Positions 1 to 64,000 of a DNA stretch of 64,000 nt are shown one piece after another. Source of the stretch: Candidatus Euphemobacter frigidus (lineage in GTDB: Bacteria; Auribacterota; Erginobacteria; Erginobacterales; Erginobacteraceae); assembly GCA_030765805.1 (NCBI GenBank), contig JAVCDH010000017.1, positions 2,467 through 66,466 of the forward strand, in the 5' to 3' direction. A model generated the notes under the pieces. It was not told where the DNA came from. It made no database searches and worked only from the letters and a program-made list of their open reading frames with translations. The position numbers were made by a program, and so were the translations under genes. Every line of letters begins with the position of its first letter. Position 1 is the first letter of the stretch.

Positions 1-147
1 GCTCGTATTCAAAGAGACGAAAAAATCACTCAGGTCCTGTTCTTCTCCCTCCTGACGGGTGATCTCAACATTTTTAATAAAAGGAATCTCACTAAAAACG
101 TTTTCCAACATTTGCCTGGATTTCTGTTCTATTTCATTGATTTTCAT
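1..147 (-). CDS. 5' part of a gene running off the window start (MKINEIEQKSRQMLENVFSEIPFIKNVEITRQEGEEQDLSDFFVSLNTS...), possibly another AbiEi-type antitoxin or transcriptional regulator
   Basis: ATG at 147 with AAGGGG about 7 nt upstream and an open frame to base 1. A sigma70 promoter and paired operators lie upstream. The family guess rests on context and a loose N-terminal resemblance only. Confidence 0.45.
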   Translation of the reverse strand, partial: MKINEIEQKSRQMLENVFSEIPFIKNVEITRQEGEEQDLSDFFVSLNTS

Positions 148-158
148 TCTATCGCCCC

Positions 159-178
159 TTTTCAGCGTTTGCTGAAAA
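159..178. promoter_or_regulatory. Palindromic operator TTTTCAGC-N4-GCTGAAAA
   Basis: Perfect 8-bp arms immediately downstream of the -10 box; the same core recurs at 234-253. Confidence 0.6.
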
Positions 179-179
179 G

Positions 180-208
180 AATATACACAGTAAAAACGAT
201 CCCGTCAA
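180..208 (-). promoter_or_regulatory. sigma70-like promoter TTGACG-N17-TATATT with TG extension
   Basis: Read directly on the minus strand, upstream of the ATG at 147. Confidence 0.65.
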
Positions 209-228
209 ATAAAAATTTTCATTAATTA

Positions 229-258
229 AGCCATTTTCAGCAAATGCTGAAAATGGCT
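229..258. promoter_or_regulatory. Palindromic operator AGCCATTTTCAGC-N4-GCTGAAAATGGCT
   Basis: Perfect 13-bp arms with the same core as 159-178. Confidence 0.6.
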
Positions 259-353
259 GTTTCAGTGAAAATTATAAGCCATTACCCCATCATCCTTTAA
301 CTGTTTTTTAACCTTCTATGAATATTTAACAATCGCTTAATTTAGGTAAGATA

Positions 354-497
354 TTAATTTCCGGACATTCTTACACAAGCTTTATCGTGTAATAATCGTG
401 TAAAAATCAGATTAATCATGTAGTTGTAAGAAATGACCTTAATTAAAAGTCTCTGGCGAATAGACGCAGGAATATTTTTATGCCGAGACGGCCTCAC
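354..497 (-). pseudogene. Truncated AbiEii toxin: the first 18 codons (MRPSRHKNIPASIRQRLL) followed by unrelated sequence
   Basis: GTG start overlaps the antitoxin stop (GTGA). The N-terminus aligns with MSSTKRKNIGHSVYQRLL of the intact toxin at 2196. Confidence 0.75.
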
Positions 498-1096
498 GCC
501 AACGCCTCAAGATAGGGGCGCATCACATTTGCCACGCGGCAAATTTTGGCGTTGGACCACAGATCATCCATCGAGCATAGTTTTTCCCTCCTGCACTCGC
601 GCAGAGCCTCCAGAACCACATCAAGTCCAATCTTGTTTCTGTATTTAAAGCAATCGGCAACAGTCTTCGCAACACTATATATTTTTACCGATACTCCTTC
701 TATTTCATGAACTTCAATACCGGCGTTGCGGGCTTCGCCCGAAAAACGAACAATCCTGATCGGAGGATATTTCATTCGGGGTTGCCGATCTTTTTCTCCT
801 ATGGCAATCCAGACCTTGTGAGGAATCTGAGTTCCTATATTATAGAATTGAAGAGCGGAAATAAGGCAGATAACTCCGTCGGGTACTCTCCGCGCGACCT
901 GAGCAAGATCATGATTCTCAGTAATATCAGAATCGGCCCGGATATATACTCCCCTTGAAGCTCTATATAGAAGCCCCTTTTCACAGAGACGGCTGAGATA
1001 AACTCTTGGTATCCCGAACTTATCTAGATCACGAGTCCGAAGAACGCCTTTTTCCCGGGCAAGTTTCAGCAGGTTTTCCGCATGATTCTTTTTCAT
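494..1096 (-). CDS. Type IV TA AbiEi family antitoxin
   Basis: N-terminal wHTH (LYRASRGVY), ICLISALQF, and KTVADCFKYRNKIGLDVVLEAL motifs. Confidence 0.9.
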   Translation of the reverse strand: MKKNHAENLLKLAREKGVLRTRDLDKFGIPRVYLSRLCEKGLLYRASRGVYIRADSDITENHDLAQVARRVPDGVICLISALQFYNIGTQIPHKVWIAIGEKDRQPRMKYPPIRIVRFSGEARNAGIEVHEIEGVSVKIYSVAKTVADCFKYRNKIGLDVVLEALRECRREKLCSMDDLWSNAKICRVANVMRPYLEALA

Positions 1097-1102
1097 AGTG
1101 CC

Positions 1103-1132
1103 ATTATGTTACATATTGCAGGTATTTGTCAA
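1103..1132 (-). promoter_or_regulatory. sigma70-like promoter TTGACA-N18-CATAAT, 6 nt before the ATG (probably leaderless)
   Basis: Read directly; no SD between the -10 box and the start codon. Confidence 0.55.
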
Positions 1133-1372
1133 TATCTCCCGACAATTAGTAACATTTCTTGTATCTATTCCATTATTATCCGAAGAAATATTTTTATCTC
1201 CTCCGGGTCGGTAGTGGATATCTTCAATGAAAAATCAGCGTCAAATCCCTACTACTGACAGAAAATAGACAATTCTTAAACCATCCTCCCCTACTCTTTC
1301 ACACTGATATTCAGCCTCCTCTTTTCGGGAAGGAATTATATATATGGGTGAGAAAAAATGGAAGGGAAAAGA

Positions 1373-1461
1373 AAGTGAGCTGCCGACTTCGCCAAAGTAG
1401 CCTCAGGCTACGACGGCTGAAAAAGTGAACTAAAGTTCGAAGTGAGTTAAAGTGACTAAAG
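1373..1461. repeat. AAGTGA(A)CT tandem repeat with an embedded REP-like palindrome (GTAGCC-TCA-GGCTAC)
   Basis: 1379-1428 is identical to 59109-59158. Confidence 0.85.
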
Positions 1462-1602
1462 AATCTTGCCCCGCAAAATGACCTGCGGTCATCGCGGGGT
1501 AAAAATGCAAAAATCCGTCCCGGCATCGAAAAGCAGAAAAAATTGGTTGCATATCCTTGGTACTTGTCTACAATTACCGAGGATATGCAACTGGAGGGAC
1601 CT

Positions 1603-2199
1603 ATGGATCGGAAAGAAAAAATCATCGAACTTGCCAAGCAGAGAGGGATCATTCGTCCCCGTGATGTCGAGGCGGCGGGGATTCCCCGCGAATACCTTCT
1701 GAGGCTATACCGAAATGGGGAGCTGGTTAGGGTGGGGCGAGGACTCTATGCCATGCCGGAAACGCTGACCAGCGAGTCCATTTCGCTGGCAGAAGTCTCC
1801 AAGAGGGTGCCGACTGCGGTAATCTGCCTGATTTCGGCCCTACAATTTCACGACCTGACAACACAGATTACTAACCGGGTGTGGATAGCCATCGAGAACA
1901 AGAAATGGAAGCCGGTAATCGAATACCCCCCCATCGAGCTTGTACGCCTGACCGGGAAAGCTTTCAACTTCGGCATCGAACAACACGAGGTAAACCGCGT
2001 ACAGGTTAAAGTCTACAGCCCCGCTAAAACAGTTGCCGATTGTTTTAAGTTTCGTAACAAAATCGGACTCGACATCGCACTGGAAGCCCTCCGCGAGACC
2101 TGGAAAAGTCGTAAGGCTTCGATGGACGAACTATGGGAAGCCGCCAAGGTGTGTCGCGTGGCGAATGTTATACGTCCCTATCTGGAAGCGATCACATGA
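1603..2199 (+). CDS. Type IV TA AbiEi family antitoxin
   Basis: Start moved to MDRKEK at 1603 (GGAGG SD upstream). Motifs GELVRVGRGLY, ICLISALQF and KTVADCFKFRNKIGLD. Confidence 0.9.
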   Translation: MDRKEKIIELAKQRGIIRPRDVEAAGIPREYLLRLYRNGELVRVGRGLYAMPETLTSESISLAEVSKRVPTAVICLISALQFHDLTTQITNRVWIAIENKKWKPVIEYPPIELVRLTGKAFNFGIEQHEVNRVQVKVYSPAKTVADCFKFRNKIGLDIALEALRETWKSRKASMDELWEAAKVCRVANVIRPYLEAIT

Positions 2200-3119
2200 G
2201 TTCGACCAAGAGAAAAAACATCGGCCACTCTGTCTATCAACGGCTCTTGAACCACGCAAAGACCCACGGCGATGACTTCAATCTCCTGCTCTTCCGATAC
2301 GGCGTTGAACGCCTTCTCTACCGCCTCAGCATTTCTCCCTTCGCCGATATATTCATTCTGAAGGGTGCAAGTCTGTTCCTCGTATGGAAAGGACAGAACT
2401 ACAGAGTGACCAGGGACGCTGACTTGCTTGGTCTGGGTCCTGTGGACGCAGAAAATATAGCCGATATTTTTAAGGAAATATGCCAGGCCGTCTCTGATGA
2501 TGTTGACGGCATTCAATTCATGCCCGACACCATCAGAGTAGCGCCTATCCGTGAAGAGCATGAGTATGGAGGTATCCGGGTAACGCTCGTGGGTATGCTC
2601 CATCATGCCCGTATACCCCTTCAGATTGACATCGGTTGGGGCGATGCCGTCACACCGGCACCGGAAAAGATCGACTTCCCGACGATTCTGGACGCTCCCA
2701 AACCACATCTTCTGGCGTACCCCCGGTATACGATGGTTGCCGAGAAGCTTGAGACCATGGTGCGACTGGGAATAGCCAACAGTCGGATGAAGGATTTTTT
2801 CGACGTCTGGCTGTTGAGCCGGCTGTTTGAGTTTGACGGCCGAACGCTTTGTGAAGCCGTGCGTAACACCTTCCAGCAACGCTCAACCCTCCTGGCGGCC
2901 GGGTTACCGATGGCTTTTACGGAAGAATTCCGGAAAGATACGCAGAAGCAGACCCAATGGCGGGCATTTATACGTAAGTCAAAACCCAAAACCGAGCCTG
3001 GGGACCTTGATACCGTTATCAGCGAAATATCGGAGTTCTTGCTGCCGGCAATAAAATCGTTGCAGAGAGATGAGATGCTTGAATCGGCCTGGGCGAAGGG
3101 TGGACCCTGTTGGAAGTGA
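2196..3119 (+). CDS. AbiEii/AbiGii nucleotidyltransferase toxin
   Basis: ATGA overlap with the antitoxin. Motifs FILKGASLF, TRDADLL, QIDIGWGD, AEKLETM and SRMKDFFD. Confidence 0.9.
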   Translation: MSSTKRKNIGHSVYQRLLNHAKTHGDDFNLLLFRYGVERLLYRLSISPFADIFILKGASLFLVWKGQNYRVTRDADLLGLGPVDAENIADIFKEICQAVSDDVDGIQFMPDTIRVAPIREEHEYGGIRVTLVGMLHHARIPLQIDIGWGDAVTPAPEKIDFPTILDAPKPHLLAYPRYTMVAEKLETMVRLGIANSRMKDFFDVWLLSRLFEFDGRTLCEAVRNTFQQRSTLLAAGLPMAFTEEFRKDTQKQTQWRAFIRKSKPKTEPGDLDTVISEISEFLLPAIKSLQRDEMLESAWAKGGPCWK

Positions 3120-3164
3120 ACTAAAGTTTGGAACTGGGGAATGGGGAATAGAGAATGGGGAATA
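3114..3164. repeat. AAGTGAACTAAAGTT unit followed by five GGGAAT(G/A)-type heptamers
   Basis: The toxin TGA stop lies inside the first unit, which is identical to 1423-1437. Confidence 0.8.
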
Positions 3165-3231
3165 AATGACGAAATCCGCCCCGCAAATCACGCACCACAG
3201 GGTCACATCACAGATAAAGAAATATTCGCCG

Positions 3232-3268
3232 GGGGATAGATACTCTACATGGAGTCCGGGGCGGAGAC
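3232..3268. repeat. 37-bp direct repeat, a copy of the argS 3' end (att-like)
   Basis: Identical to 4266-4302; imperfect similarity extends about 15 nt further. Confidence 0.9.
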
Positions 3269-3311
3269 CCCACTCGGTCTCGAGATTCTTGATTTCTGAA
3301 TGTTGGATCAT
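3258..3311 (-). pseudogene. N-terminal stub of an AbiEii-type toxin (MIQHSEIKNLETEWGLRP)
   Basis: Starts 4 nt after the antitoxin stop and resembles the MI..EI.....WGLRP..VEKDY toxin N-terminus. The resemblance ends where the argS repeat begins. Confidence 0.65.
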
Positions 3312-3315
3312 CGCA

Positions 3316-4143
3316 TCATTCGCCCGCTCGGAGATTCACATTGACTTCGAGATTCCACCGTCTGAGCAGCTTGCCCCGCATGGACGCAGACGGATCAAGC
3401 TTGGAGTAACCTGCACTGATATTCTTCTCGCAGAACATCACCGTATCGGGGGCGTTGATTCCAAGTGTCTCAATAACATATCCCAGACGCTTGATGGCAG
3501 CTCGATTGTTCAGTTTCTCAAGACATTCGCGTAACTCGTTGTCATCTCTGTGCTCACTATCGAAATACTCGGCTACGAACTCAGCCGCATGTTTCATCCC
3601 TCCACCGAGGCGTGGTGTATTCAGAATGTCCGCAATAGTTCGAGAGGGCGATGAGACAGACAGCTTGATGCTGTTCCGCCAGACCGTGGAAAGAGAGAAC
3701 AGTTTCTTATTTGGAATCGCGGTTATAACATACTTGGTTCCTTTGATAAGAGGCGTTCGGTCGCGCACAGGTGATGATGTGAAGACCACCACGTCCGAGA
3801 AGATTTGTTCTGTCAGTCCCCAATGCTCGGCAGCACTCCAGCCACCAATGTAACAAGGGGAGAAAATAGCGTTCGCGACAATCCAGGGATCTTCACGCCA
3901 CTCTGAAGGGTTACTCGCGTTGAGCGGTACGGTAATGTACGTACCTCGTCGTATTCGCGACAACCAGCCTCTCGACGACCAGTAGCAGAGCAGAGATCTT
4001 GTTTTGGGTCGTGACAGCTCAAGTGTCGCGGCGGCTTCATCTATGCCAAAAGGTGCAGAAAGTGCGCGATGCAGTCGCGACAGAAGCTCTCGATGGTATT
4101 TCGAGATACCCAACAAGTTGTCTCTGGTATATCGTGAGTTCAT
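3316..4143 (-). CDS. Type IV TA AbiEi family antitoxin (long type)
   Basis: Motifs GWLSRIRRGTY, YIGGWSAAEHWGLTEQI, SSPSRTIADIL, KRLGYVIE and RRWNLEVN. Confidence 0.85.
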   Translation of the reverse strand: MNSRYTRDNLLGISKYHRELLSRLHRALSAPFGIDEAAATLELSRPKTRSLLCYWSSRGWLSRIRRGTYITVPLNASNPSEWREDPWIVANAIFSPCYIGGWSAAEHWGLTEQIFSDVVVFTSSPVRDRTPLIKGTKYVITAIPNKKLFSLSTVWRNSIKLSVSSPSRTIADILNTPRLGGGMKHAAEFVAEYFDSEHRDDNELRECLEKLNNRAAIKRLGYVIETLGINAPDTVMFCEKNISAGYSKLDPSASMRGKLLRRWNLEVNVNLRAGE

Positions 4144-4174
4144 TTATCCATACTCCGTCTAAACTAATGCACGT

Positions 4175-4203
4175 AGAATATACCAAACCTATCACAGTGA
4201 CAA
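4175..4203 (-). promoter_or_regulatory. sigma70-like promoter TTGTCA-N17-TATTCT
   Basis: Read directly, upstream of the ATG at 4143. Confidence 0.45.
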
Positions 4204-4265
4204 GCGAAATATAGAAAAAAACAGGAAAAAATAGGAAGCGGGCGATAGAACAAGAATATTCACCC

Positions 4266-4302
4266 GGGGATAGATACTCTACATGGAGTCCGGGGCGGAG
4301 AC
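4266..4302. repeat. 37-bp direct repeat covering the last 7 argS codons, the stop and 13 downstream nt
   Basis: Identical to 3232-3268. Confidence 0.9.
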
Positions 4303-5982
4303 GCCGAGAATAGAGAGGCCTTCGGAGATCACCAGCTGGGTCGCCCGGGCCAGGGCCAGGCGGGCGGCCGTCAGGTCGGGATCATCGGTAATCACCCGGC
4401 AGTGATTGTAGTAGCTGTGGAAGATCGCGGCTAACTCCTCCAGATAGGCGGGGATAAGATGGTTCTGGTGGGTCAGGGCGGCCGTTTTAACCACCCCGGG
4501 GAAGAGAACAAGTTTCTTTATAAGTTCCAGCTCCGCCGGTTCGGAAAGACAGGCGAGATCAATCTTCGTAAAATCCGGCAGGGGGCGGCCGGTCACGGCC
4601 CGGAATTTCTTAAAGATGCTGTTGATGCGGGCGTGGGCGTATTGGACATAATAAACCGGATTGTCGTTTGTCTTCTTCCGGGCCAGTTCAAGATCGAAAT
4701 CAAGATGGCTCTCCTTCCGGCGGCGGACGAAGAAATAGCGGGCGGCGTCCTTGCCTACTTTATCCAGCACCTGTCGGAGAGAGATAAATTCACCCATCCG
4801 GGTGGACATCGAGAGCTTCTTCTTCCCCTCATAGAGCGTGGAGAGCTGGACAATGATAATATCCAGACGAGCGGGATTCAATCCCAGGGCTTTCATGGCT
4901 CCCTTCAGCCGGGCGATATAACCGTGATGATCGGGCCCCCAGAAGTCAATCATCTCTGAATAGCCCCTCCCGTACTTCTCCCGGTGATAGGCGATATCCG
5001 AACTGATATAGGTCAGATCGCCGTTTTTCTTTCTCAGGACGCGATCTTTCTCATCTCCATACGCCGATGAGCGAAACCAGAGAGCCCCGTCCTTTTCATA
5101 AGTGCTCCCCCGGGCCGCCAGGTCCCGTAAGACAGCCGTCACTCTACCTTCCGCCACCAGTTCGCTCTCACTCACCCAGGTCTCCATCTCGACACCGAAA
5201 TCCCTTAATTCTTTTTTGATCATCTCCAGCAACGCGCCGGAGGCGAAGGTGCCGCAGTAATCGATTGCCTCTTCCGGGGGTAGCTCGGACAATTCTCTTC
5301 CAGCCGGTTTCAGTCCTCCTTCCAGGATCCGGCGGGCCAGGCCGATGATGTAATCGCCCTGATAATAATCGGCCGGAAGATCAACTTCTTCGCCCCTCAA
5401 TTCACGCCAGCGCAGATAGACCGACTCTCCCAGGATCTTCATCTGGCGCCCGCGATCGTTCAGATAGTACTCCCGGGAGACCCGGTAACCGGCTTTGGCC
5501 AGGAGATTCGCCAGAACGTCCCCCACCGCCGCCTGCCGGCCGTGAGCCACAGTGAGCGGGCCGGTGGGGTTGGCGCTGACAAACTCCAGCAAGACCTTCT
5601 CCCCTTCCCCGGCTCTACTCTCCCCCCAATGTCCGGGAACTCGCAGAAGATGCCGGAGGGCGTCATGGAAGGCGCCCGGGGTAACTGTGAAGTTGAGAAA
5701 ACCCTTGCGGGGGTCGGCTTCCACCCGGGAGATGATCGTCTTCCGGCTGATCCGTTTCTCTATCAGGGAGGCAATGATCTTGGCCGTCTCAACCGGGGAG
5801 CGCTTTACCCGGGAGGCCACCTTCATCGCGATATTTGAGGCCAGATCACCATGCCCTTTCTCCCGGGGAATCTTAAGCTCGACTGAAGGCAGAGAGACGG
5901 GGGGAAGCAAGTTTTGAGCGGCTGCTTCCCGGAAAGCATTTCCGATCAACTCCGAGATACGATCGTTGATCTCAGGCAGCAT
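4279..5982 (-). CDS. argS: Arginine--tRNA ligase
   Basis: Motifs LEFVSANPTGPLTVAHGR, MSTRMGEF and YYVQYAHARI. Confidence 0.97.
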   Translation of the reverse strand: MLPEINDRISELIGNAFREAAAQNLLPPVSLPSVELKIPREKGHGDLASNIAMKVASRVKRSPVETAKIIASLIEKRISRKTIISRVEADPRKGFLNFTVTPGAFHDALRHLLRVPGHWGESRAGEGEKVLLEFVSANPTGPLTVAHGRQAAVGDVLANLLAKAGYRVSREYYLNDRGRQMKILGESVYLRWRELRGEEVDLPADYYQGDYIIGLARRILEGGLKPAGRELSELPPEEAIDYCGTFASGALLEMIKKELRDFGVEMETWVSESELVAEGRVTAVLRDLAARGSTYEKDGALWFRSSAYGDEKDRVLRKKNGDLTYISSDIAYHREKYGRGYSEMIDFWGPDHHGYIARLKGAMKALGLNPARLDIIIVQLSTLYEGKKKLSMSTRMGEFISLRQVLDKVGKDAARYFFVRRRKESHLDFDLELARKKTNDNPVYYVQYAHARINSIFKKFRAVTGRPLPDFTKIDLACLSEPAELELIKKLVLFPGVVKTAALTHQNHLIPAYLEELAAIFHSYYNHCRVITDDPDLTAARLALARATQLVISEGLSILGVSAPDSM

Positions 5983-6331
5983 TGTCTTCCCCCGAAGTCA
6001 ACGTCCGGGGAGCATCTCCCCACAACGTCTCCAGCGAATAGTAGGCGCGAGTTTCAGCCAGAAAGACATGGATCAGGATCACGCCATAATCCATGACCAC
6101 CCATCTTGCTTCCGGGAAGCCCTCGATCCAGCTCGCGCGGGACCCCGCTTTTCTGAGCGCCTCTTCTACCTCATCGACAATCGCTTTAACCTGCCGGGTG
6201 TTCTCCGCGCTGCAGATAAAGAAATAATCAGCGACCGAAGAGAGACCACGCATGTCCAGAGCGATGATATCCTTCGCCTTCTTTGTCCGGCATGCCCGGG
6301 CGGCAATCTTGATGATCTCCCGTGTCTTCAT
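5972..6331 (-). CDS. rsfS: Ribosome silencing factor
   Basis: Motifs KKAKDIIALDM, ADYFFICS, WVVMDYG and YSLETLWGD; ATGA overlap with nadD. Confidence 0.93.
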   Translation of the reverse strand: MKTREIIKIAARACRTKKAKDIIALDMRGLSSVADYFFICSAENTRQVKAIVDEVEEALRKAGSRASWIEGFPEARWVVMDYGVILIHVFLAETRAYYSLETLWGDAPRTLTSGEDNAA

Positions 6332-6954
6332 AACCGGTAAAGCCCTTTCTCCTTGATGTAGGCGGCTACCCCGGGCGGTACCCATTGATCCGGGTCGCTC
6401 CCCGCCCGGACGGCCTCCCGGATTCCGGTGGATGAGACCGGGAAGGAGAGCTTGATAATATTTGACCGATCCGGCCGGATGATCCTCTCGGCCCAGTACT
6501 TGTTCTTTCCGGTTAATCGTTCCGGTTTAAACTCGGGCCGCGTGACCACGATAAAGCGGCAGAGGTCGATCAAGGTCCCGATCCGCTCCCAGCCGGCGAT
6601 CTCCAGGAGACTATCCATCCCGATGATCAGGAAGATCTCCACCCCCGCTCCACGGTCCCGCTGTAGCTGGAGGATGGTGTCGATGGTATATGATATTCCT
6701 CCCCGTTCCAGCTCAATCCCGGAGATCCGGTATTCCGGGCAACCGTCGATCGCGCGCTGCAACATGGCGACCCGGTCATCTCCGGAAGCAACCGGCTCAC
6801 CGGTCTTATAAGGAGAGATCGCGGCCGGGACAAAGATAACCCGCTGAAGCCCGAACTTATTCAGCGCGGCCCGGGCCATCGCCAGGTGGCCGTTATGGAC
6901 AGGATCAAAGGTGCCGCCCAGGACACCGATCTTTAAGAGCTCTTGTCGGCTCAT
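6328..6954 (-). CDS. nadD: Nicotinate-nucleotide adenylyltransferase
   Basis: Motifs GGTFDPVHNGH, SYTIDT and SSTGIR. Confidence 0.95.
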   Translation of the reverse strand: MSRQELLKIGVLGGTFDPVHNGHLAMARAALNKFGLQRVIFVPAAISPYKTGEPVASGDDRVAMLQRAIDGCPEYRISGIELERGGISYTIDTILQLQRDRGAGVEIFLIIGMDSLLEIAGWERIGTLIDLCRFIVVTRPEFKPERLTGKNKYWAERIIRPDRSNIIKLSFPVSSTGIREAVRAGSDPDQWVPPGVAAYIKEKGLYRL

Positions 6955-6971
6955 TCGTTTATAGACAGGTG

Positions 6972-7027
6972 CTTCAGTTCACTTCAGTCACTTTAGTTCA
7001 CTTCGAACTTTAGTCACTTTACTTCAC
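6972..7027. repeat. ACTT(T/C)AG(T)TC tandem repeat
   Basis: About six degenerate 8-9-mer units; the proA TGA stop is in the last unit. Confidence 0.8.
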
Positions 7028-8280
7028 TCCCTGATCTGTCCCTCCCCCCGGACCACGTACTTATACGTGGTCAGCTCTTCCAGCCCCATCGGACCGCGGG
7101 CGTGAAGCTTATCGGTGCTGATGCCGATCTCCGCGCCCAGCCCGAACTGGCCCCCATCGGTAAATCGGGTGGAAGCGTTCACATAGACAGCGGCGGAGTC
7201 TACCCGGCGGGTAAAGAACTCCGCCTCTTCTTCATCTTCCGTGATGATGGCGTCGGAATGGTGCGAACCGTAGTTATTTATATGGTCGACGGCCTCGACC
7301 ACCCCTTCAACCACTTTCACGGAGAGGATAAGATCAAGGTACTCTTCATACCAATCGGACTCAACCGCCCGCTTTATCTCCGAAAGCACGGCCCGGGTCT
7401 GGTCGCAGCCCCTCAATTCAACACCCTTCCCGACCAAGCGCGCCCGGAGATCGGGCAGGAAACTATCGGCGATCTTCCTGTCCACCAGAAGCGTCTCCAC
7501 CGCATTACAGACTCCGGGACGCTGGGTCTTGGCATTGTCCACGATCTTAAGCGCCATCTCCGGATCAGCGCTGGCCGCCACGTAAATATGACAGATCCCC
7601 TTATAGTGCTTGATCACCGGGATGGTTGAGTTCTCAACCACCGCCCTAATCAGAGATTCTCCCCCCCGGGGGATAATCAGGTCCAGATATTGATCGAGTT
7701 TGAGCAGTTCGCCGACTACCGCCCGGTCAACTACGTTCACAATCTGGAGGGCGTCAACGGGAAGAGCGGTATCTTCCATCGCCCGCCGCAGGATTCCGGC
7801 CAGAGCGAGATTGGAATGGATCGCCTCCTTCCCCCCTCTCAGGATAACGGCGTTGCCGGCTTTCAGGCAGAGACCGGCCGCGTCAACGGTGACGTTGGGC
7901 CGGGACTCGTAGATAATCCCGATCACTCCGATCGGATCGCGCACCCGGGTAATAACCAGACCATTCGGCCGGACCCGTCTATCGATCACCCGGCCGACCG
8001 GGTCTTCCAGATTGGCCACTTCCCGCAGACCGGCGGCCATCCCCCGGAGACGGTCGGGGGTAACCCGCAACCGGTCCAGCAGCGCCGCGCTCAGACCCGC
8101 CTTCTCACCGGCCCGGAGGTCTTTCCGGTTGGCGGACTCAATCTCGGTCGAGCTCTTCTTAAGCTCCCCGGCCATGGCGACCAGCGCCCGGTTCTTCTCC
8201 GCCGTATTCAGCGAGGCGACCTTTCGGGAAGCTCTCCGCGCTTTCTGTGCTAGTTCAAGCGCATATTTTGTGTGGTCCAT
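7024..8280 (-). CDS. proA: Glutamate-5-semialdehyde dehydrogenase
   Basis: Motifs YESRPNVTVD, CNAVET and NASTRFTDGGQFGLGAEIGIST. Confidence 0.97.
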   Translation of the reverse strand: MDHTKYALELAQKARRASRKVASLNTAEKNRALVAMAGELKKSSTEIESANRKDLRAGEKAGLSAALLDRLRVTPDRLRGMAAGLREVANLEDPVGRVIDRRVRPNGLVITRVRDPIGVIGIIYESRPNVTVDAAGLCLKAGNAVILRGGKEAIHSNLALAGILRRAMEDTALPVDALQIVNVVDRAVVGELLKLDQYLDLIIPRGGESLIRAVVENSTIPVIKHYKGICHIYVAASADPEMALKIVDNAKTQRPGVCNAVETLLVDRKIADSFLPDLRARLVGKGVELRGCDQTRAVLSEIKRAVESDWYEEYLDLILSVKVVEGVVEAVDHINNYGSHHSDAIITEDEEEAEFFTRRVDSAAVYVNASTRFTDGGQFGLGAEIGISTDKLHARGPMGLEELTTYKYVVRGEGQIRE

Positions 8281-8349
8281 TTATTACTCCTCAACATCAC
8301 CGGGGCAGGCTACCCCGGCCTATTGTTTGTTGACCCCTTGAGGCTTTAC

Positions 8350-8390
8350 GTTCGACGTTCAGTGTTGAACGTTGGACGTTCGACGTTCAT
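8350..8390. repeat. GTT(C/G)(G/A)AC heptamer tandem repeat, six units
   Basis: gttcgac gttcagt gttgaac gttggac gttcgac gttcat; same family as 59192-59239. Confidence 0.8.
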
Positions 8391-8400
8391 TCTTTTGCTT

Positions 8401-9537
8401 TTATAATATCAGCAGATTATCCCGATGGACAACCTCGTCATAGTACTTATACCCCAGGATGGACTCGATCCGCCCCGTCTTCTGCCCCTTAATCTGCTCC
8501 AGTTCGCGGGAACTGTAATTGACCAGCCCCCGACAGAACTCCTTGCCTTCCTCTCCCGTTATGGACACCATGTCACCCGCCTGAAAGTCGCCGTCCACCC
8601 CGGTAACCCCAGAAGCGAGCAGACTTTTGTCTCTCTCCACCAGTGCCTGACGGGCGCCACCGTCAACTATGATCCGGCCCTTCTGGAGACGGGAGAAAGC
8701 AATCCAGCTTTTCCGGGCCCGCATCCGCGCGAAGGTGGTGGGGAAGAAGGTTCCCACTTCTTCTCCCGCCACGATATCGGTTAGAACATTGGGTCGCGCG
8801 CCGCCGGCGATCACCACCCTCCCCCCGGCTCTGGTTACAATTTCAGCCGCTTCAATCTTGCTCCGCATCCCGCCCCGCGAGTACTCCTTGTAACCATTCT
8901 CTATCATCGCCAGAATATCAGGAGTAACCCGCTCCACTTGGTGAATTACTTCGCGGGGACCGTCCGGATGGACAGCCGGCTCCAGAAGCCCCTCCACGTC
9001 GGTCAGAAGGATCAGAAGGTCGGCCTGGACCAGGTTCGCGACCAGGGCCGCCAGATAGTCATTGTCCCCGAATTTAATCTCATCGACCGCGACGGAATCA
9101 TTCTCATTTATAATCGGGATAACTCCCTTCTCCAGGAGTGCCAGAAGGGTATGACGGACATTCAGATGGCGGACACGATGATGCAGGCCGTCCCGGGTGA
9201 GAAGGATCTGACCAACGCGGAGACCGGCTTTGCCGAAATATTCATGGTAGATATGCATCAGGACAGTTTGGCCGACCGCCGCCGCCGCCTGCAGGGCCGG
9301 GAGGTCACGGGGTTTTCTCCTCAACCCCAGCTCCTGCCGGCCGGCCGCTATCGCTCCGGAAGTTACCAGGAGAATCTCTCTCCCCTGACTCTTCAAATCA
9401 GCGATCTGCGCTACGATCCGTCCGACCAGCCTTTTGTTGAGCGAACCTTTCTTCCCGGTCAAGAGACGGCTCCCGACCTTTACGACCAGTCGCTTTGTCT
9501 CGGGCAATATCTCTCTGTTTTTTGTGATTGGGTCCAT
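8401..9537 (-). CDS. proB: Glutamate 5-kinase with PUA domain
   Basis: Motifs VVKVGS, PIINENDSV, FGDNDYLA and GGMRSKI. Confidence 0.97.
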   Translation of the reverse strand: MDPITKNREILPETKRLVVKVGSRLLTGKKGSLNKRLVGRIVAQIADLKSQGREILLVTSGAIAAGRQELGLRRKPRDLPALQAAAAVGQTVLMHIYHEYFGKAGLRVGQILLTRDGLHHRVRHLNVRHTLLALLEKGVIPIINENDSVAVDEIKFGDNDYLAALVANLVQADLLILLTDVEGLLEPAVHPDGPREVIHQVERVTPDILAMIENGYKEYSRGGMRSKIEAAEIVTRAGGRVVIAGGARPNVLTDIVAGEEVGTFFPTTFARMRARKSWIAFSRLQKGRIIVDGGARQALVERDKSLLASGVTGVDGDFQAGDMVSITGEEGKEFCRGLVNYSSRELEQIKGQKTGRIESILGYKYYDEVVHRDNLLIL

Positions 9538-9604
9538 AGTACCTTCTAAAAAAATGTGTTACATTATCTAATAATACAAAAACGGTACGACGTGTTTTGT
9601 ATCA

Positions 9605-10612
9605 TTAGCCGGCCAGATCGAAGAGCGCTTTCTTTAACTCCGTCAAACCCTCTCCTTCCAACGCCGATATCGGAAACACCCGGGACGCGGGAAGTCGGGA
9701 AGACCGCAAGAAATCCCGAAAATTATCTCCCGCTTCCGGCCGGTCCATCTTATTGGCCGCCACCAGAAACTGCTTGGCGGCCAGCTCCGGCTTATGCAGC
9801 TCAAGTTCATGACGAAGATGAAAATAGTCGTCAGCCGGGAGACGGCCATCCACGCCGGCCACATCCAGTATCAATAATAACACCCGGCTTCGCTCAATAT
9901 GACGGAGGAATTCATGACCCAGGCCGACGTTTCTGTGCGCGCCGTCGATCAAGCCGGGAATATCGGCGATTGTGATCGTTTGATACGTGTCAGCCGGATT
10001 GGTCACAATCCCCAGGGTGGGGCTGAGGGTGGTAAAGGGATAGGCCGCGATCCGGGGATGGGCATGGGATATACGGGACAACAGGGTGGACTTACCCGCG
10101 TTGGGATATCCGACTAAACCGACCATAGCCAGGAGCTTCAGCTCGAGATTAAAGCCCCCCCCTTCCCCGGGCTTTCCCTTCTCGGCTATCCGGGGCGCGC
10201 GGCGAGTGGAGGTGGCAAAGCTGGCATTGCCCCGGCCTCCTTTTCCACCGCGGGCCAGGAGAATACGCTGCCCCGCTTCTACCAGATCGTCGATGGTCTC
10301 ACCGGTCTCATCGTTTATGACCAGTGTCCCGAGTGGGACCGGCCGGACGATCGTCTTACCTCTTCTTCCCTGCTTATTTTTGCCCTGACCGGGATGACCT
10401 TTCTCGGCTTTAAGGAGCGGCCGGTAATAAAAAGGTAGCAGCGTGCCAACCTGCTCACTCGCTTCCAGGTAGACACTTCCTCCATCACCGCCGCCGCCAC
10501 CGTCCGGGCCGCCCCGGGGAACATACTTCTCCCTTCTGAAACTCACACACCCGTCTCCCCCTCGACCGGCTTTTACGGTAATCGTCGCTCTGTCAATAAA
10601 GGGTTTTTTCAA
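9605..10612 (-). CDS. obgE: GTPase Obg
   Basis: Motifs GGPDGGGGG, GYPNAGKST, YPFTTL and DIPGLI. Confidence 0.97.
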   Translation of the reverse strand: MKKPFIDRATITVKAGRGGDGCVSFRREKYVPRGGPDGGGGGDGGSVYLEASEQVGTLLPFYYRPLLKAEKGHPGQGKNKQGRRGKTIVRPVPLGTLVINDETGETIDDLVEAGQRILLARGGKGGRGNASFATSTRRAPRIAEKGKPGEGGGFNLELKLLAMVGLVGYPNAGKSTLLSRISHAHPRIAAYPFTTLSPTLGIVTNPADTYQTITIADIPGLIDGAHRNVGLGHEFLRHIERSRVLLLILDVAGVDGRLPADDYFHLRHELELHKPELAAKQFLVAANKMDRPEAGDNFRDFLRSSRLPASRVFPISALEGEGLTELKKALFDLAG

Positions 10613-10639
10613 ACCAACGGGTGGGTGGAGACGAATCGG

Positions 10640-10900
10640 TTAAGCAACGGCGCCCGGAGTAATTGAGACGTGCTTCTTCCGGCCATGGCTCTCGAAGTTG
10701 ACAATGCCATCGATCAGGGCGAAGAGAGTATCATCCCGGCCCCGGCCGACATTCTTCCCGGGGAGAACCCGCGTACCCCTTTGCCGAATGATAATCGTCC
10801 CCCCCCGGATAAATTGCCCGGTGTTTCTTTTTACTCCCAGCCGTTTAGAATGGCTGTCTCTCCCGTTTCGGGAGCTTCCTTGTCCTGTTTTATGAGACAT
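10640..10900 (-). CDS. rpmA: 50S ribosomal protein L27
   Basis: Motifs GSSRNGRDS and RQRGT. Confidence 0.97.
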
Positions 10901-10929
10901 ATTTGCCTCCTCTTAAATTCCTATATATA

Positions 10930-11436
10930 TTATTTTTTCGTTTTTTTTGCGGGCGCCGGTTTTTCTTTGCCGGCTTCCTTCTTCTTCGCGACCGGTTTTT
11001 TGCGCGGCGCCGCCTTCTTCTTTTTGGCCGGCGCTTTTGCGGCCGGAGCGGTGGAAACTTTTTTCGCCGGTTTCGCTTTCGCCCCACCGGTCTTTCCTGC
11101 CGGGGGCTTTTCACTCGCGCCCGGCGTGACTATCTGCCGGATCTCTACCCGGCAGAGATCCTGACGATGACCCATTTTTCGGTGCGAATCTTTCCGTCGC
11201 TTGTATTTATAAACAATTAACTTCGGGCCCCGGCCAAACTCAAGGATCCGCCCTTTAACGGCATAACCATCGAGATGGGGGTGCCCCAGTAAAATATTCT
11301 TTCCGTCCCAGTAAAGCAAAACCTGCGTAAAAGTCACCTCATCGCCGACCTGTCCCGGTAATCTCGGTGTCTCTATATTATCATTCTTCTGAATCAAATA
11401 TTGCTTTCCGGCTATCTTTACAACCGCAAAGTTCAT
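10930..11436 (-). CDS. rplU: 50S ribosomal protein L21 with a Lys/Ala/Pro-rich C-terminal tail
   Basis: Motifs IAGKQY and KYKRRKDSHRKMGHRQ, plus a low-complexity tail of about 60 aa. Confidence 0.95.
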   Translation of the reverse strand: MNFAVVKIAGKQYLIQKNDNIETPRLPGQVGDEVTFTQVLLYWDGKNILLGHPHLDGYAVKGRILEFGRGPKLIVYKYKRRKDSHRKMGHRQDLCRVEIRQIVTPGASEKPPAGKTGGAKAKPAKKVSTAPAAKAPAKKKKAAPRKKPVAKKKEAGKEKPAPAKKTKK

Positions 11437-11469
11437 TATATATTCCTCCGGATTAATGCACTTTTTTAT

Positions 11470-11498
11470 AAATTATGTAAGAAAGAGAGTGTTGTCAA
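11470..11498 (-). promoter_or_regulatory. sigma70-like promoter for rplU-rpmA, TTGACA-N17-TAATTT
   Basis: Read directly; GGAGG SD before the rplU start. Confidence 0.55.
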
Positions 11499-11514
11499 CG
11501 AAAAAGAGCATGGC

Positions 11515-13044
11515 CTACACCTGTTCCTGCCCGTTGGGGGAGAGGGCCCAGAGGATATATTCTTGAAAACCTAGGTCCGCGTTATCGATAATACTGATCC
11601 TGATCCCCCGGCGGCGAGCCACGTGACGTAACTGATTCCATTCTTCTTCCAGAATATACCGGGCCAGGTGCGGCGCGGCCTCAAGCCGAAACCGCTTGAT
11701 TTTCGGGTATTTATAAACGGCCGTCCCGAGTTTTCTCTCTATCTCCAACCCCAGGCTGAATAAGGACTTGACGACGCCCAGACCCCGGCAGTACGGGCAC
11801 GGCTCATAAGCCTTCTGCAAAAAACTCTCCTCCTCCCGCTGCCGGGTCAACTGGATCAGGCCAAAATCGGAGAACGGAAGAACTCTGGTTCGGGCTCGGT
11901 CCTTCTTCAGTTCCTTCAGGAGCGCGGACATCACCCGCTTCTGATACCTCCGGGAAGCCATATCGATAAAGTCGATAACTATGATCCCCCCCATATTCCT
12001 GAGTCGTAATTGAATCGCCACTTCTTCGGCCGCTTCCAGGTTCGCCTTCAGGACCGTCTCTTCCTGATCCTTTCCTCCTTTATGCTTTCCCGTGTTGACA
12101 TCGACCGCGACCAGCGCCTCGGTTTGATTGAAGACCAGAAATCCCCCGCATTTAAGCCATATCTTGGGCTGGAAGAGCTTCTCGACTTCCGCCTCCAATC
12201 CGTATTTCTCGAAGAGAGGCTTCCGGCCCCGATAGAAAACAAGCTGGGACTGGGCCTGGGGAGAGAAGTTTCCCAAAAAATGATTTATCTTCTTATATTC
12301 CGTCTTGGAATCAACGATTATATGTTCAACATCGGTCAACAATGAATCACGGATAACCTTCAGCACCAATCCAATTTCTTCATGCAAAAGAGCGGGGGCG
12401 GACGCTTTCCGCTCCAATTTCTGAACTGCCTTCCAGGCATTGAGAAGATAGTACAGATCTTTCTTTAAATTCTTCTTATTGGCGGTGAGGGCGGCCGTCC
12501 GGACGATGACCCCGCTCTCTTCTTTAGCCTTGAACTCCACCATGGTCTTCCGCAACTGGTGCCGCTGTTCTCTCTGTATGATCTTGCGGGAGATGCCGAT
12601 TCGTCTGTCCTGGGGAGTCAGAACCAGGTAGCGGCCCGGGAGGCTGATCTGGGTAGTCAGTCGCGGGCCTTTATTGCTGATCGACTCCTTAACCACCTGG
12701 ACCATTATCTCCTGCCCTTTCCGGAGCATCTGTTCTATGGTGCGGGGTTTACCCTGGGAGGAGTTCCCGGCCGAGGTGGTATCCTCATCATCGACATATT
12801 CCTCCCAGAGCGAAGATGATTGAGCGGTCTCGCTCATCGGCAGGAAACCGTCTTTTTCCAGGCCGATATCAACGAAGGCGGCTCCCAGGCCGTGGAGGAT
12901 GGTGGTCACTCTCCCTTTATAGACGTTCCCTAAAGGCCGCTGCTCCTCGCCCCGTTCGAGGAAGAACTGTTCCAGCTTGCCGTCCACCATAACGGCTACC
13001 CGATTCTCCCGCGGGTGACAGTTGATTAGAATTTCCTTCTTCAT
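11515..13044 (-). CDS. Rne/Rng family ribonuclease
   Basis: Motifs GNVYKGRV, AVDVNTGK and GGIIVIDFIDM; start moved to MKKEILINC. Confidence 0.93.
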   Translation of the reverse strand: MKKEILINCHPRENRVAVMVDGKLEQFFLERGEEQRPLGNVYKGRVTTILHGLGAAFVDIGLEKDGFLPMSETAQSSSLWEEYVDDEDTTSAGNSSQGKPRTIEQMLRKGQEIMVQVVKESISNKGPRLTTQISLPGRYLVLTPQDRRIGISRKIIQREQRHQLRKTMVEFKAKEESGVIVRTAALTANKKNLKKDLYYLLNAWKAVQKLERKASAPALLHEEIGLVLKVIRDSLLTDVEHIIVDSKTEYKKINHFLGNFSPQAQSQLVFYRGRKPLFEKYGLEAEVEKLFQPKIWLKCGGFLVFNQTEALVAVDVNTGKHKGGKDQEETVLKANLEAAEEVAIQLRLRNMGGIIVIDFIDMASRRYQKRVMSALLKELKKDRARTRVLPFSDFGLIQLTRQREEESFLQKAYEPCPYCRGLGVVKSLFSLGLEIERKLGTAVYKYPKIKRFRLEAAPHLARYILEEEWNQLRHVARRRGIRISIIDNADLGFQEYILWALSPNGQEQV

Positions 13045-13075
13045 TATAACTTTTCCCTTCAATATTACTTCATCG

Positions 13076-13768
13076 TTACAGAATATCCCGATCGTCGAAA
13101 TCCGCAACCCCTTTCTTCCCGTGGAATCCAAGGCGCTGCCATTTAAGAGCCCTCAAGAGAGCCCGGGGCGCCCCCGAAAGGGCCGCCAGAACCTCAAGGG
13201 GGCGGCCGTTCTCCTTCACTGAGAGGAGCATCTTCAGAGTGCGTCCATTACCCTGAGTTTTCAACAGATCCAGTTCCAGGACACCCCGGCGCGCGTTGAC
13301 GCTCTTGATCCGACCGTCTTTCTCATATTCCACCCGGGCCTCGGAAGCGGATAGAAAGGAACCGATCTCCCGGTCCGTCACCCGAACAGGTGATCTTAAT
13401 CGCACCTGATATTCCACCTCCCGGATGGCTTTCCCGAGGGATATCGTATCGGGCGATAGAAGTTCCGCTCCGCTTACCCTCACTCCCGGGGGAAGAACCC
13501 GGTTCAGATCAACTACCGCCTGATCCTCCTCAACCGGGCGGATCAAGACCATCTCAAGAAGTTCGTTTAAGCCCTCCATCCCCACTTTAAGAGGAGGACA
13601 GAAGGATACCCGGGGATGAGGATTAAAGCCCTCGGAATAGGCAACCGGCAACTTCGCCCGGGTAAAGGACCGGAAGAAGAGACGGAGCAGGTCACGGTGG
13701 GAGATAAAACGGATCAGACCGGTCTTGGAATATGTAAGACGGAGTTTGAGGGGATTCAGCGCCTTCAT
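13076..13768 (-). CDS. TIGR03936-type radical SAM-associated protein
   Basis: Motifs RFISHRDL and AYSEGFNPHPRVSF; overlaps the radical SAM gene. Confidence 0.88.
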   Translation of the reverse strand: MKALNPLKLRLTYSKTGLIRFISHRDLLRLFFRSFTRAKLPVAYSEGFNPHPRVSFCPPLKVGMEGLNELLEMVLIRPVEEDQAVVDLNRVLPPGVRVSGAELLSPDTISLGKAIREVEYQVRLRSPVRVTDREIGSFLSASEARVEYEKDGRIKSVNARRGVLELDLLKTQGNGRTLKMLLSVKENGRPLEVLAALSGAPRALLRALKWQRLGFHGKKGVADFDDRDIL

Positions 13769-15507
13769 TTATCTTTCTTTTCCCCGAACGCCCTCCTCGC
13801 CTCCCGGATCAATGTCTCTTTCGCCACACCGGTCCCGATATGGTCCCAGGGTAGAGCATCATGATAATCATAAGGGAAAGCAAGATACCGGTCCATCGGG
13901 ATCTCCGCTCTTTGAAAGGCCCGCGCCCATTTATCTTCGTCGAAACATTCCTTCCAGCCGTCGAAACGGCAGCCCTCTTCCCAGGCCGCTCGCAGCACGC
14001 TCCCCAGGAGACGATCCCCCCGGGCCAGAATTCCTTCTATCCGGCTCAACTCCACCGGATGAAACTTCAATCTAACCCTCCGGGAAGGGACCAGACGTCT
14101 GAGGATACCCTTCTTTCTGATGACCGATCCGGCTTCTTCCATCGGAGACCACTGGAAAGGGGTGGCCGCCTTGGGGACGAAATTCGATATCGTCACATTC
14201 AGGTTCCCTCCCCAGCGGGAGATCCGGTTGATGACTTCCGTGATAGCTGTGACATCATCTTCGGTCTCGGTCGGAAGACCGATCATAAAATACAGCTTGA
14301 TCAACCGCCAGCCCAGCTCCTTGATCTTCCCGCTGATCTCCCAGAGATAATCAGCATCAACGAACTTCTTGATAACCCGCTGGAGACGCGGGGTGGCCGC
14401 CTCCGGGGCCATGGTGATGCCGCTTCTTCTCAACCGTCTCAACTCCCGCAAGATCCGCTCGTTAACGGAAGCCACGTTGAGAGAAGGCAGGGAGAGACTC
14501 ACCTTCCGTTCGGCCAGGCGCGGGGAGAGTTCTTCCAGCATCCTCTCGATCTCTCGATAATCTCCGGCCGAGAGGGAGAGGAGGGAGACTTCCTCAAATC
14601 CACCCTCCTCCGCCAGGTTTTCGACCTGCCGGATGATAACCTCGCCGCTCTTCTCCCGGACCGGACGCCCCACCCAACCCGCCTGGCAGAACCGGCACCC
14701 CCGCTTACATCCTCTCATTATCTCCACCACCGCGCGGTCATGTACGATCTGGGTAACGGGAATCAGGGGCCGTTCAATCCGCGAAGAGTCGAGTTCTCGA
14801 AGCACCCTCTTCTCTATCCGCGCCGGCGCCTGCGGATCGATCGGAAGGATCCTCCGGAAGAGACCGGATTCATCATACTCCACCCGGTAGAGAGAAGGGG
14901 CATAGAGGCCGGGGACTCTCGACACCAGAGCCGCGAGGAGATCTTCTTTCTTCTCCGCCCCGATCTCCCGGTAGGCGGCCAGGATCTCCACGATCGCTTC
15001 TTCCCCGTCTCCGATCAAAAAAAGATCAAAGAAATCCGCCAGAGGCTCCGGGTTAAAGGCTCCCGCTCCCCCTCCCAGGATCAGGGGAAAACCGGGCCAG
15101 GGACGATCACCCGCGGCGAGCGGCAACCCGGCCAGATCCAGCATGGTGAGGATATTGGTATAGGTAAGTTCAACCTGGAGAGAAAAACCCCAGATATCGA
15201 ATTCCGCGGCCGGACGAAAGGACTCCAGGGAGAAGAGCGGGATCCGCTGCCGCCGAAGCGCGGCTTCCATATCCTTCCAGACGGCGTACGTCCGTTCCGC
15301 TCCGGCCCAGCTCAATCGGTTGACAATGTCATAGAGAATATGCAGCCCGTGGTGACTCATCCCAACTTCATAGAGATCGGGGTAACTGAGCAACAGGCTG
15401 ACCTCAACATCCGGACGGACCGCGGCATTGATCTCCCCCCCGATATAGCGAGCTGGACGCTCGACAAAAGGCAAGACATCTTTCTCAAGTTTCTCGCGGA
15501 TGTTCAA
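13765..15507 (-). CDS. TIGR03960-type B12-binding radical SAM protein
   Basis: Motifs RPARYIGGE, YPDLYEVGMSH and RGCKRGCRFCQAG. Confidence 0.9.
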   Translation of the reverse strand: MNIREKLEKDVLPFVERPARYIGGEINAAVRPDVEVSLLLSYPDLYEVGMSHHGLHILYDIVNRLSWAGAERTYAVWKDMEAALRRQRIPLFSLESFRPAAEFDIWGFSLQVELTYTNILTMLDLAGLPLAAGDRPWPGFPLILGGGAGAFNPEPLADFFDLFLIGDGEEAIVEILAAYREIGAEKKEDLLAALVSRVPGLYAPSLYRVEYDESGLFRRILPIDPQAPARIEKRVLRELDSSRIERPLIPVTQIVHDRAVVEIMRGCKRGCRFCQAGWVGRPVREKSGEVIIRQVENLAEEGGFEEVSLLSLSAGDYREIERMLEELSPRLAERKVSLSLPSLNVASVNERILRELRRLRRSGITMAPEAATPRLQRVIKKFVDADYLWEISGKIKELGWRLIKLYFMIGLPTETEDDVTAITEVINRISRWGGNLNVTISNFVPKAATPFQWSPMEEAGSVIRKKGILRRLVPSRRVRLKFHPVELSRIEGILARGDRLLGSVLRAAWEEGCRFDGWKECFDEDKWARAFQRAEIPMDRYLAFPYDYHDALPWDHIGTGVAKETLIREARRAFGEKKDK

Positions 15508-15521
15508 AATATACGTAATTA

Positions 15522-16619
15522 TTAATAATAGTATCGATGCGCGTAGACACTCTCGCAGAGACCCAGAATGATCAGGAACGTTATGGTCACCGAACCCCCG
15601 TAACTTATCAGCGGCAACGGTAATCCGGTAGCCGGAAGTAATCCGGCCGCCATCCCGATGTTGATCCCCACGTGGCCGGCCAGGACCAGGATCCCCCCCG
15701 CGACCAGCAACTTACCGGTCATCTCCCGGCACTTCCACCCGATTATAAAGAGGCGAAGAAAGATGAACGCGTAAATAGCCAGGACCAGCAGACACCCGGC
15801 AAAACCCCATTCTTCCGCCACCACCGAGAAGATGAAGTCGGTTTGGCGTTCCGGGAGAAAACTCAGCATATTCTGGGTCCCGGCCAGCCAGCCCTTTCCC
15901 CAGATCCCTCCGGATCCGATCGCGATCTTGGATTGGAGGATAGTATAGCCGGCCCCGGAGGGATCGAGATCGGGGTTGATAAAGACCAGAAGCCGGGTCT
16001 TCTGATAATCCTTGAGGAAAAACCAGAACGCGGGGGCAAGCAACGCCAGAATCAGGAGGATAATCAGGATATACTTCAGCCGTCCCCCGGCGACAAAGAT
16101 CACACCTAAAGTTACCGGCAAGAAGATCAAGGCGGTCCCCAGATCCGGCTGCTTGAGGATCAGGAGAGCCGGGATTGCGGCCATCAGGCAGGGGAGGAGG
16201 ATATATGACCAACGCCGGCGACGGTCGACCTTAACCGAGAGAAAGCGGGCCAGCATTAAGATCAGCGTTATCTTGGCGAACTCGGACGGCTGAACGGTAA
16301 AGCCCCCAATCTGGATCCATCGGCGGGCACCGAACCGCGTCTCCCCCAATATCACGATTGCCACCAGCAGAAAGGTCGTACACCCGGCTAAAAAATACGC
16401 ATGGGCGACCACCTTCCGGTAATCAACGGCGGAGAGGATTAAGAAGAGAAGAAGACCCGCTACCATCCAGATGACCTGCCGCTTGAAATAAAGAATACCT
16501 GAGGCGGCGCTCAACTGGTATGAGGCGCTGTAGACAGCCATTGTCCCGATCACACTCAGCAACAACACCCCAACCAGCAGAAACCAATCAAGATATTTAA
16601 GAACTCTCAGTATATTCAT
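15522..16619 (-). CDS. rodA: Rod shape-determining protein RodA
   Basis: Motifs QPSEFAK, KQPDLGT, TDFIFS and PLISYGGS. Confidence 0.95.
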   Translation of the reverse strand: MNILRVLKYLDWFLLVGVLLLSVIGTMAVYSASYQLSAASGILYFKRQVIWMVAGLLLFLILSAVDYRKVVAHAYFLAGCTTFLLVAIVILGETRFGARRWIQIGGFTVQPSEFAKITLILMLARFLSVKVDRRRRWSYILLPCLMAAIPALLILKQPDLGTALIFLPVTLGVIFVAGGRLKYILIILLILALLAPAFWFFLKDYQKTRLLVFINPDLDPSGAGYTILQSKIAIGSGGIWGKGWLAGTQNMLSFLPERQTDFIFSVVAEEWGFAGCLLVLAIYAFIFLRLFIIGWKCREMTGKLLVAGGILVLAGHVGINIGMAAGLLPATGLPLPLISYGGSVTITFLIILGLCESVYAHRYYY

Positions 16620-16623
16620 TATA

Positions 16624-16729
16624 AATTAGCGCCTTCGGCGCAAATTTGGGGAATAGGGATTAGGGAATAGGGATTGGTTCACCTAATTCCTATAAAATGT
16701 TGCTTATTCAATAGTTTTATTGAAATTCC
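16624..16729. repeat. Dispersed element of about 105 bp (UUCG hairpin, GGGAATAGGGATT array, AT-rich hairpin), copy A
   Basis: Near-identical to 25068-25174 and 61809-61920; contains the mrdA stop codon. Confidence 0.88.
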
Positions 16730-18483
16730 AGAACATTAAAATAACGCCGCATGAATTCTCCCGCCAGGGGGGCGGCATCCCGGGGGCCGGATTCCGCGTC
16801 TTCCAGGATGATGGCCAGCACGACCTCCGGATTATCCGCCGGCGCCAGAGCCAGAAACCAGGCGTGCTTCCCGTATTCAGGAGGGGTACCCACCTGCACC
16901 GTGCCGGACTTCCCGGCCACCGTGATGACGGGATGGGCGGCCGCTCTCCCGGTGCCGTGCTCTTCGTTTACCACCCGTACCATCCCGGAGAGAAGCTCAG
17001 ACCAGATCTCTTCCGGGACATCCAGCTTCTTCCGGATTACCGGCTCAAACTCTTTTATGATCTCGCCCTCCGGCGAGATCATCCTCTTCACAATACGCGG
17101 CTGATAGAGCGTGCCTCGATTGGCGATAATACACCCCATGCTCGCCATCTGGAGGGGAGTAACCAGAAGATAGCCCTGCCCGATTGAGAGATTGACCGTA
17201 TCCCCGGTATACCAGGACTCCCCGATAATCTTTTTTTTCCAGGCCCGATCCGGGATAAGGCCTCCGCTTTCTCCTCTAATCTCCAGCCCGGATCTCTCTC
17301 CCAGCCCGATCGCCCGGGCCATTTTGGAGATCCTTTCCACTCCCACCTCCAATCCCAGGTTGTAAAAGTATATATTGCAGGAGTGCTTGATGGCTTGCTG
17401 GAGATCCAGCTCCCCATGGCCGCCCGGCAGCCAACAACGGAAGGTACTCTCGCCCAGAAGAAAGACACCCCGACAGTCAAAGGTGGTTTTCGGGGTGGAA
17501 ACCCGGGAACTGAGGGCGGTCAGTGCCATCACCAGCTTAAAAGGAGAGCCGGGCGGATACTCTCCACTCAAGGCCCGGTTCATAAGAGGAGCTTCCGGAT
17601 CGGAAAATACTCTCTCCGCGTCTTCCTTCCAAACCGGCCGGATCAGGAGGTTGGGATCGAAGGAAGGATGACTGACCAGGGCCAGGAGATCTCCATTGCG
17701 GGGATCCATCGCTACCGCCGCCCCATTCCACTCTTCCAGCAGTTCTTCCAGTATCTCCTGAGCCCGAATATCCAGTGTCAGATAGATATCATCTCCGGGA
17801 CGGGGTTCTTTGTGGCTCAATACCTTATCCCGGTACCCGCGGGCGTCCACCTGTAGTTGTTCAGCGCCGGGCTCTCCCCGGAGATACCGGTCATAAGCTT
17901 CTTCCACTCCCATCTTTCCGATATCGTCCTGGGCGCGGTAGCCTGAATCCTTCAACTTTACCAGCTCCCGGGGACTGATCTGGCCGACATAACCGAGCAG
18001 ATGAACCGGCACCTCTCCATACGGATAACTCCGGATCGGGTTCACCTGGACATCGACTCCGGGCAGCTCCGGGCCTTTCTCTTCCAGGATGGTGGCGGCG
18101 ACAATCCCGATATCGGCCGCCAACCGCACCGGCTCAAAAGGGCGGTCCCGAAAAGTATCCAGCCGGCGGTTTAACCGCTCCGGGGAGAGGTTGAGAATGG
18201 AACTGAGGGTCGCGATCAGTCTCTCCCGGTCTTCAACTTCAGTCGGATTGATCACCACGTCAAAACTGGGGCGGTTGTCAGCCAGTACGACCCCGTTCCG
18301 GTCGAAGATAGTCCCGCGAGGGGCAGAGATTCGCACCAGACGAACCCGGTTCCGGACCGCCCGCTCCTGGTATTTCTCCCCCTTTACCACCTGCATATAC
18401 CAGAGAGTGGCAACGATCACCCCCCCCCAGATAACCAGGAAGATAGCCAGGATCCGCAACCGCGCGTCAATCGACTTCTTCAT
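16717..18483 (-). CDS. mrdA: Penicillin-binding protein 2
   Basis: Motifs GSPFK (SxxK), SCN and KSGT. Confidence 0.95.
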   Translation of the reverse strand: MKKSIDARLRILAIFLVIWGGVIVATLWYMQVVKGEKYQERAVRNRVRLVRISAPRGTIFDRNGVVLADNRPSFDVVINPTEVEDRERLIATLSSILNLSPERLNRRLDTFRDRPFEPVRLAADIGIVAATILEEKGPELPGVDVQVNPIRSYPYGEVPVHLLGYVGQISPRELVKLKDSGYRAQDDIGKMGVEEAYDRYLRGEPGAEQLQVDARGYRDKVLSHKEPRPGDDIYLTLDIRAQEILEELLEEWNGAAVAMDPRNGDLLALVSHPSFDPNLLIRPVWKEDAERVFSDPEAPLMNRALSGEYPPGSPFKLVMALTALSSRVSTPKTTFDCRGVFLLGESTFRCWLPGGHGELDLQQAIKHSCNIYFYNLGLEVGVERISKMARAIGLGERSGLEIRGESGGLIPDRAWKKKIIGESWYTGDTVNLSIGQGYLLVTPLQMASMGCIIANRGTLYQPRIVKRMISPEGEIIKEFEPVIRKKLDVPEEIWSELLSGMVRVVNEEHGTGRAAAHPVITVAGKSGTVQVGTPPEYGKHAWFLALAPADNPEVVLAIILEDAESGPRDAAPLAGEFMRRYFNVLEFQ

Positions 18484-18508
18484 TTTATAACTTAGCTTCG
18501 CAACTTAT

Positions 18509-18551
18509 TTGAACCGCAGAGACCCGCTTTCAGCGGGTCTCTGCGGTTCAA
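18509..18551. repeat. Perfect 20-bp-stem hairpin between mreD and mrdA
   Basis: TTGAACCGCAGAGACCCGCT-TTC-AGCGGGTCTCTGCGGTTCAA. Confidence 0.85.
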
Positions 18552-18593
18552 TTATCTTTCTTCCCATCTTTGTGGTTAGATTTTAGTTTACTG

Positions 18594-19136
18594 TTATCTT
18601 CCCCTGCCCAGAGCCCGGTCCATCATCCAGAGCCAGAGGGGAGAGACCAGCGTGGTCTGCCAGATGGAGGGCCAGATCGCTTCCCGCCAGGCATAGGACC
18701 AGGGCGGTGGACTGGAGAACACAACCAGCAGCAGATAATAGAGCAGACTGCTGATCAGAGTTGATCCGGCCACCATGAAGACCCGGGTGGTAAGATGGGC
18801 CCGGTAAAGTGGGGCACTGGCGAGCGCAACCAGCAATCCCGTGGCGGCCAACGTGAGAGAATGCAGCCCCAATCTTCCGGCGGAGAAGATATCGACCATC
18901 GCACCCCCCGCCATCCCCACGAACCATCCTGAGGCCGGACCCTTCCTCAGCGCCCAGTAAACCACGACTATTAAGACCAAGTCGGGACGGAAATCAAAGA
19001 GGAATCCCGCCTCTCCCCATGCCCCCGGGATGATAACCGATGCCAGAAGAAATGCCGATAATATGGTTCTTCGGCGCCATCTCCTTCCCCGGGTTGAGAT
19101 AAAATGATGGAAGGGACGCCGGACCGTGATGCTCAT
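18594..19136 (-). CDS. mreD: Rod shape-determining protein MreD
   Basis: PDLVLIVVVYW motif, hydrophobic profile and synteny. Confidence 0.85.
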   Translation of the reverse strand: MSITVRRPFHHFISTRGRRWRRRTILSAFLLASVIIPGAWGEAGFLFDFRPDLVLIVVVYWALRKGPASGWFVGMAGGAMVDIFSAGRLGLHSLTLAATGLLVALASAPLYRAHLTTRVFMVAGSTLISSLLYYLLLVVFSSPPPWSYAWREAIWPSIWQTTLVSPLWLWMMDRALGRGR

Positions 19137-19141
19137 AATTT

Positions 19142-19918
19142 TTATTGCAGGACCATGACCTGCTCCAGGCGGTCGAAATGGGTAGCCGGCTCCAGGTCGG
19201 CTGACTTGAATAACCCGAACTCCTGTTCGGAGACACTGGTAATGGTACCGATGAGAAGACCGGGCGGGTAGATCCGCCCTAGACCGGAGGTCAGCACAAT
19301 CTTTCCGGGCGAGATCGGAAGGCGACGCGGCAGGTATTTCATCACACAGGTTCCTCCCGCCCCCTCCACAATTCCAGCCTGCCGGGAACCCTGAAGCACT
19401 CCTCCCACCCCGCTGGTCCGGTCGATGATCAAGAGCACCCGGCTCAGGTGAGGGGCAACCTCGATAACCTTCCCCACCACCCCCCGCGCCGATACCACGG
19501 GCGCTTCCTTTACCACGCCGTCCGCGCCACCTTTGTTGATCAGGATACTCTGGTTCCAGTGATGAAGATCCCGTCCGATGACCCGCGCCACAACCCCGGT
19601 ATAGGGCTGTTTCCGCTTGAATTCCAGCAGAGCCCTCAACGCCTTATTCTCCTCCTCCACCTCCCGGAGCCTTACCAACTCGCCGGTAAGATAATCCACT
19701 CGTTCTTCCAGCCGGGGGTTGATCCGGGCGGCCCATATGACCCGTCCGATGTTCTTTACCACGATCCCCACCGGCGCAAACGCGTTTCCGGCGATAGTCT
19801 GAAGAGGAGAGAACAGATCAGCCAGTTTGATCTTCAAGGAGGAAGAAAGCGAAGGGGACAGACTGAGGAGGACAATAAAAGCGAGACCAACCACCGCCCC
19901 TACGATAATCCTCCTCAT
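19142..19918 (-). CDS. mreC: Rod shape-determining protein MreC
   Basis: Motifs EEENKALRALL, LTSGLGRIYPPG; synteny. Confidence 0.93.
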   Translation of the reverse strand: MRRIIVGAVVGLAFIVLLSLSPSLSSSLKIKLADLFSPLQTIAGNAFAPVGIVVKNIGRVIWAARINPRLEERVDYLTGELVRLREVEEENKALRALLEFKRKQPYTGVVARVIGRDLHHWNQSILINKGGADGVVKEAPVVSARGVVGKVIEVAPHLSRVLLIIDRTSGVGGVLQGSRQAGIVEGAGGTCVMKYLPRRLPISPGKIVLTSGLGRIYPPGLLIGTITSVSEQEFGLFKSADLEPATHFDRLEQVMVLQ

Positions 19919-19933
19919 AATATCCAGACCTGA

Positions 19934-20974
19934 TTAGAAGCCCGACTTTTCGGTAACCACGATCCTCTTCAAGAAACGGAGCTCCTGGAGCACCTTCCCC
20001 GTCCCCAGCACCACCGACTCAATCGGTTCGTCCGCCACATTGACCGGCAACCCCGTTTCCTCGCCCAGCAGCTTATCAAGCCCCCGGAGAAGCGATCCTC
20101 CGCCGGCCAGGATCATGCCCCGATCCACCAGGTCGGCGGACAACTCGGGAGGACACCGTTCCAGACTGATTCTCACCGCTTCGATGATCGTTGACATCGG
20201 TTCCGCTATTGCCTCTCGGACTTCCTCGGAGTTGATGGTCATGGTCTTGGGGAGGCCGGCCACCAGGTCACGCCCCTTTACTTCCATGGTGAGTTCCTCT
20301 TCCAGTGGGTAGCAGGAACCGATATTGATCTTGATCATCTCGGCCATCCGGGGGCCGATCAGCAGATTATAAGTTCGTTTTAAATACTGGATGATGGCTT
20401 CATCAAGTTCATCACCACCCACCCGAACGGAGCGGCTGAAGACGATTCCGGCCAGTGAGATAATAGCCACCTCGGAAGTCCCACCCCCGACATCAACAAT
20501 CATATTTCCCGCCGCTTCCTGGACCGGAAGGCCGACTCCGATCGCGGCTGCCATCGGTTCTTCAATCAGGTAGACTTCGCGGGCGCCGGCATGCTCCGCG
20601 GAGTCCTTCACCGCCCTCTTCTCGACCTCGGTGATCCCGGAAGGGATCGCCACCACAACCCGGGGCCGAACCAGGGCCTTGCGGTTGTGTACTTTGGTAA
20701 TAAAATAACGGAGCATGCTCTCCGTGATCTCGAAATCGGCGATTACCCCGTCTTTCAGGGGGCGGATGGCGACAATGCTGCCCGGGGTTCTCCCCAGCAT
20801 ATTCTTCGCCTCTTCACCCACCGCCAGAACGTTGTTGGTCCCTTTCTGGATGGCCACCACAGACGGTTCATTGAGTACGATGCCGCGCCCCTTGACAAAG
20901 ACCAGGGTCGTGGCGGTCCCAAGATCGATTCCCATATCCGAGGAAAACATCCCCAAAACGTGATTGAGTAGCAT
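19934..20974 (-). CDS. mreB: Rod shape-determining protein MreB
   Basis: Motifs [17 protein letters not shown] and DVGGGT. Confidence 0.97.
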
Positions 20975-21068
20975 ATTATCCTCCTTAAAATCTTCCGGTG
21001 GAAAATTTTAATTTTCTCTTGATAATAATCGATATAATAATGGATTGTATAATTTTGACAAGTTAATT

Positions 21069-22349
21069 TTACCCGTCAAGTAGATACTGCCGGGCATCCT
21101 CCAGGAAACGGTCTTCGATCATTACTTCCACATATACGTCTTTCTTGTGATAATCGATCTTGACGACCCGGCCGTCCCGGTGGAGGCGGGCGACCAGATC
21201 CGGGCGGTTCTGAGGGATCAGCAGCCGATGTGATCGGCGCAGGCCGGCCAACTTTTCGTCGAGGGCTTTTAAAAGATCTTCCAGGCCGGTCTTTCGCAGA
21301 GCTGAGATCGGGACTCCGCCGTCGATGCGGCCCCTTGCCTCGCCCAGCAGAAATTCATCTTCAACCAGATCTATCTTGTTCAGAACAACGACCATCGGTT
21401 TCTCATCGGCCGAGAGCTCCTTTAAGACCACCTCTACCGACCGCTTCCGTTCCCAGACCATCCGATGGGAGAGATCCAGGACCTCGAGAAGGAGATCGGC
21501 TTCACCGACCTCCTCCAGGGTCGCCCGAAAGGCGTCGATCAGGTGATGGGGGAGCTGGCGGATAAATCCGACCGTATCACTGAAGAGAACGGCTCTTCCG
21601 GACGGGAGGACCGCCTTCCGGATGATCGGGTCGAGTGTGGCAAACAGCTTGTCTTCCGTTGGCGCTGCCGCCGCGGTCAGAGTGTTGAGAAGAGTAGACT
21701 TTCCGGAGTTAGTATATCCGATGATGGAGACGAGGGGGATCCCCGCCCGGCGGCGTTGTTTTCTCTGCGCCTCGCGGTGGCGCCGGACCTTTGCGATCTC
21801 TTTGTTCAGGTGTTGAATCCGGGTCCGGGTCTTCCTCCGGTCAATCTCGATCTGCTTCTCACCCGCGTCCCGGGTTCCTTTCACGCCCCCTTTCTGACGG
21901 GAGAGGTGGGTCCAGGCACCGGTCAGCCGGGGCAGGAGATACTGAAGCTGCGCCAGTTCGATCTGGAGCCGGGCCTCCCGGGTCCGGGCCCGTTGGACGA
22001 AGATCTCCAGGATCAGCTCGGTTCGGTCGAGTACCCTCACCCCGCTTACGTCCTGGAGGTTGCGGGTCTGGGCGGGAGAAAGGTCTCCATTAAATATGAG
22101 GAGCGAGACCCCATCCTGCCGGCATCGATCGGCGATCTCTCTTGCCTTCCCCGTCCCGATATAAGTAGCGGGATGAGGTTTTGATCGGCGTGAGATATTC
22201 ATGCCGACCACCTCCAGCCCGGCGGTCGCGGCCAGTTGAGATAGTTCGGCCAGAAGATCCTCGATCTCCCAGCGATCGTTCCGTTTGAACTCAATCCCCA
22301 CCAGGAGCGCCCTCTCCCGGGGTTCCGAATTCTCTTTAACCTCTATCAT
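21069..22349 (-). CDS. hflX: GTPase HflX
   Basis: Motifs GYTNSGKST, LFATLDP and DTVGFI; start moved to MIEVKE. Confidence 0.95.
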   Translation of the reverse strand: MIEVKENSEPRERALLVGIEFKRNDRWEIEDLLAELSQLAATAGLEVVGMNISRRSKPHPATYIGTGKAREIADRCRQDGVSLLIFNGDLSPAQTRNLQDVSGVRVLDRTELILEIFVQRARTREARLQIELAQLQYLLPRLTGAWTHLSRQKGGVKGTRDAGEKQIEIDRRKTRTRIQHLNKEIAKVRRHREAQRKQRRRAGIPLVSIIGYTNSGKSTLLNTLTAAAAPTEDKLFATLDPIIRKAVLPSGRAVLFSDTVGFIRQLPHHLIDAFRATLEEVGEADLLLEVLDLSHRMVWERKRSVEVVLKELSADEKPMVVVLNKIDLVEDEFLLGEARGRIDGGVPISALRKTGLEDLLKALDEKLAGLRRSHRLLIPQNRPDLVARLHRDGRVVKIDYHKKDVYVEVMIEDRFLEDARQYLLDG

Positions 22350-22350
22350 T

Positions 22351-23325
22351 TTATTTTTTTTCTTCCAAAAAAAATAATCTTGTAATCTTCTCAACCGCGA
22401 CTTCCGGTTCGTCATCAGCTTCGAGATCGATCCAGTGAATCCGCTTCTCCCTCCTCCACCAGGTCATCTGTCTTTTGGCGAAATGCCGGGTGTCGGCGGC
22501 CAGCTTGCGGATGGACGCCGGGCGAGAATATTCTCCCCTCAGATAGCCTTCCACCTCTTTATAACCCAGCGCCTGCCAGGCGACCCGGTTGGACTTGAGT
22601 CCCCTCCGTAAAAGTTCCTCCGTCTCCTCAACCAGACCATGATCGAACATCTCTTCGGCCCTTCGGTTGATCCGGTTATAGAGGTCCTCTCGTTCTCTTC
22701 GCAAGCCAAAGATTAGATAGTGACTGGTGACTGGTGACTGGTGACTGGACTTATCTCCCCACTGACTTTGCCACCGGGAGATGGGGATGCCGGTCAACTC
22801 CAGCACCTCCAGGGCCCGGATGATCCTCTTCAGGTTATTCTTGTGGATGCGTTGGGCTGATATTGGATCGCGCTCGGAGAGAAGGCCGTAAAGATAACCG
22901 GGGCCGTTCTCTCTCTCTTTCTCACGAAGGGTGGCGCGGAAGACCGGGTCGGCGGGGGGTGAGTCGAAGAGACCGTCCACCAGGGCTTTGAGATAGAGCC
23001 CCGATCCTCCCACTACCAGGGGGATTACGGCTCGGCTCCTGATCTCACCGATCAGGGGGATCGCCAGTTCCCGAAAGCGGGCCGCGCTGTATTGCTCGGA
23101 GATATCAAGGATGTCGATCAGGTGATGGGGGACGCGGGAGAGTTCGGATTTTCCCGGCTGGGCGGTCGCGATCTTCATTCCCCGGTACACCTGGAAAGCG
23201 TCGGCGGAGATTATCTCCCCCCCGATCCGTTCCGCCAGAAGCACCGAGACCGCTGTCTTCCCTACCGCGGTAGGGCCCAGGACAACAATTGTCTCTTTGA
23301 ATTTATCTTTGTGATTTATCTGCAC
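22351..23325 (-). CDS. miaA: tRNA dimethylallyltransferase
   Basis: Motifs GPTAVGKT, VGGSGLY, RIIRALEV and FAKRQMTW. Confidence 0.96.
   Translation of the reverse strand: MQINHKDKFKETIVVLGPTAVGKTAVSVLLAERIGGEIISADAFQVYRGMKIATAQPGKSELSRVPHHLIDILDISEQYSAARFRELAIPLIGEIRSRAVIPLVVGGSGLYLKALVDGLFDSPPADPVFRATLREKERENGPGYLYGLLSERDPISAQRIHKNNLKRIIRALEVLELTGIPISRWQSQWGDKSSHQSPVTSHYLIFGLRREREDLYNRINRRAEEMFDHGLVEETEELLRRGLKSNRVAWQALGYKEVEGYLRGEYSRPASIRKLAADTRHFAKRQMTWWRREKRIHWIDLEADDEPEVAVEKITRLFFLEEKK
22720..22747. repeat. (GTGACTG)x4 perfect tandem repeat inside miaA
   Basis: Read directly; encodes SHQSPVTSH. Confidence 0.9.
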
Positions 23326-23334
23326 CTGATCTGT

Positions 23335-25059
23335 TTACCGCCTCCCGAACTTCCGCTCCAGGTCTTCCCAGGAATAGGTAAGAAAGGTGGGGCGGCCATG
23401 AGGGCAGCGGTAGGGGTCCCGACAGGCGAAGAGTTCCTCAACCAGCTTATCCAGCTCAACCGGGGCCAGCCGGTCGCGAGCTTTGACCGCGGCCAGACAG
23501 GACATCCGGATGATAATCTCCTCCCGGGGATCGGTCGGCTCTCTGCCCTCCTCTTCCAGATCGGCGATTACGTCTAGGACCAGCTCCTCCCGGTTCCAAT
23601 CCGAAAGAATCGCCGGCAATACAGTGATGATGAAGGAGTCGCTGCCGAACGGTTCGATCTCGATACCGAGCTCCCGCAGGAGCGGGATCTTCTCCAGAAG
23701 CCGGGCGGCCCGCGGCGGATCCAGATCGAGATTGATCGGCGAAAGCAGAGGCTGCAGCTCTATCTTCTCTCTCTTAAACGCGCGCTGGAGCCGCTCATAG
23801 ACAATCCGTTCATGGGCCGCGTGCTGATCGATGACGATGATCCCCTCCGGAGACTGGGCCAGTACATAACGGTTGGCGGCCTGCCCCAGAATATGATATC
23901 GAGACGGACCCGGGGTAACGTCCGATCCTTCTTCCGGCCGCGAGATCTCCGCCAGAGGGGAAGAAGCCGGGAGTTCAGCAAGCGAAATATCATAAGACGC
24001 CGCGTCCACCAACTCCCCCACCCCGCGGGCCGGGTCGACCCGTCGTTTGTCATATAACCAACCGGCCGGGCCGGTGTTCTGCAGGGCGTTCCGAACCGTC
24101 CGGATCACCAGGTTCCGGATCGATGCGGGATGGGCAAACTTTACTTCCCGCTTGGCCGGATGAATGTTCACATCCACCGACCGGCCTCCCAGGTCGATAA
24201 AAATCACCCCCGCCGGAGAACGACGGGCCGGAAGCTGTGGAGCATATCCCTCCAATACCGCGCGGAAGATCAACCGGTCCCGGACCGGACGGTGGTTTAC
24301 GAAGATGGAGAGCCCCTTCCGAACAACCCCGGCCAGATCGGGTGGAACAATAAAACCGCTCAACCTGGTTTCTTCCTCAACTTCTTCCAGAGGGATCAGG
24401 CGGGCCGAAAGGTCGCCTCCCCAGAGATCCCCCAACCGTTCCCGGAGCGACGATACGGCCGGGAGATCAAAGACCGTCTCACGGTCCCTCTCAAATCTGA
24501 AGGCGACATCCGGAGAGGCCAGGGCGTGCGCGGTCACTTCGGCGGTAATATGCCCCATCTCGGTTCGGTCCGTCTTTAAAAACTTCAGTCGGGCGGGCGT
24601 ATTGAAGAAGAGCCTCCTTATTTCCACCGTCGTTCCGATGGGGGCGCCGACCTCGGAGACATCCCGGATTCGGCCGGCGGAGATATAGATCCGGGTCGCG
24701 GCCAGGGATTCCCCCGGACGGGAAGTTATCCGGATCTCCGAGACCCCGGCTATGCTGGGAAGGGCTTCCCCCCGAAAGCCGAGGGTGGAGAGATCCTCCA
24801 GGTCGGAGAAATTGGCCAGTTTGCTGGTCGAATGCCGCTCAAAGGCCAGCAGCAGGTCGTCCCGTTCCATCCCGCACCCGTCATCCTCCACTCTGATCTC
24901 CTTCCTCCCCCCTCCTTTGACGACCACCCGGAGGGACTTCGCCCCCGCGTCCAGGGCGTTCTCTATCAATTCCTTGACCACGGAAGCCGGGCGCTCCACC
25001 ACTTCTCCGGCGGCGATCTTATTGACCACCGCCTCCGGTAATAATCTGATTCTACTCAT
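23335..25059 (-). CDS. mutL: DNA mismatch repair protein MutL
   Basis: Motifs GFRGEAL, DVNIHPAK, DQHAAHER and CPHGRP. Confidence 0.97.
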   Translation of the reverse strand: MSRIRLLPEAVVNKIAAGEVVERPASVVKELIENALDAGAKSLRVVVKGGGRKEIRVEDDGCGMERDDLLLAFERHSTSKLANFSDLEDLSTLGFRGEALPSIAGVSEIRITSRPGESLAATRIYISAGRIRDVSEVGAPIGTTVEIRRLFFNTPARLKFLKTDRTEMGHITAEVTAHALASPDVAFRFERDRETVFDLPAVSSLRERLGDLWGGDLSARLIPLEEVEEETRLSGFIVPPDLAGVVRKGLSIFVNHRPVRDRLIFRAVLEGYAPQLPARRSPAGVIFIDLGGRSVDVNIHPAKREVKFAHPASIRNLVIRTVRNALQNTGPAGWLYDKRRVDPARGVGELVDAASYDISLAELPASSPLAEISRPEEGSDVTPGPSRYHILGQAANRYVLAQSPEGIIVIDQHAAHERIVYERLQRAFKREKIELQPLLSPINLDLDPPRAARLLEKIPLLRELGIEIEPFGSDSFIITVLPAILSDWNREELVLDVIADLEEEGREPTDPREEIIIRMSCLAAVKARDRLAPVELDKLVEELFACRDPYRCPHGRPTFLTYSWEDLERKFGRR

Positions 25060-25067
25060 TTCTTATT

Positions 25068-25174
25068 AATTAGCGCCTTCGGCGCTAATTTGGGGAATAG
25101 GGATTAGGGAATAGGGATTGGTTCACCTTAATCCCTATAAAATGTTACCTATTCAATAGTTTTATTGAAATTCC
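25068..25174. repeat. Dispersed element of about 105 bp, copy B
   Basis: Near-identical to 16624-16729. Confidence 0.88.
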
Positions 25175-25208
25175 GATACAGTAAAATACAATTTCCTATG
25201 CGATTAAA

Positions 25209-25784
25209 TTATTTCCTCAGCAGGTTCTCCTTGTGGATCACCGCCCAGATATGCTTGCAGGCAAAACCATGCTTTCTGCCCCGGTAGGTGTAATCCGGTC
25301 CGGTGCAGGAGGCCCCCAGCAATGGTCCTGCCCGGACCAGCGTTACCGTGAACTTCTCGACTTCATATTGATTGTCGCCGATTTTCTTGACCTTGGGCGC
25401 AATTACGCTCCCATCGTCATACCGTTTCCCCTCCCGGGTCATTCCGGGCCGGATCTCGACATAGCCCTTCGGGAGCTTAAATATCTTCCTGCCGATCGTC
25501 TCGGACTGTTCTTTACACTCTTCGATCTTGGTCCGGATCGCGGGCGCCTGCCAATCGGGGAACCGCTCGGCGATCATCTTATAGACGTCCTCCGCCTCGA
25601 TATACCGGTCGTAGGCCTTCCGTTCTTCCTTTTGAAAGATCGCCTTCTTCGCCTCCCGAACCAGGAAATACGCCTTTCGATTCAATTCCTGGGGCCCCGC
25701 TTCCCCCTCCGTTCCCTGAACAAGTCCTAAAGATATGAATGCTCCGCCCCAGGCCAACACCAACAATAGAACCATCTTATTCAT
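25209..25784 (-). CDS. Exported protein with a helical TPR-like N-domain and a degenerate SWIM-like zinc finger
   Basis: Signal peptide MNKMVLLLVLAWGG; C-terminal SCTGPDY...CKHIWAV. Confidence 0.7.
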   Translation of the reverse strand: MNKMVLLLVLAWGGAFISLGLVQGTEGEAGPQELNRKAYFLVREAKKAIFQKEERKAYDRYIEAEDVYKMIAERFPDWQAPAIRTKIEECKEQSETIGRKIFKLPKGYVEIRPGMTREGKRYDDGSVIAPKVKKIGDNQYEVEKFTVTLVRAGPLLGASCTGPDYTYRGRKHGFACKHIWAVIHKENLLRK

Positions 25785-25844
25785 ATTATTTCTTCCTCTT
25801 AAGTTTTAAATAATTCTTATGATAATGCGATATCTTCAAAACAT

Positions 25845-26025
25845 GTAACTACTCAGGTTATCCGGTTCACCGTTCACGGTTCACGGTTTATTGCCTTGCG
25901 CGCTTCATATATCTTGAGATAGTTAATGAATCCGCGAACGGCAGTCCCGCTGTGGCGGGATTCAATCTTCATCACCCTCTAACCGTGAACCCTTGAACCG
26001 TGAACCCCTGAACCTGATTATTTAT
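25845..26025. mobile_element. Non-autonomous GTAACTACTCAGG-TIR element, 181 bp
   Basis: Left TIR is perfect and right TIR degenerate, with inverted GGTTCAC/GTGAACC arrays. No TSD visible. Confidence 0.8.
25874..25972 (-). pseudogene. Collapsed four-helix-bundle gene (32-codon ORF MKIESRHSGTAVRGFINYLKIYEARKAINREP)
   Basis: Its ends match the larger relic at 40968-41159. Confidence 0.75.
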
Positions 26026-27554
26026 AACCAGAGTTTCCGGTCCAGCACCCGGTACTGGATAGCTTCGGAGAGGTGAGGCGGCCGGATCTCCTCCTCCCCC
26101 GCTAGGTCGGCGATGGTACGGGAGACCTTGAGGATCCGGTCATACGCCCGGGCGGAGAGCCCCATCTCGCTCATCGCCATCTCCAGGAGTTCCTTTCCTG
26201 CCCGGCTCAATCCGCAGAACTTCCTGAGAAGAGACGATTCCATATCGGCGTTGCAGTAAATGCCGCTCCCCCGGAAACGCTCCCGCTGAAGGGCTCGGGC
26301 CTCCCCCACCCTCTGGCGAATCGATTCCGAGTTCTCTCCCGACTCCCCCTTCGAGAGGTCGTGGTAGTCAACCGGCCCCACTTCCACGTGAATGTCAATC
26401 CGGTCCAGGAGTGGACCGGAGATCTTGGCCATATACTTCTGGATCTGTCCTGGGGTGCATCGGCACTCCCGCCGGGGATCGGTGTAATAACCGCAGGGAC
26501 AGGGATTCATCGCCGCTACCAGCATAAAACGGGAAGGAAAGGTGAGCGAACCGGCCGCCCGCGAGATCGTCACCTCCCCGTTCTCCAGGGGTTGACGGAG
26601 CACCTCCAGGACATTCCGGTGGAACTCGGGGAGCTCATCCAGGAAGAGAACGCCGTTGTGGGCGAGACTAACCTCTCCCGGCCTGATCTTCGACCCCCCG
26701 CCGATCAACGCGATATCCGAGATCGTATGATGTGGGCTTCGCACCGGGCGGGTGGCGATTAGCGCCTCCCCCTTCTGGAGCAGCCCCACGCTGCTGTGGA
26801 TCCGGGTGGTCTCCAGCGCCTCTTCCAGACCCATCACCGGCAGGATCGTGGGGATCCGTTTGGCCAGCATCGACTTCCCGGCCCCGGGGGGGCCGATCAT
26901 GATCAGGTTGTGGGCGCCCGCGACCGCCACTTCGATCGAGCGCTTGACGTCCTGCTGCCCCTTCACGTCGGCAAAGTCCAGACTGTACCGGCCGGAGTCC
27001 TGAAAGACCTGATCAAGATCTACCCGGACCGGGGGGATATCCTCCTCGCCGGCGAGGTATTTCACCGCTTCGGACAGGTTCCTCACCGGCCGGGCTTCCA
27101 GGCCCCGCGCGATGGCCGCCTCCCGAACGTTCCCCACCGGGACCAGCAGCGACTTGACCCCCATCTTCCTCGCCCACATAGCGATTGAGAGCACACCCTT
27201 GACGGTGCGAACCTGGCCGTTGAGAGACAGCTCCCCCAGGATAACATGAGAAGCAAGTCCCCGGGACGGCATCTGGCCCGAGGCAACCAGGACCCCCAGT
27301 GCGATCGGGAGGTCGAAGCTCGGCCCCTCTTTCTTAATGTCCGCGGGCGCCAGGTTGACCGTGATCTTGTCGTCGGGGTACTCGAACCCCGAGTTGTTGA
27401 GCGCGGTGCGGACCCGGTCCCGGCTCTCTTTTACCGCCGCGTCCGGGAGGCCCACCACCACCACAGCCGGCAAACCCGGGCTCACATCCACCTCGATCTC
27501 GATCGGGTAGGCGTCTACACCCAGAAGCCCCGCGGATAAAACTTTGGCCAGCAT
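26022..27554 (-). CDS. comM: YifB/ComM family Mg-chelatase-like AAA+ ATPase
   Basis: Motifs VGLPDAAVKESR, GPPGAGKSM, LFLDELPEF and CPCG. Confidence 0.93.
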   Translation of the reverse strand: MLAKVLSAGLLGVDAYPIEIEVDVSPGLPAVVVVGLPDAAVKESRDRVRTALNNSGFEYPDDKITVNLAPADIKKEGPSFDLPIALGVLVASGQMPSRGLASHVILGELSLNGQVRTVKGVLSIAMWARKMGVKSLLVPVGNVREAAIARGLEARPVRNLSEAVKYLAGEEDIPPVRVDLDQVFQDSGRYSLDFADVKGQQDVKRSIEVAVAGAHNLIMIGPPGAGKSMLAKRIPTILPVMGLEEALETTRIHSSVGLLQKGEALIATRPVRSPHHTISDIALIGGGSKIRPGEVSLAHNGVLFLDELPEFHRNVLEVLRQPLENGEVTISRAAGSLTFPSRFMLVAAMNPCPCGYYTDPRRECRCTPGQIQKYMAKISGPLLDRIDIHVEVGPVDYHDLSKGESGENSESIRQRVGEARALQRERFRGSGIYCNADMESSLLRKFCGLSRAGKELLEMAMSEMGLSARAYDRILKVSRTIADLAGEEEIRPPHLSEAIQYRVLDRKLWL

Positions 27555-27849
27555 TTTAAAATTTTCCTTCGGAATATTATAGTGGCTCAGACTGCGTCGA
27601 AGCTATAATTTTTGCTGCCTAAGAATTAAACTGAAGCAAAAATTGCACATATGCACGGACTGTTCCCTTTTCTTGTCTTATCTCATGTTTCTTTGCGTCA
27701 ATTATTTTTAGTCGAGTTGAGATTGATTGTACACCTCCGGTCCCTTTTTAAAATATATAAAAATTTTTAAAGAGGAAATAGATAGATTCCCACCTTGCGG
27801 AAGGACGGAAAAAGAGTTATATTATTAATAATAAAGGTAAATTATAAGA

Positions 27850-28467
27850 GTGAAGATGAAATTAACAGAGATGGTTTTGAGCATAGGATTAGCGCTATTC
27901 TTTTCAAATCCGGGATATACCATGCAGCCACCTCCCGCGCCTCTGGATTCTCCGGGGTTTCAAGCGCTTACCGGGAAAGCGGATATAATTGTTGTCGGGA
28001 AGGTAGTCCAGGTGACAGAGACCGAAGAAGCAGCTAAAACAGGGAGAGAGATAACAGTAGAAGTTACTTTAAAGATTGGAGATCTATTAAAAGGTGACGT
28101 CTCAGGTGAAAATATTCATATTCAAGAATCCTATCCCGGTTTCGATTCAATAGTCAAAGATTTAACTTCCTCGAAGAATAAAATCTCACGAGGGCAGATT
28201 GTTTCCACCAGCGCCGGGCCGCGTCCTTATCACGGCAAATATAAAGAAGGAGACCGAATTATCGTCCTCCTCAAAGTAATCGAGGGAAAGGATAAATATC
28301 GACCATTAGGATCCGGAACTTATGATGAATACTTCTGTGAGTTTCTCATCCAGGCAGGGGGCATTAAGACATTATATTTCAAGTTCGCCGACGATATTGA
28401 AAAATACACTCGTTCTGAAGATGAATTCATCGGCTTGATTAAGAAACTATCGGAGAAAAACTTATAA
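27850..28467 (+). CDS. Exported hypothetical protein, possibly with a TIMP/NTR-like OB fold
   Basis: Signal peptide and ADIIVVGKV motif; AGAGGA SD-like sequence upstream; 14 nt before the peptidase gene. Confidence 0.7.
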   Translation: MKMKLTEMVLSIGLALFFSNPGYTMQPPPAPLDSPGFQALTGKADIIVVGKVVQVTETEEAAKTGREITVEVTLKIGDLLKGDVSGENIHIQESYPGFDSIVKDLTSSKNKISRGQIVSTSAGPRPYHGKYKEGDRIIVLLKVIEGKDKYRPLGSGTYDEYFCEFLIQAGGIKTLYFKFADDIEKYTRSEDEFIGLIKKLSEKNL

Positions 28468-28481
28468 CAAAGGAGAGAAAA

Positions 28482-30281
28482 ATGACACTATTATCAAAGA
28501 AGAAAATCAGTATGATCGCCGGCTTCTTAATCGGGGCTATCTTCATGGCTCAGGCAATAGCTGACGATACTGTCTATAATAGAAGGGCGAGAAACCCATA
28601 TCTGGTAAGAACATTCTGGGAGGATGGGAAACAGATCGATGAGATTATTGTACCGGGACGTCCTCCCAAGGATTTCCGAGCGGCAAAAGCCCAGATCCCC
28701 GAGCCTGATCTCGCTTTAGGAATCAATACCCTCTCCAATGTTCCCGCCTTCGACTGGTGTTACGGATGTTCGGCCACCTCCGCCGCCATGTTGGCGGGTT
28801 ATTATGACCGTACCGGATATTCTAACATGTACGCCGGCCCGGCGGATGGCGGTGTCTGTCCTATGAACAACGTTATCTGGGGTTCGGGTGAGTGTCCTTT
28901 AAGCGCGACCCACCAGGGATACGATGGATTGAGTGCCAGGGGACATGTGGAGGACTACTGGTACGATTATGGAAGTACCATAGATCCCTACCTTGGCAAT
29001 TGGACGGAGCACGCTTACGCTGACTGCACTGCTGATTTCATGGGAACTAACCAGTACCAAAACTGGCAAAACGTAGACGGCTCGACTACGTTCTTCAATT
29101 ATCCTAGCGGCAATCCCTTCTATGATTATTCCGGGTGTGAACCTGGCAGACGAGATGGTTGTCACGGTGCGCGTCTCTTTGTCGAGTCGCGGGGTTATAC
29201 CGTACCCTATCATGGTAATTTTAATCAGTATATCAAGGGCCAGGGCTCAGATTCTAACCTGGGGTTTACTTTCTTTAATTTTCAGTCGGAGATCGATGCC
29301 GGCCGTCCCGTCCTCATCCAGGTTGAGGGTCACACCATGCTGGGTTTCGGGTACGATACCTCCGGGTCGCTTATCTACATACATGACACCTGGGATCACA
29401 GCGATCACTCGATGACCTGGGGTGGAACTTACCCCTACTGGACCGGTAGCGTATGGGTATATCTGCAGCACTACGGAGTAACGGTTCTTCGACTTGATGC
29501 CATCGGGCCGACCCCTACACCGGTCCCTCCGACACCGGCGGCTCCTCTCTGGATCTACGACTATAATGGCGACGGAACATCCGACATCGCCATCTTTCGG
29601 GAGACCTCGGGCCTCTGGTCGGTAAGAGGAATAACGCGAGTCTACTTCGGCTCTTTCTCAGATCTACCGGTCCCCGGTGATTACAGCGGCAACGGAGCCA
29701 CGGATATCGGCATCTTCCGGGGGAGTTCCGGCCTGTGGGGAGTCAGAGGGGTGACCAGGATTTACTTCGGCTCTTCTCCCGACATCCCCGTACCGGGTGA
29801 TTATAATGGTGACGGGCTGTGCGACGCTGGGATCTTCCGGAATACCAGCGGTCTCTGGGCTTTCCGGGGAGTAACCCGCGTTTATTTCGGGGGCTCCGGG
29901 GATACCCCTGTTCCCGGATACTACGACGGGGACGGGACGAAGGATATCGCCCTCTTCCGGGGGAGTTCCGGTCTCTGGGCGATTAAGGGACTCAGCCGGA
30001 TATACTTCGGCGGCTCAACCGATGAGGCCGTTCCCGGAGACTACGATGGAAGTGGGACCTGGACTCCGGGAATCTTTCGTTCCTCTTCCGGACTCTGGGC
30101 GATCCGGGGAGTGACAAGAGCATACTTTGGGAGTTCTTTTGATCAACCGTTACCAGCCGATTACACCGGAAACTCCCGGGATGACATCGGCATCTTCCGT
30201 GATAGCTCAGGGCTGTGGGCGGTAAAAGGGACTACCAGGGTTTATTACGGGAGTTCGGGGGATATCCCGGTGACAAGGTAA
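28482..30281 (+). CDS. Secreted papain-fold (C39/C10-like) cysteine peptidase with a P/T linker and six C-terminal SGLW repeats
   Basis: Motifs YGCSATSAAM (Cys) and GHTMLGFGYD (His); GGAG SD. Confidence 0.8.
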   Translation: MTLLSKKKISMIAGFLIGAIFMAQAIADDTVYNRRARNPYLVRTFWEDGKQIDEIIVPGRPPKDFRAAKAQIPEPDLALGINTLSNVPAFDWCYGCSATSAAMLAGYYDRTGYSNMYAGPADGGVCPMNNVIWGSGECPLSATHQGYDGLSARGHVEDYWYDYGSTIDPYLGNWTEHAYADCTADFMGTNQYQNWQNVDGSTTFFNYPSGNPFYDYSGCEPGRRDGCHGARLFVESRGYTVPYHGNFNQYIKGQGSDSNLGFTFFNFQSEIDAGRPVLIQVEGHTMLGFGYDTSGSLIYIHDTWDHSDHSMTWGGTYPYWTGSVWVYLQHYGVTVLRLDAIGPTPTPVPPTPAAPLWIYDYNGDGTSDIAIFRETSGLWSVRGITRVYFGSFSDLPVPGDYSGNGATDIGIFRGSSGLWGVRGVTRIYFGSSPDIPVPGDYNGDGLCDAGIFRNTSGLWAFRGVTRVYFGGSGDTPVPGYYDGDGTKDIALFRGSSGLWAIKGLSRIYFGGSTDEAVPGDYDGSGTWTPGIFRSSSGLWAIRGVTRAYFGSSFDQPLPADYTGNSRDDIGIFRDSSGLWAVKGTTRVYYGSSGDIPVTR

Positions 30282-31593
30282 AAATGGGCTTGCCATCGAA
30301 ATCATCCGGTATCGGTAGATCCAGAATATCGAGGATAGTGGCGGGGAGATCGTAGACCACGGGACGTTTGGTGATCGGGGAATCGCCTGGAAGATACAAC
30401 ATGGCGTCATAATATGTGTGCATGCCGCTGAGCGGACCGGTCTCGAAGATAGAGTCTTTCTTCAATCCGGCTTTTAAGTCGTAGCCATCATTAGGATCGA
30501 CGATTATGTCCGGGGCCGAGTCGAGATATGGACCGGACAACACTTCTTCTTTCTTAAAGATTTGTTTGCAGACGGATCTCCCATCTTCCAGTAAATTTTT
30601 AAGATCATTCATGATCTTTTCCCGCACCCGTTCATAATCCTGATCTTTCACCCCTCCATTCTTCCAATAATTTTCTTTGAGGATATAGATTCTTCCGGGG
30701 ACAAGTGAAAACGCTCTTGATTCGGGGGAGATGGCTTCGAAATCAAGGTCATGGGCCGGGGGGCGGGAGAAGACCAGATAACCCCGGTCCTGGAGCCACC
30801 GGTTCAACTGGACCTCTTTTCGAATCCGGCAGAATCCATGATCCGACATTATAATCAACTCTATCTCTTCGGTTAATTTTTGAGCTACCTGTCCGATAAA
30901 GTCATCGATCCGGCGGAGGAAATTCATATAGTAATCATGGTTTAAACCGTCGGATTCTTCCGGATCCAGAAATTTAAACATGAAGTGTCCCATCCGGTCG
31001 GTATCCATGAAGTGGACGGTGAAGAGATCCCATTCTTCGGAATCCCAGAGATCGAATAATGTCTTTACCCGCCCCTCAAAGACTTTCCGGTTCTCCGCCT
31101 TGAAAAAATCCAGGGACTCACGGGCTTTCATCGGGTTGATATCTATCATGTAGCCGGTCCGCTCAAGATCGGGCAGGATCGACTGAGGATAGACCGCTTT
31201 TTCCAGCGAAGGACTGAGAAAACCGCCCACCGTGATTCCATCTACTGGCCGGGGAGGATAAGTTCCCGGAACGCCCAGCGATATAACCCGCTTCCCCTGC
31301 TCGGAGATAATTTCCTGGATGGTCTTCGATCGGCAGTTGGTTGAGTTCGGGATATAGAGTTCAAGATCACGGGTCAGTTCAGCGAAACCATAGACCCCGA
31401 ATTTTCCGGGATTCTTACCGGTTTGGTAGCAGGTCCAGGCAACATTTGAGACCGTGGGATAGATGGAATCCATCTGGACGAAGGAGCCAGCTTCCAAACG
31501 AGATTTGAAGTTGGGCATAACTCCCGCCTCCATCAAACGGACGGCCAGAGTATAGGGAAAGCCATCCAAGCCGATTACCAGTACTTTTTTCAT
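30232..31593 (-). CDS. Alkaline phosphatase superfamily protein (type I phosphodiesterase/nucleotide pyrophosphatase)
   Basis: Motifs VIGLDG, PTVSNVAW...TGKNPG, TDRMGH, SDHGF and GMH. Confidence 0.88.
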   Translation of the reverse strand: MKKVLVIGLDGFPYTLAVRLMEAGVMPNFKSRLEAGSFVQMDSIYPTVSNVAWTCYQTGKNPGKFGVYGFAELTRDLELYIPNSTNCRSKTIQEIISEQGKRVISLGVPGTYPPRPVDGITVGGFLSPSLEKAVYPQSILPDLERTGYMIDINPMKARESLDFFKAENRKVFEGRVKTLFDLWDSEEWDLFTVHFMDTDRMGHFMFKFLDPEESDGLNHDYYMNFLRRIDDFIGQVAQKLTEEIELIIMSDHGFCRIRKEVQLNRWLQDRGYLVFSRPPAHDLDFEAISPESRAFSLVPGRIYILKENYWKNGGVKDQDYERVREKIMNDLKNLLEDGRSVCKQIFKKEEVLSGPYLDSAPDIIVDPNDGYDLKAGLKKDSIFETGPLSGMHTYYDAMLYLPGDSPITKRPVVYDLPATILDILDLPIPDDFDGKPIFTLSPGYPPNSRNKPW

Positions 31594-31598
31594 ATTGA

Positions 31599-32840
31599 CT
31601 ATTGACCGATTATCGCGTGGGCGATGATTCCGCCGGCGACGACATCGTTATTCCGGACGATGACGAAACGTCCAAGTTCCCTGGTCTTATAAAACGATTC
31701 CACAACCACGGGGTTTTCCGTAGAGATGATCACTTCACCAACCTCGGTATCCTCGAGCTTGGAAGCGTCTTCTTCCAGAACTTCCAGAGTGGAGGAGTCG
31801 ATCCGTTCCTCAATCTTCTCTATTTTAGCTGGGGCTTCTTCCGTGGCGCATCGGAATAACAGCTTCTCATTTATGTCAAGTGGTTGAGGAGACATCCAGA
31901 AGATACTGGCTTTGAATCGATTACTGACCGGCGGGGTATCTGCCGGCCGAGACGCCACCTCGCCGCGCTTGATATCTTCGTCGGGTTCGATCGTCAGGCC
32001 GATTGATTCCCCCGCTTCCGCCGTCCGCCTTCCATCATCTAAAAATACCTCGATGGTCTTAATCCGGGCGCCCTGTTGGGAGGGCAGAAATACGATCTCG
32101 TCTCCGAGACGCACCTTCCCGGCCTCGACTCTGCCCACCAGGATCTTCTTCTCCCCGACTTCATAAGCATCCTGAACTGGAAACCGGAACGGCTTCTCAA
32201 CCGAAGACGGCAGGTTTTTGAATGAGTCAAGGGCCTGAAGGAATGTAACCCCGTCATACCAGGGCATTTTCCCGGACTTATTTGATACGTTGTCCCCTTT
32301 CTTGGCGGAGATGGGAATTACAAAGGTTGGATGGATGTCGATCTTCTTTAAAAAAACTTCCAGTTTCGCCGTCAGGTCCATAAATCTTTCTTCAGAAAAA
32401 TTTATAAGATCCATCTTGTTTGCCACCACGATCACCTGATCCAATCCCAGCAGGCTGATAATAACGGCATGCCGTTGAGTCTGCTCCTGAATTCCTTCAT
32501 CCGCGTCCACGATCAGGACGGCGGCTTCCGCCTGGGAGGCGCCGGTGATCATGTTCTTCAGGAACTCCTTATGCCCCGGGGCGTCGATAATCACGTATTC
32601 CCGACGCTTTGTCCGGAAGAAGGTCTGGGCGGTATCGATAGTAATGTTCCGGCTCCTTTCTTCTTCCAGGTGGTCCATCACGTAGGCGAACTCCACGTCC
32701 TTCCCCTGTTCTCGCGAGGCTAGCTTGATCTCTTCCAGCTTATCCGGGGGGAGCGACCCGGTATCGTAGAGGAGACGCCCGATTAAAGTCGATTTCCCGT
32801 GATCCACATGCCCGACCATCACAAATGCCAGTTTATCCAT
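31599..32840 (-). CDS. cysN: Sulfate adenylyltransferase subunit 1 (no CysC domain)
   Basis: Motifs [13 protein letters not shown] and DAPGH; follows cysD. Confidence 0.88.
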
Positions 32841-32854
32841 ATTATCTCTCCTAA

Positions 32855-33658
32855 TTACATATATCCCAGAGCGCGGAGTTTCTGCATGGTGGTGACGGAT
32901 TCCTTATCCTGAGCGCGCCCGGCCCGTTCCGAGGTTGTTGTGGTCTTCAGCTCCTCGATTACTTTGTCAATAGTATCCGCCGTGGAGGGAACGGGGGCGC
33001 AACAGGGAGCGCAACCGATACTACGGTATCTCTTCCCGTCCTGGGCAAAGTAAAGCTCGGTAATGGGGATATTCTCCCGCTTGATGTAAGTCCAGATATC
33101 CAGCTCGGTCCAGTGGAGCAAGGGGTGAACCCGGATGTGTTCTTCATCTTCCGCCCGCGACTTGTACTGATCCCAGAGTTCGGGGGGCTGGTTCTCATAG
33201 TCCCACTTAAAGCTCTGATCCCGGGGAGAGAAATATCTCTCCTTGGCCCGGATCCCGTGCTCATCTCTTCTGATTCCCAGAAGGAGCGCCTTGAAGTGCC
33301 ATCTGTCGATCGCCTGTTTCAGGGCGTCTGTCTTCAATGCGTTGCAGCAGGCCAGCTTCTCGCCCTGGTCCGGGCCCATCCCGGCCGCCAGCGCTTCTTC
33401 ATTACGCGCGATCAATAACTTCAACCCCCATTTCTTCGCGTACTTATCGCGGAATCGGTACATCTGCGGAAACTTGTAGCTGGTATCGATATGCATAGCC
33501 GGGAAAGGGAGAGTACCGAAGAACGCTTTTCGGCAAAGCCACATCAGGGTGGTGGAGTCCTTTCCGATCGACCAGAGAACGGCGATATCCTTGAATTGGT
33601 AGTAGGCCTCCCTGATGATGTAAATGCTTTTGCTCTCCAGTTCGGATAGTTTATCCAT
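32855..33658 (-). CDS. cysD: Sulfate adenylyltransferase subunit 2
   Basis: Motifs [25 protein letters not shown] and RAQDKE. Confidence 0.93.
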
Positions 33659-34740
33659 CAGATTTCTCCATTAATCACGCTTTGAATGACATTTTTATTT
33701 TCCCCCACCCAATCATAAAGCCTCTCTATCCCCTCCCGGTATCCCGTCCGAGGTTTCCAACCTAGTTCTTTCTCAGCTTTGGTGATATCGCTGACATAGG
33801 TCGGTTGATCGCCGGGGCGCCACCCGGCAAAGGCGGGGGTTATCTTCCGGCCGGTTAAATCCGAGAGCAGATCCAGGAATTCGAGGAGTGAGATCCGGTT
33901 TTCCAGACCACCCCCGATATTATAGATCCGCCCTTTCGCGGTCTCTATATTCTCGATCGTTTGATCAAAGCAGTTCAACAGGTCATCGATATAAAGAATA
34001 TCGCGAACCTGTTTTCCATTGCCGTAAATAGTCAACGGCTTTCCCAGCAGAAGAGCGATAATGAACCAGGCAACCCAGCCCTGGTCTTCAATCCCGAACT
34101 GGCGCGGGCCGTAGATGCAAGATTGACGTAAGACCACTGTTCTAAGCCCATACATCCTAAAATAATCTCTCACATACTGGTCAGCCGATCCTTTTGAACA
34201 ACCATAGGGAGAGTGAAAATCAAGCGCTTCCTCCTCGCTTACTCCATCAGGAGCATCTTTAAAGCTGTATCTCTTCTCCCCCTCGATCAGATCAAGATTT
34301 TCCAGGTTTCCATATACCTTATTGGTGGAGGCAAATATGAAGATCGGGTCTTGCCCTGATCTCCTTATCGCCTCCAGGAGATTAAAGGTGCCGAGCACGT
34401 TTATCTCCAGATCATCTCGAGGGTTTTCGACCGAAGTAGTTACCGCTACTTGAGCGGCCAGATGCAGAATTACATCATAATTTTTTCCGGGGCGTTCCGA
34501 TTCTCGACCATCATCAGTCGAATTGCGGGGATCAGAAAAAATTTCATTTAAAGATGAATAATCTCTTATATCCGCGTCAATGAACTTAAATTTTCCAATG
34601 GATCCGAGCCATTGAAGATTTATCCCGGTTCCGGGACGGGAGAGATTATCCAGAACGGTTACCTCATCACCTCTCTGAATAAATCTTGCCGCCGCGTTGC
34701 AGCCGATGAATCCGGCGCCGCCTGTAATCAGGATTTTCAT
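33658..34740 (-). CDS. NAD-dependent nucleotide-sugar epimerase (CDP-tyvelose epimerase-like)
   Basis: Motifs GGAGFIG, STNKVYG, YGCSK, RQSCIYG and EDQGW. Confidence 0.88.
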   Translation of the reverse strand: MKILITGGAGFIGCNAAARFIQRGDEVTVLDNLSRPGTGINLQWLGSIGKFKFIDADIRDYSSLNEIFSDPRNSTDDGRESERPGKNYDVILHLAAQVAVTTSVENPRDDLEINVLGTFNLLEAIRRSGQDPIFIFASTNKVYGNLENLDLIEGEKRYSFKDAPDGVSEEEALDFHSPYGCSKGSADQYVRDYFRMYGLRTVVLRQSCIYGPRQFGIEDQGWVAWFIIALLLGKPLTIYGNGKQVRDILYIDDLLNCFDQTIENIETAKGRIYNIGGGLENRISLLEFLDLLSDLTGRKITPAFAGWRPGDQPTYVSDITKAEKELGWKPRTGYREGIERLYDWVGENKNVIQSVINGEI

Positions 34741-34787
34741 GATGATATCTATTATAGATTAATACCTAAATTGAGCGATTCAAAATT

Positions 34788-35708
34788 TTACCCGGAGTCC
34801 CCGGTCAGGCGGGAAAGATAGTCCAGGCTGTTCTTTATTTCGTCCGCCGTGGCATTGGCGTGTAATTCAAAAACTTTTAACAGATCATCTCTCAGGTATT
34901 CGGTAAACCGGGTGAAATCAAGCTCTCCCTGAAGCGGAGCTTTATGGTCCCGGGTAATGGTGACATCATGGATGTGTACCCCGATGAGGTTCGGGCCATA
35001 TCTCTTTAAATACTCTTCATGGTGCTCCCAGCCGATATTCTCCTTAACCGCCGCATGGCCCAGATCGTGCCAGTAACCGACCGCCGGGGAATCGGCCCAC
35101 TCGAGAAACCAGCCGATCTCTTCCAGGGAAGGTATCTCCTCGGGGTAGTAGCGGTTCTCTATCCCCAACCGGACTCCCAGTTCCTCAGCTTTCCGGGCCA
35201 ACTCCCGGAGGCTTCGGGCGGCCTGTTCCAGGTAAAGCCCTTTTTTAGCCTCCCTCCTTCTCCACAGCTTCATCTTGAGCCGGTGATATCTCCCGGTCCC
35301 CGTTTCCCCGTTCTCCGCCATAACCATCAGCTTCGGACTGATCGGGTGGATGGGGACCTTCCCCAGATGCAGAACAACGGCTGAAGCCCCCACTTCTTGA
35401 GCGGCGGAGATCGTACCCATGGTCTGCCGCACCGCCCATCTTCTCTCTTCCTCGTCCGGATTCGACAATGGGAGAACAGCATGAGAGAGAGTCTTGCCTT
35501 TCCGGAGGACAGGGGCGGGACAATAATTATGGAGGCTCGTAACTTTGATCCGCCCCTCTCTCACCATCTCCCCTATATCCCTCACCATCTCCGCCGGCAA
35601 GCCGAAACTCAACTCCAGATGATGGAAGCCAAGACCTTCCAGTTCTTCGACCAGGGAGGAGGCTTTTCGATGACGCCAGGCATTCCAGACTGTCGAGATT
35701 GAGAACAT
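34788..35708 (-). CDS. Sugar phosphate isomerase/epimerase family TIM-barrel protein
   Basis: Motifs SLHN, LGIENR, WHDLGH, HIHD and DHKAP. Confidence 0.85.
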   Translation of the reverse strand: MFSISTVWNAWRHRKASSLVEELEGLGFHHLELSFGLPAEMVRDIGEMVREGRIKVTSLHNYCPAPVLRKGKTLSHAVLPLSNPDEEERRWAVRQTMGTISAAQEVGASAVVLHLGKVPIHPISPKLMVMAENGETGTGRYHRLKMKLWRRREAKKGLYLEQAARSLRELARKAEELGVRLGIENRYYPEEIPSLEEIGWFLEWADSPAVGYWHDLGHAAVKENIGWEHHEEYLKRYGPNLIGVHIHDVTITRDHKAPLQGELDFTRFTEYLRDDLLKVFELHANATADEIKNSLDYLSRLTGDSG

Positions 35709-35862
35709 AAATCGTATACAACGAACCCGCCTTACCCGGGAAGATTATTCATTCTCACGGATAATGCGGGTCATTGGTCAGGAGCCCATCCGAGTAACGG
35801 GCTCTCAGATAATTTACTCATGAAGAACGATTATGTTTCCCTTATTTTGATCAAGGGGGGAC

Positions 35863-36033
35863 TCAGAAACTTGGTCTGGTCCTCTTCTTTATTCTCCGTT
35901 TTCTATCGCTGGGTTTCTCGTAGTGGCGATGTTTTTTAAGCTGTTTGATAATTCCCTCTTTATCCATCTTTTTCTTAAGTCTCCGCAGGGCCCGGTCGAC
36001 CGGCTCGTTTGATTTTAATACGACTTTTGGCAC
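35863..36033 (-). CDS. rpsU: 30S ribosomal protein S21 (56 aa, GTG start, absent from the ORF track)
   Basis: [56 protein letters not shown]; AAGGGGG SD. Confidence 0.93.
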
Positions 36034-36137
36034 GTATATACACCCCCTTTAAATTTTTCTGAGAAAGTTACCAGCATGGCTCATATTCACGAAACCTTTA
36101 TCCCGGATTATTTCAAAACTGTCAATGATAATACTGC

Positions 36138-36162
36138 CTATTCCCCATTCCCCATTCCCCAT
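36138..36162. repeat. (ATTCCCC)x3 heptamer array directly after the ribE stop
   Basis: Read directly; same family as 3130-3164. Confidence 0.75.
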
Positions 36163-36795
36163 CTATATAATTCCCGTTTCTTCTAGAAACGTTTTATCCA
36201 GAGGGCGGGCGGGGGCGTTCGTCTTCTCCAGGTAACGCACCACGTACTTCCCCAGCAGATCTGTCTCCACGTTCAGGCGGGAGCCCTCCGGTTTCTCTCC
36301 CAGGTTGGTGTGGGATAAAGTATAAGGGATAATATGGACCGATATTACGTTCTCCGATATCTCCGCGATCGTCAAGCTTACTCCTTCCAGAGCGATGGAA
36401 CCTTTCTCAACCACGTATGCTTTCAGCTCCGCGGGAAGCGCGATCTTCATGATCCAATCGTGCCCGTTTTTTCGCCGGGAGATTAACTCTCCTCGCCCAT
36501 CAATGTGGCCGGTGACGAAATGACCTCCCAGTTCCTCATCCAATTTCAGAGCCGGCTCCAGGTTTACCGCGTCGCCCGGCTTCAATTCGCCCAGATTGGT
36601 CCGGCGGAGTGTCTCTTCCAGGATATCCATGGTCAAACGCGGCGGGGAGACCTCAACGATGGTCAGACAGACTCCGCTTACCGCCAGACTCTCGCCGGGA
36701 CGGCGGGCCGAAGCCGACTTTCCGACGTTAATCACCAGCTTGCCGTCTCTCAGACTGATAAGTTCTCCCAGATCCTGTATTATTCCGGTGAACAT
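36163..36795 (-). CDS. ribE: Riboflavin synthase (alpha type)
   Basis: Motifs MFTGII, GVCLT, GGHFVTGHID and NVETDLLGKY. Confidence 0.96.
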   Translation of the reverse strand: MFTGIIQDLGELISLRDGKLVINVGKSASARRPGESLAVSGVCLTIVEVSPPRLTMDILEETLRRTNLGELKPGDAVNLEPALKLDEELGGHFVTGHIDGRGELISRRKNGHDWIMKIALPAELKAYVVEKGSIALEGVSLTIAEISENVISVHIIPYTLSHTNLGEKPEGSRLNVETDLLGKYVVRYLEKTNAPARPLDKTFLEETGII

Positions 36796-36797
36796 CT

Positions 36798-37895
36798 CTA
36801 ACCTCTCTTGATATAGCCGAAAACATGGATGTCATTTCCCAGACGATTGACGTCCATCCCGGATAAACAATAGGCATCCTTTACGCTCTTTACTCCCAGT
36901 CCTCCCACGGCGGGAGGAGACTTCCGTCCGCCGATGATGATCGGGGCGATAAAGAGATGGACCTCATCCACCAGCCCTTCTTCCAGAACGGCAGCAGCGG
37001 TCTCTCCCCCCCCCTCCACCAGCAGCCTCATCACCCCCTGCTCCGCCAGTCTCCGGAAGAGGACTTTCAAACTCACCCGTCCCTTTCGGGCCGGGACTTT
37101 CAGGCAGGCGGCGCCGCCCTCGGTTATCTTCTTCAGCTTATCCGGTGGGGCCAGAGAAGTCATCGCCAAAATGGTATTGCTCGCCCCTCTCCCCCGAAAG
37201 AGGCGGGCCGTGGGGGGAGCATCCCCTCTGCTGTCCAGGACCACCCTCTTCAGGCCCGGGTTGCGGTAACCCATCCGGACGGTCAGAAGTGGGTCATCGG
37301 CGATGACGGTATTCAATCCGACCATGATCGCGTCGGAAAGGCTTCTGAGATAGTGAACATATCTCCGACTCGGGAGAGAGCTGATCCACCGCGATCTTCC
37401 CCGGCGGTCGGCGATCTTCCCATCAAGAGAGAGAGCCAGCTTTAAAGTGGTATAGGGGCGGCGTTTCTCCGTCCAGATGAAGAAATCACGGTTCAGTTCA
37501 AAACTTTCTTCTTCCAGGACACCCGTCTCCACCGAGATGCCGGATTTTTTGAGAATTTTTTCCGCGTGATCCCGATTGAGAGGATCGCGATCGCGGCACC
37601 CGATAACCACCCGTCTCACCCCGGAACTGATGATGGCCTCGGTGCAGGGGGGCGTCTTGCCGTAACTGGAGCAAGGCTCCAGGTTGATATAAAGAGTGGC
37701 TCCCCGGGCCGACTCCCCGGCCTTTTTCAGGACTTTCGCCTCCGCGTGAGGGGCGCCGTAACTGGAGTGATAGGCCGAGGCGATCACCTGATCGCTTTTG
37801 ACCAAAACAGCCCCCACCCTCGGGTTCGGCCGCACCGCGAGACCCCCCCTCGCGGCCAGGGAGAGCGCTCTTCGCATATAGTGAATGTCCTTCAT
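36798..37895 (-). CDS. ribD: Bifunctional riboflavin deaminase/reductase
   Basis: Motifs PNPRVGAV, HAE, LEPC and LVEGGG. Confidence 0.96.
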   Translation of the reverse strand: MKDIHYMRRALSLAARGGLAVRPNPRVGAVLVKSDQVIASAYHSSYGAPHAEAKVLKKAGESARGATLYINLEPCSSYGKTPPCTEAIISSGVRRVVIGCRDRDPLNRDHAEKILKKSGISVETGVLEEESFELNRDFFIWTEKRRPYTTLKLALSLDGKIADRRGRSRWISSLPSRRYVHYLRSLSDAIMVGLNTVIADDPLLTVRMGYRNPGLKRVVLDSRGDAPPTARLFRGRGASNTILAMTSLAPPDKLKKITEGGAACLKVPARKGRVSLKVLFRRLAEQGVMRLLVEGGGETAAAVLEEGLVDEVHLFIAPIIIGGRKSPPAVGGLGVKSVKDAYCLSGMDVNRLGNDIHVFGYIKRG

Positions 37896-37923
37896 GAAGA
37901 TCCTGACAAATTACGAGATCAGA

Positions 37924-38862
37924 TTATTCCGCTAATAAAGCCTCCGTGAACGCGCGGGGGTCGAACTCAAGCAGGTCAGAGAGGGCTTCGCCGACCCCCA
38001 CCGCTACTACCGGGATTCCCAGCTCCTGCTGGATGGAGACAACGATGCCGCCCCGGGCGGTTCCATCCAGCTTGGCCAGCAATACGCCGGTCAGCGGTAA
38101 TGCCTCCGCGAATCGGCCGGCCTGGACCAACCCATTCTGTCCAAACGTCGCGTCCAGGCAGAGGTATATCTCGTCGGGCGCCGACGGCTTTATCTTTCGC
38201 AACACCCGGGCAATCTTTTCCAGTTCATCCATCAGACCGGTCCGGGTATGGAGTCGCCCCGCCGTATCGAGGATAAGATAATCATATCCCCGGGAGACAG
38301 CCGCCTGCAAGGCGTCGAAGGCGACCGCGGCGGGGTCTCCCCCGTATCTCTGCTGGATAAGGTCGACCCCGATCCGCTGGGCCCAGATCTGGAGCTGCTC
38401 GATAGCGGCGGCGCGGAAGGTATCACAGGCACCCAGAAGAACCCGGCTCCCTCCGGCCCGCAGTCTATGCGCCAGCTTGGCGATGGTGGTGGTCTTCCCG
38501 GTCCCGTTGACCCCCACCACCATGATAACAACCGGGCTCTCCCGAGCTTTCCCCACCACGGAGAGCGGCTTCGCGTTCTTCGAAAGTAGAGCGATCAGCT
38601 CTTCAATCAGTCTCGACTTGACCATCTCCGGCGTCACTCCCTTCTTGTTCTTCATCTCCATCCGGACACGATCCAGCAGATTCACGGTCGTCTCAACCCC
38701 GAGATCAACCTCAATCAACGCGGCTTCCCAGTCTTCCCAGAAATCATCGGAAAGCTCCCCCGACTTCCCCAGCCAGTGGGAGATCTTATTCTTTAAAGAG
38801 CGGCGGGTCTTACCCAGGCTGTTTCTGTATTGCCTCTTTTTAGTTTTAAGGTTCCCGGTCAT
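37924..38862 (-). CDS. ftsY: SRP receptor FtsY (no acidic N-domain)
   Basis: Motifs GVNGTGKTTT, DTFRAAA, DTAGR and KLDGTARGG. Confidence 0.96.
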   Translation of the reverse strand: MTGNLKTKKRQYRNSLGKTRRSLKNKISHWLGKSGELSDDFWEDWEAALIEVDLGVETTVNLLDRVRMEMKNKKGVTPEMVKSRLIEELIALLSKNAKPLSVVGKARESPVVIMVVGVNGTGKTTTIAKLAHRLRAGGSRVLLGACDTFRAAAIEQLQIWAQRIGVDLIQQRYGGDPAAVAFDALQAAVSRGYDYLILDTAGRLHTRTGLMDELEKIARVLRKIKPSAPDEIYLCLDATFGQNGLVQAGRFAEALPLTGVLLAKLDGTARGGIVVSIQQELGIPVVAVGVGEALSDLLEFDPRAFTEALLAE

Positions 38863-38868
38863 CTAATA

Positions 38869-38940
38869 TTTTAATCCTGTTATTCCCGTCAAATAAAATT
38901 TTTAATCCTGTTAATCCCGTCAAATAAATAATCCTGTCAA
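38869..38940. repeat. AATCCTGT-family repeats: two 29-bp direct copies (one mismatch) plus a partial unit
   Basis: 38869-38897 versus 38900-38928. Confidence 0.8.
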
Positions 38941-38963
38941 ATATTTTTCTTAGAAAAATCGGG

Positions 38964-39857
38964 TTAAGTCTTTCCGTCCGAAGCCGACCCTTCGATAATG
39001 CGTGCTTCGGCCGTTGGAGGAATCTTTCGTCTCCGGATCTCCTCCGCCTTCTCTCTCAACTGCTCCACCACCTGGTAGGGGACCTTCACCGATCCTATAA
39101 AAATATTCTCTTTATTTGACCCGTGACAGTCCGATCCCCCCGTCACCAGAATTCCATAATGGCGGGCCAGTTCCAGGTAGTGGTTGGTAATAAACCTGGA
39201 ATGGGTCGGGTAATAGGCTTCCAGCCCGGCTAAGCCGAGACCTATCAGTTCCGGGATCAACTCATCCCGGCCCAGTTGATTCGGATGGGCCAGAACCGGC
39301 ACCCCCCCGGCCCGGAGGATCATCCCCAGAGCCTCTTTCTTGCTGAGTTTCATCTTCGGGACATAGGCGGGGCCATCATTGCCGATGTATTTATGAAAGG
39401 CTTCGCGCAGGTTCTTGATATAACCGGCGCGGAGGAGTCCCAGTGCGATATGAAGTCGGCCGATCGACCCGGAGATCTGTCCTGGAAGCAGCCTCTCCAG
39501 ATCCAGGGGAAACCCCATCTTTTCGAGTTTCTGCAGCATCTTCGTCGCCCGCTCGGATCGAATCTTCCGCAAGAGGGAGAGACGTTCCAAAAGTTCTCTG
39601 TCTTCGTATTTTAGGAAGTACCCGAGGATATGCATCTCGGCGTCACCAAGTTCAACGGAGATCTCGATCCCCGGAATGATCTCCACCCCATAGCTCGGGG
39701 CCAGCAACACCGCTTCCGGCAACGATTTCACCGAATCATGATCGGTGATGGCGATAGCGGAAAGCTCCGCTTTCCGGGCCTCTTCCAGCGCCTCCCGGAC
39801 CGAATAAGTGCCGTCCGAGGCGATGGTGTGAATGTGGAGATCCGCAAATTTATTCAT
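38964..39857 (-). CDS. PHP domain phosphoesterase
   Basis: Motifs DLHIHT, AITDHD, LAHP and GGSDCH. Confidence 0.92.
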   Translation of the reverse strand: MNKFADLHIHTIASDGTYSVREALEEARKAELSAIAITDHDSVKSLPEAVLLAPSYGVEIIPGIEISVELGDAEMHILGYFLKYEDRELLERLSLLRKIRSERATKMLQKLEKMGFPLDLERLLPGQISGSIGRLHIALGLLRAGYIKNLREAFHKYIGNDGPAYVPKMKLSKKEALGMILRAGGVPVLAHPNQLGRDELIPELIGLGLAGLEAYYPTHSRFITNHYLELARHYGILVTGGSDCHGSNKENIFIGSVKVPYQVVEQLREKAEEIRRRKIPPTAEARIIEGSASDGKT

Positions 39858-40264
39858 CAGGTTTTAATCTCTTGTCTTACCTGATCCAGGATACCGTTCA
39901 CGAACTGGCCGGACTGGGCGGTGCTGAATTTTTTCGCGATCTCCACCGCTTCGTTGATCGATACGAGGGGAGGGATATCATCCCGGAATTTGAGTTCGTA
40001 GATGGAGAGTCGTAATATGTTCTTATCAACCAGGGCGATCCGGTCCAGCCGCCAATTCCGGGCATGATCGGCGATAATCCCGTCAACTCGGTCGAGTTGC
40101 TCAATCGTACCCCTGATCAGTTCTCCGGCAAACCGGCGAACCTTGTCGGGGGCGCGATTAACATTCCAGAAATCGGATAAAGTCTCGTCGAGATCCTTCC
40201 GGTTCAGATCATAGCCGTATAAAAACTGGAGGGCCAACTCTCTCGCCTGTCGTCTCTGTCCCAT
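39857..40264 (-). CDS. nusB: Transcription antitermination factor NusB
   Basis: Motifs RRQARELALQ, INEAVEIAK and FVNGILD. Confidence 0.96.
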   Translation of the reverse strand: MGQRRQARELALQFLYGYDLNRKDLDETLSDFWNVNRAPDKVRRFAGELIRGTIEQLDRVDGIIADHARNWRLDRIALVDKNILRLSIYELKFRDDIPPLVSINEAVEIAKKFSTAQSGQFVNGILDQVRQEIKT

Positions 40265-40306
40265 ATTGCTCTCTTTATCCCGGGAACGTTATTTCCGGGC
40301 TAAATC

Positions 40307-40439
40307 GTAACTACTCAGGTTATCAGGTTCAAGGTTCAAGGTTCAAGGTTGAAAACATGTATAAAGCTGCAATTTCGGGAACCAGGCAACCGTGAACCGT
40401 GAACCCCTCAACCGTGAACCCCTGAACCTGAGTAGTTAC
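40307..40439. mobile_element. Empty GTAACTACTCAGG-TIR element, 133 bp, with an 8-bp TSD GCTAAATC
   Basis: Perfect TIRs; TSD at 40299-40306 and 40440-40447; supplies the ribH TAA stop. Confidence 0.9.
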
Positions 40440-40900
40440 GCTAAATCTTTATACAGGTTCGCCATCTCGATCGCGGCCATGGCGGCATCGAAGCCTTTAT
40501 TCCCCGCCTTGGTCCCCGCTCTTTCTATCGCCTGTTCCAGCGTATAGGGAGTGATGACCCCGTAAGAGACGGGGATGGCACTCTCCTGTCCGGCCGCGGC
40601 GATACCCCGGGTGACCTGGGTGCTGATATACTGCCAATGAGCTGTATCCCCTTTGATTACCGCTCCCAGGCAGATGACGGCGTCATACTTGTCGCCCCGG
40701 GCCATCCGGGCGGCAACCGCGGGGATCTCCCATGAACCGGGGACCCAGGCGACCTCGATATCATCGTCATCGGCCCCGTTTCTCTTCAGGGCGTCCACCG
40801 CTCCTTCGAGGAGCTTCCCGGTAATAAATTCATTAAAACGACTGATCACGATTCCAAACTTCAGCCCTTCAGCCGAAAGTTTCCCTTCAAATATCTTCAC
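40436..40900 (-). CDS. ribH: 6,7-dimethyl-8-ribityllumazine synthase
   Basis: Motifs SRFNEFIT, VPGSWEIP, LEQAIERAG and NKG. Confidence 0.96.
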   Translation of the reverse strand: MKIFEGKLSAEGLKFGIVISRFNEFITGKLLEGAVDALKRNGADDDDIEVAWVPGSWEIPAVAARMARGDKYDAVICLGAVIKGDTAHWQYISTQVTRGIAAAGQESAIPVSYGVITPYTLEQAIERAGTKAGNKGFDAAMAAIEMANLYKDLA

Positions 40901-40931
40901 AATACACCTCCTTGCATTAGTATGTTTTCAC

Positions 40932-41212
40932 GTAACTTCTCAGGTTGTCAGGTTCACGGTTCACGGTTCACGGTTCACGGTTTGTTGCCTTGCGCACTTC
41001 ATATGTCTTGAGATAGTTGATGAATCCACGAACGGCAGCACGTGTTCGTCTGACCTGCTCGTAAACAACTTTGAATTCGTTGGGCAAACGGTACACTTTC
41101 CGAGTCAATTCGCGTGCCAATTGCCAAGCATCAATATCTTAAAACCGTTCAATCTTCATCACTCTCTAACCGTGAACCTCTGAACCGTGAACCCCTGAAC
41201 TTGAGTAGTTAT
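40932..41212. mobile_element. GTAACTACTCAGG-TIR element, 281 bp, with an 8-bp TSD GTTTTCAC and a four-helix-bundle relic
   Basis: TSD at 40924-40931 and 41213-41220; inverted GGTTCAC arrays. Confidence 0.9.
40968..41159 (-). pseudogene. Four-helix-bundle (TIGR02436-like) gene relic with a nonsense codon and a central deletion
   Basis: MKIERF*DIDAWQLARELTRKVYRL joined to NEFKVVYEQVRRTRAAVRGFINYLKTYE. Confidence 0.82.
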
Positions 41213-41225
41213 GTTTTCACTTCAA

Positions 41226-41337
41226 ACTTTAGTCACCCTCCTTCGCTATTACATAGCTACGGCGGGTAAACTTTAGTCACTTTAGCTCACTTTAGTCACT
41301 TTAGTTCACTTTAGTCACTTTAGTCACTTCACTTCAC
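41226..41337. repeat. ACTTTAG(T/C)TC tandem array with an embedded REP-like unit
   Basis: Contains the reverse complement of the right part of 52331-52468; the ribBA TGA stop is in the last unit. Confidence 0.85.
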
Positions 41338-42533
41338 AGCCTATGACCCATCTTCTCCTTCTTGGTCTGGAGATAGCGATAATTATGTTTATTTGGGGGG
41401 ATCTTGATGGGAACAATCTCTGTAATACTCAGCCCGTATCCGCTCAAGCCGATAATCTTGCGCGGGTTGTTGGTCATAAGACGGATACTGGTCAAGCCTA
41501 ATTCCCGGAGGATCTGGGCGCCGATCCCGTACTCCCTGAGATCGGCATCGAAACCAAGCTGTTCATTGGCCTCTACCGTGTCGAGCCCCTGGTCCTGGAG
41601 GTAGTAAGCCATGAGCTTGCTCTCCAGGCCGATCCCCCGCCCCTCCTGGTCCATATAGAGAATGACCCCCCGGCCTTCTTTCGCGACTCTCTTCAGGGCA
41701 AAATCAAGCTGTTCCCCGCAATCACAACGTCTGGATTTAAAGACATCGCCGGTCAAGCACCTTGAATGTACCCGGACCAGGACATCCTTCTCTCCTGCTA
41801 CGTCTCCCATTATCAGCGCCAGATGAGGTCGGCCATTATCCACAGTTGACGTAAAGAGTTTGAGAATAAAATCCCCATAGGCGGTCGGGAGAAAAGTGGT
41901 CACTATCTCTGTAACCAGCTTCTCAGTGGAGCGGCGGAGATGGATCAGATCGGCGATCGTCCCCATCTTCAGTCCGAACTTCGCCTTAAACCGCCGTAAC
42001 TGGGGAAGGCGGGCCATGGTCCCGTCATCATTGATAATCTCGCAGATGACCGCGGCCGGTTCCAGACCGCTTAAACGCATCAGGTCAACCGCGGCCTCGG
42101 TATGACCGGCCCTGACCAGCACTCCTCCCGGCCGGGCTTCAAGGGGAAAGACATGTCCGGGTGTAACGACATCCCCCGGACCGGAGTGCGGGCGGGAGAG
42201 TATCTTTATCGTTCGGGCCCGATCTCCGGGGGAGATGCCGGTCGTTATCCCCCGGCTCGCGTCGACTGAGACCGTAAAGGCGGTGCCAAAGGTATCCCGG
42301 TTACTCTTTACCATCGGCTCCAACCCCAGCGTCGTCAACCGCTCCGCGGTCATCGGGACGCAGACCAGGCCCCGGCCCCGGGAGATCATGAAATTAATCG
42401 CCTCCGGCGTAACTTTCTCCGCCGCCATGACCAGATCCCCCTCATTCTCCCGGCCTTCGTCATCGGCCAAGATAATCATCTTCCCGACTTTTAAGTCCTC
42501 GACCAAGCTCTCTACTGGATCAAATCCCGTCAT
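41334..42533 (-). CDS. ribBA: Bifunctional DHBP synthase/GTP cyclohydrolase II
   Basis: Motifs [27 protein letters not shown] and QEGRGIG. Confidence 0.97.
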
Positions 42534-42574
42534 ATTTCAAACCCCACAAAGTACAGCGAAATAAATATAAATCT

Positions 42575-42612
42575 AAAAACAAAAACGCCTCAGAGAGATC
42601 TTCTCCGAGGCG
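42575..42612 (-). terminator. Intrinsic terminator of the riboswitch expression platform
   Basis: CGCCTCGGAGA-AGAT-CTCTCTGAGGCG followed by a U-rich tract. Confidence 0.75.
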
Positions 42613-42637
42613 AAACAAGATAATGCCACTGTAATCT

Positions 42638-42805
42638 AATCTTCTTCCATCCGGACTCTACCGTCGGCACCGGTCTTTCACCGGTTCATTCCTCCCCGCT
42701 CTTCTTCAAAAGCGACGGGTATAGTTCGCGGGCTTACGGAGAGGCCGGTTAATCCACGCTCCTCCGATCACCGCCGGTCGGGAATTTCACCCTGCCCCGA
42801 AGATT
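42638..42805 (-). ncRNA. FMN riboswitch (RFN element)
   Basis: Segments CTTCGGGGCAGGGTGAAATTCCCGACCGGCGGT, AGCCCGCGA and GCCGACGGTAGAGTCCGGATGGAAGAAG; upstream of ribBA. Confidence 0.95.
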
Positions 42806-42862
42806 ATGTAGATACTATGGTAGACTAAGTCTAAAAAAGCAAGTAAAATATAAGTGATTCCT

Positions 42863-43016
42863 ATGAGTCCTGCATAATGGTGATCGCTGGGTCATTGCGA
42901 GGATCCCGATGAATATCGGGGAACGAAGCAATCTCAATACATTGATCCACACTGAATTATAACTTATCAAATGAGATTGCTTCACAATGACTAATTAGGC
43001 TATTTTGCAGAAGCCT
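42863..43016. mobile_element. 154-bp MITE-like element flanked by a 14-bp direct repeat TATAAGTGATTCCT
   Basis: Direct repeat at 42849-42862 and 43017-43030, imperfect CTGCA(T/A)AAT ends, and inner GTCATTGCGA..GAAGCAATCTC / GAGATTGCTTC..CAATGAC arms. Confidence 0.78.
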
Positions 43017-43291
43017 TATAAGTGATTCCTCGGTTTTACTTGGAGATCAGCGCATTGAGTCTTCTCTTCGCTGTTTTGGTAGATGCTTCGGAAGGATGGC
43101 GAGGGGTGAGGATGCCCGAGCCGATACGACACCTCCTTATTCAAATGAGGGACGATCCTGACTCATTATGGGAGGACCCGGATTTAACAATACTGGCCGT
43201 ATAAATTGATTCAGGAACTATTCTCAAAACTAAAAGTGTGAAAAATTTTGGACACTACCAAACGCCGCCTTTTCTTCTTTATTCAATTAAA

Positions 43292-43549
43292 CTAGGAGCC
43301 TGTCCGAGTAATAATCTCTGACGCGCCGCCTGTCACTTGCGAGCGAATCAAGGCGCGAGGCCGGAGCAACGCAGAGTCGCGACGCAAGTGACGGCTGCCT
43401 AAAGGGTTTCGGCGGGGGGCAGCTGCCTGTGGCGTTGTCCGGCCCTTGGCGGGAACGATGCGTTCAGCATCGCCTGCGTTGCCGTACCTTGCATTCGGCC
43501 GCCCGGCGCTCGAAACGCGTCGAGAGCCATTACTCGGACAGGCTCCTAG
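43292..43549. mobile_element. MITE of about 250 bp with a perfect 21-bp inverted terminus including CTAG (IS5-like target)
   Basis: CTAGGAGCCTGTCCGAGTAAT ... ATTACTCGGACAGGCTCCTAG. Confidence 0.85.
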
Positions 43550-43550
43550 G

Positions 43551-45461
43551 TTATCTCGTCACCGGGATATCACCGGAATTCCCGTAATACGCGCGGGTTA
43601 AACCCCGGATCGCCCACAGGCCGGAGGTATCCCGGAAGATCCCGATGTCATCCGAAGAGTTACCATCGAAGTCGGCGGGTACCGGCTCGTCGGAGCTCGT
43701 TCCGTAGTAGCACCGGGTCAGACCTCTCACCGCCCACAGGCCGGACGATGATCGGAATATCCCGGCCTCCCAGGTCCCGTCACCTGAGTAGTCACCAGGG
43801 ATCGCCCTATCGCTACTCCCCCCGAAGTAGAGCCGACTTACGCCTTTCAGCGCCCAAAGCCCCGAACTCTCACAGTATAGCCCGATCTCCTTCGTGCCGT
43901 CCCCATCGTAGTCCCCGGGCACCGGGATGCCCCCTCCCTGACCGAAGTAGACTCGGGTCACGCCCTTTACCGCCCAGAGGCCGGACGAACCCCGGAAGAT
44001 CCCGATCTCACAGGCGCTCGAGGGGTTGAATTGCAGGGGTACTGCGATGTCGGAGGAAGACCCAAAGTAAGCCCGGGTCACTCCCCTTATCGCCCAAAGA
44101 CCAGATGATCCCCGGTAAACCCCGATCACGGCTGTGCCGTTGCCGTTATAGTCCCCGGAAATAGGCATATCCAAACTCGTGCCGTAGTAGCACCGGGTTA
44201 TCCCCCGAATCGCCCACAAGCCTGAAGTCCTCCTGAAGAGAGCTATGTCTGAGGTGCCATCCCCATCATAGTCTCCTGAATCAAGGATTATAATCGGAGG
44301 GATGGGAGTGGGCGTGGGAGTGGGAATAGGAGTCGGTCCCCCGGTATGATAAAGTACGACCAGCCCGTGATTATAATCACCGATCACCAAGTCCGGCCAG
44401 CCGTCGTTATTAATGTCCTTCACGTCAAGACCCTGAGCATTATAATGGCTGGCGTAGGGAATATTATAAAGTTCTTCCGGGAAGAGGGTTCCGCCCGGAA
44501 GCTGGAGAAAAATCCCCACCTTACACCAGCCACCGTGGACTACTACTACATCTTTCCGTCCGTCTAGATTTACATCGGCCACGGCAACAGTTTCAGGAAT
44601 GTCGTAGGCATTATATGTAGCGGTATGGGCAAGAGTACCACTGGCGGTCTGGGAAAAAATAGCAAGCCTGGCATTAGGACTATTACCCCCATAAGTCATA
44701 ACCACATCGTCGAGCCCATCTCCGGTTACGTCCCCGACAGCGATATTGTTAGCATTGCCAACGTCTATATCATAGTCCACTTTTGGGGCTAAGGTCCCAT
44801 CAGGCTTTTGAAGGAAAACCGAGAAGTTGGGATTGGCATATCCCTGCCCGTTCATTTTAACCGCATCGATCCTGCCGTCATGATTGAGATCTCCAACAGC
44901 GACGTCATCATATCCGGCCTGATTGCAGGGATACGTGGTCATGTCGCTAAAAGTTCCGCTCTCATTCTGAATAAAGACACCGATATAACTTTCCCGCCAG
45001 TGGGGAATAACAACATCGGCGCGCCCATCTCCATTGAGATCACCCACAGCAATCGCATCAGGGCCATCACCGGTAATGTAAACCACCTCGTCTGCCATGG
45101 TGCCGTCCATCTGTTGCAAAAAGACACCGATATAGTTCCCCGTTTCCACCACTATATCGTCCCTTCCGTCGTAATTTAAATCTCCCACAGCCAGATTATC
45201 CGGCGAGGGAGGAGCGTAATAGATAGTAGGAGAACCAAGAGAACCGTCGGTTTGCTGGTAGAAAATGTAGAGGTAGTCTTCTGTGGTCAGGGCCACATCA
45301 TTTCGGAAGTCGTGGTTAAAGTCACCGATCCCGACACCATCACCGTCCGGGGCGTCATATACTACATAGGGCTCAAAAAGCTCCTCCTGGCTGTATATTA
45401 AAGAAGGAAAAGTTGCGCCCAAGGTCAGTACAAATGATGCCATAAGATATATTTTTTTCAC
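43551..45461 (-). CDS. Secreted FG-GAP/VCBS repeat protein with a P/T linker and six C-terminal SGLW repeats
   Basis: Signal peptide, repeated GDLNxDGRxD motifs, PTPIPTPTPTP linker and terminal GDIPVTR. Confidence 0.88.
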   Translation of the reverse strand: MKKIYLMASFVLTLGATFPSLIYSQEELFEPYVVYDAPDGDGVGIGDFNHDFRNDVALTTEDYLYIFYQQTDGSLGSPTIYYAPPSPDNLAVGDLNYDGRDDIVVETGNYIGVFLQQMDGTMADEVVYITGDGPDAIAVGDLNGDGRADVVIPHWRESYIGVFIQNESGTFSDMTTYPCNQAGYDDVAVGDLNHDGRIDAVKMNGQGYANPNFSVFLQKPDGTLAPKVDYDIDVGNANNIAVGDVTGDGLDDVVMTYGGNSPNARLAIFSQTASGTLAHTATYNAYDIPETVAVADVNLDGRKDVVVVHGGWCKVGIFLQLPGGTLFPEELYNIPYASHYNAQGLDVKDINNDGWPDLVIGDYNHGLVVLYHTGGPTPIPTPTPTPIPPIIILDSGDYDGDGTSDIALFRRTSGLWAIRGITRCYYGTSLDMPISGDYNGNGTAVIGVYRGSSGLWAIRGVTRAYFGSSSDIAVPLQFNPSSACEIGIFRGSSGLWAVKGVTRVYFGQGGGIPVPGDYDGDGTKEIGLYCESSGLWALKGVSRLYFGGSSDRAIPGDYSGDGTWEAGIFRSSSGLWAVRGLTRCYYGTSSDEPVPADFDGNSSDDIGIFRDTSGLWAIRGLTRAYYGNSGDIPVTR

Positions 45462-45948
45462 TATTACTTCCTCCGGGGAGATATTAATTCATTTTCGTTC
45501 ATATTTCGGTTATATTGTAATCGTGTTTTATGATAGGTTAAAGAGGCTTAACCTCCGAGATTTTAATGCCAAAGGCATTATTTTACCTTTGTTCACAAGT
45601 CGAATATGAGTTTTAATTTTCCGGGATTTATCTACGATAACAATTATAGGTTGTTTTGTCAAAATAATTTCACGAAAATTCTTCTCCTACGATATTTCCC
45701 TCCTCCAGTCCGGACCTGGTGGAAAATTTTCACAATCTCACCAGGGGAATACACTACTCCAGAGAAAAAGCCGGGTCTCTCCTTCCGGGCTCAGGGCCAG
45801 ACTCACTGAAAATCTCGTGGCAAGATTTATTCCCTCAGTTCTCACAGGATGTCACCCTGATTCTTGCTGGGAATAGAGAAGAAGAGTATTTATTGCGGAG
45901 GAGAAAGAAAAACGACGGATGGGGAGGGGGGAGTTTGACTGGGGGGAT

Positions 45949-48900
45949 TTAACTCGCTTTAGCTTTTTTCTTGTCTCTCTCCCCGGAAGCGAGGCGGACG
46001 GAGACGACCTTGGAGACACCCGACTCCTCCATGGTAATCCCATAGAGAATGTCGGCCTGACTGATCGAAAGTTTATTATGGGTGATGATGATGAACTGTG
46101 CCTCCGCGACCAGTTTCTTGACCAGCTCAACGAACCGGCCGATATTGGCTTCATCGAGGGGGGCGTCAATCTCATCCAGTATATAGAAGGGGCTGGGCTG
46201 CACTTTGAAGAGGGCGAAGATCAGGGCGATGGTGGTGAGGGCTCTCTCCCCGCCGGAGAGAAGAGCGATATGGGATAGTTTCTTCCCCGGGGGCTGGGCA
46301 ATAATATCGAGCCCCGACTCCAGGATATCTTTCTCATTGTCCAGGACCAGGTCCGCCTTTCCTCCCCCGAAGAGTTGGGAGAAGAGGTCCTGGAAATGCA
46401 GTCGGACCACATCATAGGTCTCCTGCAGTTTCTCGCGGGCGGTGATATTGATCCTGGTGATCGCCACCTCGATATCCCGGGCCGCGTTTTCCAGGTCTTC
46501 CTTCTGCTCGGTGAGGAGAGAAAACCGTGACTCGTAGTTCTCCTTATCCGAAAGCGCCGCTAAATTAACATCGGTCATCCGGCCCATCTTCTCCCGAAGC
46601 CGGTCTATCTCCGCGTCCAACGCTTCGGGGGCCTGCTCCTGGGATGAGGGCTCCAGTTCATCCAGTTCGAGGCCGTATTTTTCCCTCATCCGCTGACAGA
46701 TAGACTGTTCCTTTACCCGCAACTCGGCCAGGGTAACATCCTGGGAACCCAGGTGGGCCTGCACTTCCTGGAAACGAGGACGCACCTTATGGTAAACCTC
46801 TTCTTTCTCTTCATAGCTCCGGTCCAGCTGGCCGATCTCCTCCTCCATTACCCCGACCCGTGCTTGCAGATCATCAACGGTCCGTTCCCATTTCTCGATC
46901 TCCTCCCGGAGCCGCTCGGTCTCCTCCCGCAACGATTCTTCCCGCCCTTCATCTTCCGAAATCCTCCGGTGTCTCGCCTCCAGCAACGCTTCCTGGTTCC
47001 GGTTCTCGGAGAGAAGCCGATCGTAACGACCGGAGAACCCCTCCTCCCTCTCCCGGGAAGATGCCAGCGCGATCTTCAACTCGGTCACCTCCGTCTCCAG
47101 TCGACGCAGGGCGTGAACGCGTTCATTCAACCGTTCCCGGATCCGGGCGATCTCATTCTCCTTGTCCTGATCCCCAATGGGGCTATCGGCAAGGTTCTTT
47201 TCCAGTTGCTTCAAGCGGCCGGTCGCCTTCTGTTCTTCTTCCAGCAAGGAGTTAAGTTCATCTCGCGCCCCCGCCAGATTCAGGGTTAATTTCTGGAGAT
47301 TCTTAAGGCTTCGTTCCTGCTCGTTCCGGCTCAGGGCATGATCTAGTTCCTGCTGATGCAGATCCCGGAGCGCCAGCTCAACCTGTTCCCGGCTCTTCTT
47401 CAAAAGGTTGTCGGCCTCCTCCTCCTCGGTCTCCAGGACGCTTCTTTCAGCGCGCAGACGCGACAGTTCCGTCTCGATCTCTCCCGGTTCAAGCCTCGAT
47501 GAGGGCGCCTCTTCCCCCGCCCAGAAGATGATTCCCGGGGGAGAGACCGTCGCCCCCTCGGAGGTTATCCCGGTCCCGGGTAAAGTGGGAACTCCCCGAT
47601 TCAGATATCGGGTAAGATCGGAGACGGGAAACGCCTCTTCCAGAAGAACCTGCCCCGCCCCCTGAAGAGGTTCGAGGAAAGTTGCCTGATCAACAATCCC
47701 TGTTCCGTCGGGGCCTTCCGCCCGGTTTGGACGGGAGGCGGCGGTCTCCTGAAGCCACTCATGCACGATAAGCCGAATCGGTCCCGCCTTCTTTGCCTTC
47801 AGGTACTCGATCGCAGCCAGCGCGGCGGAGGCGCCCCGGACCACTACGGCCTGCCCATTCTCGCCCAGGGCGGACCGGACCATCTTCTCGGACCCGGGCC
47901 GGATCTCAATAAAATCTTCCAGCCGGCCGATTACTCCTTCCAGCCCCTCCGCCTTCTCCCGGGCGGCGCTGATGAGGATCTCCGCGGCGGAACCCGGTCC
48001 TTCTTCAGCCCGGTTCCGCAACAGCGTCTTCTGTGACTCCCGCTCGCTGATCTTCACCAGCATCTCTTCTTTCCGGCGTTGCAACGCCCAAACCTGCTCC
48101 TCCATCTTTCGAGCCCGCTCTCTTTCTCCGGCCAGCTTCTCCTTGAGACCGCTCAAATTCTCCTCCGCTTCCTCGACCCGGGGCCCGGCTTTCTCGATCT
48201 CGGCCCGCAGTTCATCTTCTTCCGCTTCAATACCTTCCAGCTCCACTTCCAGTCTTCTTTTCCGGAGGATGATCCCCTTTCCCCCCACCTGCAGGCCCAA
48301 TAGCTCGTTCCGGAGGTGACCTTCCCGGCGGAATATTTCCAGAGACCGCGATTGGACGGCGGCCAGTTCTTTCTCCACCGCCGACCGGTCGAGGCGAAGA
48401 GACTTCAACCCCTGCTCCTTCTCCCGGAGGGCCTCCGCTCCAGCCCGATTGTCCCTTATTAATACCTCGCGGGCCTTTCTCAGTTCTTCCGCCTCCTTCT
48501 TCCCGGCGGATAAAGAACTCTTGATATCGCTTATCTCCTCCCCCACCCGCTCGCGCTCATGTTTCAGTTCACCCCCCCGCTCGGCGTTCAACTCGATCCG
48601 ATGACGATCCTTATCGATCTCCGCCCTCTTGCCGATCAGTTCCGCCCGGAGTGAAGAGAGCTCCTCCCCTCTCTTCCGGCGGTGATCCCGAAGTTTAAAC
48701 AGTTCCTTCTCTACCTCTTCCACTTCCTTCTCCAGGTCCCGATACTTCCCCTCCCAGCGCTGTTTCTCATCGCCCAGTTCCCCTGCCCGACGTCGGATCT
48801 CGGCCAGCTGCAACAGGCCCGATTGGGTCTCCAGTTCACGTAACCGGTCCCGATGCCGGCTATATTTTTCCGCCTGCCGGGCCTGGCGTTCGGCAATGGA

Positions 48901-49506
48901 GAGCTGGCGCTGGACCTCTTTTAAGATGTCATCCACCCGGAGGAGGTTCGTCCGGGTCAATTCAAGCTTCCGGAGGGCTTCTTCTTTCTTCTTCCGGTAG
49001 CGGCTGATCCGGGCCGCTTCTTCCAGCAGTTCTCTTCTTTCTTCGGGACGAGCCTGGAGGATCTGATCAACCCGGCCCTGACCGACCAGGGAATAAGAGC
49101 GGGTGCCCAGCCCGGTGCCCAGGAGCAGCTCATTGATATCCTTAAGCCGGCAGGGCTTCTTATTGAGAAAATACTCACTCTCGCCGGAGCGATAGATTCG
49201 GCGCGAGATGCTTACTTCAGAATACTCGATCGGGAGTTTCCCGTCCGAGTTGTCAAAGATGAGATTTACCTCCGCCATTCCGACCGGCGGTCGACCGGAG
49301 GTCCCGTTAAAGATGATATCTTCCATCTTATAACCGCGCAGTATCCGCACCCGCTGTTCGCCCAGCACCCAGCTGATCGCGTCGACAATATTGGTCTTCC
49401 CGCAGCCGTTGGGACCAACGATGGAGGTTATACCGGGGAGAATCTGGAGGGTCGTCTTGTCGGCAAACGACTTAAATCCGTTCAGCTCCAGTTTTTTTAA
49501 ATACAT
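45949..49506 (-). CDS. smc: Chromosome segregation protein SMC
   Basis: Motifs GPNGCGKTN, LSGGE, ILDEID and IIITH; coiled coils. Confidence 0.97.
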   Translation of the reverse strand: MYLKKLELNGFKSFADKTTLQILPGITSIVGPNGCGKTNIVDAISWVLGEQRVRILRGYKMEDIIFNGTSGRPPVGMAEVNLIFDNSDGKLPIEYSEVSISRRIYRSGESEYFLNKKPCRLKDINELLLGTGLGTRSYSLVGQGRVDQILQARPEERRELLEEAARISRYRKKKEEALRKLELTRTNLLRVDDILKEVQRQLSIAERQARQAEKYSRHRDRLRELETQSGLLQLAEIRRRAGELGDEKQRWEGKYRDLEKEVEEVEKELFKLRDHRRKRGEELSSLRAELIGKRAEIDKDRHRIELNAERGGELKHERERVGEEISDIKSSLSAGKKEAEELRKAREVLIRDNRAGAEALREKEQGLKSLRLDRSAVEKELAAVQSRSLEIFRREGHLRNELLGLQVGGKGIILRKRRLEVELEGIEAEEDELRAEIEKAGPRVEEAEENLSGLKEKLAGERERARKMEEQVWALQRRKEEMLVKISERESQKTLLRNRAEEGPGSAAEILISAAREKAEGLEGVIGRLEDFIEIRPGSEKMVRSALGENGQAVVVRGASAALAAIEYLKAKKAGPIRLIVHEWLQETAASRPNRAEGPDGTGIVDQATFLEPLQGAGQVLLEEAFPVSDLTRYLNRGVPTLPGTGITSEGATVSPPGIIFWAGEEAPSSRLEPGEIETELSRLRAERSVLETEEEEADNLLKKSREQVELALRDLHQQELDHALSRNEQERSLKNLQKLTLNLAGARDELNSLLEEEQKATGRLKQLEKNLADSPIGDQDKENEIARIRERLNERVHALRRLETEVTELKIALASSREREEGFSGRYDRLLSENRNQEALLEARHRRISEDEGREESLREETERLREEIEKWERTVDDLQARVGVMEEEIGQLDRSYEEKEEVYHKVRPRFQEVQAHLGSQDVTLAELRVKEQSICQRMREKYGLELDELEPSSQEQAPEALDAEIDRLREKMGRMTDVNLAALSDKENYESRFSLLTEQKEDLENAARDIEVAITRINITAREKLQETYDVVRLHFQDLFSQLFGGGKADLVLDNEKDILESGLDIIAQPPGKKLSHIALLSGGERALTTIALIFALFKVQPSPFYILDEIDAPLDEANIGRFVELVKKLVAEAQFIIITHNKLSISQADILYGITMEESGVSKVVSVRLASGERDKKKAKAS

Positions 49507-49576
49507 AGGGCTTAGCCCTCACTTCGTTCGGGCAACTATCATCATTTTTTTGACCCCGATAAATCGGGGCAGGCAC

Positions 49577-49661
49577 GATTAACAAGATTTACAGGATTTT
49601 AGAAAACAAACGCTTTAACGTCAAAACCAGCCGTTTTTTTATCTATCCTGTTAATCCTGTC
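49577..49661. repeat. Inverted ACAGGAT / ATCCTGT tandem arms around a short spacer
   Basis: GATTAACAAGATTTACAGGAT ... ATCCTGTTAATCCTGTC. Confidence 0.7.
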
Positions 49662-49790
49662 TAATAACTTTTTGAAATTCCGAAGCAGTAAGTTATCGCC
49701 TTCGACGCTAACTTAACAGAGACGCACTGAAACTACCGCCGATTGAAATATTTGATACTCTCCGATACTTTATTTTAGCGCGGCTCCAGC

Positions 49791-49946
49791 TTAAAATAAA
49801 GTATAGATGAAGGGGGAGGTGGCGGGATTACTGGTCAGAAAGATCAGCGCAAAAAGCAGAAGCAGCAGTACCATAATCGGCAGGAGCCACCATTTCTTCC
49901 TGACTCTTAAAAAATCCCAGAGTTCTTTCAATAGACCAATTTTCAT
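49791..49946 (-). CDS. DUF5989/SxtK-like small membrane protein (51 aa, absent from the ORF track)
   Basis: MKIGLLKELWDFLRVRKKWWLLPIMVLLLLLFALIFLTSNPATSPFIYTLF. Confidence 0.88.
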   Translation of the reverse strand: MKIGLLKELWDFLRVRKKWWLLPIMVLLLLLFALIFLTSNPATSPFIYTLF

Positions 49947-49976
49947 GATATTGATTTAGTCCGTAACTTAACAGAA

Positions 49977-50390
49977 TTAAAATTGACGCTCGTAATGCTC
50001 TTGGCTGAAAGAGTAAGGATCGCGCCTGATCCAGTACGAGTCGGCGTTCCGGTCGAACTTCCGGTCGAGGGGGTTTTTCCCAAGTAACCGCATAATGAGC
50101 CCGATTACTGTAAAACCAATATAAAATACCAGACTTAGAACAAGGGTTGTGACTAAAAATGCTATCGTACGGGTAATTACCATCCAGACCAGATAGATCG
50201 GCTTCAGAGAATAGAGAAAGATCAGGCCCCAAAGATAGAGAATAACGGCTATCCCGTAGAATACCAAGTTAAAGGTCATAAAGCCTTTAATCAAGCCGAA
50301 ACCGGTCGCGACCACGATCAAAGCAGCCGGAACAAACCGGGCAAAGGCCTGTAAGTCTTTCCTGGTCGGATTAAAATCGTAATCAATCAA
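49977..50390 (-). CDS. SxtJ-family membrane protein
   Basis: Motifs LKPIYLVWM, LLGKNPL and DSYWI; synteny. Confidence 0.85.
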   Translation of the reverse strand: MIDYDFNPTRKDLQAFARFVPAALIVVATGFGLIKGFMTFNLVFYGIAVILYLWGLIFLYSLKPIYLVWMVITRTIAFLVTTLVLSLVFYIGFTVIGLIMRLLGKNPLDRKFDRNADSYWIRRDPYSFSQEHYERQF

Positions 50391-52317
50391 GGGTAAACTC
50401 CTTCATCCAGTCGAACTCTTCCTTCCACTCCTTCTGCTTCTTCTTATCAAGGATATAATTCCCCAGCACCAGATAGTCCATCTTGGTCCGCATAAAACAG
50501 CGAAAGGCTTCCTCCGGGGTGCAGACGATCGGCTCCCCGCGCACGTTGAAGGAAGTGTTCACGATCACCGGGCAGCCGGTCATCTCGTCAAATTTCTTGA
50601 TGATATCGTAATAGAAAGGGTTGTCCTCCCGTTCCACCGTCTGGAGGCGGGCGGAATAATTCACATGGGTGATCGCGGGGACATCCGAACGAACCTGGTG
50701 GATAATAGTCCGGAAACGAAGATAGTCTTCATTCCCGATCATCTTCTCCACTTTTTCCGCGTCTTCTATCCGGTTGACTTCTCTCAGTTCCTGAACTTCT
50801 TTCCGGAGCCGTTCTTTCTGCTCCGCCAGCAATCCGTCAAGTTCATCGGGACCCGGCATCGGCTTTCTTCGCTCTTCCAGGACATCCGTCACCAGCAGCA
50901 TATAGGGACTGGCGTAATCGGTCTCAAAGAAGTCGGCTACCCGTTCCCGCAGGACAGCCGGGGCGAAGGGCCGGAATGATTCCCGGAACTTGATCTTCAG
51001 GTTCATGATCGACTGCATCTCGGGGGAACGGGCGTCGCCCAGGATGCTGCGCGCCCCCAGGGCGCGGGGCCCGAACTCCATCCTCCCCCGGTACAATCCG
51101 ATCACATTCTGGTCCAGGATCAGATCGGCCACTCTCTTGGACAATTCCTCATCCGGAACGTACTCATAATCGGCCTTGATCTCCTTGAGATACCGCTCGA
51201 TCTCATCGTTGGTAAACTCGGGCCCCAGGTAGGAGCCTTTTTGAAAGTCCTGGCCCGGCGTCACCCGGCGGGGGTTTTCCAGATACTGATACCAGACGAA
51301 GAGGGCCACGCCCAGGGCGCCTCCCGCGTCGCTGGCGGCGGGCTGGATCCAGATATCTTTGAATGGCCCTTCCCTGAGGAGACGGCCGTTGGCGACGCAG
51401 TTCAGCGCCACTCCACCGGCCAGGCAGAGATTCTCCATCCCGGTCTCTTGATGAATATGCCGGGCCATCTTGAGTAAGATCTCCTCGGTAACATCCTGGA
51501 CTGAACGGGCACAGTCCATGTAAAACTGGGTCATGGTCGCCTCGGGCTTCTGGGGAGGGGCTCCGAAGAGCCGGCTGAACTTCTTCCCTACCATCTTCAA
51601 GCCTACGGGATAATCAAAATAATCGACGTTGAGCTTGAAGGAGCCATCGTCCTTGATATCGATAAGATTGTCCTTGATCAGATCGACATACTTCGGTCTC
51701 CCGTATGGCGCCAACCCCATCAACTTGTACTCGCCGGAGTTGACCTTGAAGCCACAGTAGTAGGTAAAGGCGGCATACAAAAGCCCCAGGGAGTGGGGGA
51801 AGTAGATATCCGCCAGCAACTCCACCCGGTTATCCCGGCCAACCCCGTAGCTGGTGGTCGTCCACTCCCCTACCCCGTCAATGGTGAGAATGGCCGATTC
51901 CTGAAAGGGAGAGGGGAAGAAGGCGGACGCGGCGTGGGATTCATGATGCTCCGGGAATATGATCTTTCCTCGAAAGCCCAGTTCCTTGCTCAGTGTCTCG
52001 CGGATATGTATTTTCTGCTTGAGCCAGATCGGCATCGCCTGATGGAACGAACGGATACCCCGGGGGGCGTAGGAGAGGTAGGTCTCCAGAATTCGTTCAA
52101 ACTTCAAGAGGGGCTTATCATAAAAACCGACATACTCGACCTCATCCATGGTGATCCCGGCCTCCCGGAGACAGTAATCGATCGACTGGCGGGGAAAATC
52201 AAGGTCGTGTTTGACCCGGCTGAAGCGTTCCTCCTGGGCGGCGGCGATAATTTCTCCATCCTTAATCAGGGCGGCGGCGGCGTCATGATAGAAAGCTGAG
52301 ATACCGAGGATGTACAT
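50383..52317 (-). CDS. NodU/CmcH/SxtI-family O-carbamoyltransferase
   Basis: Motifs AFYHDAAAA, HHESHAASAF, EFGPRALGARS and NTSFNVRGEPIV. Confidence 0.95.
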   Translation of the reverse strand: MYILGISAFYHDAAAALIKDGEIIAAAQEERFSRVKHDLDFPRQSIDYCLREAGITMDEVEYVGFYDKPLLKFERILETYLSYAPRGIRSFHQAMPIWLKQKIHIRETLSKELGFRGKIIFPEHHESHAASAFFPSPFQESAILTIDGVGEWTTTSYGVGRDNRVELLADIYFPHSLGLLYAAFTYYCGFKVNSGEYKLMGLAPYGRPKYVDLIKDNLIDIKDDGSFKLNVDYFDYPVGLKMVGKKFSRLFGAPPQKPEATMTQFYMDCARSVQDVTEEILLKMARHIHQETGMENLCLAGGVALNCVANGRLLREGPFKDIWIQPAASDAGGALGVALFVWYQYLENPRRVTPGQDFQKGSYLGPEFTNDEIERYLKEIKADYEYVPDEELSKRVADLILDQNVIGLYRGRMEFGPRALGARSILGDARSPEMQSIMNLKIKFRESFRPFAPAVLRERVADFFETDYASPYMLLVTDVLEERRKPMPGPDELDGLLAEQKERLRKEVQELREVNRIEDAEKVEKMIGNEDYLRFRTIIHQVRSDVPAITHVNYSARLQTVEREDNPFYYDIIKKFDEMTGCPVIVNTSFNVRGEPIVCTPEEAFRCFMRTKMDYLVLGNYILDKKKQKEWKEEFDWMKEFTLD

Positions 52318-52330
52318 TTTTAAGTGCCTT

Positions 52331-52468
52331 AAGTGACTAAAGTGAACTTCCGCCTTCGCTAGCCTCCTTCGCCATAGTAGCCTATGGCTACGGCGGCTGA
52401 AAAGCTACGGCGGATAAAAAAGTTTACCCGCCGTAGCTATGTAATAGCGAAGGAGGGTGACTAAAGTT
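52331..52468. repeat. 138-bp composite of tandem repeats and nested REP-like palindromes, copy 1
   Basis: Differs from 54496-54633 at two positions. Confidence 0.92.
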
Positions 52469-52499
52469 AAATCAGCTCCCTTTTTATGAATGTTAAATT

Positions 52500-53693
52500 T
52501 TATTTCCGACGGGCTTTCAGGTTTTTTATCAACGCGGGGACAATCTCAAAGAGGTCCCCGATCAGCCCGTAGGTGGCCACTGTGAAGATCGGGGCGTCCG
52601 GATCCTTATTAATGGCTACGATCGTGTCGGAAGACTGCATGCCGACCAGATGCTGGATCGCCCCGGAGATTCCACAGGCGATATACATCTTAGGCTGGAC
52701 GGTCTTCCCGGTCTGACCTACCTGGTGCGAATAAGGGATCCAGCCGGCGTCCACCGCGGCCCGGGAAGCGCCGACCGCTCCTTCCAGAAGGTCCGCCAGC
52801 TCCTGGAGAAGGGCGTAATTCTCCGGTCCTTTCATCCCCCGCCCCCCTGAAATGATGATATCGGCCTCGGCGATATTGACGGCATATCCCAGCTCTTCTA
52901 CCGATTCCAAAAACCGGGTTCGGGAAACGCATTCCTCCGGTTTAACCTCAACCCGGATAATCTCACCCCGGCGGTCCGGATCCGGGGTTGCTTCCTTCAT
53001 CACTTTATGGCGGACGGTAGCCATCTGAGGGCGATAATCTTCACAGATAATAGTCGCCATGATATTGCCCCCGAAAGCCGGACGGGTCTGGAGCAAGAGA
53101 CCACGCTCCTCATCGATAGCCAGGCCGGTGCAGTCCGCGGTCAATCCGGTCTTGATCTCAGCCGCTACCCGGGGGATGAGAGAACGCCCGATAGAGGTTG
53201 CTCCGGTCAGCACAATCTCCGGCTTATGTTCTCGGATCAGACGGGAGATAATCCGGGAGTACGGCTCGTCGAGAAAATCGGCGAGGCTCGCGGACTCCAC
53301 CAGGAAGACTTTATCAGCGCCCCGCGCGAAAAGACCGGGCACCTCCTTCTCCACATCGTTCCCGATCAGGACCGCGGAGAGTTCAACGCCTTTTACATCG
53401 GCCAATTGCCGACCCGCGCCCAGGAGTTCAAAGGTCACGGACTGGATCTTTCCCTTCTTCTGTTCAGCGCAGACCCAGACCCCTTGGTAGGTATCGAGTT
53501 CATCTTCGGCGTGGTGCTCCTTCCGCAAAATGATGGCCCCGAATTTGCAGGCTTCCACACACGCCCCGCACAACGTGCAGGCATCATGATCGATGACCGC
53601 CAGGCCGTCCTGCATCTCGATGGCCCCGTAAGGGCATGACCTAACGCAGATCGAACAACCGACGCATTTCTGTTTTATTATTTCAATCGGCAT
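52500..53693 (-). CDS. etfA: Electron transfer flavoprotein alpha with an N-terminal 2[4Fe-4S] ferredoxin domain
   Basis: Two CxxCxxCxxxC motifs, plus GLTADCT, QVGQTG and GISGAIQH. Confidence 0.94.
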
Positions 53694-53703
53694 TAAAATT
53701 AGG

Positions 53704-54489
53704 TTAAAAAAACTTCTGTTTTTCCAGAGCGGCGACCAGGCGATCTACCATCTCCGCGGGTTCTCCTTGAAATATCTCTCCCCCCTCGCGAGCGGGCGGA
53801 GAAAAGATCTTTACCACCTGGGTGGGAGAACCATCCAGACCGATAAATTGTTCATCAACACTGATATCGGCGGCAGTCCAGGTAATAATCTCCGCTTTCT
53901 TCGCTTTCAGCTTCCCTTTCAAAGAAGGGAGACGCGGTTCGTTGATCTCTTTGACCACGGTCAGGAGAATGGGCAGATCCCCTTCTATAATCTCGTAGCC
54001 TTCCTCGGTCATCCTCTGAACGCGGATCGTCTCTTCTCCGATCTCCTCGATCTTCTTGACATAGGTAATCTGGGGAATATCCAGCTGGACGGCGATGCCA
54101 GGACCGACCTGGGCGGTATCACCGTCGATCGCCTGCTTCCCGCAGATAATAATATTATAATCCCCTTTCTTCTCTATCCCCCGGGCAAGGGTATAGGCAG
54201 TCGCCAGGGTATCGGCCCCGGCGAAGGCCCGGTCACAGAGATGAATCGCCTCATCCACCCCCAGCGAAATCGTCTCACGCAGAGCGTCCTCCACCTGGGG
54301 CGGCCCCATGCTGATCACGCTGACCGTGCCTCCGTACTTCTCTTTGATCCGGACCCCCTCCTCGATGGCGTAGAGGTCGAAGGGGTTGATGATGCTCTCC
54401 ACCCCTTCCCGGACCAGGGTATTGGTCTCCGGGTTGATCCGGATCTCGGTAGTGTCAGGGACCTGTTTGATGCAGACGATTATGTTCAT
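53704..54489 (-). CDS. etfB: Electron transfer flavoprotein beta
   Basis: Motifs KQVPDT, NPFD and GKQAIDGDTAQVG. Confidence 0.95.
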   Translation of the reverse strand: MNIIVCIKQVPDTTEIRINPETNTLVREGVESIINPFDLYAIEEGVRIKEKYGGTVSVISMGPPQVEDALRETISLGVDEAIHLCDRAFAGADTLATAYTLARGIEKKGDYNIIICGKQAIDGDTAQVGPGIAVQLDIPQITYVKKIEEIGEETIRVQRMTEEGYEIIEGDLPILLTVVKEINEPRLPSLKGKLKAKKAEIITWTAADISVDEQFIGLDGSPTQVVKIFSPPAREGGEIFQGEPAEMVDRLVAALEKQKFF

Positions 54490-54495
54490 GAAAAA

Positions 54496-54633
54496 AAGTG
54501 ACTAAAGTGAGCTTCCGCCTTCGCTAGCCTCCTTCGCCAAAGTAGCCTATGGCTACGGCGGCTGAAAAGCTACGGCGGATAAAAAAGTTTACCCGCCGTA
54601 GCTATGTAATAGCGAAGGAGGGTGACTAAAGTT
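54496..54633. repeat. 138-bp composite repeat, copy 2
   Basis: Direct repeat of 52331-52468; abuts the acyl-CoA dehydrogenase stop. Confidence 0.92.
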
Positions 54634-55791
54634 TCATTTCTTGCTCGCGCTCTCCCGGATCAACTGGGTGCCGATCACGTCCCGCTGGATCTGATTGGTC
54701 CCTTCGTAGATCTGAGTAATCTTGGCGTCGCGCATCATCTTCTCAACCGGATACTCCTTCATATAGCCGTACCCGCCGAAGATCTGAACCGCGTCGGTGG
54801 TCACGCTCATGGCTACATCGGAAGCGAACAGTTTGCAGATCGCCGAATCCTTGGATATCCTCTTCGCCCCCGCGTCGACCGTCCGGGCAACGCTGTAGAC
54901 CAGGGCCCGGGCCGCTTCCACCCGGGTCGCCATGTCAGCCAGCATCCACTGGAGCCCCTGGAAGGTGATAATGGGCCGGCCGAACTGTTTCCTCTGACGG
55001 GCATACTCAACCGCCGCGTCCAGCGCCCCCTGGGCAATGCCAAGCGACTGGGACGCTACTCCCGGACGGGACTGATCCAGCGTCTTCATGGCAACGATGA
55101 AGCCCATCCCTTCCCGGGAGATCAGGTTTTCCGCGGGAACTTTGCAGTCCTCAAAGATAAGTTCCGCGGTGGAGGAAGCCCGGATGCCCATCTTGTGCTC
55201 ATCCTTTCCGACGGAGAAACCATCCATTCCTTTCTCAACTATGAAGGCGCTCGCACCCCGGCTTCCTCTGCTCTTATCCGTCATCGCGATAACGGTAACA
55301 ATATCCGCGACACTTCCGTTGGTGATGAAACACTTGGTTCCGTTGAGAATGTAATAATCACCTTCTTTTCTGGCGGTCGTCCTGGTCGCTCCGGCGTCGC
55401 TTCCGGCTTCCGGTTCGGTCAGGGCGAAGGCGGCCAGGGTCTTGCCCGTGGCCAGATCGGGAAGGTACTTCTTCTTCTGCTCGTCATTTCCAAAGAGAAG
55501 GACAGGGAAAGCCGCCAGGGCGGTAGCGGCCAGGGAGAGCGACATCCCCCCACAGACCCGGCTCAACTCCTCCACCGCGAGGCATAACTCCAGAACCCCC
55601 CCACCCAATCCACCGTACTCTTCCGGAAGGTAGATCCCGAACATATCCGACTGCCGCAGGACTTCGACTATCTCCCAGGGGAACTCCGCTTTCTCATCCA
55701 TCTCCGCCCGGAGCGGTTCTAATTTCTCCTCCGCGATCTGACGGGCAAGGTCCTGTATCATTACCTGTTCTTCGGTTAAAAAATAGTTCAT
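54634..55791 (-). CDS. Acyl-CoA dehydrogenase (butyryl-CoA dehydrogenase-like)
   Basis: Motifs FALTEPEAGSDA, QIFGGYGY and IYEGTNQIQR. Confidence 0.93.
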   Translation of the reverse strand: MNYFLTEEQVMIQDLARQIAEEKLEPLRAEMDEKAEFPWEIVEVLRQSDMFGIYLPEEYGGLGGGVLELCLAVEELSRVCGGMSLSLAATALAAFPVLLFGNDEQKKKYLPDLATGKTLAAFALTEPEAGSDAGATRTTARKEGDYYILNGTKCFITNGSVADIVTVIAMTDKSRGSRGASAFIVEKGMDGFSVGKDEHKMGIRASSTAELIFEDCKVPAENLISREGMGFIVAMKTLDQSRPGVASQSLGIAQGALDAAVEYARQRKQFGRPIITFQGLQWMLADMATRVEAARALVYSVARTVDAGAKRISKDSAICKLFASDVAMSVTTDAVQIFGGYGYMKEYPVEKMMRDAKITQIYEGTNQIQRDVIGTQLIRESASKK

Positions 55792-55892
55792 GGCTCCCCC
55801 TTAAAATTTTTCTTCGAATAATATTATTTCTAAATTAACAAACAGCCCCCCGAATGAATCAGTCGGGGGGCCCGGTAAAAAGATACTCAGTC

Positions 55893-56153
55893 CTACTTAC
55901 TGAAACGTCGGAAGACCAGGGTGCCGTTATGCCCACCAAAGCCGAACGAGTTGCTAAGAGAGAGATCTAACTCTGTGGGGTCAAAGTTCTTCACCTCCCC
56001 GCCGATCTGCGACGCGAACTCGGAAGGATCAAAAGCCGTAATCCGGCCGATCCCGCTTCGGCAGGTAACCAACGAGTCCCAGAACTCAACCGGGTTATTG
56101 CCGATCGGTGATATCACTCCCATACCGGTGACAACAACTCTCCGTTCCAACAT
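55893..56153 (-). pseudogene. fabF: FabF with a large in-frame internal deletion (about 60 N-terminal aa fused to about 25 C-terminal aa)
   Basis: [15 protein letters not shown]...[11 protein letters not shown] joined to [15 protein letters not shown]; follows acpP. Confidence 0.88.
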
Positions 56154-56261
56154 TCCTTCCTCCTTAAATACGACACTTCCCTATTACACACACCTCTATC
56201 CGTCTAAAACCAATGGCGGATAGAGGTGGGTTGCGGATTGATTTATTAGATCTTTTCTTTC

Positions 56262-56504
56262 TTATTCAGACTTGGCGGTCGCTTCAATATACTTGATAGC
56301 GGCGCCGACTGTGGTCAATTTCTCCGCTTCTTCATCAGGAACTTCGATATCGAAGGCCTCTTCCAAGGCCATAACCAATTCTACGGTATCCAGAGAGTCG
56401 GCCCCCAGATCGTCAATAAATGACGCCTCTTCGGTAACCTCTTCCGGATTGACGCCCAGCTGCTCCACAATGATATCCTTTACTTTCTGAGTTACGTCCG
56501 CCAT
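56262..56504 (-). CDS. acpP: Acyl carrier protein
   Basis: Motif [12 protein letters not shown]. Confidence 0.97.
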
Positions 56505-56534
56505 CTTACTTCCTCCTTTATGGTTTGTACTACT

Positions 56535-57275
56535 TTATATATACATTCCCCCATCAATAATTAAAACCTGGCCGGTGATGTAGGAAGCGGATGGGGAGGC
56601 CAGGAAGACAACCACTCCGGCTACATCTTCCGGGGTCCCCATCCTGCTCAGCGGGATCGCTTTTACCATCTCCTCCTTGATCTGAGGAGGTATCTTGTCC
56701 GTCATCTCGGTGGCAATAAAACCGGGGGCGACCGCGTTAACTCGAATTCCCCTCGGTGCCATCTCTTTGGCCAGGGACTTGGTCAGAGCAATCAACCCAC
56801 CTTTGGAGGCAGCGTAATTGGCCTGCCCCGCGTTTCCCATCAATCCGATAATTGAAGCCACGTTTACAATACAGCCGGAACGCTGCTTCATCATGCTCCG
56901 GGCGGTGGCCCGGCTCAGGTTGAAGGCCCCTTTCAGATTAACCGCGAGAACCGAATCCCAGTCTTCTTCACTCATCCTGATCAAGAGAGCGTCACGGGTA
57001 ATCCCGGCATTATTTACCACTATATCTATGCTTCCCCAGAGGTCAAGAATTTTATTAACCGCTTCCTGAACCTGGGAAAGCAGGGAGATATCGACCGTCC
57101 AGGCCAGAGATCTCCGCCCGGCTTTCTCGATCAAAGCCGCGGTTTCCTTCGCGCCCGGCTCATCCATATCCAAGACGGCGATGGCGGCCCCCTCCCCGGC
57201 CAGCGCCAGGGCGATGGCCCGGCCGATTCCTCTCGCGCCACCTGTGACAATCGCTTTTTTGCCCTCCAAAAACAT
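56535..57275 (-). CDS. fabG: 3-oxoacyl-ACP reductase
   Basis: Motifs TGGARGIG, NNAGITRD and YAASK; start moved to MFLEGK. Confidence 0.95.
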   Translation of the reverse strand: MFLEGKKAIVTGGARGIGRAIALALAGEGAAIAVLDMDEPGAKETAALIEKAGRRSLAWTVDISLLSQVQEAVNKILDLWGSIDIVVNNAGITRDALLIRMSEEDWDSVLAVNLKGAFNLSRATARSMMKQRSGCIVNVASIIGLMGNAGQANYAASKGGLIALTKSLAKEMAPRGIRVNAVAPGFIATEMTDKIPPQIKEEMVKAIPLSRMGTPEDVAGVVVFLASPSASYITGQVLIIDGGMYI

Positions 57276-57303
57276 GACTCTCCTCCTGATTTCTTTGTTA
57301 AAC

Positions 57304-57352
57304 CTAAATTGAGCGATTATTGCAGTTCGCCGCATAGAATCGCTCAATTTAG
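57304..57352. repeat. 15-bp inverted repeat CTAAATTGAGCGATT ... AATCGCTCAATTTAG
   Basis: Perfect arms; a single arm also occurs at 34766-34780. Confidence 0.8.
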
Positions 57353-57359
57353 ATTTGAA

Positions 57360-57542
57360 TTAACTCTTTTCTGCCTGGATTACAAGCTTGCCTTTATAGT
57401 AACCGCAGTAGGGACAGATTCGATGAGGTTGCCGCGGTTGGTGACAATGAGGACAGGGAACAGTCCGAGGAAGACTGAATTTATGCCCCGCCCGGCGGGA
57501 TCGCTTTCGAGTTTTACTGATCTTTCTCTTTGGAACAGCCAT
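57360..57542 (-). CDS. rpmF: 50S ribosomal protein L32 (Zn-ribbon type)
   Basis: MAVPKRKISK...CPHC...HRICPYCGYY. Confidence 0.96.
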   Translation of the reverse strand: MAVPKRKISKTRKRSRRAGHKFSLPRTVPCPHCHQPRQPHRICPYCGYYKGKLVIQAEKS

Positions 57543-57561
57543 AAAACCACCTACTCCTCGG

Positions 57562-58020
57562 TTAAAATTTAATTTTATCCAACTCCGCGAAGGGGGAGAC
57601 ACTTCGTTCAACAGAGCAGTCACAACTCCCCTGGTTCAAATCCTGACCGCAAGACGGGCAGATCCCCCGACATTCCGGTTGACAGAGAGGTTTCACTGAA
57701 ACGGCGAGAATAATATCCGTCCTGATATCGTCCGTCAAGTCAATTGTCTCCCCGCGATCGGTCACCTCTCTCTGGACCTGAAAATCCTTTATCTCCAGCG
57801 GTGCTTCAAATTTCTTAAGGCACCGGGAACAGGTAAAACGGACTACCGTGGTCAGCCGTCCTCGAACCAGCAAGATATTGCCGGCCAGAGAAATATCCAG
57901 ATCATACTGTATCGGCCGATAAAATTCAGCCCCCGGATCCTGGATATCGATAATAGAGGGGGCTTCTTCTCCCCGCGCGGTCAAACCATGGGGAGGAATT
58001 GATCTGAGATCGATGAGCAT
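57562..58020 (-). CDS. DUF177/YceD family protein
   Basis: Motifs CSRCL and KPLCQPECRGICPSCG; precedes rpmF. Confidence 0.92.
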   Translation of the reverse strand: MLIDLRSIPPHGLTARGEEAPSIIDIQDPGAEFYRPIQYDLDISLAGNILLVRGRLTTVVRFTCSRCLKKFEAPLEIKDFQVQREVTDRGETIDLTDDIRTDIILAVSVKPLCQPECRGICPSCGQDLNQGSCDCSVERSVSPFAELDKIKF

Positions 58021-59078
58021 TATCCGGATTTAAAAGCCTTCACCACAGGGGTCGGAACGAATGCTGAGATATCCCCGCCCAGAAGAAAAATCTCCTTCAC
58101 CATTCTGGAACTGATATAGGAACAGGCTTCGCTGGGCATCAAGAAAATTATCTCCAGCTCGGGGGATAGCTTCCGGTTGGTCAGTGCCATCTGGAACTCA
58201 TACTCGAAGTCGGAGACCACCCGCAACCCCCGGATCAAGATCCGGGCGCCCTTCCGGGCGGCAAAATCAATCAACAACCCTGAGAATGACTCAACTTCGA
58301 CCTCCGGCAAGGATGTTATGGACTCACGAATTAACGAAAGCCTCTGAGATAGTGGGAAGAAGGGCTTCTTCTCCATATTGTCGGCAACGGCGATCGTCAG
58401 TTGGGGGAAGACCCGGGCGGATCTCTGAATCAGATCCAGATGGCCCAGAGTAATCGGATCGAAGCTTCCCGCGTAGATCGCCCGTTTCCCATTTTTCCTG
58501 TCGCTATTCATATCCCGATACAGAAATGTAAGTCCGGTCTGTCCGTATTTTTTAGCTTGAATCTCCTGCCATGATAAATCGGGGAGGACAGGCTTGGTTC
58601 GGTAAAAATGTTCGATAACCACCAACCCATCCTCGCGCAACATATCAAATTTCCCGATCAGAGACAATATATTTTCACCGATCGTCTTACCTTTCTCTCC
58701 GGAGCTTTCATACGGAGGGTCCGCCAATATCAGATCGAAACGGTCACCCCTCTCCCCCAGCCTTTTCAGGGCAGTCCGGTAATCGTCGGTAATAATCTCG
58801 CTCTCTTCTTCCACTGCCAGCCCAGCGATATTGGCCTTGATTATCTCCAGAACGGGGCCGGATCTCTCCACGAAGATAACCTTCTCCGCCCCCCGGCTCA
58901 GCGCTTCCAGCCCCAGAGCGCCGGTACCGGCAAAGAGATCCAGTACCCGGCTACCGGCCGCCGTATCCCCCAGAATGCTGAATAATGCTTCCCGGACCCG
59001 GTCGGCGGTGGGTCGGACTCGCCGACCACTGAGCGTCTTCAACTTTCGTCCCTTATATTTTCCCGCGATAATCCTCAT
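58020..59078 (-). CDS. rsmD-coaD: In-frame fusion of 16S rRNA m2G966 methyltransferase RsmD and phosphopantetheine adenylyltransferase CoaD
   Basis: RPTADRVRE, LDLFAGTG and DPPY, then with no stop YAGSFDPITLGHLD, RGLRVVSDFEYE and SSRMVKE. Confidence 0.9.
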   Translation of the reverse strand: MRIIAGKYKGRKLKTLSGRRVRPTADRVREALFSILGDTAAGSRVLDLFAGTGALGLEALSRGAEKVIFVERSGPVLEIIKANIAGLAVEEESEIITDDYRTALKRLGERGDRFDLILADPPYESSGEKGKTIGENILSLIGKFDMLREDGLVVIEHFYRTKPVLPDLSWQEIQAKKYGQTGLTFLYRDMNSDRKNGKRAIYAGSFDPITLGHLDLIQRSARVFPQLTIAVADNMEKKPFFPLSQRLSLIRESITSLPEVEVESFSGLLIDFAARKGARILIRGLRVVSDFEYEFQMALTNRKLSPELEIIFLMPSEACSYISSRMVKEIFLLGGDISAFVPTPVVKAFKSG

Positions 59079-59090
59079 ATTAAAAAAAGT

Positions 59091-59318
59091 TTGAAGTGCC
59101 TAAAGTGTGCTGCCGACTTCGCCAAAGTAGCCTCAGGCTACGACGGCTGAAAAAGTGACTAAAGTTAAATTACCTCATTGTGACGCTCTGTGTCGAATGT
59201 TGAACGTTGGACGTTGAAAGTTGAGCGTTGAACGTTCATCCCTTCCAACTTTAGTCACTTTAGTTCACTTTAGTCACTTTAGTCACTTTAGTTCACTTTA
59301 GCTCACTTTAGACACTTC
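59091..59318. repeat. Composite intergenic element: AAGTG arm with REP unit, GTTGAAC array, inverted ACTTTAGTC array
   Basis: 59109-59158 is identical to 1379-1428; heptamers at 59192-59239; array at 59247-59318. Confidence 0.87.
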
Positions 59319-59320
59319 TT

Positions 59321-61393
59321 CTACCCGACATCGCCCAGTTCGAACCGATCTCCATAACGCTCCATAAGCCGGCGGCGGATGGTGGACAGCTCGGGGTCCT
59401 TGAGAGCCGGATCGCGTTCAAGCAACTTGAAGGCTTGCCGGCGCGCAAACTCCATCAGGCGGATATCGGCAATAATATTTCCCATCCGGAGCTCCGGCAG
59501 CCCGGTCTGCTGGGTTCCGAAGAACTCACCGGGCCCCCTGATCTCCAGATCCTCTCGCGCGATCAAGAAACCGTCATCGATGGACTTTATCACCTGGAGG
59601 CGGCGGCGCGCGTCCTCGGTCCGGGGATTGCCCTGGAGGATACAGTAAGCCTGTCGGCGGCTCCTTCCCACCCGTCCCCGGAGTTGATGGAGCTGGGCGA
59701 GACCGAAACGCTCGGCATTCTCAATCAGCATAACAGTCGCGTCGGGCATATCGATACCGATCTCCACCACCACCGTCGATACCAGGATCATGGTCTTCTT
59801 CCGCCGGAAATCATCCATGGCCCGCTGTTTCTCCCCGGCCGTCATCCGGCCGTGAACCAGGCCCAGACTCAAACCGGGAAAGATCCGGCGCTTCAAATGC
59901 TCGAACATCTCAGTAGCGGCCTTCACCTCCAGCACCTCCGATTCTTCCACCAGGGGATAGATGATGAACGCCTGCCCGCCCTGCGCGGCCTGCTCCCGGA
60001 TAAAGGCGTAAGCCCGGTTCAGTCGCTCCGGTCCGATCCAGTAAGTCTTTACCTTCTCCCGGCCCGGGGGCATCTCATCCAGAATTGAAACATCAAGGTC
60101 TCCATAGACGGTCAGGGTCAGGGTCCGGGGAATCGGAGTCGCCGTCATTACCAGAACGTGAGGTTGAAACCCCTTCTTCCTTAACTCCGAGCGTTGCCGG
60201 ACCCCGAATTTATGCTGCTCGTCGATCACGATCATCCCCAGTTGCTTGAAGGCTACCTTCTTCTGGATCAGGGCGTGGGTCCCGGCCACAATCTGAATCG
60301 TTCCCTCCTCTATCTCCCGCAGGATTCTCTTCCGCTCCGCGCCCTTTACCCCGCCGGTCAGCAGGACCGTCTTCAGCCCCAGAGGGGCCAGCTCCCGCTG
60401 GATATTTTCATAATGCTGGGCCGCCAGGATCTCGGTTGGAGCCATGATGGCTCCCTGGTAGCCGTTATCCACCGTGGTTAAAAGAGCGCAGACCGCGACC
60501 ACCGTCTTCCCGGAACCGACATCTCCCTGGAGAAGACGGTTCATGGCCCGAGCGGTGGTCATATCCTCCTTGATCTCCCGGATCACGCGCCGTTGCGCGC
60601 CGGTTAAATTAAAGGGGAGCTCCGCGATATAGCGGTCCCGGAGGGGAGTAACCGGTGAGTGGGGCAGGCTCTCCGCCTGGCTTGCCCGTCTCTCCCGTTT
60701 CAGCCCCAGCGCCAGTTGAAGGATGAAGAACTCATCAAGAATCAGCCGCTTGCGGGCTGCCTTCAGGGCTTCCCGGTCAGCCGGGTAATGGATGGTCCTG
60801 ATGGCTTCGTCTAGGGGAATGACCTGCCAGCGGGCACGGAGGTCGTCCGGAAGTAACTCGGGGACCGAGGGCAGATACTGATCCAGGGCCTGCTTGATGA
60901 TCGTCCGCAGGGCCTTCTGATTCAGACCTTCGGTCAGGGGATAGAGCGGAACAATCCGGCCGGCCTGACTCAGCTCCTCCCCCCCTTCTTTCAGCCGTTC
61001 GAACTCTGGATTGGCCATCTGAAGCGTTTGATACCGTTGAACCTTTCCGGTGAAAACATACTCCTCTCCCTGCTTGATAACATTATCCAGATACGCCTGG
61101 TTAAACCAGAGGCAGGGCAGCCTTCCGCTTCCATCGTCAACTATCAGCCGAAATACTTTCTTCCCCTTCTTGGTCTTGCTCAAGCCCGTGGCCAGGACCT
61201 CTCCCTTGATAACGGCAAATTCTCCTTCCTCAAGAGCCGCGATGGGAGTAAAGTGCCGCCGGTCCTGGTAATCCCGGGGGAAGTAATAGAGAAGATCTTC
61301 TACCGTCCGAACATCCAACCGGCCGAAGAGCGTGGCCCGGCGCGGGCCGACCCCTTTGACATACTGGACGTCATTATGTAAGACTGATCTCAT
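59321..61393 (-). CDS. recG: ATP-dependent DNA helicase RecG
   Basis: Motifs QGDVGSGKT, DEQHKFG, MTATPIPRT and QLRGRVGR. Confidence 0.97.
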   Translation of the reverse strand: MRSVLHNDVQYVKGVGPRRATLFGRLDVRTVEDLLYYFPRDYQDRRHFTPIAALEEGEFAVIKGEVLATGLSKTKKGKKVFRLIVDDGSGRLPCLWFNQAYLDNVIKQGEEYVFTGKVQRYQTLQMANPEFERLKEGGEELSQAGRIVPLYPLTEGLNQKALRTIIKQALDQYLPSVPELLPDDLRARWQVIPLDEAIRTIHYPADREALKAARKRLILDEFFILQLALGLKRERRASQAESLPHSPVTPLRDRYIAELPFNLTGAQRRVIREIKEDMTTARAMNRLLQGDVGSGKTVVAVCALLTTVDNGYQGAIMAPTEILAAQHYENIQRELAPLGLKTVLLTGGVKGAERKRILREIEEGTIQIVAGTHALIQKKVAFKQLGMIVIDEQHKFGVRQRSELRKKGFQPHVLVMTATPIPRTLTLTVYGDLDVSILDEMPPGREKVKTYWIGPERLNRAYAFIREQAAQGGQAFIIYPLVEESEVLEVKAATEMFEHLKRRIFPGLSLGLVHGRMTAGEKQRAMDDFRRKKTMILVSTVVVEIGIDMPDATVMLIENAERFGLAQLHQLRGRVGRSRRQAYCILQGNPRTEDARRRLQVIKSIDDGFLIAREDLEIRGPGEFFGTQQTGLPELRMGNIIADIRLMEFARRQAFKLLERDPALKDPELSTIRRRLMERYGDRFELGDVG

Positions 61394-61578
61394 AGTTACT
61401 CCAACATCCGGGTAAGTGTACTAGGAGCCTCGGGGTGCCGGCAAGCCGCCCCCGATTCTTCCTCAACCGTTAGTTATAATTCTTCGCAGGATTATTTTAT
61501 ACTTGTCTGCCGCCCGGTTTTATGCTAACAATGCAATCTTACATTTAAATACTCTAAAGTTAAAAGGATAATCATACC

Positions 61579-61806
61579 ATGTCCAATGTCTGCGCAATCT
61601 GTGGAAAGCGACCGCATTCCGGGAACAAGATCAGCCGCCGGGGTCTGGCTAAAAAGAAGGGGGGGGTCGGCAAAAGGATAACCGGTGTCTCCAAGAGAAC
61701 GTTCCTGCCCAACCTGCAAAAAGTCAGAGCAGTGATTGACGGGAAGGTTAAGACCATCCGGGTCTGCACCAAATGCATACGCTCCGGAAAGGTCATCAAG
61801 CCTTAA
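61579..61806 (+). CDS. rpmB: 50S ribosomal protein L28
   Basis: Motifs CAICGK, FLPNLQ and VCTKC. Confidence 0.95.
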   Translation: MSNVCAICGKRPHSGNKISRRGLAKKKGGVGKRITGVSKRTFLPNLQKVRAVIDGKVKTIRVCTKCIRSGKVIKP

Positions 61807-61808
61807 GT

Positions 61809-61920
61809 AAATTTGCCCCGTCCCCAGCGGGGCAAATTTAGGGAATGGGGATTAGGGAATAGGGATTGGTTCACCTAATTCTTATAAAATATCGCCTATT
61901 CAATAGTTTTATTAAAATCC
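61809..61920. repeat. Dispersed element of about 105 bp, copy C (different left hairpin)
   Basis: Body matches 16624-16729; hairpin AAATTTGCCCCG-N7-CGGGGCAAATTT. Confidence 0.85.
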
Positions 61921-61967
61921 CGAAGCGCCGGATCGGCGCTCCGCTTCCCGGATTATTACTGCTCTAT

Positions 61968-64000
61968 CTAACGCCGGCTTTTCTCCAATCTCTTCCGATG
62001 CCAGAATAAGAGTACCGGGCTGGCGATAAAGATGGAAGAGTAGGTCCCCACCACGATCCCCACCATCAGCGCGTACGCGAAGTCATTGATCACGGCCCCC
62101 CCGAAGAGAAAGAGGAAGACCACCACGATCATTGTGGTGAGTGAGGTCAAGATCGTTCGGTTCAGTACCTGATTGATACTGGCATTGATGATCGCCTCGT
62201 CCGATTCACCCCGCATGGCTTTCATATTTTCCCGGATCCGGACAAAGACCACGATGGTGTCGTTCAGGGAATACCCCACGATAGTCAGAAGAGCGGCGAT
62301 AATCGGGATACTGAACTCCCGAAGCGGAAGGAGGAAAAATCCCGACAGGAAACCGACCGTAATGACAACATCATGGAGAAGCGCCAGGACCGCCCCCAGG
62401 GCAAACTTGAACTCGTTAAATCTAAACCAGATATAAGCCGCGATCGCCAGAACCGCCAGGATAATCGCTCCCAGGGCCTGGAGTCGCAGGCGCTGTCCCA
62501 CTTTGGGGCCGACCATCTCGGTCCTCTGTTCATAGGTCTCAAGTTCGATCCCCGATGTCAGCTCTTCTTTGATCGCTTCGTCGATCTTCTTAGCCGAGCC
62601 GAGCGGCGCCCGGATAATAATTCCTCTTCCTCCGCCGTAGTGCTGGACGGAACTGTCTTCCAGCCCGATACCGTCTAATATCCCCCGGATATGTTCAGCC
62701 GGCACCTCCTCGGTAAATTGGCGCTGAATCAGAACACCGCCGCTGAAATCAATCCCCAGGTTCTTCTCACCGTTATAGATAAAGATCAGGATACTTACCG
62801 CCATCAGGACACCGGAGACAAGAAAAGCCATACGCCGTTTGCCGATGAAATCAAAGTTCGGGTGCTTGAAGATCTGGAACATCTTCAGATTGGTAAACCG
62901 GGGACTGAGACAGAAGAGTTCAAAGATTGAACGGGTAACCACCAGGGCCGTGAACATACTGGTACAGATACCGATCGTCAGAGTCAGGGCAAACCCCTTA
63001 ATCGGACCCGAGGTGGGGAGATAGCTGAATCCCAGAGGATTAAGGAGAACCAGGGCCGCGATTAAGGTGGTGAGATTGGCGTCGATGATCGTCAGAAAGG
63101 CCTTCCCGTATCCGGCGGAGATGGCCCGTTTCATTCTCTTCCCGGTTGCCAGCTCTTCCCGGATTCGCTCGAAGATCAGAACGTTGGCGTCCACCGCCAT
63201 GCCGATGGTGAGGATAATTCCGGCGATCCCCGGAAGTGTCAGCGTGGCTTTAAAGCCTCCGAAGAGAAACGGGAGTATGCAGAGGACGCCGATAATCAAG
63301 CCGATATTCAGTACAAGAGCAAAGTTAGCTACCAATCCCGCCAGGAGATAATAGAGGGCCATGAAGATGATGACCGTTATCAATCCCGCCAGCGCCGCCT
63401 TGATCCCCTGCCGGATGGAGTCCTTCCCCAGCGAGGGGCCCACCGAGCGTTGTTCCTTGATCATCAACGGAGCCGGATAGGCGCCGGCCGAGAGCTGACT
63501 GGCCAGAAGCTTGGCCGAATCAAAGTCAAAGTTGCCTTCAATGTAGCCCTTGCCGCGGGGGATATAGGTTCTGATCAGGGGAGCGGAGAGGACGTTGCCG
63601 TCCAGGATCATGGCCAACCGACGTCCGGGGGGATTATCTGTGGCGTTATACTGTTTGGTAACCCGACCGAAGATACGCGAACCCTTACCATCGAATTTGA
63701 AGGAAACGATCGGCTCACCGGTTCCGCCCTTGGTGTCGAAGTAAGCGGTGACCAGGTTCTCCCCGTTTAACTCACTCTTCTCCACCAGCAGGAATGTTTC
63801 CTCCTTCTCCTCGCCGTCGGCATTCGTGGCCTGATACGTCTTCAGTTCAAAACCCGGGGGCGCCTCACCTTTCTTGATCGCTTCCGCCAACCGGGCCTCA
63901 TCATCGTCAACCAGCTTGAACTCCAGAAATGCCTGGCCCTGGATCAATTCCAGCGTCTGCTCCGGGTCTCTCACCCCCGGCAACTGGATCAGCAGTTCAT
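61968..64000 (-). CDS. secDF: Fused protein translocase SecDF (5' end outside the window)
   Basis: SecD motifs (TIGMAVDANVLIFERIREE) are continuous with SecF motifs (GIDFSGG, GYSLNDTIVVF); the frame is open to the window end. Confidence 0.93.
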   Translation of the reverse strand, partial: ELLIQLPGVRDPEQTLELIQGQAFLEFKLVDDDEARLAEAIKKGEAPPGFELKTYQATNADGEEKEETFLLVEKSELNGENLVTAYFDTKGGTGEPIVSFKFDGKGSRIFGRVTKQYNATDNPPGRRLAMILDGNVLSAPLIRTYIPRGKGYIEGNFDFDSAKLLASQLSAGAYPAPLMIKEQRSVGPSLGKDSIRQGIKAALAGLITVIIFMALYYLLAGLVANFALVLNIGLIIGVLCILPFLFGGFKATLTLPGIAGIILTIGMAVDANVLIFERIREELATGKRMKRAISAGYGKAFLTIIDANLTTLIAALVLLNPLGFSYLPTSGPIKGFALTLTIGICTSMFTALVVTRSIFELFCLSPRFTNLKMFQIFKHPNFDFIGKRRMAFLVSGVLMAVSILIFIYNGEKNLGIDFSGGVLIQRQFTEEVPAEHIRGILDGIGLEDSSVQHYGGGRGIIIRAPLGSAKKIDEAIKEELTSGIELETYEQRTEMVGPKVGQRLRLQALGAIILAVLAIAAYIWFRFNEFKFALGAVLALLHDVVITVGFLSGFFLLPLREFSIPIIAALLTIVGYSLNDTIVVFVRIRENMKAMRGESDEAIINASINQVLNRTILTSLTTMIVVVFLFLFGGAVINDFAYALMVGIVVGTYSSIFIASPVLLFWHRKRLEKSRR

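Follow-up and report, generated by a model that had tools for sequence, protein, structure and literature searches.

REP-type repeats are generally regarded as bound to one lineage, in which a resident transposase is their partner. The REP, BIME and REPIN elements described together with RAYT (TnpA-REP) transposases (PMC2817692, PMC3116915, PMC3333891) are short, GC-rich imperfect palindromes with many copies that lie chiefly in intergenic regions. BIMEs are mosaics in which units alternate in orientation and are joined by conserved linkers, and REPINs are inverted doublets that fold as one long hairpin. REPIN-RAYT systems are lineage-specific and vertically inherited; in a REPtron the RAYT gene is bracketed by an inverted REP pair, and the REP palindrome carries a GT(A/G)G head at its 5' side. 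Di Nocera et al. 2013 (PMC3733652) reported REP dimers within longer palindromes of A. variabilis, T. roseum and H. neapolitanus as well as REPs in frame within replication and repair genes, and some IS elements use REPs as their target (PMC1525189).

IS200/IS605 elements and their cargo-less derivatives ('peel and paste') form imperfect hairpins on one strand, insert precisely and without target duplication 3' of a fixed 4-5-nt target, and show an orientation bias to the lagging-strand template; their ends are two different hairpins that bracket a gene. A further pairing is that of the Ssn GIY-YIG single-strand nucleases and their NTS/SRM repeats (Chenal et al. 2025, PMC11893778). These are dispersed hairpins of ~30 nt with asymmetric flanks, found in many phyla, that are cut as ssDNA by a small trans-acting enzyme whose cd10448-type GIY-YIG gene is usually repeat-flanked. 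Ssn is not known to move these repeats. Finally, Rickettsia palindromic elements (RPE; PMC3733652) occur in frame in essential genes, but are mostly 100-150 bp long and confined to one genus.

Here, we analysed a stretch of 64,000 nucleotides (the window, C6:2467-66466) from a 2.26-Mb source genome assembly of 116 contigs with 94.7% completeness. One of its spacers holds three hairpins, A, B and C. With a probability of about 0.7, we read this spacer as a mosaic built from three related units, all of one family of tiny, hairpin-forming, REP-like mobile elements that move via single-stranded DNA. They are best classed with REP-like mobile hairpins, although their distribution is wider than expected.

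These units, too, are short, GC-rich imperfect palindromes with many, mainly intergenic copies; they form mosaics of alternating orientation with conserved linkers, as well as inverted doublets that are predicted to fold as one long hairpin, and their genome likewise has several subtypes and RAYT-like genes. They differ in that no RAYT gene is flanked by the units, GTAG lies inside the stem, singlets are commoner than doublets, there is a tie to short tandem arrays, and a 30-nt unit hardly varies between phyla or in viral contigs. The palindrome-lodged and in-gene repeats of PMC3733652 are both found here too, but here the host palindrome belongs to the same mobile family, empty copies exist and the nesting recurs across phyla. 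With regard to IS200/IS605, the one-strand imperfect hairpins and the precise insertion without target duplication are shared, as is the orientation bias (in one chromosome, G106). On the other hand, a single hairpin of 30-40 nt is here the entire unit, the insertion site of A shifts by 1 nt, and the flanks of cross-phylum B copies are motif-free. Like Ssn repeats, our hairpins are dispersed, ~30 nt long and found in many phyla, but the SRM consensus (CGTCATTCCC...GGGAATC) is unrelated to them, and in the source genome, its relatives and G081 they do not lie within 1.5 kb of small GIY-YIG genes; G106 is a suggestive exception. MITEs are recognised by terminal inverted repeats of a parent IS, a target-site duplication and a length of 70-300 bp, whereas our units have 30-40 nt and no duplication, and no parent IS was found.

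A nested composite and its parts in the source genome

The 182-bp spacer that hosts the nest (52318-52499) is flanked by two minus-strand genes, i.e., etfA (52500-53693) and a gene for a 644-aa carbamoyltransferase-like protein (50383-52317), named by their Pfam labels. Within it, positions 52350-52456 comprise hairpin B with hairpin A in its loop, a 14-nt linker and the inverted hairpin C. This agrees with the original prediction of nested palindromes at 52350-52460, in which B is split by A, an inverted C follows and all of this lies inside an array. Read directly from the plus strand, the left flank consists of three AAGTG-type array units (AAGTGCCT TAAGTGACT AAAGTGAACTT, 52322-52349), followed by the left arm of B (CCGCCTTCGCTA, 52350-52361) as the outer shell of the nest. 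The inner hairpin, a 40-nt unit of variant A2 (GCCTCCTTCGCCATAGTAGCCTATGGCTACGGCGGCTGAA, 52362-52401, plus strand, boundary +/-1 nt), sits in the CTAAAG loop of B, whose right arm (AAGCTACGGCGG, 52402-52413, plus strand) was again read directly. The linker ATAAAAAAGTTTAC (52414-52427, plus strand), which forms the loop of a long B/C foldback, is common to the B+C doublets on contigs C44 and C25. Unit C lies on the minus strand (52428-52456; CCGCCGTAGCTATGTAATAGCGAAGGAGG on the plus and CCTCCTTCGCTATTACATAGCTACGGCGG on the minus strand) and is thus inverted with respect to B. An array remnant (GTGACTAAAGTT, 52457-52468, plus strand) forms the right flank and is unchanged in all four B+C composites.

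A second full composite, which the original prediction did not mention, occupies the acd-etfB spacer (54515-54621, plus strand) with one mismatch to the first copy. It is composed of the left arm of B (54515-54526), A2 (54527-54566), the right arm of B (54567-54578), the linker (54579-54592) and the inverted C (54593-54621), and its left flank array (54494-54514, plus strand) reaches the etfB start codon at 54489. The sole mismatch inside the composites is an A at 54540 versus a T at 52375; one further mismatch is found in the flanking array. Since both spacers carry the composite, two near-identical direct repeats of 138 bp bracket etfB-etfA. The two nests of the window are copies of one insertion event that was duplicated later, not two events. 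In the window as a whole, arm motifs matched 14 times against 1.8 expected and 16 times against 3.6 expected, and none of 100 shuffles scored as high.

All three hairpins have the same base, i.e., CC(K)CC, a T.C mismatch, a T-A pair, a C.T mismatch and GC, and differ at the apex. Here, the 40-nt A carries an extra apical stem (GTAGCC-loop-GGCTAC) and ends in a CTGAA tail. The GTAG on the complementary strand (CCGCC-GTAG-CC) belongs to the stem, where it forms part of the conserved internal loop rather than a head at the 5' side. According to fold prediction, B and the inverted C form a single long hairpin of REPIN geometry (DNA dG -24.9 kcal/mol), while adding A results in a predicted three-way junction, for which the RNA dG of the composite is -57 to -63 kcal/mol.

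Cataloguing the units and their junctions across the source genome, as the original prediction had proposed, yielded 24 matches of the family pattern versus none for a reversed control, all of them in spacers. The predicted solitary copies of the inner unit near 1379 and 59109 were recovered as A at 1382-1421 and 59112-59151 (both plus strand, identical in sequence), but they belong to variant A1 (GCCGACTTCGCCAAAGTAGCCTCAGGCTACGACGGCTGAA; CCGAC...GACGG), which differs from the nested A2 at ~5 positions. A1 is solitary at four sites of the genome, while A2 (CCTCC...GGCGG) is found in both nests and in one GC-rich palindromic cluster at C46:3519. The third unit, expected alone at about 41237, is indeed a solitary C (41237-41265, plus strand) in a CACTTTAG-sense array. 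Genome-wide, C has 13 copies, about ten of which are solitary. Intact B (CCGCCTTCGCTAAAGCTACGGCGG) is present at C28:2620 (solitary), C44:3916 and C25:10581, and degenerate forms of it occur on C51 and C89. B followed by inverted C without A is seen at C44:3916 and C25:10537; these doublets agree with the window composites in flanks, linker and arms, and cutting exactly the 40 nt of A out of the latter gives back B precisely (CGCTA|AAGC). The A-less B+C doublets serve as the empty site of the A insertion. The B+C doublet has four occurrences with 98-99% identity, and singlets (10 C, 4 A) are conserved as well as doublets.

AAGTG-type arrays are contained in ~60 spacers of the genome, and the orientation of a unit relative to the AAGTGACT arrays is fixed by its type in 24/24 array-embedded units: A and B run forward in AAGTG sense (11/11), C runs forward in CACTT sense (13/13). 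The orientation relative to flanking genes is mixed. All four solitary A1 copies, with boundaries GCC...CTGAA, sit at CT^AAAG between array units, and their removal restores the array exactly. The hexamer CTAAAG is common to the array repeat (GACTAAAGTG) and the loop of B (CGCTAAAGC), although the insertion point of A is shifted by 1 nt, from CT^AAAG in arrays to CTA^AAG in B. Overall, 7/7 A copies are preceded by (G/A)CT or GCTA and 6/7 lie within a CTAAAG context. In a simple reading, A landed in B because the tip of B resembles the usual target of A.

Further nests, relatives and distant copies

Nesting recurs outside the source genome. In the related genome G021, a B unit lies in the loop of another hairpin, H (CCTGCCGG-loop-CCGGCAGG), beside two empty H copies and 320 nt downstream of an IS200-like Y1 gene that is itself H-flanked. 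The same nest of B in H is found a second time in L018, and yet another hairpin is lodged inside H in the source genome (C2:56270). In a Verrucomicrobia MAG, the loop of B contains a 20-nt perfect palindrome (CTTCGCCAAG[CCTGCCTGCCGGCAGGCAGG]GCTACGGCGG), and a Bathyarchaeota MAG has a family-like hairpin at this position. Genome G106 provides a filled/empty pair, i.e., duplicated regions upstream of tandem small GIY-YIG genes that differ by exactly TCCGCCTCCGGTACTACGGCGGACAAG; the 27-nt insert between GAGACT and ACGG is precise and without target duplication. We also noted partial tandem duplications of arms in L223, L304 and G106.

Given the solitary copies of A, B and C, the B+C doublets without A and these nestings in other genera and phyla, the original view that the units are independent and insert into each other is supported for A, B and C as independent insertional modules.

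Both spacers of the window are letter-for-letter identical in contigs from eight independent samples and assemblers (ENA, JGI, Logan), which were chosen by encoding an identical EtfB. The nest is therefore fixed and no artefact. No A-less allele or presence/absence polymorphism was seen at either spacer in the eight assemblies; 3/8 contigs end within the acd-etfB spacer, two of them within the repeat composite. When metagenomes were scanned, only relatives of <=75% identity came up, and 329 kb contained no family hairpin. The family pattern occurs in all nine genomes of the taxonomic family (four genera, including the source genome; reversed control 0) and, among the other 70 genomes of the phylum, in one distant genome. 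A-type units are present in all four genera, keep the CAGCC...GGCTGAA frame and the GTAGCC-loop-GGCTAC apex, and lie in the relatives within other short tandem arrays (GGAATTT and TGGAGTA types). All relatives show synteny of the acd-etfB-etfA-downstream operon, and in all of them its spacers are occupied by lineage-specific array foldbacks. Such spacers are thus hypervariable repeat sinks, and the composite of the source genome is specific to its lineage.

Scanning species-genome and viral collections for the arm core revealed the B core in many phyla and in viral contigs. A core of 20 nt with loop AA accounts for 86/243 of the matches listed, the total being at least 243. An alignment of 77 distinct copies is conserved from -5 to +24 with zero information beyond, and these sharp limits define a 30-nt unit YCCKC-CTTCGCYAARGCTACGGCGG-RCARG; B and C are local variants of this element. 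Its stem shows covariation. At one pair we count C-G 51 and T-A 24 times with 2 exceptions, at another T-A 39, C-G 23, A-T 3 and G-C 2 times. If the search pattern leaves the internal loop free, sub-families emerge within one genome (TTC/TAC, GTC/TAT, TTC/TTC, TAC/TTC); the outer two positions are never Watson-Crick while the middle pair alternates between T-A and A-T. Five unrelated genomes hold 96, 76, 65, 53 and 47 copies with no control matches.

Among the hosts named in the records are Acidobacteriota, Verrucomicrobiota and Opitutales, Kiritimatiellia, Bacteroidota, Nitrospiraceae, Bdellovibrionota, Omnitrophota, Actinomycetota, delta- and alpha-proteobacteria, five Patescibacteria lineages and a Bathyarchaeota MAG. 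Many of the cross-phylum copies fall in long ORFs. AT-rich Patescibacteria carry the 30 nt in frame, translated as P-S/A-F-A-K-A-T-A-G-K, in valyl-tRNA synthetase (ValS), NAD-dependent DNA ligase (LigA), a type I methylase (HsdM) and the start of DnaE. No target motif was detected in the flanks of the cross-phylum B copies, and an all-against-all ORF comparison found no gene common to the neighbourhoods of 79 of them. Further A-type units, again within short tandem arrays, come from one gammaproteobacterial and one deltaproteobacterial MAG and from three viral contigs, with two tandem copies in one of these contigs. None of the papers searched contains the 17-nt core strings, and they are absent from the text supplements of PMC3733652 (figures aside).

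In contrast to lineage-bound REPs, the 30-nt hairpin thus has nearly the same letters across Auribacterota, Verrucomicrobiota, Acidobacteriota, Bacteroidota, Patescibacteria and phage contigs, and a nested variant exists even in the Bathyarchaeota MAG. Hairpins of 30-40 bases that stay nearly unchanged in many phyla and in contigs of phages, and that even enter essential genes in frame, look like tiny mobile DNA. A bolder reading, to which we give less than even odds, is that YCCKC-CTTCGCYAARGCTACGGCGG-RCARG, A and their sister palindromes form a pan-bacterial, phage-borne superfamily of the smallest known transposable units, i.e., single hairpins that would be moved in trans through ssDNA, with exposed loops (those of other units among them), short tandem arrays and, in multiples of three, coding DNA as their targets. 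If true, it would also explain why hairpins are found together with unexplained 7-10-nt tandem arrays in intergenic spacers of many phyla.

Strand orientation and proposed mechanism

We compared hairpin orientation with replication direction in G106, a complete chromosome of 6.13 Mb with 65 copies. Between ~0.25 and 2.99 Mb its sampled GC skew lies below zero, in the rest of the chromosome above zero, and the cumulative skew has its minimum at ~2.99 Mb (contiguous 280-kb stretch). The hairpin orientation switches between 2,976,456 (minus) and 2,989,778 (plus), i.e., at the origin indicated by GC skew. In 46/65 copies, the forward strand lies on the G-rich strand (lagging-strand template), for which we estimate p~0.001 against 0.5 and p~0.03 against a 58% null; cruder boundaries leave 42-44/65 concordant copies (p=0.006-0.025). 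Since the crude ORF strand bias is merely 52-58%, transcription orientation alone cannot yield the bias of the hairpins. We thus observe a moderate replichore-linked orientation bias in a single chromosome. For the source genome, with small numbers and shared contigs, no clear bias relative to GC skew was read. B and C have the same arms yet opposite orientations relative to the arrays, a pattern that would not be predicted by one strand-specific rule of targeting.

The conserved asymmetric mismatches, the covariation, the clean insertion and the replichore bias support a single-stranded DNA hairpin mechanism in kind. In such a mechanism, the elements would fold as imperfect hairpins on one strand while single-stranded, on the lagging-strand template, and a trans-acting, structure-specific enzyme would cut and rejoin them without target duplication. 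Preferred landing sites would be exposed loops, short tandem arrays and occasionally coding DNA. For this locus, the probable history is that a B + inverted C doublet, folding as one REPIN-like long hairpin, spread to four spacers; that in one doublet A inserted precisely into the apical loop of B, within the CTAAAG shared with the AAGTGACT arrays; and that the three-part composite with ~30 nt of flanking array was then copied over a distance of 2.1 kb into another spacer of the operon. In the operon mRNA, the composite would additionally adopt a very stable three-way junction, with a possible effect on transcript processing.

If confirmed, such elements would set a lower size limit for mobile DNA and provide a substrate to find the ssDNA enzyme, possibly a useful sequence- and structure-specific ssDNA tool. 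They would also partly explain the mosaic, repeat-packed spacers that fragment metagenome assemblies.

Candidate enzymes and alternative explanations

The original prediction had attributed the movement to hairpin-guided transposition by a HUH/RAYT-like enzyme. The hairpin mechanism is supported in kind, and a HUH/RAYT enzyme is a plausible candidate; no Y1 gene of the source genome is flanked by the hairpins. The source genome has four Y1 genes (C33, C53, C96, C19), all outside the window. REP_Tyr_transpos (REP-associated tyrosine transposase) is the best NCBIfam match of all four proteins, at 57-75 bits, below the cut-off of 80. Units A, B and C are absent from the flanks of all four, which bear other inverted repeats or hairpins. 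The C19 gene (176 aa) is flanked by a REPIN-like family of its own (GGAGTGCG..., ~ten doublets), C33 and C53, with their long terminal inverted repeats and DnaA-like C-terminus, are of TIRYT type (PMC3733652), and C96 has its own hairpins. Among 30 Y1 loci of the relatives, a family unit lies within ~300 nt only at G021:C56 and G018:C62, where the gene is not bracketed; the Y1 orthologue of G021 is absent from the source genome. Y1_Tnp is found in 66/79 genomes of the phylum, so its phyletic presence does not discriminate.

A second possibility differs from our preferred explanation only in the enzyme: the elements would be mobile, but with a small stand-alone GIY-YIG (Ssn-like) single-strand nuclease as their partner rather than a HUH/RAYT enzyme. 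That Ssn nucleases work with dispersed hairpin repeats is established (PMC11893778). Small GIY-YIG ORFs are present in 8/8 high-copy genomes and in 9/9 genomes of the taxonomic family, the source genome encoding one of 72 aa (C23:9614-9832). Within G106, tandem small GIY-YIG genes enclose a B-type unit that has tandem partial copies, and one of these genes has the filled/empty insertion directly upstream. On the other hand, no family hairpin was found within 1.5 kb of small GIY-YIG genes in the source genome, its relatives or G081 (the highest-copy genome), nor do such hairpins flank the DUF559 and GIY-YIG genes of the taxonomic family. The hairpin sequence is dissimilar to the published SRM/NTS consensus, and a nuclease alone does not account for precise rejoining. 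We regard this partner as somewhat unlikely.

Both enzyme classes are present in the eight high-copy genomes, and hairpin proximity within 1.5 kb is barely above chance for either. The search for RAYT/IS200-like or GIY-YIG genes flanked by the same hairpins, which had been suggested as a check, came out negative in the source genome and in G081, as did that for any enzyme gene flanked by A/B/C-type hairpins. A RAYT/HUH attribution is plausible, and Y1 HUH (RAYT/IS200-like) transposases and small GIY-YIG (Ssn-like) nucleases are equally open as candidates. A gene between inverted C units and arrays (C72:7346/8934) was rejected as the enzyme, since it is a RimO-like housekeeping gene in an ftsK-pgsA cluster.

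Alternatively, the hairpins might serve as intercistronic RNA or DNA elements with a function of their own (mRNA stabilisation, processing, termination or protein binding) that are selected and spread by recombination or gene conversion, such that the nest is a recombinant of two modules. Both composites indeed lie between co-directional genes of a single operon, the nest has gone to fixation in the population, and the matching operon spacers of the relatives hold other foldback repeats. In mRNA sense, the spacers have a predicted RNA dG of -62 to -72 kcal/mol, and REPs are known to act on the RNA level (PMC3733652). Selection for such a role leaves unexplained why near-identical 30-nt copies occur in unrelated phyla, in viral contigs and in frame in ValS, LigA and HsdM, and likewise the sharp 30-nt boundary, the precise filled/empty pair and the orientation flip at the origin. 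The mixed orientation relative to flanking genes in the source genome does not fit either, and Rfam gave no family at gathering thresholds (whole window) or permissive thresholds (52250-52560), with one chance match at E=0.48. As an account of the origin of the hairpins, this explanation is improbable.

That the nest arose locally by palindrome-driven template switching or arm duplication, without a separate unit inserting, is scarcely credible: the inner and outer arms are alike (CCTCCTTCGCCA vs CCGCCTTCGCTA) and partial tandem arm duplications do occur in L223, L304 and G106, but CGCCA, the GTAGCC-loop-GGCTAC apex and the CTGAA tail mark the inner unit as A, other genera (G018, G019, G023) have A2-type copies with the same marks, the outer unit equals the intact B of the source genome and G021 letter for letter, and the exact 40-nt excision restores B.

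An origin by tRNA mimicry or from tRNA-end remnants was considered and discarded. A tRNA 3' end of G019 (CCCTCCTCCGCTA) resembles the left arm, while the tRNA ends of the source genome do so no better than a generic GTAGCT, and covariation favours the long hairpin over a D-arm-like fold.

Locally, the 138-bp direct repeats around etfB-etfA place a strong predicted RNA fold on each side of the gene pair and render etfBA prone to recombinational deletion.

Direct repeats and arrays at the etfB-etfA genes

Together with their array flanks, the two composites of the acd-etfB-etfA operon (i.e., unit B split in its loop by A2, followed by a linker and an inverted C) form near-identical 138-bp direct repeats at window positions 52331-52468 and 54496-54633. 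The gene content between them is exactly etfB-etfA, and the 138-bp repeat is a breakpoint in several public contigs. Such direct repeats provide a template on which the etfB-etfA pair can be deleted or duplicated.

The arrays also extend as far as the sites where translation starts. Array units in CACTTTAG sense directly abut the start codons of etfB and of the downstream gene (window 54490-54514 and 52318-52349, respectively), and no Shine-Dalgarno sequence is present before either gene in these intervals. Similar arrays are found upstream of the orthologue of the downstream gene in most genera of the family (L026-L033). Since the units extend to the start codons, a Shine-Dalgarno sequence is absent and similar arrays recur at the orthologous position, the arrays may serve as translation-initiation leaders.

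Elsewhere in this genome (contig C72:7329-9000), inverted arrays with one C unit each are located on both sides of a housekeeping rimO-like gene, one composed of 15 CACTTTAG units and the other of 4 AAGTG units. Within the window, we also annotated an FMN riboswitch on the minus strand (42635-42808), which scores 103.8 bits, i.e., far over the gathering threshold.

Hairpins next to small GIY-YIG genes

The complete 6.13-Mb chromosome G106 carries three small GIY-YIG genes in tandem (C1, ~5,890,400-5,891,800; L475). Two of these genes are separated by a B-type hairpin that is accompanied by partial copies in tandem, while upstream of the third a 27-nt hairpin has been precisely inserted, giving a filled/empty pair. 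In a genome of the same taxonomic family as Candidatus Euphemobacter frigidus (G019:C23; L086, 1330-2270), a 97-aa GIY-YIG gene is lodged in a tRNA-Met-like gene. Its surroundings comprise the 5' part of the tRNA, several copies of the tRNA 3' end, and hairpin repeats.

Y1 and RAYT-like genes with their own repeats

Outside the window, contig C19 of the genome encodes a RAYT-like protein of 176 aa (8301-8962) flanked by hairpins GGAGTGCG(C/G)(A/T)AGCTTGC..., which occur elsewhere in the genome as about 10 inverted doublets with a spacing of 46 nt. Gene and hairpins are a canonical-looking REPIN/RAYT system that is separate from the A/B/C family. Two further Y1 proteins of ~335 aa each with a DnaA-like C-terminal domain (C33:10608-11683, C53:13653-14750) are encoded between perfect terminal inverted repeats of 24-31 bp, which is the same arrangement as in the TIRYT type; the terminal repeat of the C33 gene is found again on C2 and C16. 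The family members G021 (C56; L049) and G018 (C62; L046) share a Y1 gene of IS200-like type whose product is extended considerably at the N-terminus and which is flanked by ACTGATTCACCTGCCGG-loop-CCGGCAGGGGTCTT hairpins; the G018 copy is interrupted by a stop codon. Candidatus Euphemobacter frigidus has kept 3-4 of these hairpins while the gene is missing.

Hairpin variants and in-frame copies

In four Patescibacteria lineages (L224, L251, L214, L263), the 30-nt unit is found in-frame in ValS, LigA, HsdM and the N-terminus of DnaE, where it encodes PSFAKATAGK or a peptide very similar to it. In a Verrucomicrobia MAG (L260, 5437-5476), the loop of a B-type hairpin contains the 20-nt perfect palindrome CCTGCCTGCCGGCAGGCAGG, to which the CCTGCCGGCAGG adjoining the A2 copy at C46:3583 of our genome is related. 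In a further variant of the hairpin family in our genome (C50:10369-10406 and 10750-10787), the arms are CCTCCTTCGCCC...GGGCTTCGGCGGG and the apex is CCATTCGACAAGCTCAGGGC, with the reading FDKLRA. It is preceded by GATCAGGGTCAC, the same 12-mer with which the inverted repeat at the Y1 gene on C53 begins.

Follow-up and report, generated by a model that had tools for sequence, protein, structure and literature searches.

The 86-aa open reading frame at 55893..56153 is very probably the remnant of the lineage's original fabF gene, lying at its ancestral position and left behind after extra fab clusters elsewhere in the genome made the native copy redundant. Positions refer to the window, i.e., the whole stretch of 64,000 nucleotides of DNA that was analysed, and the remnant, like its expression signals and the neighbouring rpmF, fabG, acpP and acyl-CoA dehydrogenase genes, is encoded on the reverse strand. 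Residues 1-61 of the frame correspond to the N-terminus of FabF and residues 62-86 to its C-terminus. In relatives, a full-length ortholog occupies the same position, and the same genome encodes intact FabF paralogs elsewhere. Because there are two such intact fabF copies, the locus can be understood as a case of ordinary gene decay. The most likely status of the remnant is that of a pseudogene that is still translated but has no function, its frame having been kept by chance.

The order of events that we infer would run as follows. This lineage of Ca. Auribacterota would have gained two extra clusters, namely fabH-acpP-fabF beside the acc operon (on contig C9 of the assembly) and fabH-fabD-acpP-fabF (on contig C75), and these would have made the native fabH and fabF genes redundant. 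The native locus would then have lost fabH cleanly, together with approximately 984 nt from the middle of fabF, and would have kept the genome's only fabG gene plus an acpP gene. The fabF deletion would have been in frame by chance, an outcome expected once in three times, sparing the Shine-Dalgarno (SD) sequence, start codon, stop codon and terminator, and it would have occurred late on the branch that separates the species from its relatives.

Anatomy of the remnant and its operon

The remnant begins with ATG and ends with TAG, and its SD sequence, AAGGAGG (56159..56165, 5 nt upstream of the ATG), resembles that of the intact fabF gene on C9. Compared with orthologs of 414 aa, approximately 328 codons are absent between codon E61 (GAG; 55971..55973) and the next codon, a junction that we located by codon alignment with four orthologs and by alignment with the genome's full-length FabF proteins. 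The blocks containing the catalytic Cys and both His residues are absent from the remnant in codon and protein alignments alike; the ACATS, HGTST and GHLLGA blocks of the C9 and C75 FabF proteins fall wholly within the remnant's alignment gap, and there is no Cys-His-His triad. These direct observations bear out much of an earlier note on this DNA, which had stated that the start, SD sequence, stop and both termini are intact (both FabF ends do align), that roughly 330 central codons are gone along with the catalytic Cys and His residues, and that particular residues, beginning with FDPTE, flank the junction; the residues that it gave are correct in the codon alignments. The note also suggested mapping microhomology at the junction. 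We found no repeat there, and any microhomology is at most 3 nt (the GAG codon is the most that could be common to both sides), with base-level resolution prevented by the approximately 20% divergence from every ortholog.

The first 61 aa of the remnant are 75-81% identical to orthologs from the family, and the C-terminal 25 aa are 65-79% identical. In Pfam searches, the remnant matched PF00109 at positions 2-59 of 252 only and did not match PF02801, the C-domain, so the two-domain architecture is lacking. Against TIGR03150, the fabF equivalog model, it scored 85.9 bits over profile positions 1-58 only, which falls short of the cut-off of 493.75. Descent from fabF is supported directly by the syntenic position after acpP and by placement in a FabF tree, in which the remnant lies within the family's FabF clade (support 98/98). 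The remnant is therefore like FabF/KAS II (TIGR03150; PF00109 plus PF02801) in its ancestry; however, it is missing the central residues, the triad and nearly all of both domains, and it cannot be a condensing enzyme. The peptide is probably still translated, without enzymatic function.

The 3′ end of the fab operon has been retained after the remnant, in the form of a terminator-like GC-rich hairpin of 9 bp with a U-rich tail (55845..55871), which in folding is followed by UGUUUGUU. Our sigma-70/terminator scan missed this hairpin because the 9-nt loop is longer than the scan allows; folding reveals it. A hairpin after fabF is also found in relatives (L041). Another GC-rich hairpin, located between acpP and fabF (56185-56225), is retained upstream of the remnant. 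Across relatives, it is the position of this hairpin, not its sequence, that is conserved (equivalent spacers in L034, L035 and L042), and it is probably an attenuator or a processing site.

Synteny around the remnant was compared directly with that in relatives. In four genomes of the same family (G001, G002, G005 and G007) and in a co-occurring sister population (L042-L044), which was assembled from the same sample series as the window's population, the conserved order is recG-rsmD-coaD-yceD-rpmF-fabH-fabG-acpP-fabF-ACAD-etfB-etfA, with a fabF of 414 aa. In the window, the ancestral fab operon is anchored upstream by rpmF, encoding L32 (57360..57542; TIGR01031, 79.5 bits). The rpmF gene is followed by a spacer of 84 nt (57276..57359), where relatives carry fabH, and then by fabG (56535..57275), which is the sole FabG-type gene found in the genome, and acpP (56262..56504), which is one of three copies. 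The downstream anchor is the acyl-CoA dehydrogenase (ACAD) gene (54634..55791), which follows full-length fabF in relatives. Thus, fabH is wholly absent from the window's native locus. The native locus is nevertheless still needed, because the fabG gene located there is the only one in the genome. None of the 30 relatives examined has a mini-fabF. Populations whose ACAD is 91-92% identical either carry full-length fabF or are represented by a contig that ends early (L041, in which only the C-terminus of fabF is visible), and we found no population with an ACAD identity between 92% and 100%. Close ACAD and FabF matches bear names that place the MAG in Ca. Auribacterota, and the FabF protein of G007 carries the name Ca. 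Erginobacter occultus. We found a single dedicated paper, on MAGs from Ace Lake (PMC9324843), and it does not discuss fatty-acid synthesis.

Several other features of this neighbourhood deserve mention. The rpmF-fabG spacer contains a perfect 15-bp inverted repeat at 57304-57318 and 57338-57352 (CTAAATTGAGCGATT / AATCGCTCAATTTAG, with a 19-nt loop), which was not seen in the rpmF-fabH spacers of relatives. Possible interpretations are an operator, an attenuator and a scar left by deletion. The fabH-fabG spacers of L034, L035, L036 and L042 are 209-363 nt long and contain tandem arrays of short words, e.g., TTGACGG and CGTCTTC repeats; these arrays may be rearrangement hotspots. Public gene calls on identical contigs have a 56-aa ORF without a Pfam match (57380-57550) in place of rpmF; the real L32 gene is the overlapping frame at 57360-57542. 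The rsmD and coaD genes form one frame of 352 aa in the window (58020-59078) and occur as two distinct genes in G001, G002, G005 and the sister population. A direct repeat of 138 bp with 2 mismatches (54496-54633 and 52331-52468) brackets etfBA, with one copy in the ACAD-etfB spacer and the other after fer4-etfA. A search of positions 54400-57800 with Rfam returned nothing credible.

The junction in independent assemblies

The earlier note had left a choice between a recent deletion and an assembly collapse. In the latter case, the junction would be a collapse or chimera, and the organism would truly have a full-length fabF gene at this position. The nature of the assembly gives some reason to consider this, as the genome is a MAG of 116 contigs, and the same samples also contain related Auribacterota whose locus is intact. 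However, the exact 86-aa protein is encoded on at least 21 contigs, which come from three pipelines and many different samples: ENA MEGAHIT assemblies of several ERZ2731xxxx samples, four JGI metagenomes, and Logan assemblies of SRR8526178 and SRR5581653. Every contig has the gene order fabG-acpP-mini-ACAD-etfB-etfA, and the DNA is 100% identical to that of the window except for one SNP in etfA in one contig. Moreover, the junction recurs unchanged in a second allele (P0001, on contig L040), which differs at six bases, and there is no repeat at the junction that could produce a collapse. The fabF gene of the co-occurring relative, at approximately 72% identity to the remnant, is too distant to have been confused with it. 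Collapse of the genome's own paralogs is ruled out on similar grounds, given that the remnant shares just 72% identity with C9 FabF and 64% with C75 FabF.

We also looked for an intact allele in a collection of 5.8 billion proteins, using a length-matched probe and scoring only the remnant's first 61 residues; no full-length FabF in this collection exceeds 81% identity to the remnant over the N-terminus. In view of these results, we regard an assembly artefact as extremely improbable. We conclude that the deletion is genuine and that, on the public data, the only known population is fixed for it.

Other fab clusters and their origin

The assembly that contains the window is 94.7% complete with 1.1% contamination. 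A search of the whole of it with PF00109 found two further genes, with open frames of 421 and 427 aa (413 aa each in the ORF listing). One is part of the C9 cluster, in the order fabH-acpP-fabF, and the other belongs to the third cluster, on contig C75 (L039 4588-8189), in the order fabH-fabD-acpP-fabF. The encoded FabF proteins pass TIGR03150 with 663 and 652 bits, respectively, against the cut-off of 494. An inventory of the genome by tblastn located fabG in the window only, fabH on C9 and C75 only (two copies), full-length fabF on C9 and C75 only, acpP once in each of the three clusters (window, C9 and C75), and fabD in three copies (on C75, C9 and C33); accABCD is also present in the bin. 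The search for other fabF genes that the earlier note recommended has thus yielded two intact copies, and its concern that fatty-acid elongation would be lost if the deleted gene were the only copy does not apply, because the genome carries these copies elsewhere.

It is important to consider whether these contigs and the window come from one organism. Their linkage is based on binning, composition and co-occurrence. The acc genes on C9 are single-copy in the bin, the tetranucleotide profile of C9 correlates at 0.98 with the genome mean, and the samples whose assemblies contain the remnant also yield the C9 and C75 FabF genes. C9 thus seems to be part of this genome.

The C9 fab cluster is located between an AllF-like gene and accA-accD-accC-accB. 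It has no fabG gene, and its fabH stop codon is separated from the acpP start codon by 30 nt. Since the same AllF-like/accA-D-C-B neighbourhood in G002 has no fab genes, the C9 cluster is evidently an insertion specific to the lineage. Because C9 lacks fabG, the native locus and the C9 cluster complement each other. In this respect the locus resembles reciprocal-loss pseudogenes that follow duplication or xenologous operon displacement, with fabH and fabF missing from the native locus and fabG missing from C9. It differs from full reciprocal loss, however, in that acpP is retained in all three clusters, and it differs from typical pseudogene remnants in that the deletion is clean and in frame, the expression signals are intact, and there are no frameshifts and no riddling with stop codons. 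The locus thus offers an example of complementary loss between redundant operons, in which the native operon keeps fabG and the new locus carries fabH and fabF, as well as an example of a deletion remnant that retains all of its expression signals.

With the fatty-acid pathway spread over three acpP-containing clusters, a reconstruction based on the canonical rpmF-fab locus alone would wrongly infer that the species has lost fatty-acid initiation and elongation. Indeed, the absence of fabH and the gutting of fabF at this canonical locus might be taken as a sign that type II fatty-acid synthesis is being given up in favour of lipid scavenging. We find this scarcely credible, given the intact genes in the bin (fabH in two copies, fabF in two, fabD in three, acpP in three, fabG in one, and accABCD), and given that plsX and fabD were never part of the family's ancestral operon at this site.

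The source of the extra clusters is a more difficult matter. In the FabF tree, the remnant, the C9 protein and the G002/G005 proteins form a polytomy, whereas the C75 protein clusters with G011/G013, which represent another family (support 94/94), an indication that C75 is of horizontal origin. All genes, including those of C9, show a synonymous divergence of approximately 0.9-1.5 from their counterparts in relatives. Because such values are near saturation, dS is uninformative about the order of duplication and speciation; because the C9 genes have the same dS as other genes, the second fab cluster is presumably old. We infer that the C9 cluster arose either by duplication within the genome followed by loss of fabG, or by transfer from a close relative.

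Under a more specific proposal, the C9 fabH-acpP-fabF genes came by horizontal transfer from related Auribacterota and never had a fabG gene, and the native genes were displaced thereafter. Several observations are in its favour: the window's acpP is 94% identical to that of relatives versus 86% to that of C9; dS on the retained codons is 0.6 between the remnant and G002 versus 1.3 between C9 and G002; C9 FabH is 89.6% identical to the FabH of the co-occurring sister population, which is above the value for other genes; the insertion site is empty in G002; and there is the precedent of C75, whose FabF groups with another family. However, the polytomy in the FabF tree does not favour this proposal, the full-length C9 genes show the same dS from those of relatives (1.0-1.5) as do the vertically inherited genes of the window, and the 30-nt spacers that precede acpP in the window and in C9 have the same SD block, which is consistent with a common origin. 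On balance, we consider transfer with displacement somewhat unlikely.

Constraint on the remnant and related short frames

The stem branch leading to the remnant in the FabF tree is 0.19 long, compared with 0.086 for C9. The small sample of 84 retained codons gives dN/dS values of 0.15-0.25 for pairs involving the remnant versus 0.06-0.10 for pairs of intact genes, with dS near saturation. Such values suggest that the remnant is under modestly relaxed constraint. Some residual constraint on the peptide is possible, because dN/dS is far below 1 and conserved motifs are intact. On the assumption that the remnant has evolved neutrally ever since it lost its core, an excess dN of approximately 0.06 would place the deletion in about the last sixth of the branch, an estimate with a wide error.

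The two alleles provide a view of more recent change. The dominant allele differs from L040 by three nonsynonymous and three synonymous changes, all of which fall within 55 nt of the remnant (codons 14-32; 56056..56114, compared with 846-900 of L040), with no difference in the other 1128 nt compared. In the dominant allele, D22V, A29V and A30T are derived, and Asp22 is a conserved residue; the L040 states, common to G002 and G005, look ancestral. These six clustered changes fit relaxed constraint, but they may represent a single event. Gene conversion from C9 or C75 was considered as a source of the tract and rejected, as the tract matches neither paralog. With respect to the earlier note's description of a clean in-frame excision with no other decay, the internal deletion is well supported; the absence of other decay is not, since fabH was lost at the same locus and the dominant allele has acquired these three replacements.

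It might seem that a frame preserved in this way is kept by selection, either because translating it would shield or place the 3′ end of the highly expressed fabG-acpP transcript ahead of the terminator, or because it encodes a micro-protein with ACP or KAS partners as binding targets. The SD sequence, start, stop and terminator are intact, the frame is preserved in both alleles, the most conserved FabF motifs are unchanged, and dN/dS on the remnant's lineage is well below 1. However, an in-frame outcome has a one-in-three chance of arising without selection, and a low lineage dN/dS is explained if most of the divergence predates a late deletion. In addition, the sole changes at the population level in 1.4 kb are in the remnant itself, and they include three amino acid replacements, one of them at Asp22. 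Structure prediction also gives little encouragement to a functional micro-protein: AlphaFold2 yielded a single-sequence model with a pLDDT of 37 and no confident fold. Single-sequence prediction often yields poor models. A native-like fold is in any case not expected, because, in the known thiolase-fold architecture of KAS enzymes, the retained N- and C-terminal pieces lie in different halves. There is also no diverged homolog with the same architecture, and other frames that combine the N- and C-terminal parts of KAS are singletons with other junctions and contexts. We therefore regard selection for the frame as improbable. A variant in which translation matters because the frame serves as a spacer that maintains the 3′-end architecture and the stability of the fabG-acpP transcript, or because a KAS-derived micro-protein still touches ACP or the KAS dimer and so modulates both intact FabF paralogs, is very improbable. 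A remnant of the native fabF gene remains our preferred explanation.

The other short frames just mentioned are metagenomic mini-KAS ORFs (P0015, P0041, P0042 and P0046). They are like the remnant in that an internal deletion joins an RRVVVTG N-terminus to the C-terminus, but they come from unrelated lineages, have other junctions and neighbours, and are each a singleton or confined to one run. A recurrent family of mini-KAS proteins is ruled out, as these other examples are singletons in unrelated contexts. Among the loci that encode them (L061-L064), one such ORF lies just upstream of rnc, and another overlaps the end of an SDR gene.

Follow-up and report, generated by a model that had tools for sequence, protein, structure and literature searches.

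What occupies the spacer between recG and the gene that follows it, and did it once hold a gene of its own? In the 64,000-nt stretch of DNA analysed here (the window), positions 59079-59320 form an intergenic spacer in which three repeat families are stacked and whose two bounding genes both lie on the minus strand. An earlier note on this DNA had described the region as an apparently empty cassette between recG and rsmD, with two facing arms, a REP insert, a short unique stretch and seven GTTGAAC-type heptamers. Every part of this description was recovered (Table 1), with two amendments: the heptamer array is there, its count being about six units and one partial (TRF, 6.0 copies of GAACGTT at 59195-59236, 80% matches), and recG was correctly named, whereas "rsmD" is really an RsmD-CoaD fusion. 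The RecG protein matched Pfam RecG_wedge, DEAD, Helicase_C and RecG_dom3_C (matches obtained on the identical protein) and is 72% identical to RecG of Candidatus Erginobacter occultus, phylum Auribacterota. With respect to the fused gene, rsmD and coaD are separate in the relatives L206, L208 and L210, and in L206 a 295-nt spacer with hairpin-forming repeats splits one from the other; the NCBI gene call for the same contig (L002) covers only the CoaD half of the ORF.

Table 1. Spacer between recG and rsmD-coaD, its flanking genes, and other repeat-armed loci of the window (positions are those of the window; arms of the spacer are named in the mRNA sense).
Feature	Position	Strand	Remarks
recG	59321..61393	-	Upstream host gene by transcription; TAG stop 59321-59323; from translation
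5' arm	59247..59318		7.4 units ACTTTAGTC/ACTTTAGTTC; minus strand = (AAGTGNCTA)n
Heptamer array, second word GAACGTT/GTTGAAC	59195..59238		About 6 units; in mRNA sense, after RBS-like GGAAGGG and ATGAAC
Unique inner stretch	59167..59194		28 nt; in mRNA sense, last bases TAA, immediately beside the 3' arm
Inner part of 3' arm	59152..59166		Plus strand AAAGTGACTAAAGTT
REP-like hairpin inserted in 3' arm	59108..59151		About 43 nt; splits the AAGTG/CTAAAGT arm
Outer part of 3' arm	59093..59107		Plus strand GAAGTGCCTAAAGTG; 14 nt from rsmD start codon
rsmD-coaD fusion ORF	58020..59078	-	Downstream host gene, 352 aa; PF03602/PF05175 and PF01467
AAGTG-type arm with 110-nt composite REP insertion	52320..52470		Directly upstream of the start of gene 50383-52317 (-)
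Second long ACTTTAGTC array	41226..41329		6.4 units, REP fragment inserted; directly after the stop of gene 41334-42533 (-)
Facing GGTTCAC/GTGAACC arms with internally deleted PF05635 relic	40951..41200	-	Weak PF05635 match, E 0.027
Same GGTTCAC arms with more deeply deleted relic	25863..26014	-	MKIE…AVRGFINYLKIYE; E 1.5e-7 versus the other relic

Read in the mRNA sense, the 5' arm begins 2 nt past the recG stop (TRF, 7.4 copies of ACTTTAGTC at 59248-59317, 90% matches) and its inner terminus is CTAAAGTT, which will be seen below to be typical of a family. The facing arms are 89-100% complementary: the outer piece of the 3' arm pairs with 59300-59318 (89%) and the inner piece with 59247-59261 (100%). 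Shuffled sequences would lead one to expect CACTTTAG 0.8 times in the window, which in fact contains 15 copies of this word. Six independent assemblies from salt-lake metagenomes gave the spacer without a single base difference, which rules out an assembly artefact. A CRISPR array was considered and rejected, since the units are contiguous, have a 9-10-nt period and enclose no spacers.

When folded in the mRNA sense, the spacer reached -84.8 kcal/mol (z -5.3). An outer stem of 15 bp closes the whole spacer, starting 3 nt past the recG stop and ending 22 nt before the rsmD AUG, and nested inside it is an inner stem of 18 bp that involves the inner piece of the 3' arm. Scans of the spacer for sigma-70 promoters and intrinsic terminators found none, indicating that recG and rsmD-coaD are most likely co-transcribed. 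At Rfam gathering thresholds, an FMN riboswitch was the only match in the window, with no rRNA and nothing in the spacer. This riboswitch (103.8 bits, 42635-42808, minus strand) lies upstream of the gene at 41334-42533; further downstream, an ACTTTAG-armed and a GGTTCAC-armed element are wedged between that gene and ribH (40436-40900).

Other loci of the window show comparable layouts. The earlier note had counted at least four words arranged in a similar arm architecture, a count that held for GGTTCAC (clear facing arms at the two loci in Table 1), for a AATCCTGT-type 9-mer (clear facing arms at 49577-49665) and for GAACGTT (a self-facing array at 8348-8388) and was not confirmed for GGGAAT, which has no clear facing arms in the window. 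As the note had also proposed, the facing arms of the spacer mirror the layout around relics of four-helix-bundle genes: the GGTTCAC/GTGAACC arms enclose two PF05635 relics, one of which (40980-41159) retains N- and C-terminal pieces and the other (25886-25963) only MKIE and the C-terminus, so that for this word the window itself documents successive stages of decay by internal deletion. A tblastn search of the 64-kb window with ten diverse PF05635 proteins returned these two relics and no intact gene, and no PF05635-like coding sequence was found in 59079-59320. Given this lack of any PF05635 trace, former occupancy of the spacer can be read only from its arm termini, its ATGAAC start context and its TAA stop context. 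The window also contains three copies of an approximately 100-nt composite element (16620-16716, 25060-25175 and 61825-61925), each located just past the 5' end of an ORF on the minus strand and made up of a GC hairpin, two copies of GGGAATAGGGATT, GGTTCACC and an AT-rich tail that contains TTCAATAGTTTTATTGAA, a small palindrome.

The arms of the spacer belong to a widespread family. An array-first scan, requiring three consecutive CACTTTAG units and taking one genome per species, yielded at least 119 loci in about ten phyla, including Desulfobacterota, Planctomycetota, Bacteroidota, Chlorobiota, Calditrichota, Chloroflexota, Poribacteria and Aegiribacteria. Among the matches listed, neighbouring arrays followed the order (CTAAAGTG)n to (CACTTTAG)n, that is, AAGTG-type before CACTT-type, in 61 instances versus 6 in the reverse order. 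In 50 aligned pairs, again among the matches listed, the outer termini (AAGTG… and …CACTT) and the inner termini (…CTAAAGTT and AACTTTAG…) were constant, and the recG-rsmD spacer, read in the mRNA sense, has exactly these termini. The inner distance between arms was usually 8-130 nt (median about 60), and only 1 of the 61 arm pairs enclosed an intact cargo, empties thus exceeding filled copies by about 60 to 1 in this array-first search, both figures applying to the matches listed. Inspection of the 50 aligned pairs, not backed by a formal test, revealed no target-site duplication outside the arms. In two different MAGs (L009, 5550-5770; L092, 1890-2080), a conserved ORF of about 58 aa (MMNAFTMPTRQIRPRDLG…) lies between ACTTTAG arms; it had no Pfam or NCBIfam match and may represent a second cargo type.

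The most informative of the filled copies was found in L043 (Desulfobacterales), in which arms identical to those of the spacer enclose an intact 115-aa ORF matching PF05635 (E 8e-18), TIGR02436 "four helix bundle protein" (E 2.7e-23) and PDB 2RLD (E 1.9e-20), an entry from Bacteroides thetaiotaomicron with five chains. The same arms enclose a cargo pseudogene in a Pirellulales MAG (L108), 76% identical to the Desulfobacterales copy, and a 40-codon N-terminal cargo relic in L094. In filled cassettes, which read TAACTTTAGTCAC here, the cargo stop codon occupies the position that the TAA of the unique stretch holds against the 3' arm in our spacer. A cargo-first search of metagenomes with the cargo protein gave 80 loci, and 30 homologues (64-89% identical) with enough flanking sequence were tested. 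In 30 out of 30, AAGTG-type units were confined to the upstream flank and CACTT-type units to the downstream flank, nested pairs accounting for the two exceptions, with a median of 3 units upstream and 4 downstream. The earlier note had staked its idea in advance on the existence of filled versions and on an association between arms and cargo; with the intact L043 cassette and 30/30 armed homologues, both were found and the idea was not refuted. Homologues at 43-54% identity displayed the same layout with other words (ATTGCGG, AATTTTT, AAGTTAT, ACTTAGGAGT and others), the upstream unit being in each case the reverse complement of the downstream unit, which indicated that the arm word co-varies with the cargo subfamily.

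With regard to their genomic setting, the arms of these cassettes start at or overlap the stop codon of one host gene and end a few bases ahead of the start codon that follows. Cargo and upstream host ORF share their orientation in 41/42 cases, cargo and downstream host ORF in 36/42, in agreement with the proposal of small-gene cassettes that sit at operon junctions. In several cassettes (for instance L043, 2590-2605, and L130, 1945-1960) the first arm unit apparently contains the upstream host stop codon (…AAG TGA GCT…), in which case translation of the host gene would end at a stop provided by the insertion. In a relative of L133, a metatranscriptome contig carried host gene, 5' arm and cargo on one RNA, and arms were abundant in metatranscriptome contigs. 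Comparison of one host junction across six divergent metagenomic lineages gave a dN/dS of 0.04-0.08 for the cargo at a dS of 0.4-1.0, indicating a functional protein under strong purifying selection. Across the same lineages, the 3' arm was invariant in 18 of its first 19 columns, as opposed to 37% of the fourfold-degenerate sites (p = 2e-7); the arm sequence itself, beyond its ability to pair, is therefore constrained or continually renewed. Arm duplex energies showed no G·U strand asymmetry (sense/antisense 24 vs 23, p = 0.48), and hence no G·U signature that would place selection on pairing at the RNA rather than the DNA level. The profile matches of the cargo were to PF05635/TIGR02436, with no match to a transposase family.

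The history of this particular junction was then read from relatives whose RecG is 66-76% identical, an ortholog comparison that the earlier note had suggested. L206 (75% RecG identity) has the same word in minimal arms, GAAGTGCCTAAAGTT … AACTTTAGGCACTTC, around some 230 nt of unrelated filling; L207 (76%) has a degenerate trace; L208 (73%) has facing arms of another word, (GCGGAGG)x3 … (CCTCCGC)x3, at 5067-5223; L209 (71%) has GGGAATG and AAGTTCR arrays directly past the recG stop, with synteny broken; and L210 (66%) has AT-rich hairpins only, without arrays. These differing states indicate that the junction has been repeatedly occupied and turned over, and the arms of L208 that different word families have occupied it. 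The outer arm pair shared by the window and L206 is nearly identical in spite of the 75% RecG identity, suggesting that the arms are selected or renewed, a poor fit to a purely dead relic. In a contig from a related-population metagenome (run X10), 47 nt of the nonamer array, about 5 units (window 59247-59295), were absent, revealing copy-number polymorphism of the arm, and in the source metagenome the nonamer array was about 100 times deeper than its flanks.

The arms have themselves been invaded. The REP-like insert of the spacer has a second exact copy (38/38) at 1382-1419, where 0 were expected by chance, and related copies at 52360-52405, 54525-54570 and in L037. As a candidate REP/BIME-type extragenic palindrome, it is represented by two exact and two variant copies in the window and one in L037, its hairpin being modest (z -0.9 to -1.9) and its depth in metagenome X1 about 15 times that of the flanks. 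REP/MITE-like palindromes lie inside AAGTG-type arms at 1379, 59108, 52340 and 54510 of the window and also in L008, L030, L043 and L094, bearing out the suggestion that such cassettes attract further insertions. Two near-identical composites of about 130-150 nt (52320-52470 and 54497-54625) each combine an AAGTG arm with a double REP. The module formed in our spacer by ATGAAC and the heptamers (mRNA sense) is also found within the ACTTTAG arms of L010, with a related array in L008, and L072 and L089 contain nested facing arms of a second word. The cargo can be interrupted as well: in L183-L189 (e.g. L183, 1700-2000) an 84-aa GIY-YIG gene (PF01541, E 2e-14) lies inside the cargo at a conserved GANY|RE motif, at the same host junction that has an uninterrupted cargo in L130, L132 and L133, and this looks like an invasion of the homing-endonuclease type. 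Among the cargo classes foreseen in the earlier note, only the four-helix bundle was confirmed, and a nuclease appeared only as this secondary insertion within a four-helix-bundle cargo.

We consider it quite probable that the spacer is a cargo-less copy, decayed or non-autonomous, of a family of promoterless, IVS-like gene cassettes residing at protein-operon junctions. A full cassette would follow the host stop codon with (AAGTGNCTA)n ending in CTAAAGTT, a short leader and a gene of about 115 aa for a four-helix-bundle protein (PF05635/TIGR02436, S23p/Avd-like); on its 3' side, AACTTTAG(NCACTTTAG)n ending in CACTT would lead to the host start codon. At our locus, recG and rsmD-coaD would be read through the spacer as a single transcript, in which the arms would pair into the 15-bp outer and 18-bp inner stems and loop out everything between the two genes. 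By analogy with the rRNA elements, the arm stem is probably a substrate of RNase III; folded out and processed in this way, the insertion would be nearly neutral, at low cost to the host. The cargo may have been lost through internal deletion, or the element may have come already empty, and its arms would later have taken up the REP-like hairpin and now hold the heptamer array of a second word. This reading brings together what was observed of cassette architecture, polarity, the link between word and cargo, co-orientation, selection on cargo and arms, the excess of empties and secondary insertions into arms. The empty cassette of the earlier note accordingly finds support in filled siblings with identical arms, in armed cargo homologues (30/30) and in the GGTTCAC decay series, while the loss at this very locus is what we infer from them.

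Three other explanations were weighed. That three families arose by independent slippage in a permissive spacer, with their facing orientation a coincidence, would account for the 47-nt variant, as short-unit arrays do vary by slippage, and for the many small arrays in the window. Such unrelated microsatellites are scarcely credible, however, in view of the order bias of 61 to 6, the constant termini and the identity of the word across phyla (all among the matches listed), the 15 occurrences of the word where 0.8 were expected, and the 30/30 association with cargo; polarity and cargo association together exclude independent microsatellites. We also regard as unlikely that the element is kept by the host as an intercistronic device, a stem-loop or a word-bound protein (e.g. 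of the IHF/HU type) setting the stability or translation of recG and rsmD-coaD, whatever its cassette origin. The outer arm pair retained in L206 at only 75% RecG identity would be in line with such a role, as would arms more conserved than synonymous sites, their placement 2 nt past the stop and 14 nt before a start that has no Shine-Dalgarno sequence, and the reading of paired tandem heptamers as regulator sites in the account given of Geobacter metallireducens (Aklujkar et al. 2009, PMC2700814). Yet turnover at the junction, with another word in L208 and no arrays in L210, fits poorly with it, the unit number is polymorphic in the population and one arm is interrupted by a REP insertion. 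Moreover, the same arms at unrelated junctions in about ten phyla are better explained by a selfish element than by a locus-specific regulator.

A closer competitor, towards which we remain slightly on the sceptical side, is a non-autonomous mobile element whose empty arm pairs multiply and are mobilised or preserved in trans by a protein that a filled copy with the same word encodes, the recG-rsmD copy having arrived empty. Arm pairs with intact cargo are as rare as 1/61, with a median inner length of about 60 nt (among the matches listed), and their termini are sharply defined; the arm word tracks the cargo subfamily, the arm sequence is conserved beyond complementarity, the nonamer array is present at about 100 times the depth of its flanks in the source metagenome, and the same junction carries different words in related genomes. 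The ratio of about 60:1, the co-variation of word and cargo and the conserved arms would fit a relation of the MITE type, the protein working in trans on the word of its own arms. Against it stand the lack of any target-site duplication among the aligned pairs and of a known transposase or recombinase fold in the cargo, the fact that no insertion polymorphism was caught, and the lack of an intact cognate cargo within the 64-kb window. We know of no mobility enzyme for such elements, and to our knowledge the PF05635 family comprises only a reverse transcriptase accessory factor (Avd) and uncharacterised proteins. We find it rather doubtful, though conceivable, that a pentamer of the four-helix-bundle (S23p/Avd-like) protein recognises its own arm word, with roughly one subunit per unit (arms typically having 3-5 units), and acts in trans to propagate or maintain filled and empty pairs; that would make these cassettes a new class of autonomous and non-autonomous mobile elements, spanning at least ten phyla, of which the ORF-bearing 23S rRNA IVS would be a special case.

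The nearest known relative of the cassettes is the S23p-encoding IVS of 23S rRNA, present in Leptospira, Coxiella burnetii, Haemophilus, Xanthomonas and Brucella. Both have cargo of the same family (PF05635/TIGR02436), both have terminal inverted repeats that close a long stem (in our spacer, the 15-bp and 18-bp stems), and both depend on host transcription. The Coxiella IVS is 428 nt long; its terminal repeats form a 28-bp stem that RNase III cuts, and its decaying ORF is adjoined by three or two tandem GACAGAT heptamers depending on the strain (PMC4990558). It thus resembles the cassettes in having tandem repeats of variable number in the arm beside the ORF (7.4 units in our spacer, about 5 fewer in the variant), in a 28-bp stem equal to 4 x 7, and in an ORF that decays while the RNA element persists. 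Unlike the rRNA elements, the element of the window lies between protein-coding genes and not in helix 25 or 45 of 23S rRNA, and its spacer has no S23p/PF05635 ORF, which is present in siblings with identical arms (L043, L108, L126-L174). Cassette arms also differ in having 3-15 units, each a word of 7-10 nt that changes with the cargo subfamily, many empty copies are found per genome, and the cargo is under strong purifying selection instead of decaying.

Several other systems share some of these traits. In Geobacter metallireducens, "global regulator binding sites" have been described that come in pairs and are built of four or five heptanucleotides in tandem (Aklujkar et al. 2009, PMC2700814); as multicopy, intergenic, inverted pairs of heptamer arrays said to loop back on the opposite strand, they are probably, judged by their description, the same phenomenon in one genome, although the passages of that paper devoted to them read them as IHF/HU binding sites and draw no link to four-helix-bundle genes or IVS. 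As in MITEs, many short copies share termini with a rarer protein-coding copy and are intergenic and mutually nested; unlike MITEs, they showed no target-site duplication on inspection, their termini are tandem arrays and not unique inverted repeats, and the partner protein is no known transposase. Avd, the accessory protein of DGRs, belongs to PF05635 and forms a pentameric four-helix-bundle barrel (PMC10053308). The cargo is homologous to it by fold and family, and the 2RLD entry has five chains, whereas no reverse transcriptase or template/variable repeats were noted beside the cassettes, where they were not searched for systematically. Integron cassettes are likewise small genes without a promoter of their own, which point the same way as an outside promoter and are flanked by sequences able to fold back, but those described here are scattered singly in operons instead of stacked at attI, with no attC structure and no integrase seen; an integron-cassette reading was rejected. 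In a literature search of incomplete coverage, so that a prior description is possible, no account of tandem-repeat-flanked PF05635 cassettes outside rRNA was found. What appears to be new is the presence, at operon junctions in many phyla, of PF05635 cassettes whose tandem-repeat arms are matched in word to the cargo, the rRNA IVS and the Geobacter heptamers being already known.

These findings bear on the annotation of genomes as well as on the biology of the family. A PF05635 gene between facing arrays of a single word is a simple signature to search for, and it accounts in MAG annotation for many puzzling arrays of heptamers or nonamers, along with low-complexity "hypothetical proteins". 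Such arrays risk being mistaken for CRISPR-like repeats: a published figure legend (PMC10910872) names a "23S rRNA IVP" among proteins whose association with CRISPR adaptation modules or arrays is new, and it may be speculated that this association arose because tandem-repeat arms are picked up by CRISPR-array finders. As far as we know, the only role understood for Avd is that of assisting DGR reverse transcriptases. The 23S rRNA IVS, with the S23p ORFs inside them, have been on record since about 1990, and their origin, their spread and the role of the protein are an old puzzle. Our results suggest a much larger family, residing at operon junctions in many phyla, of which the rRNA elements are the visible tip and whose arm arrays offer a handle on the origin of the rRNA insertions and of their four-helix-bundle proteins.
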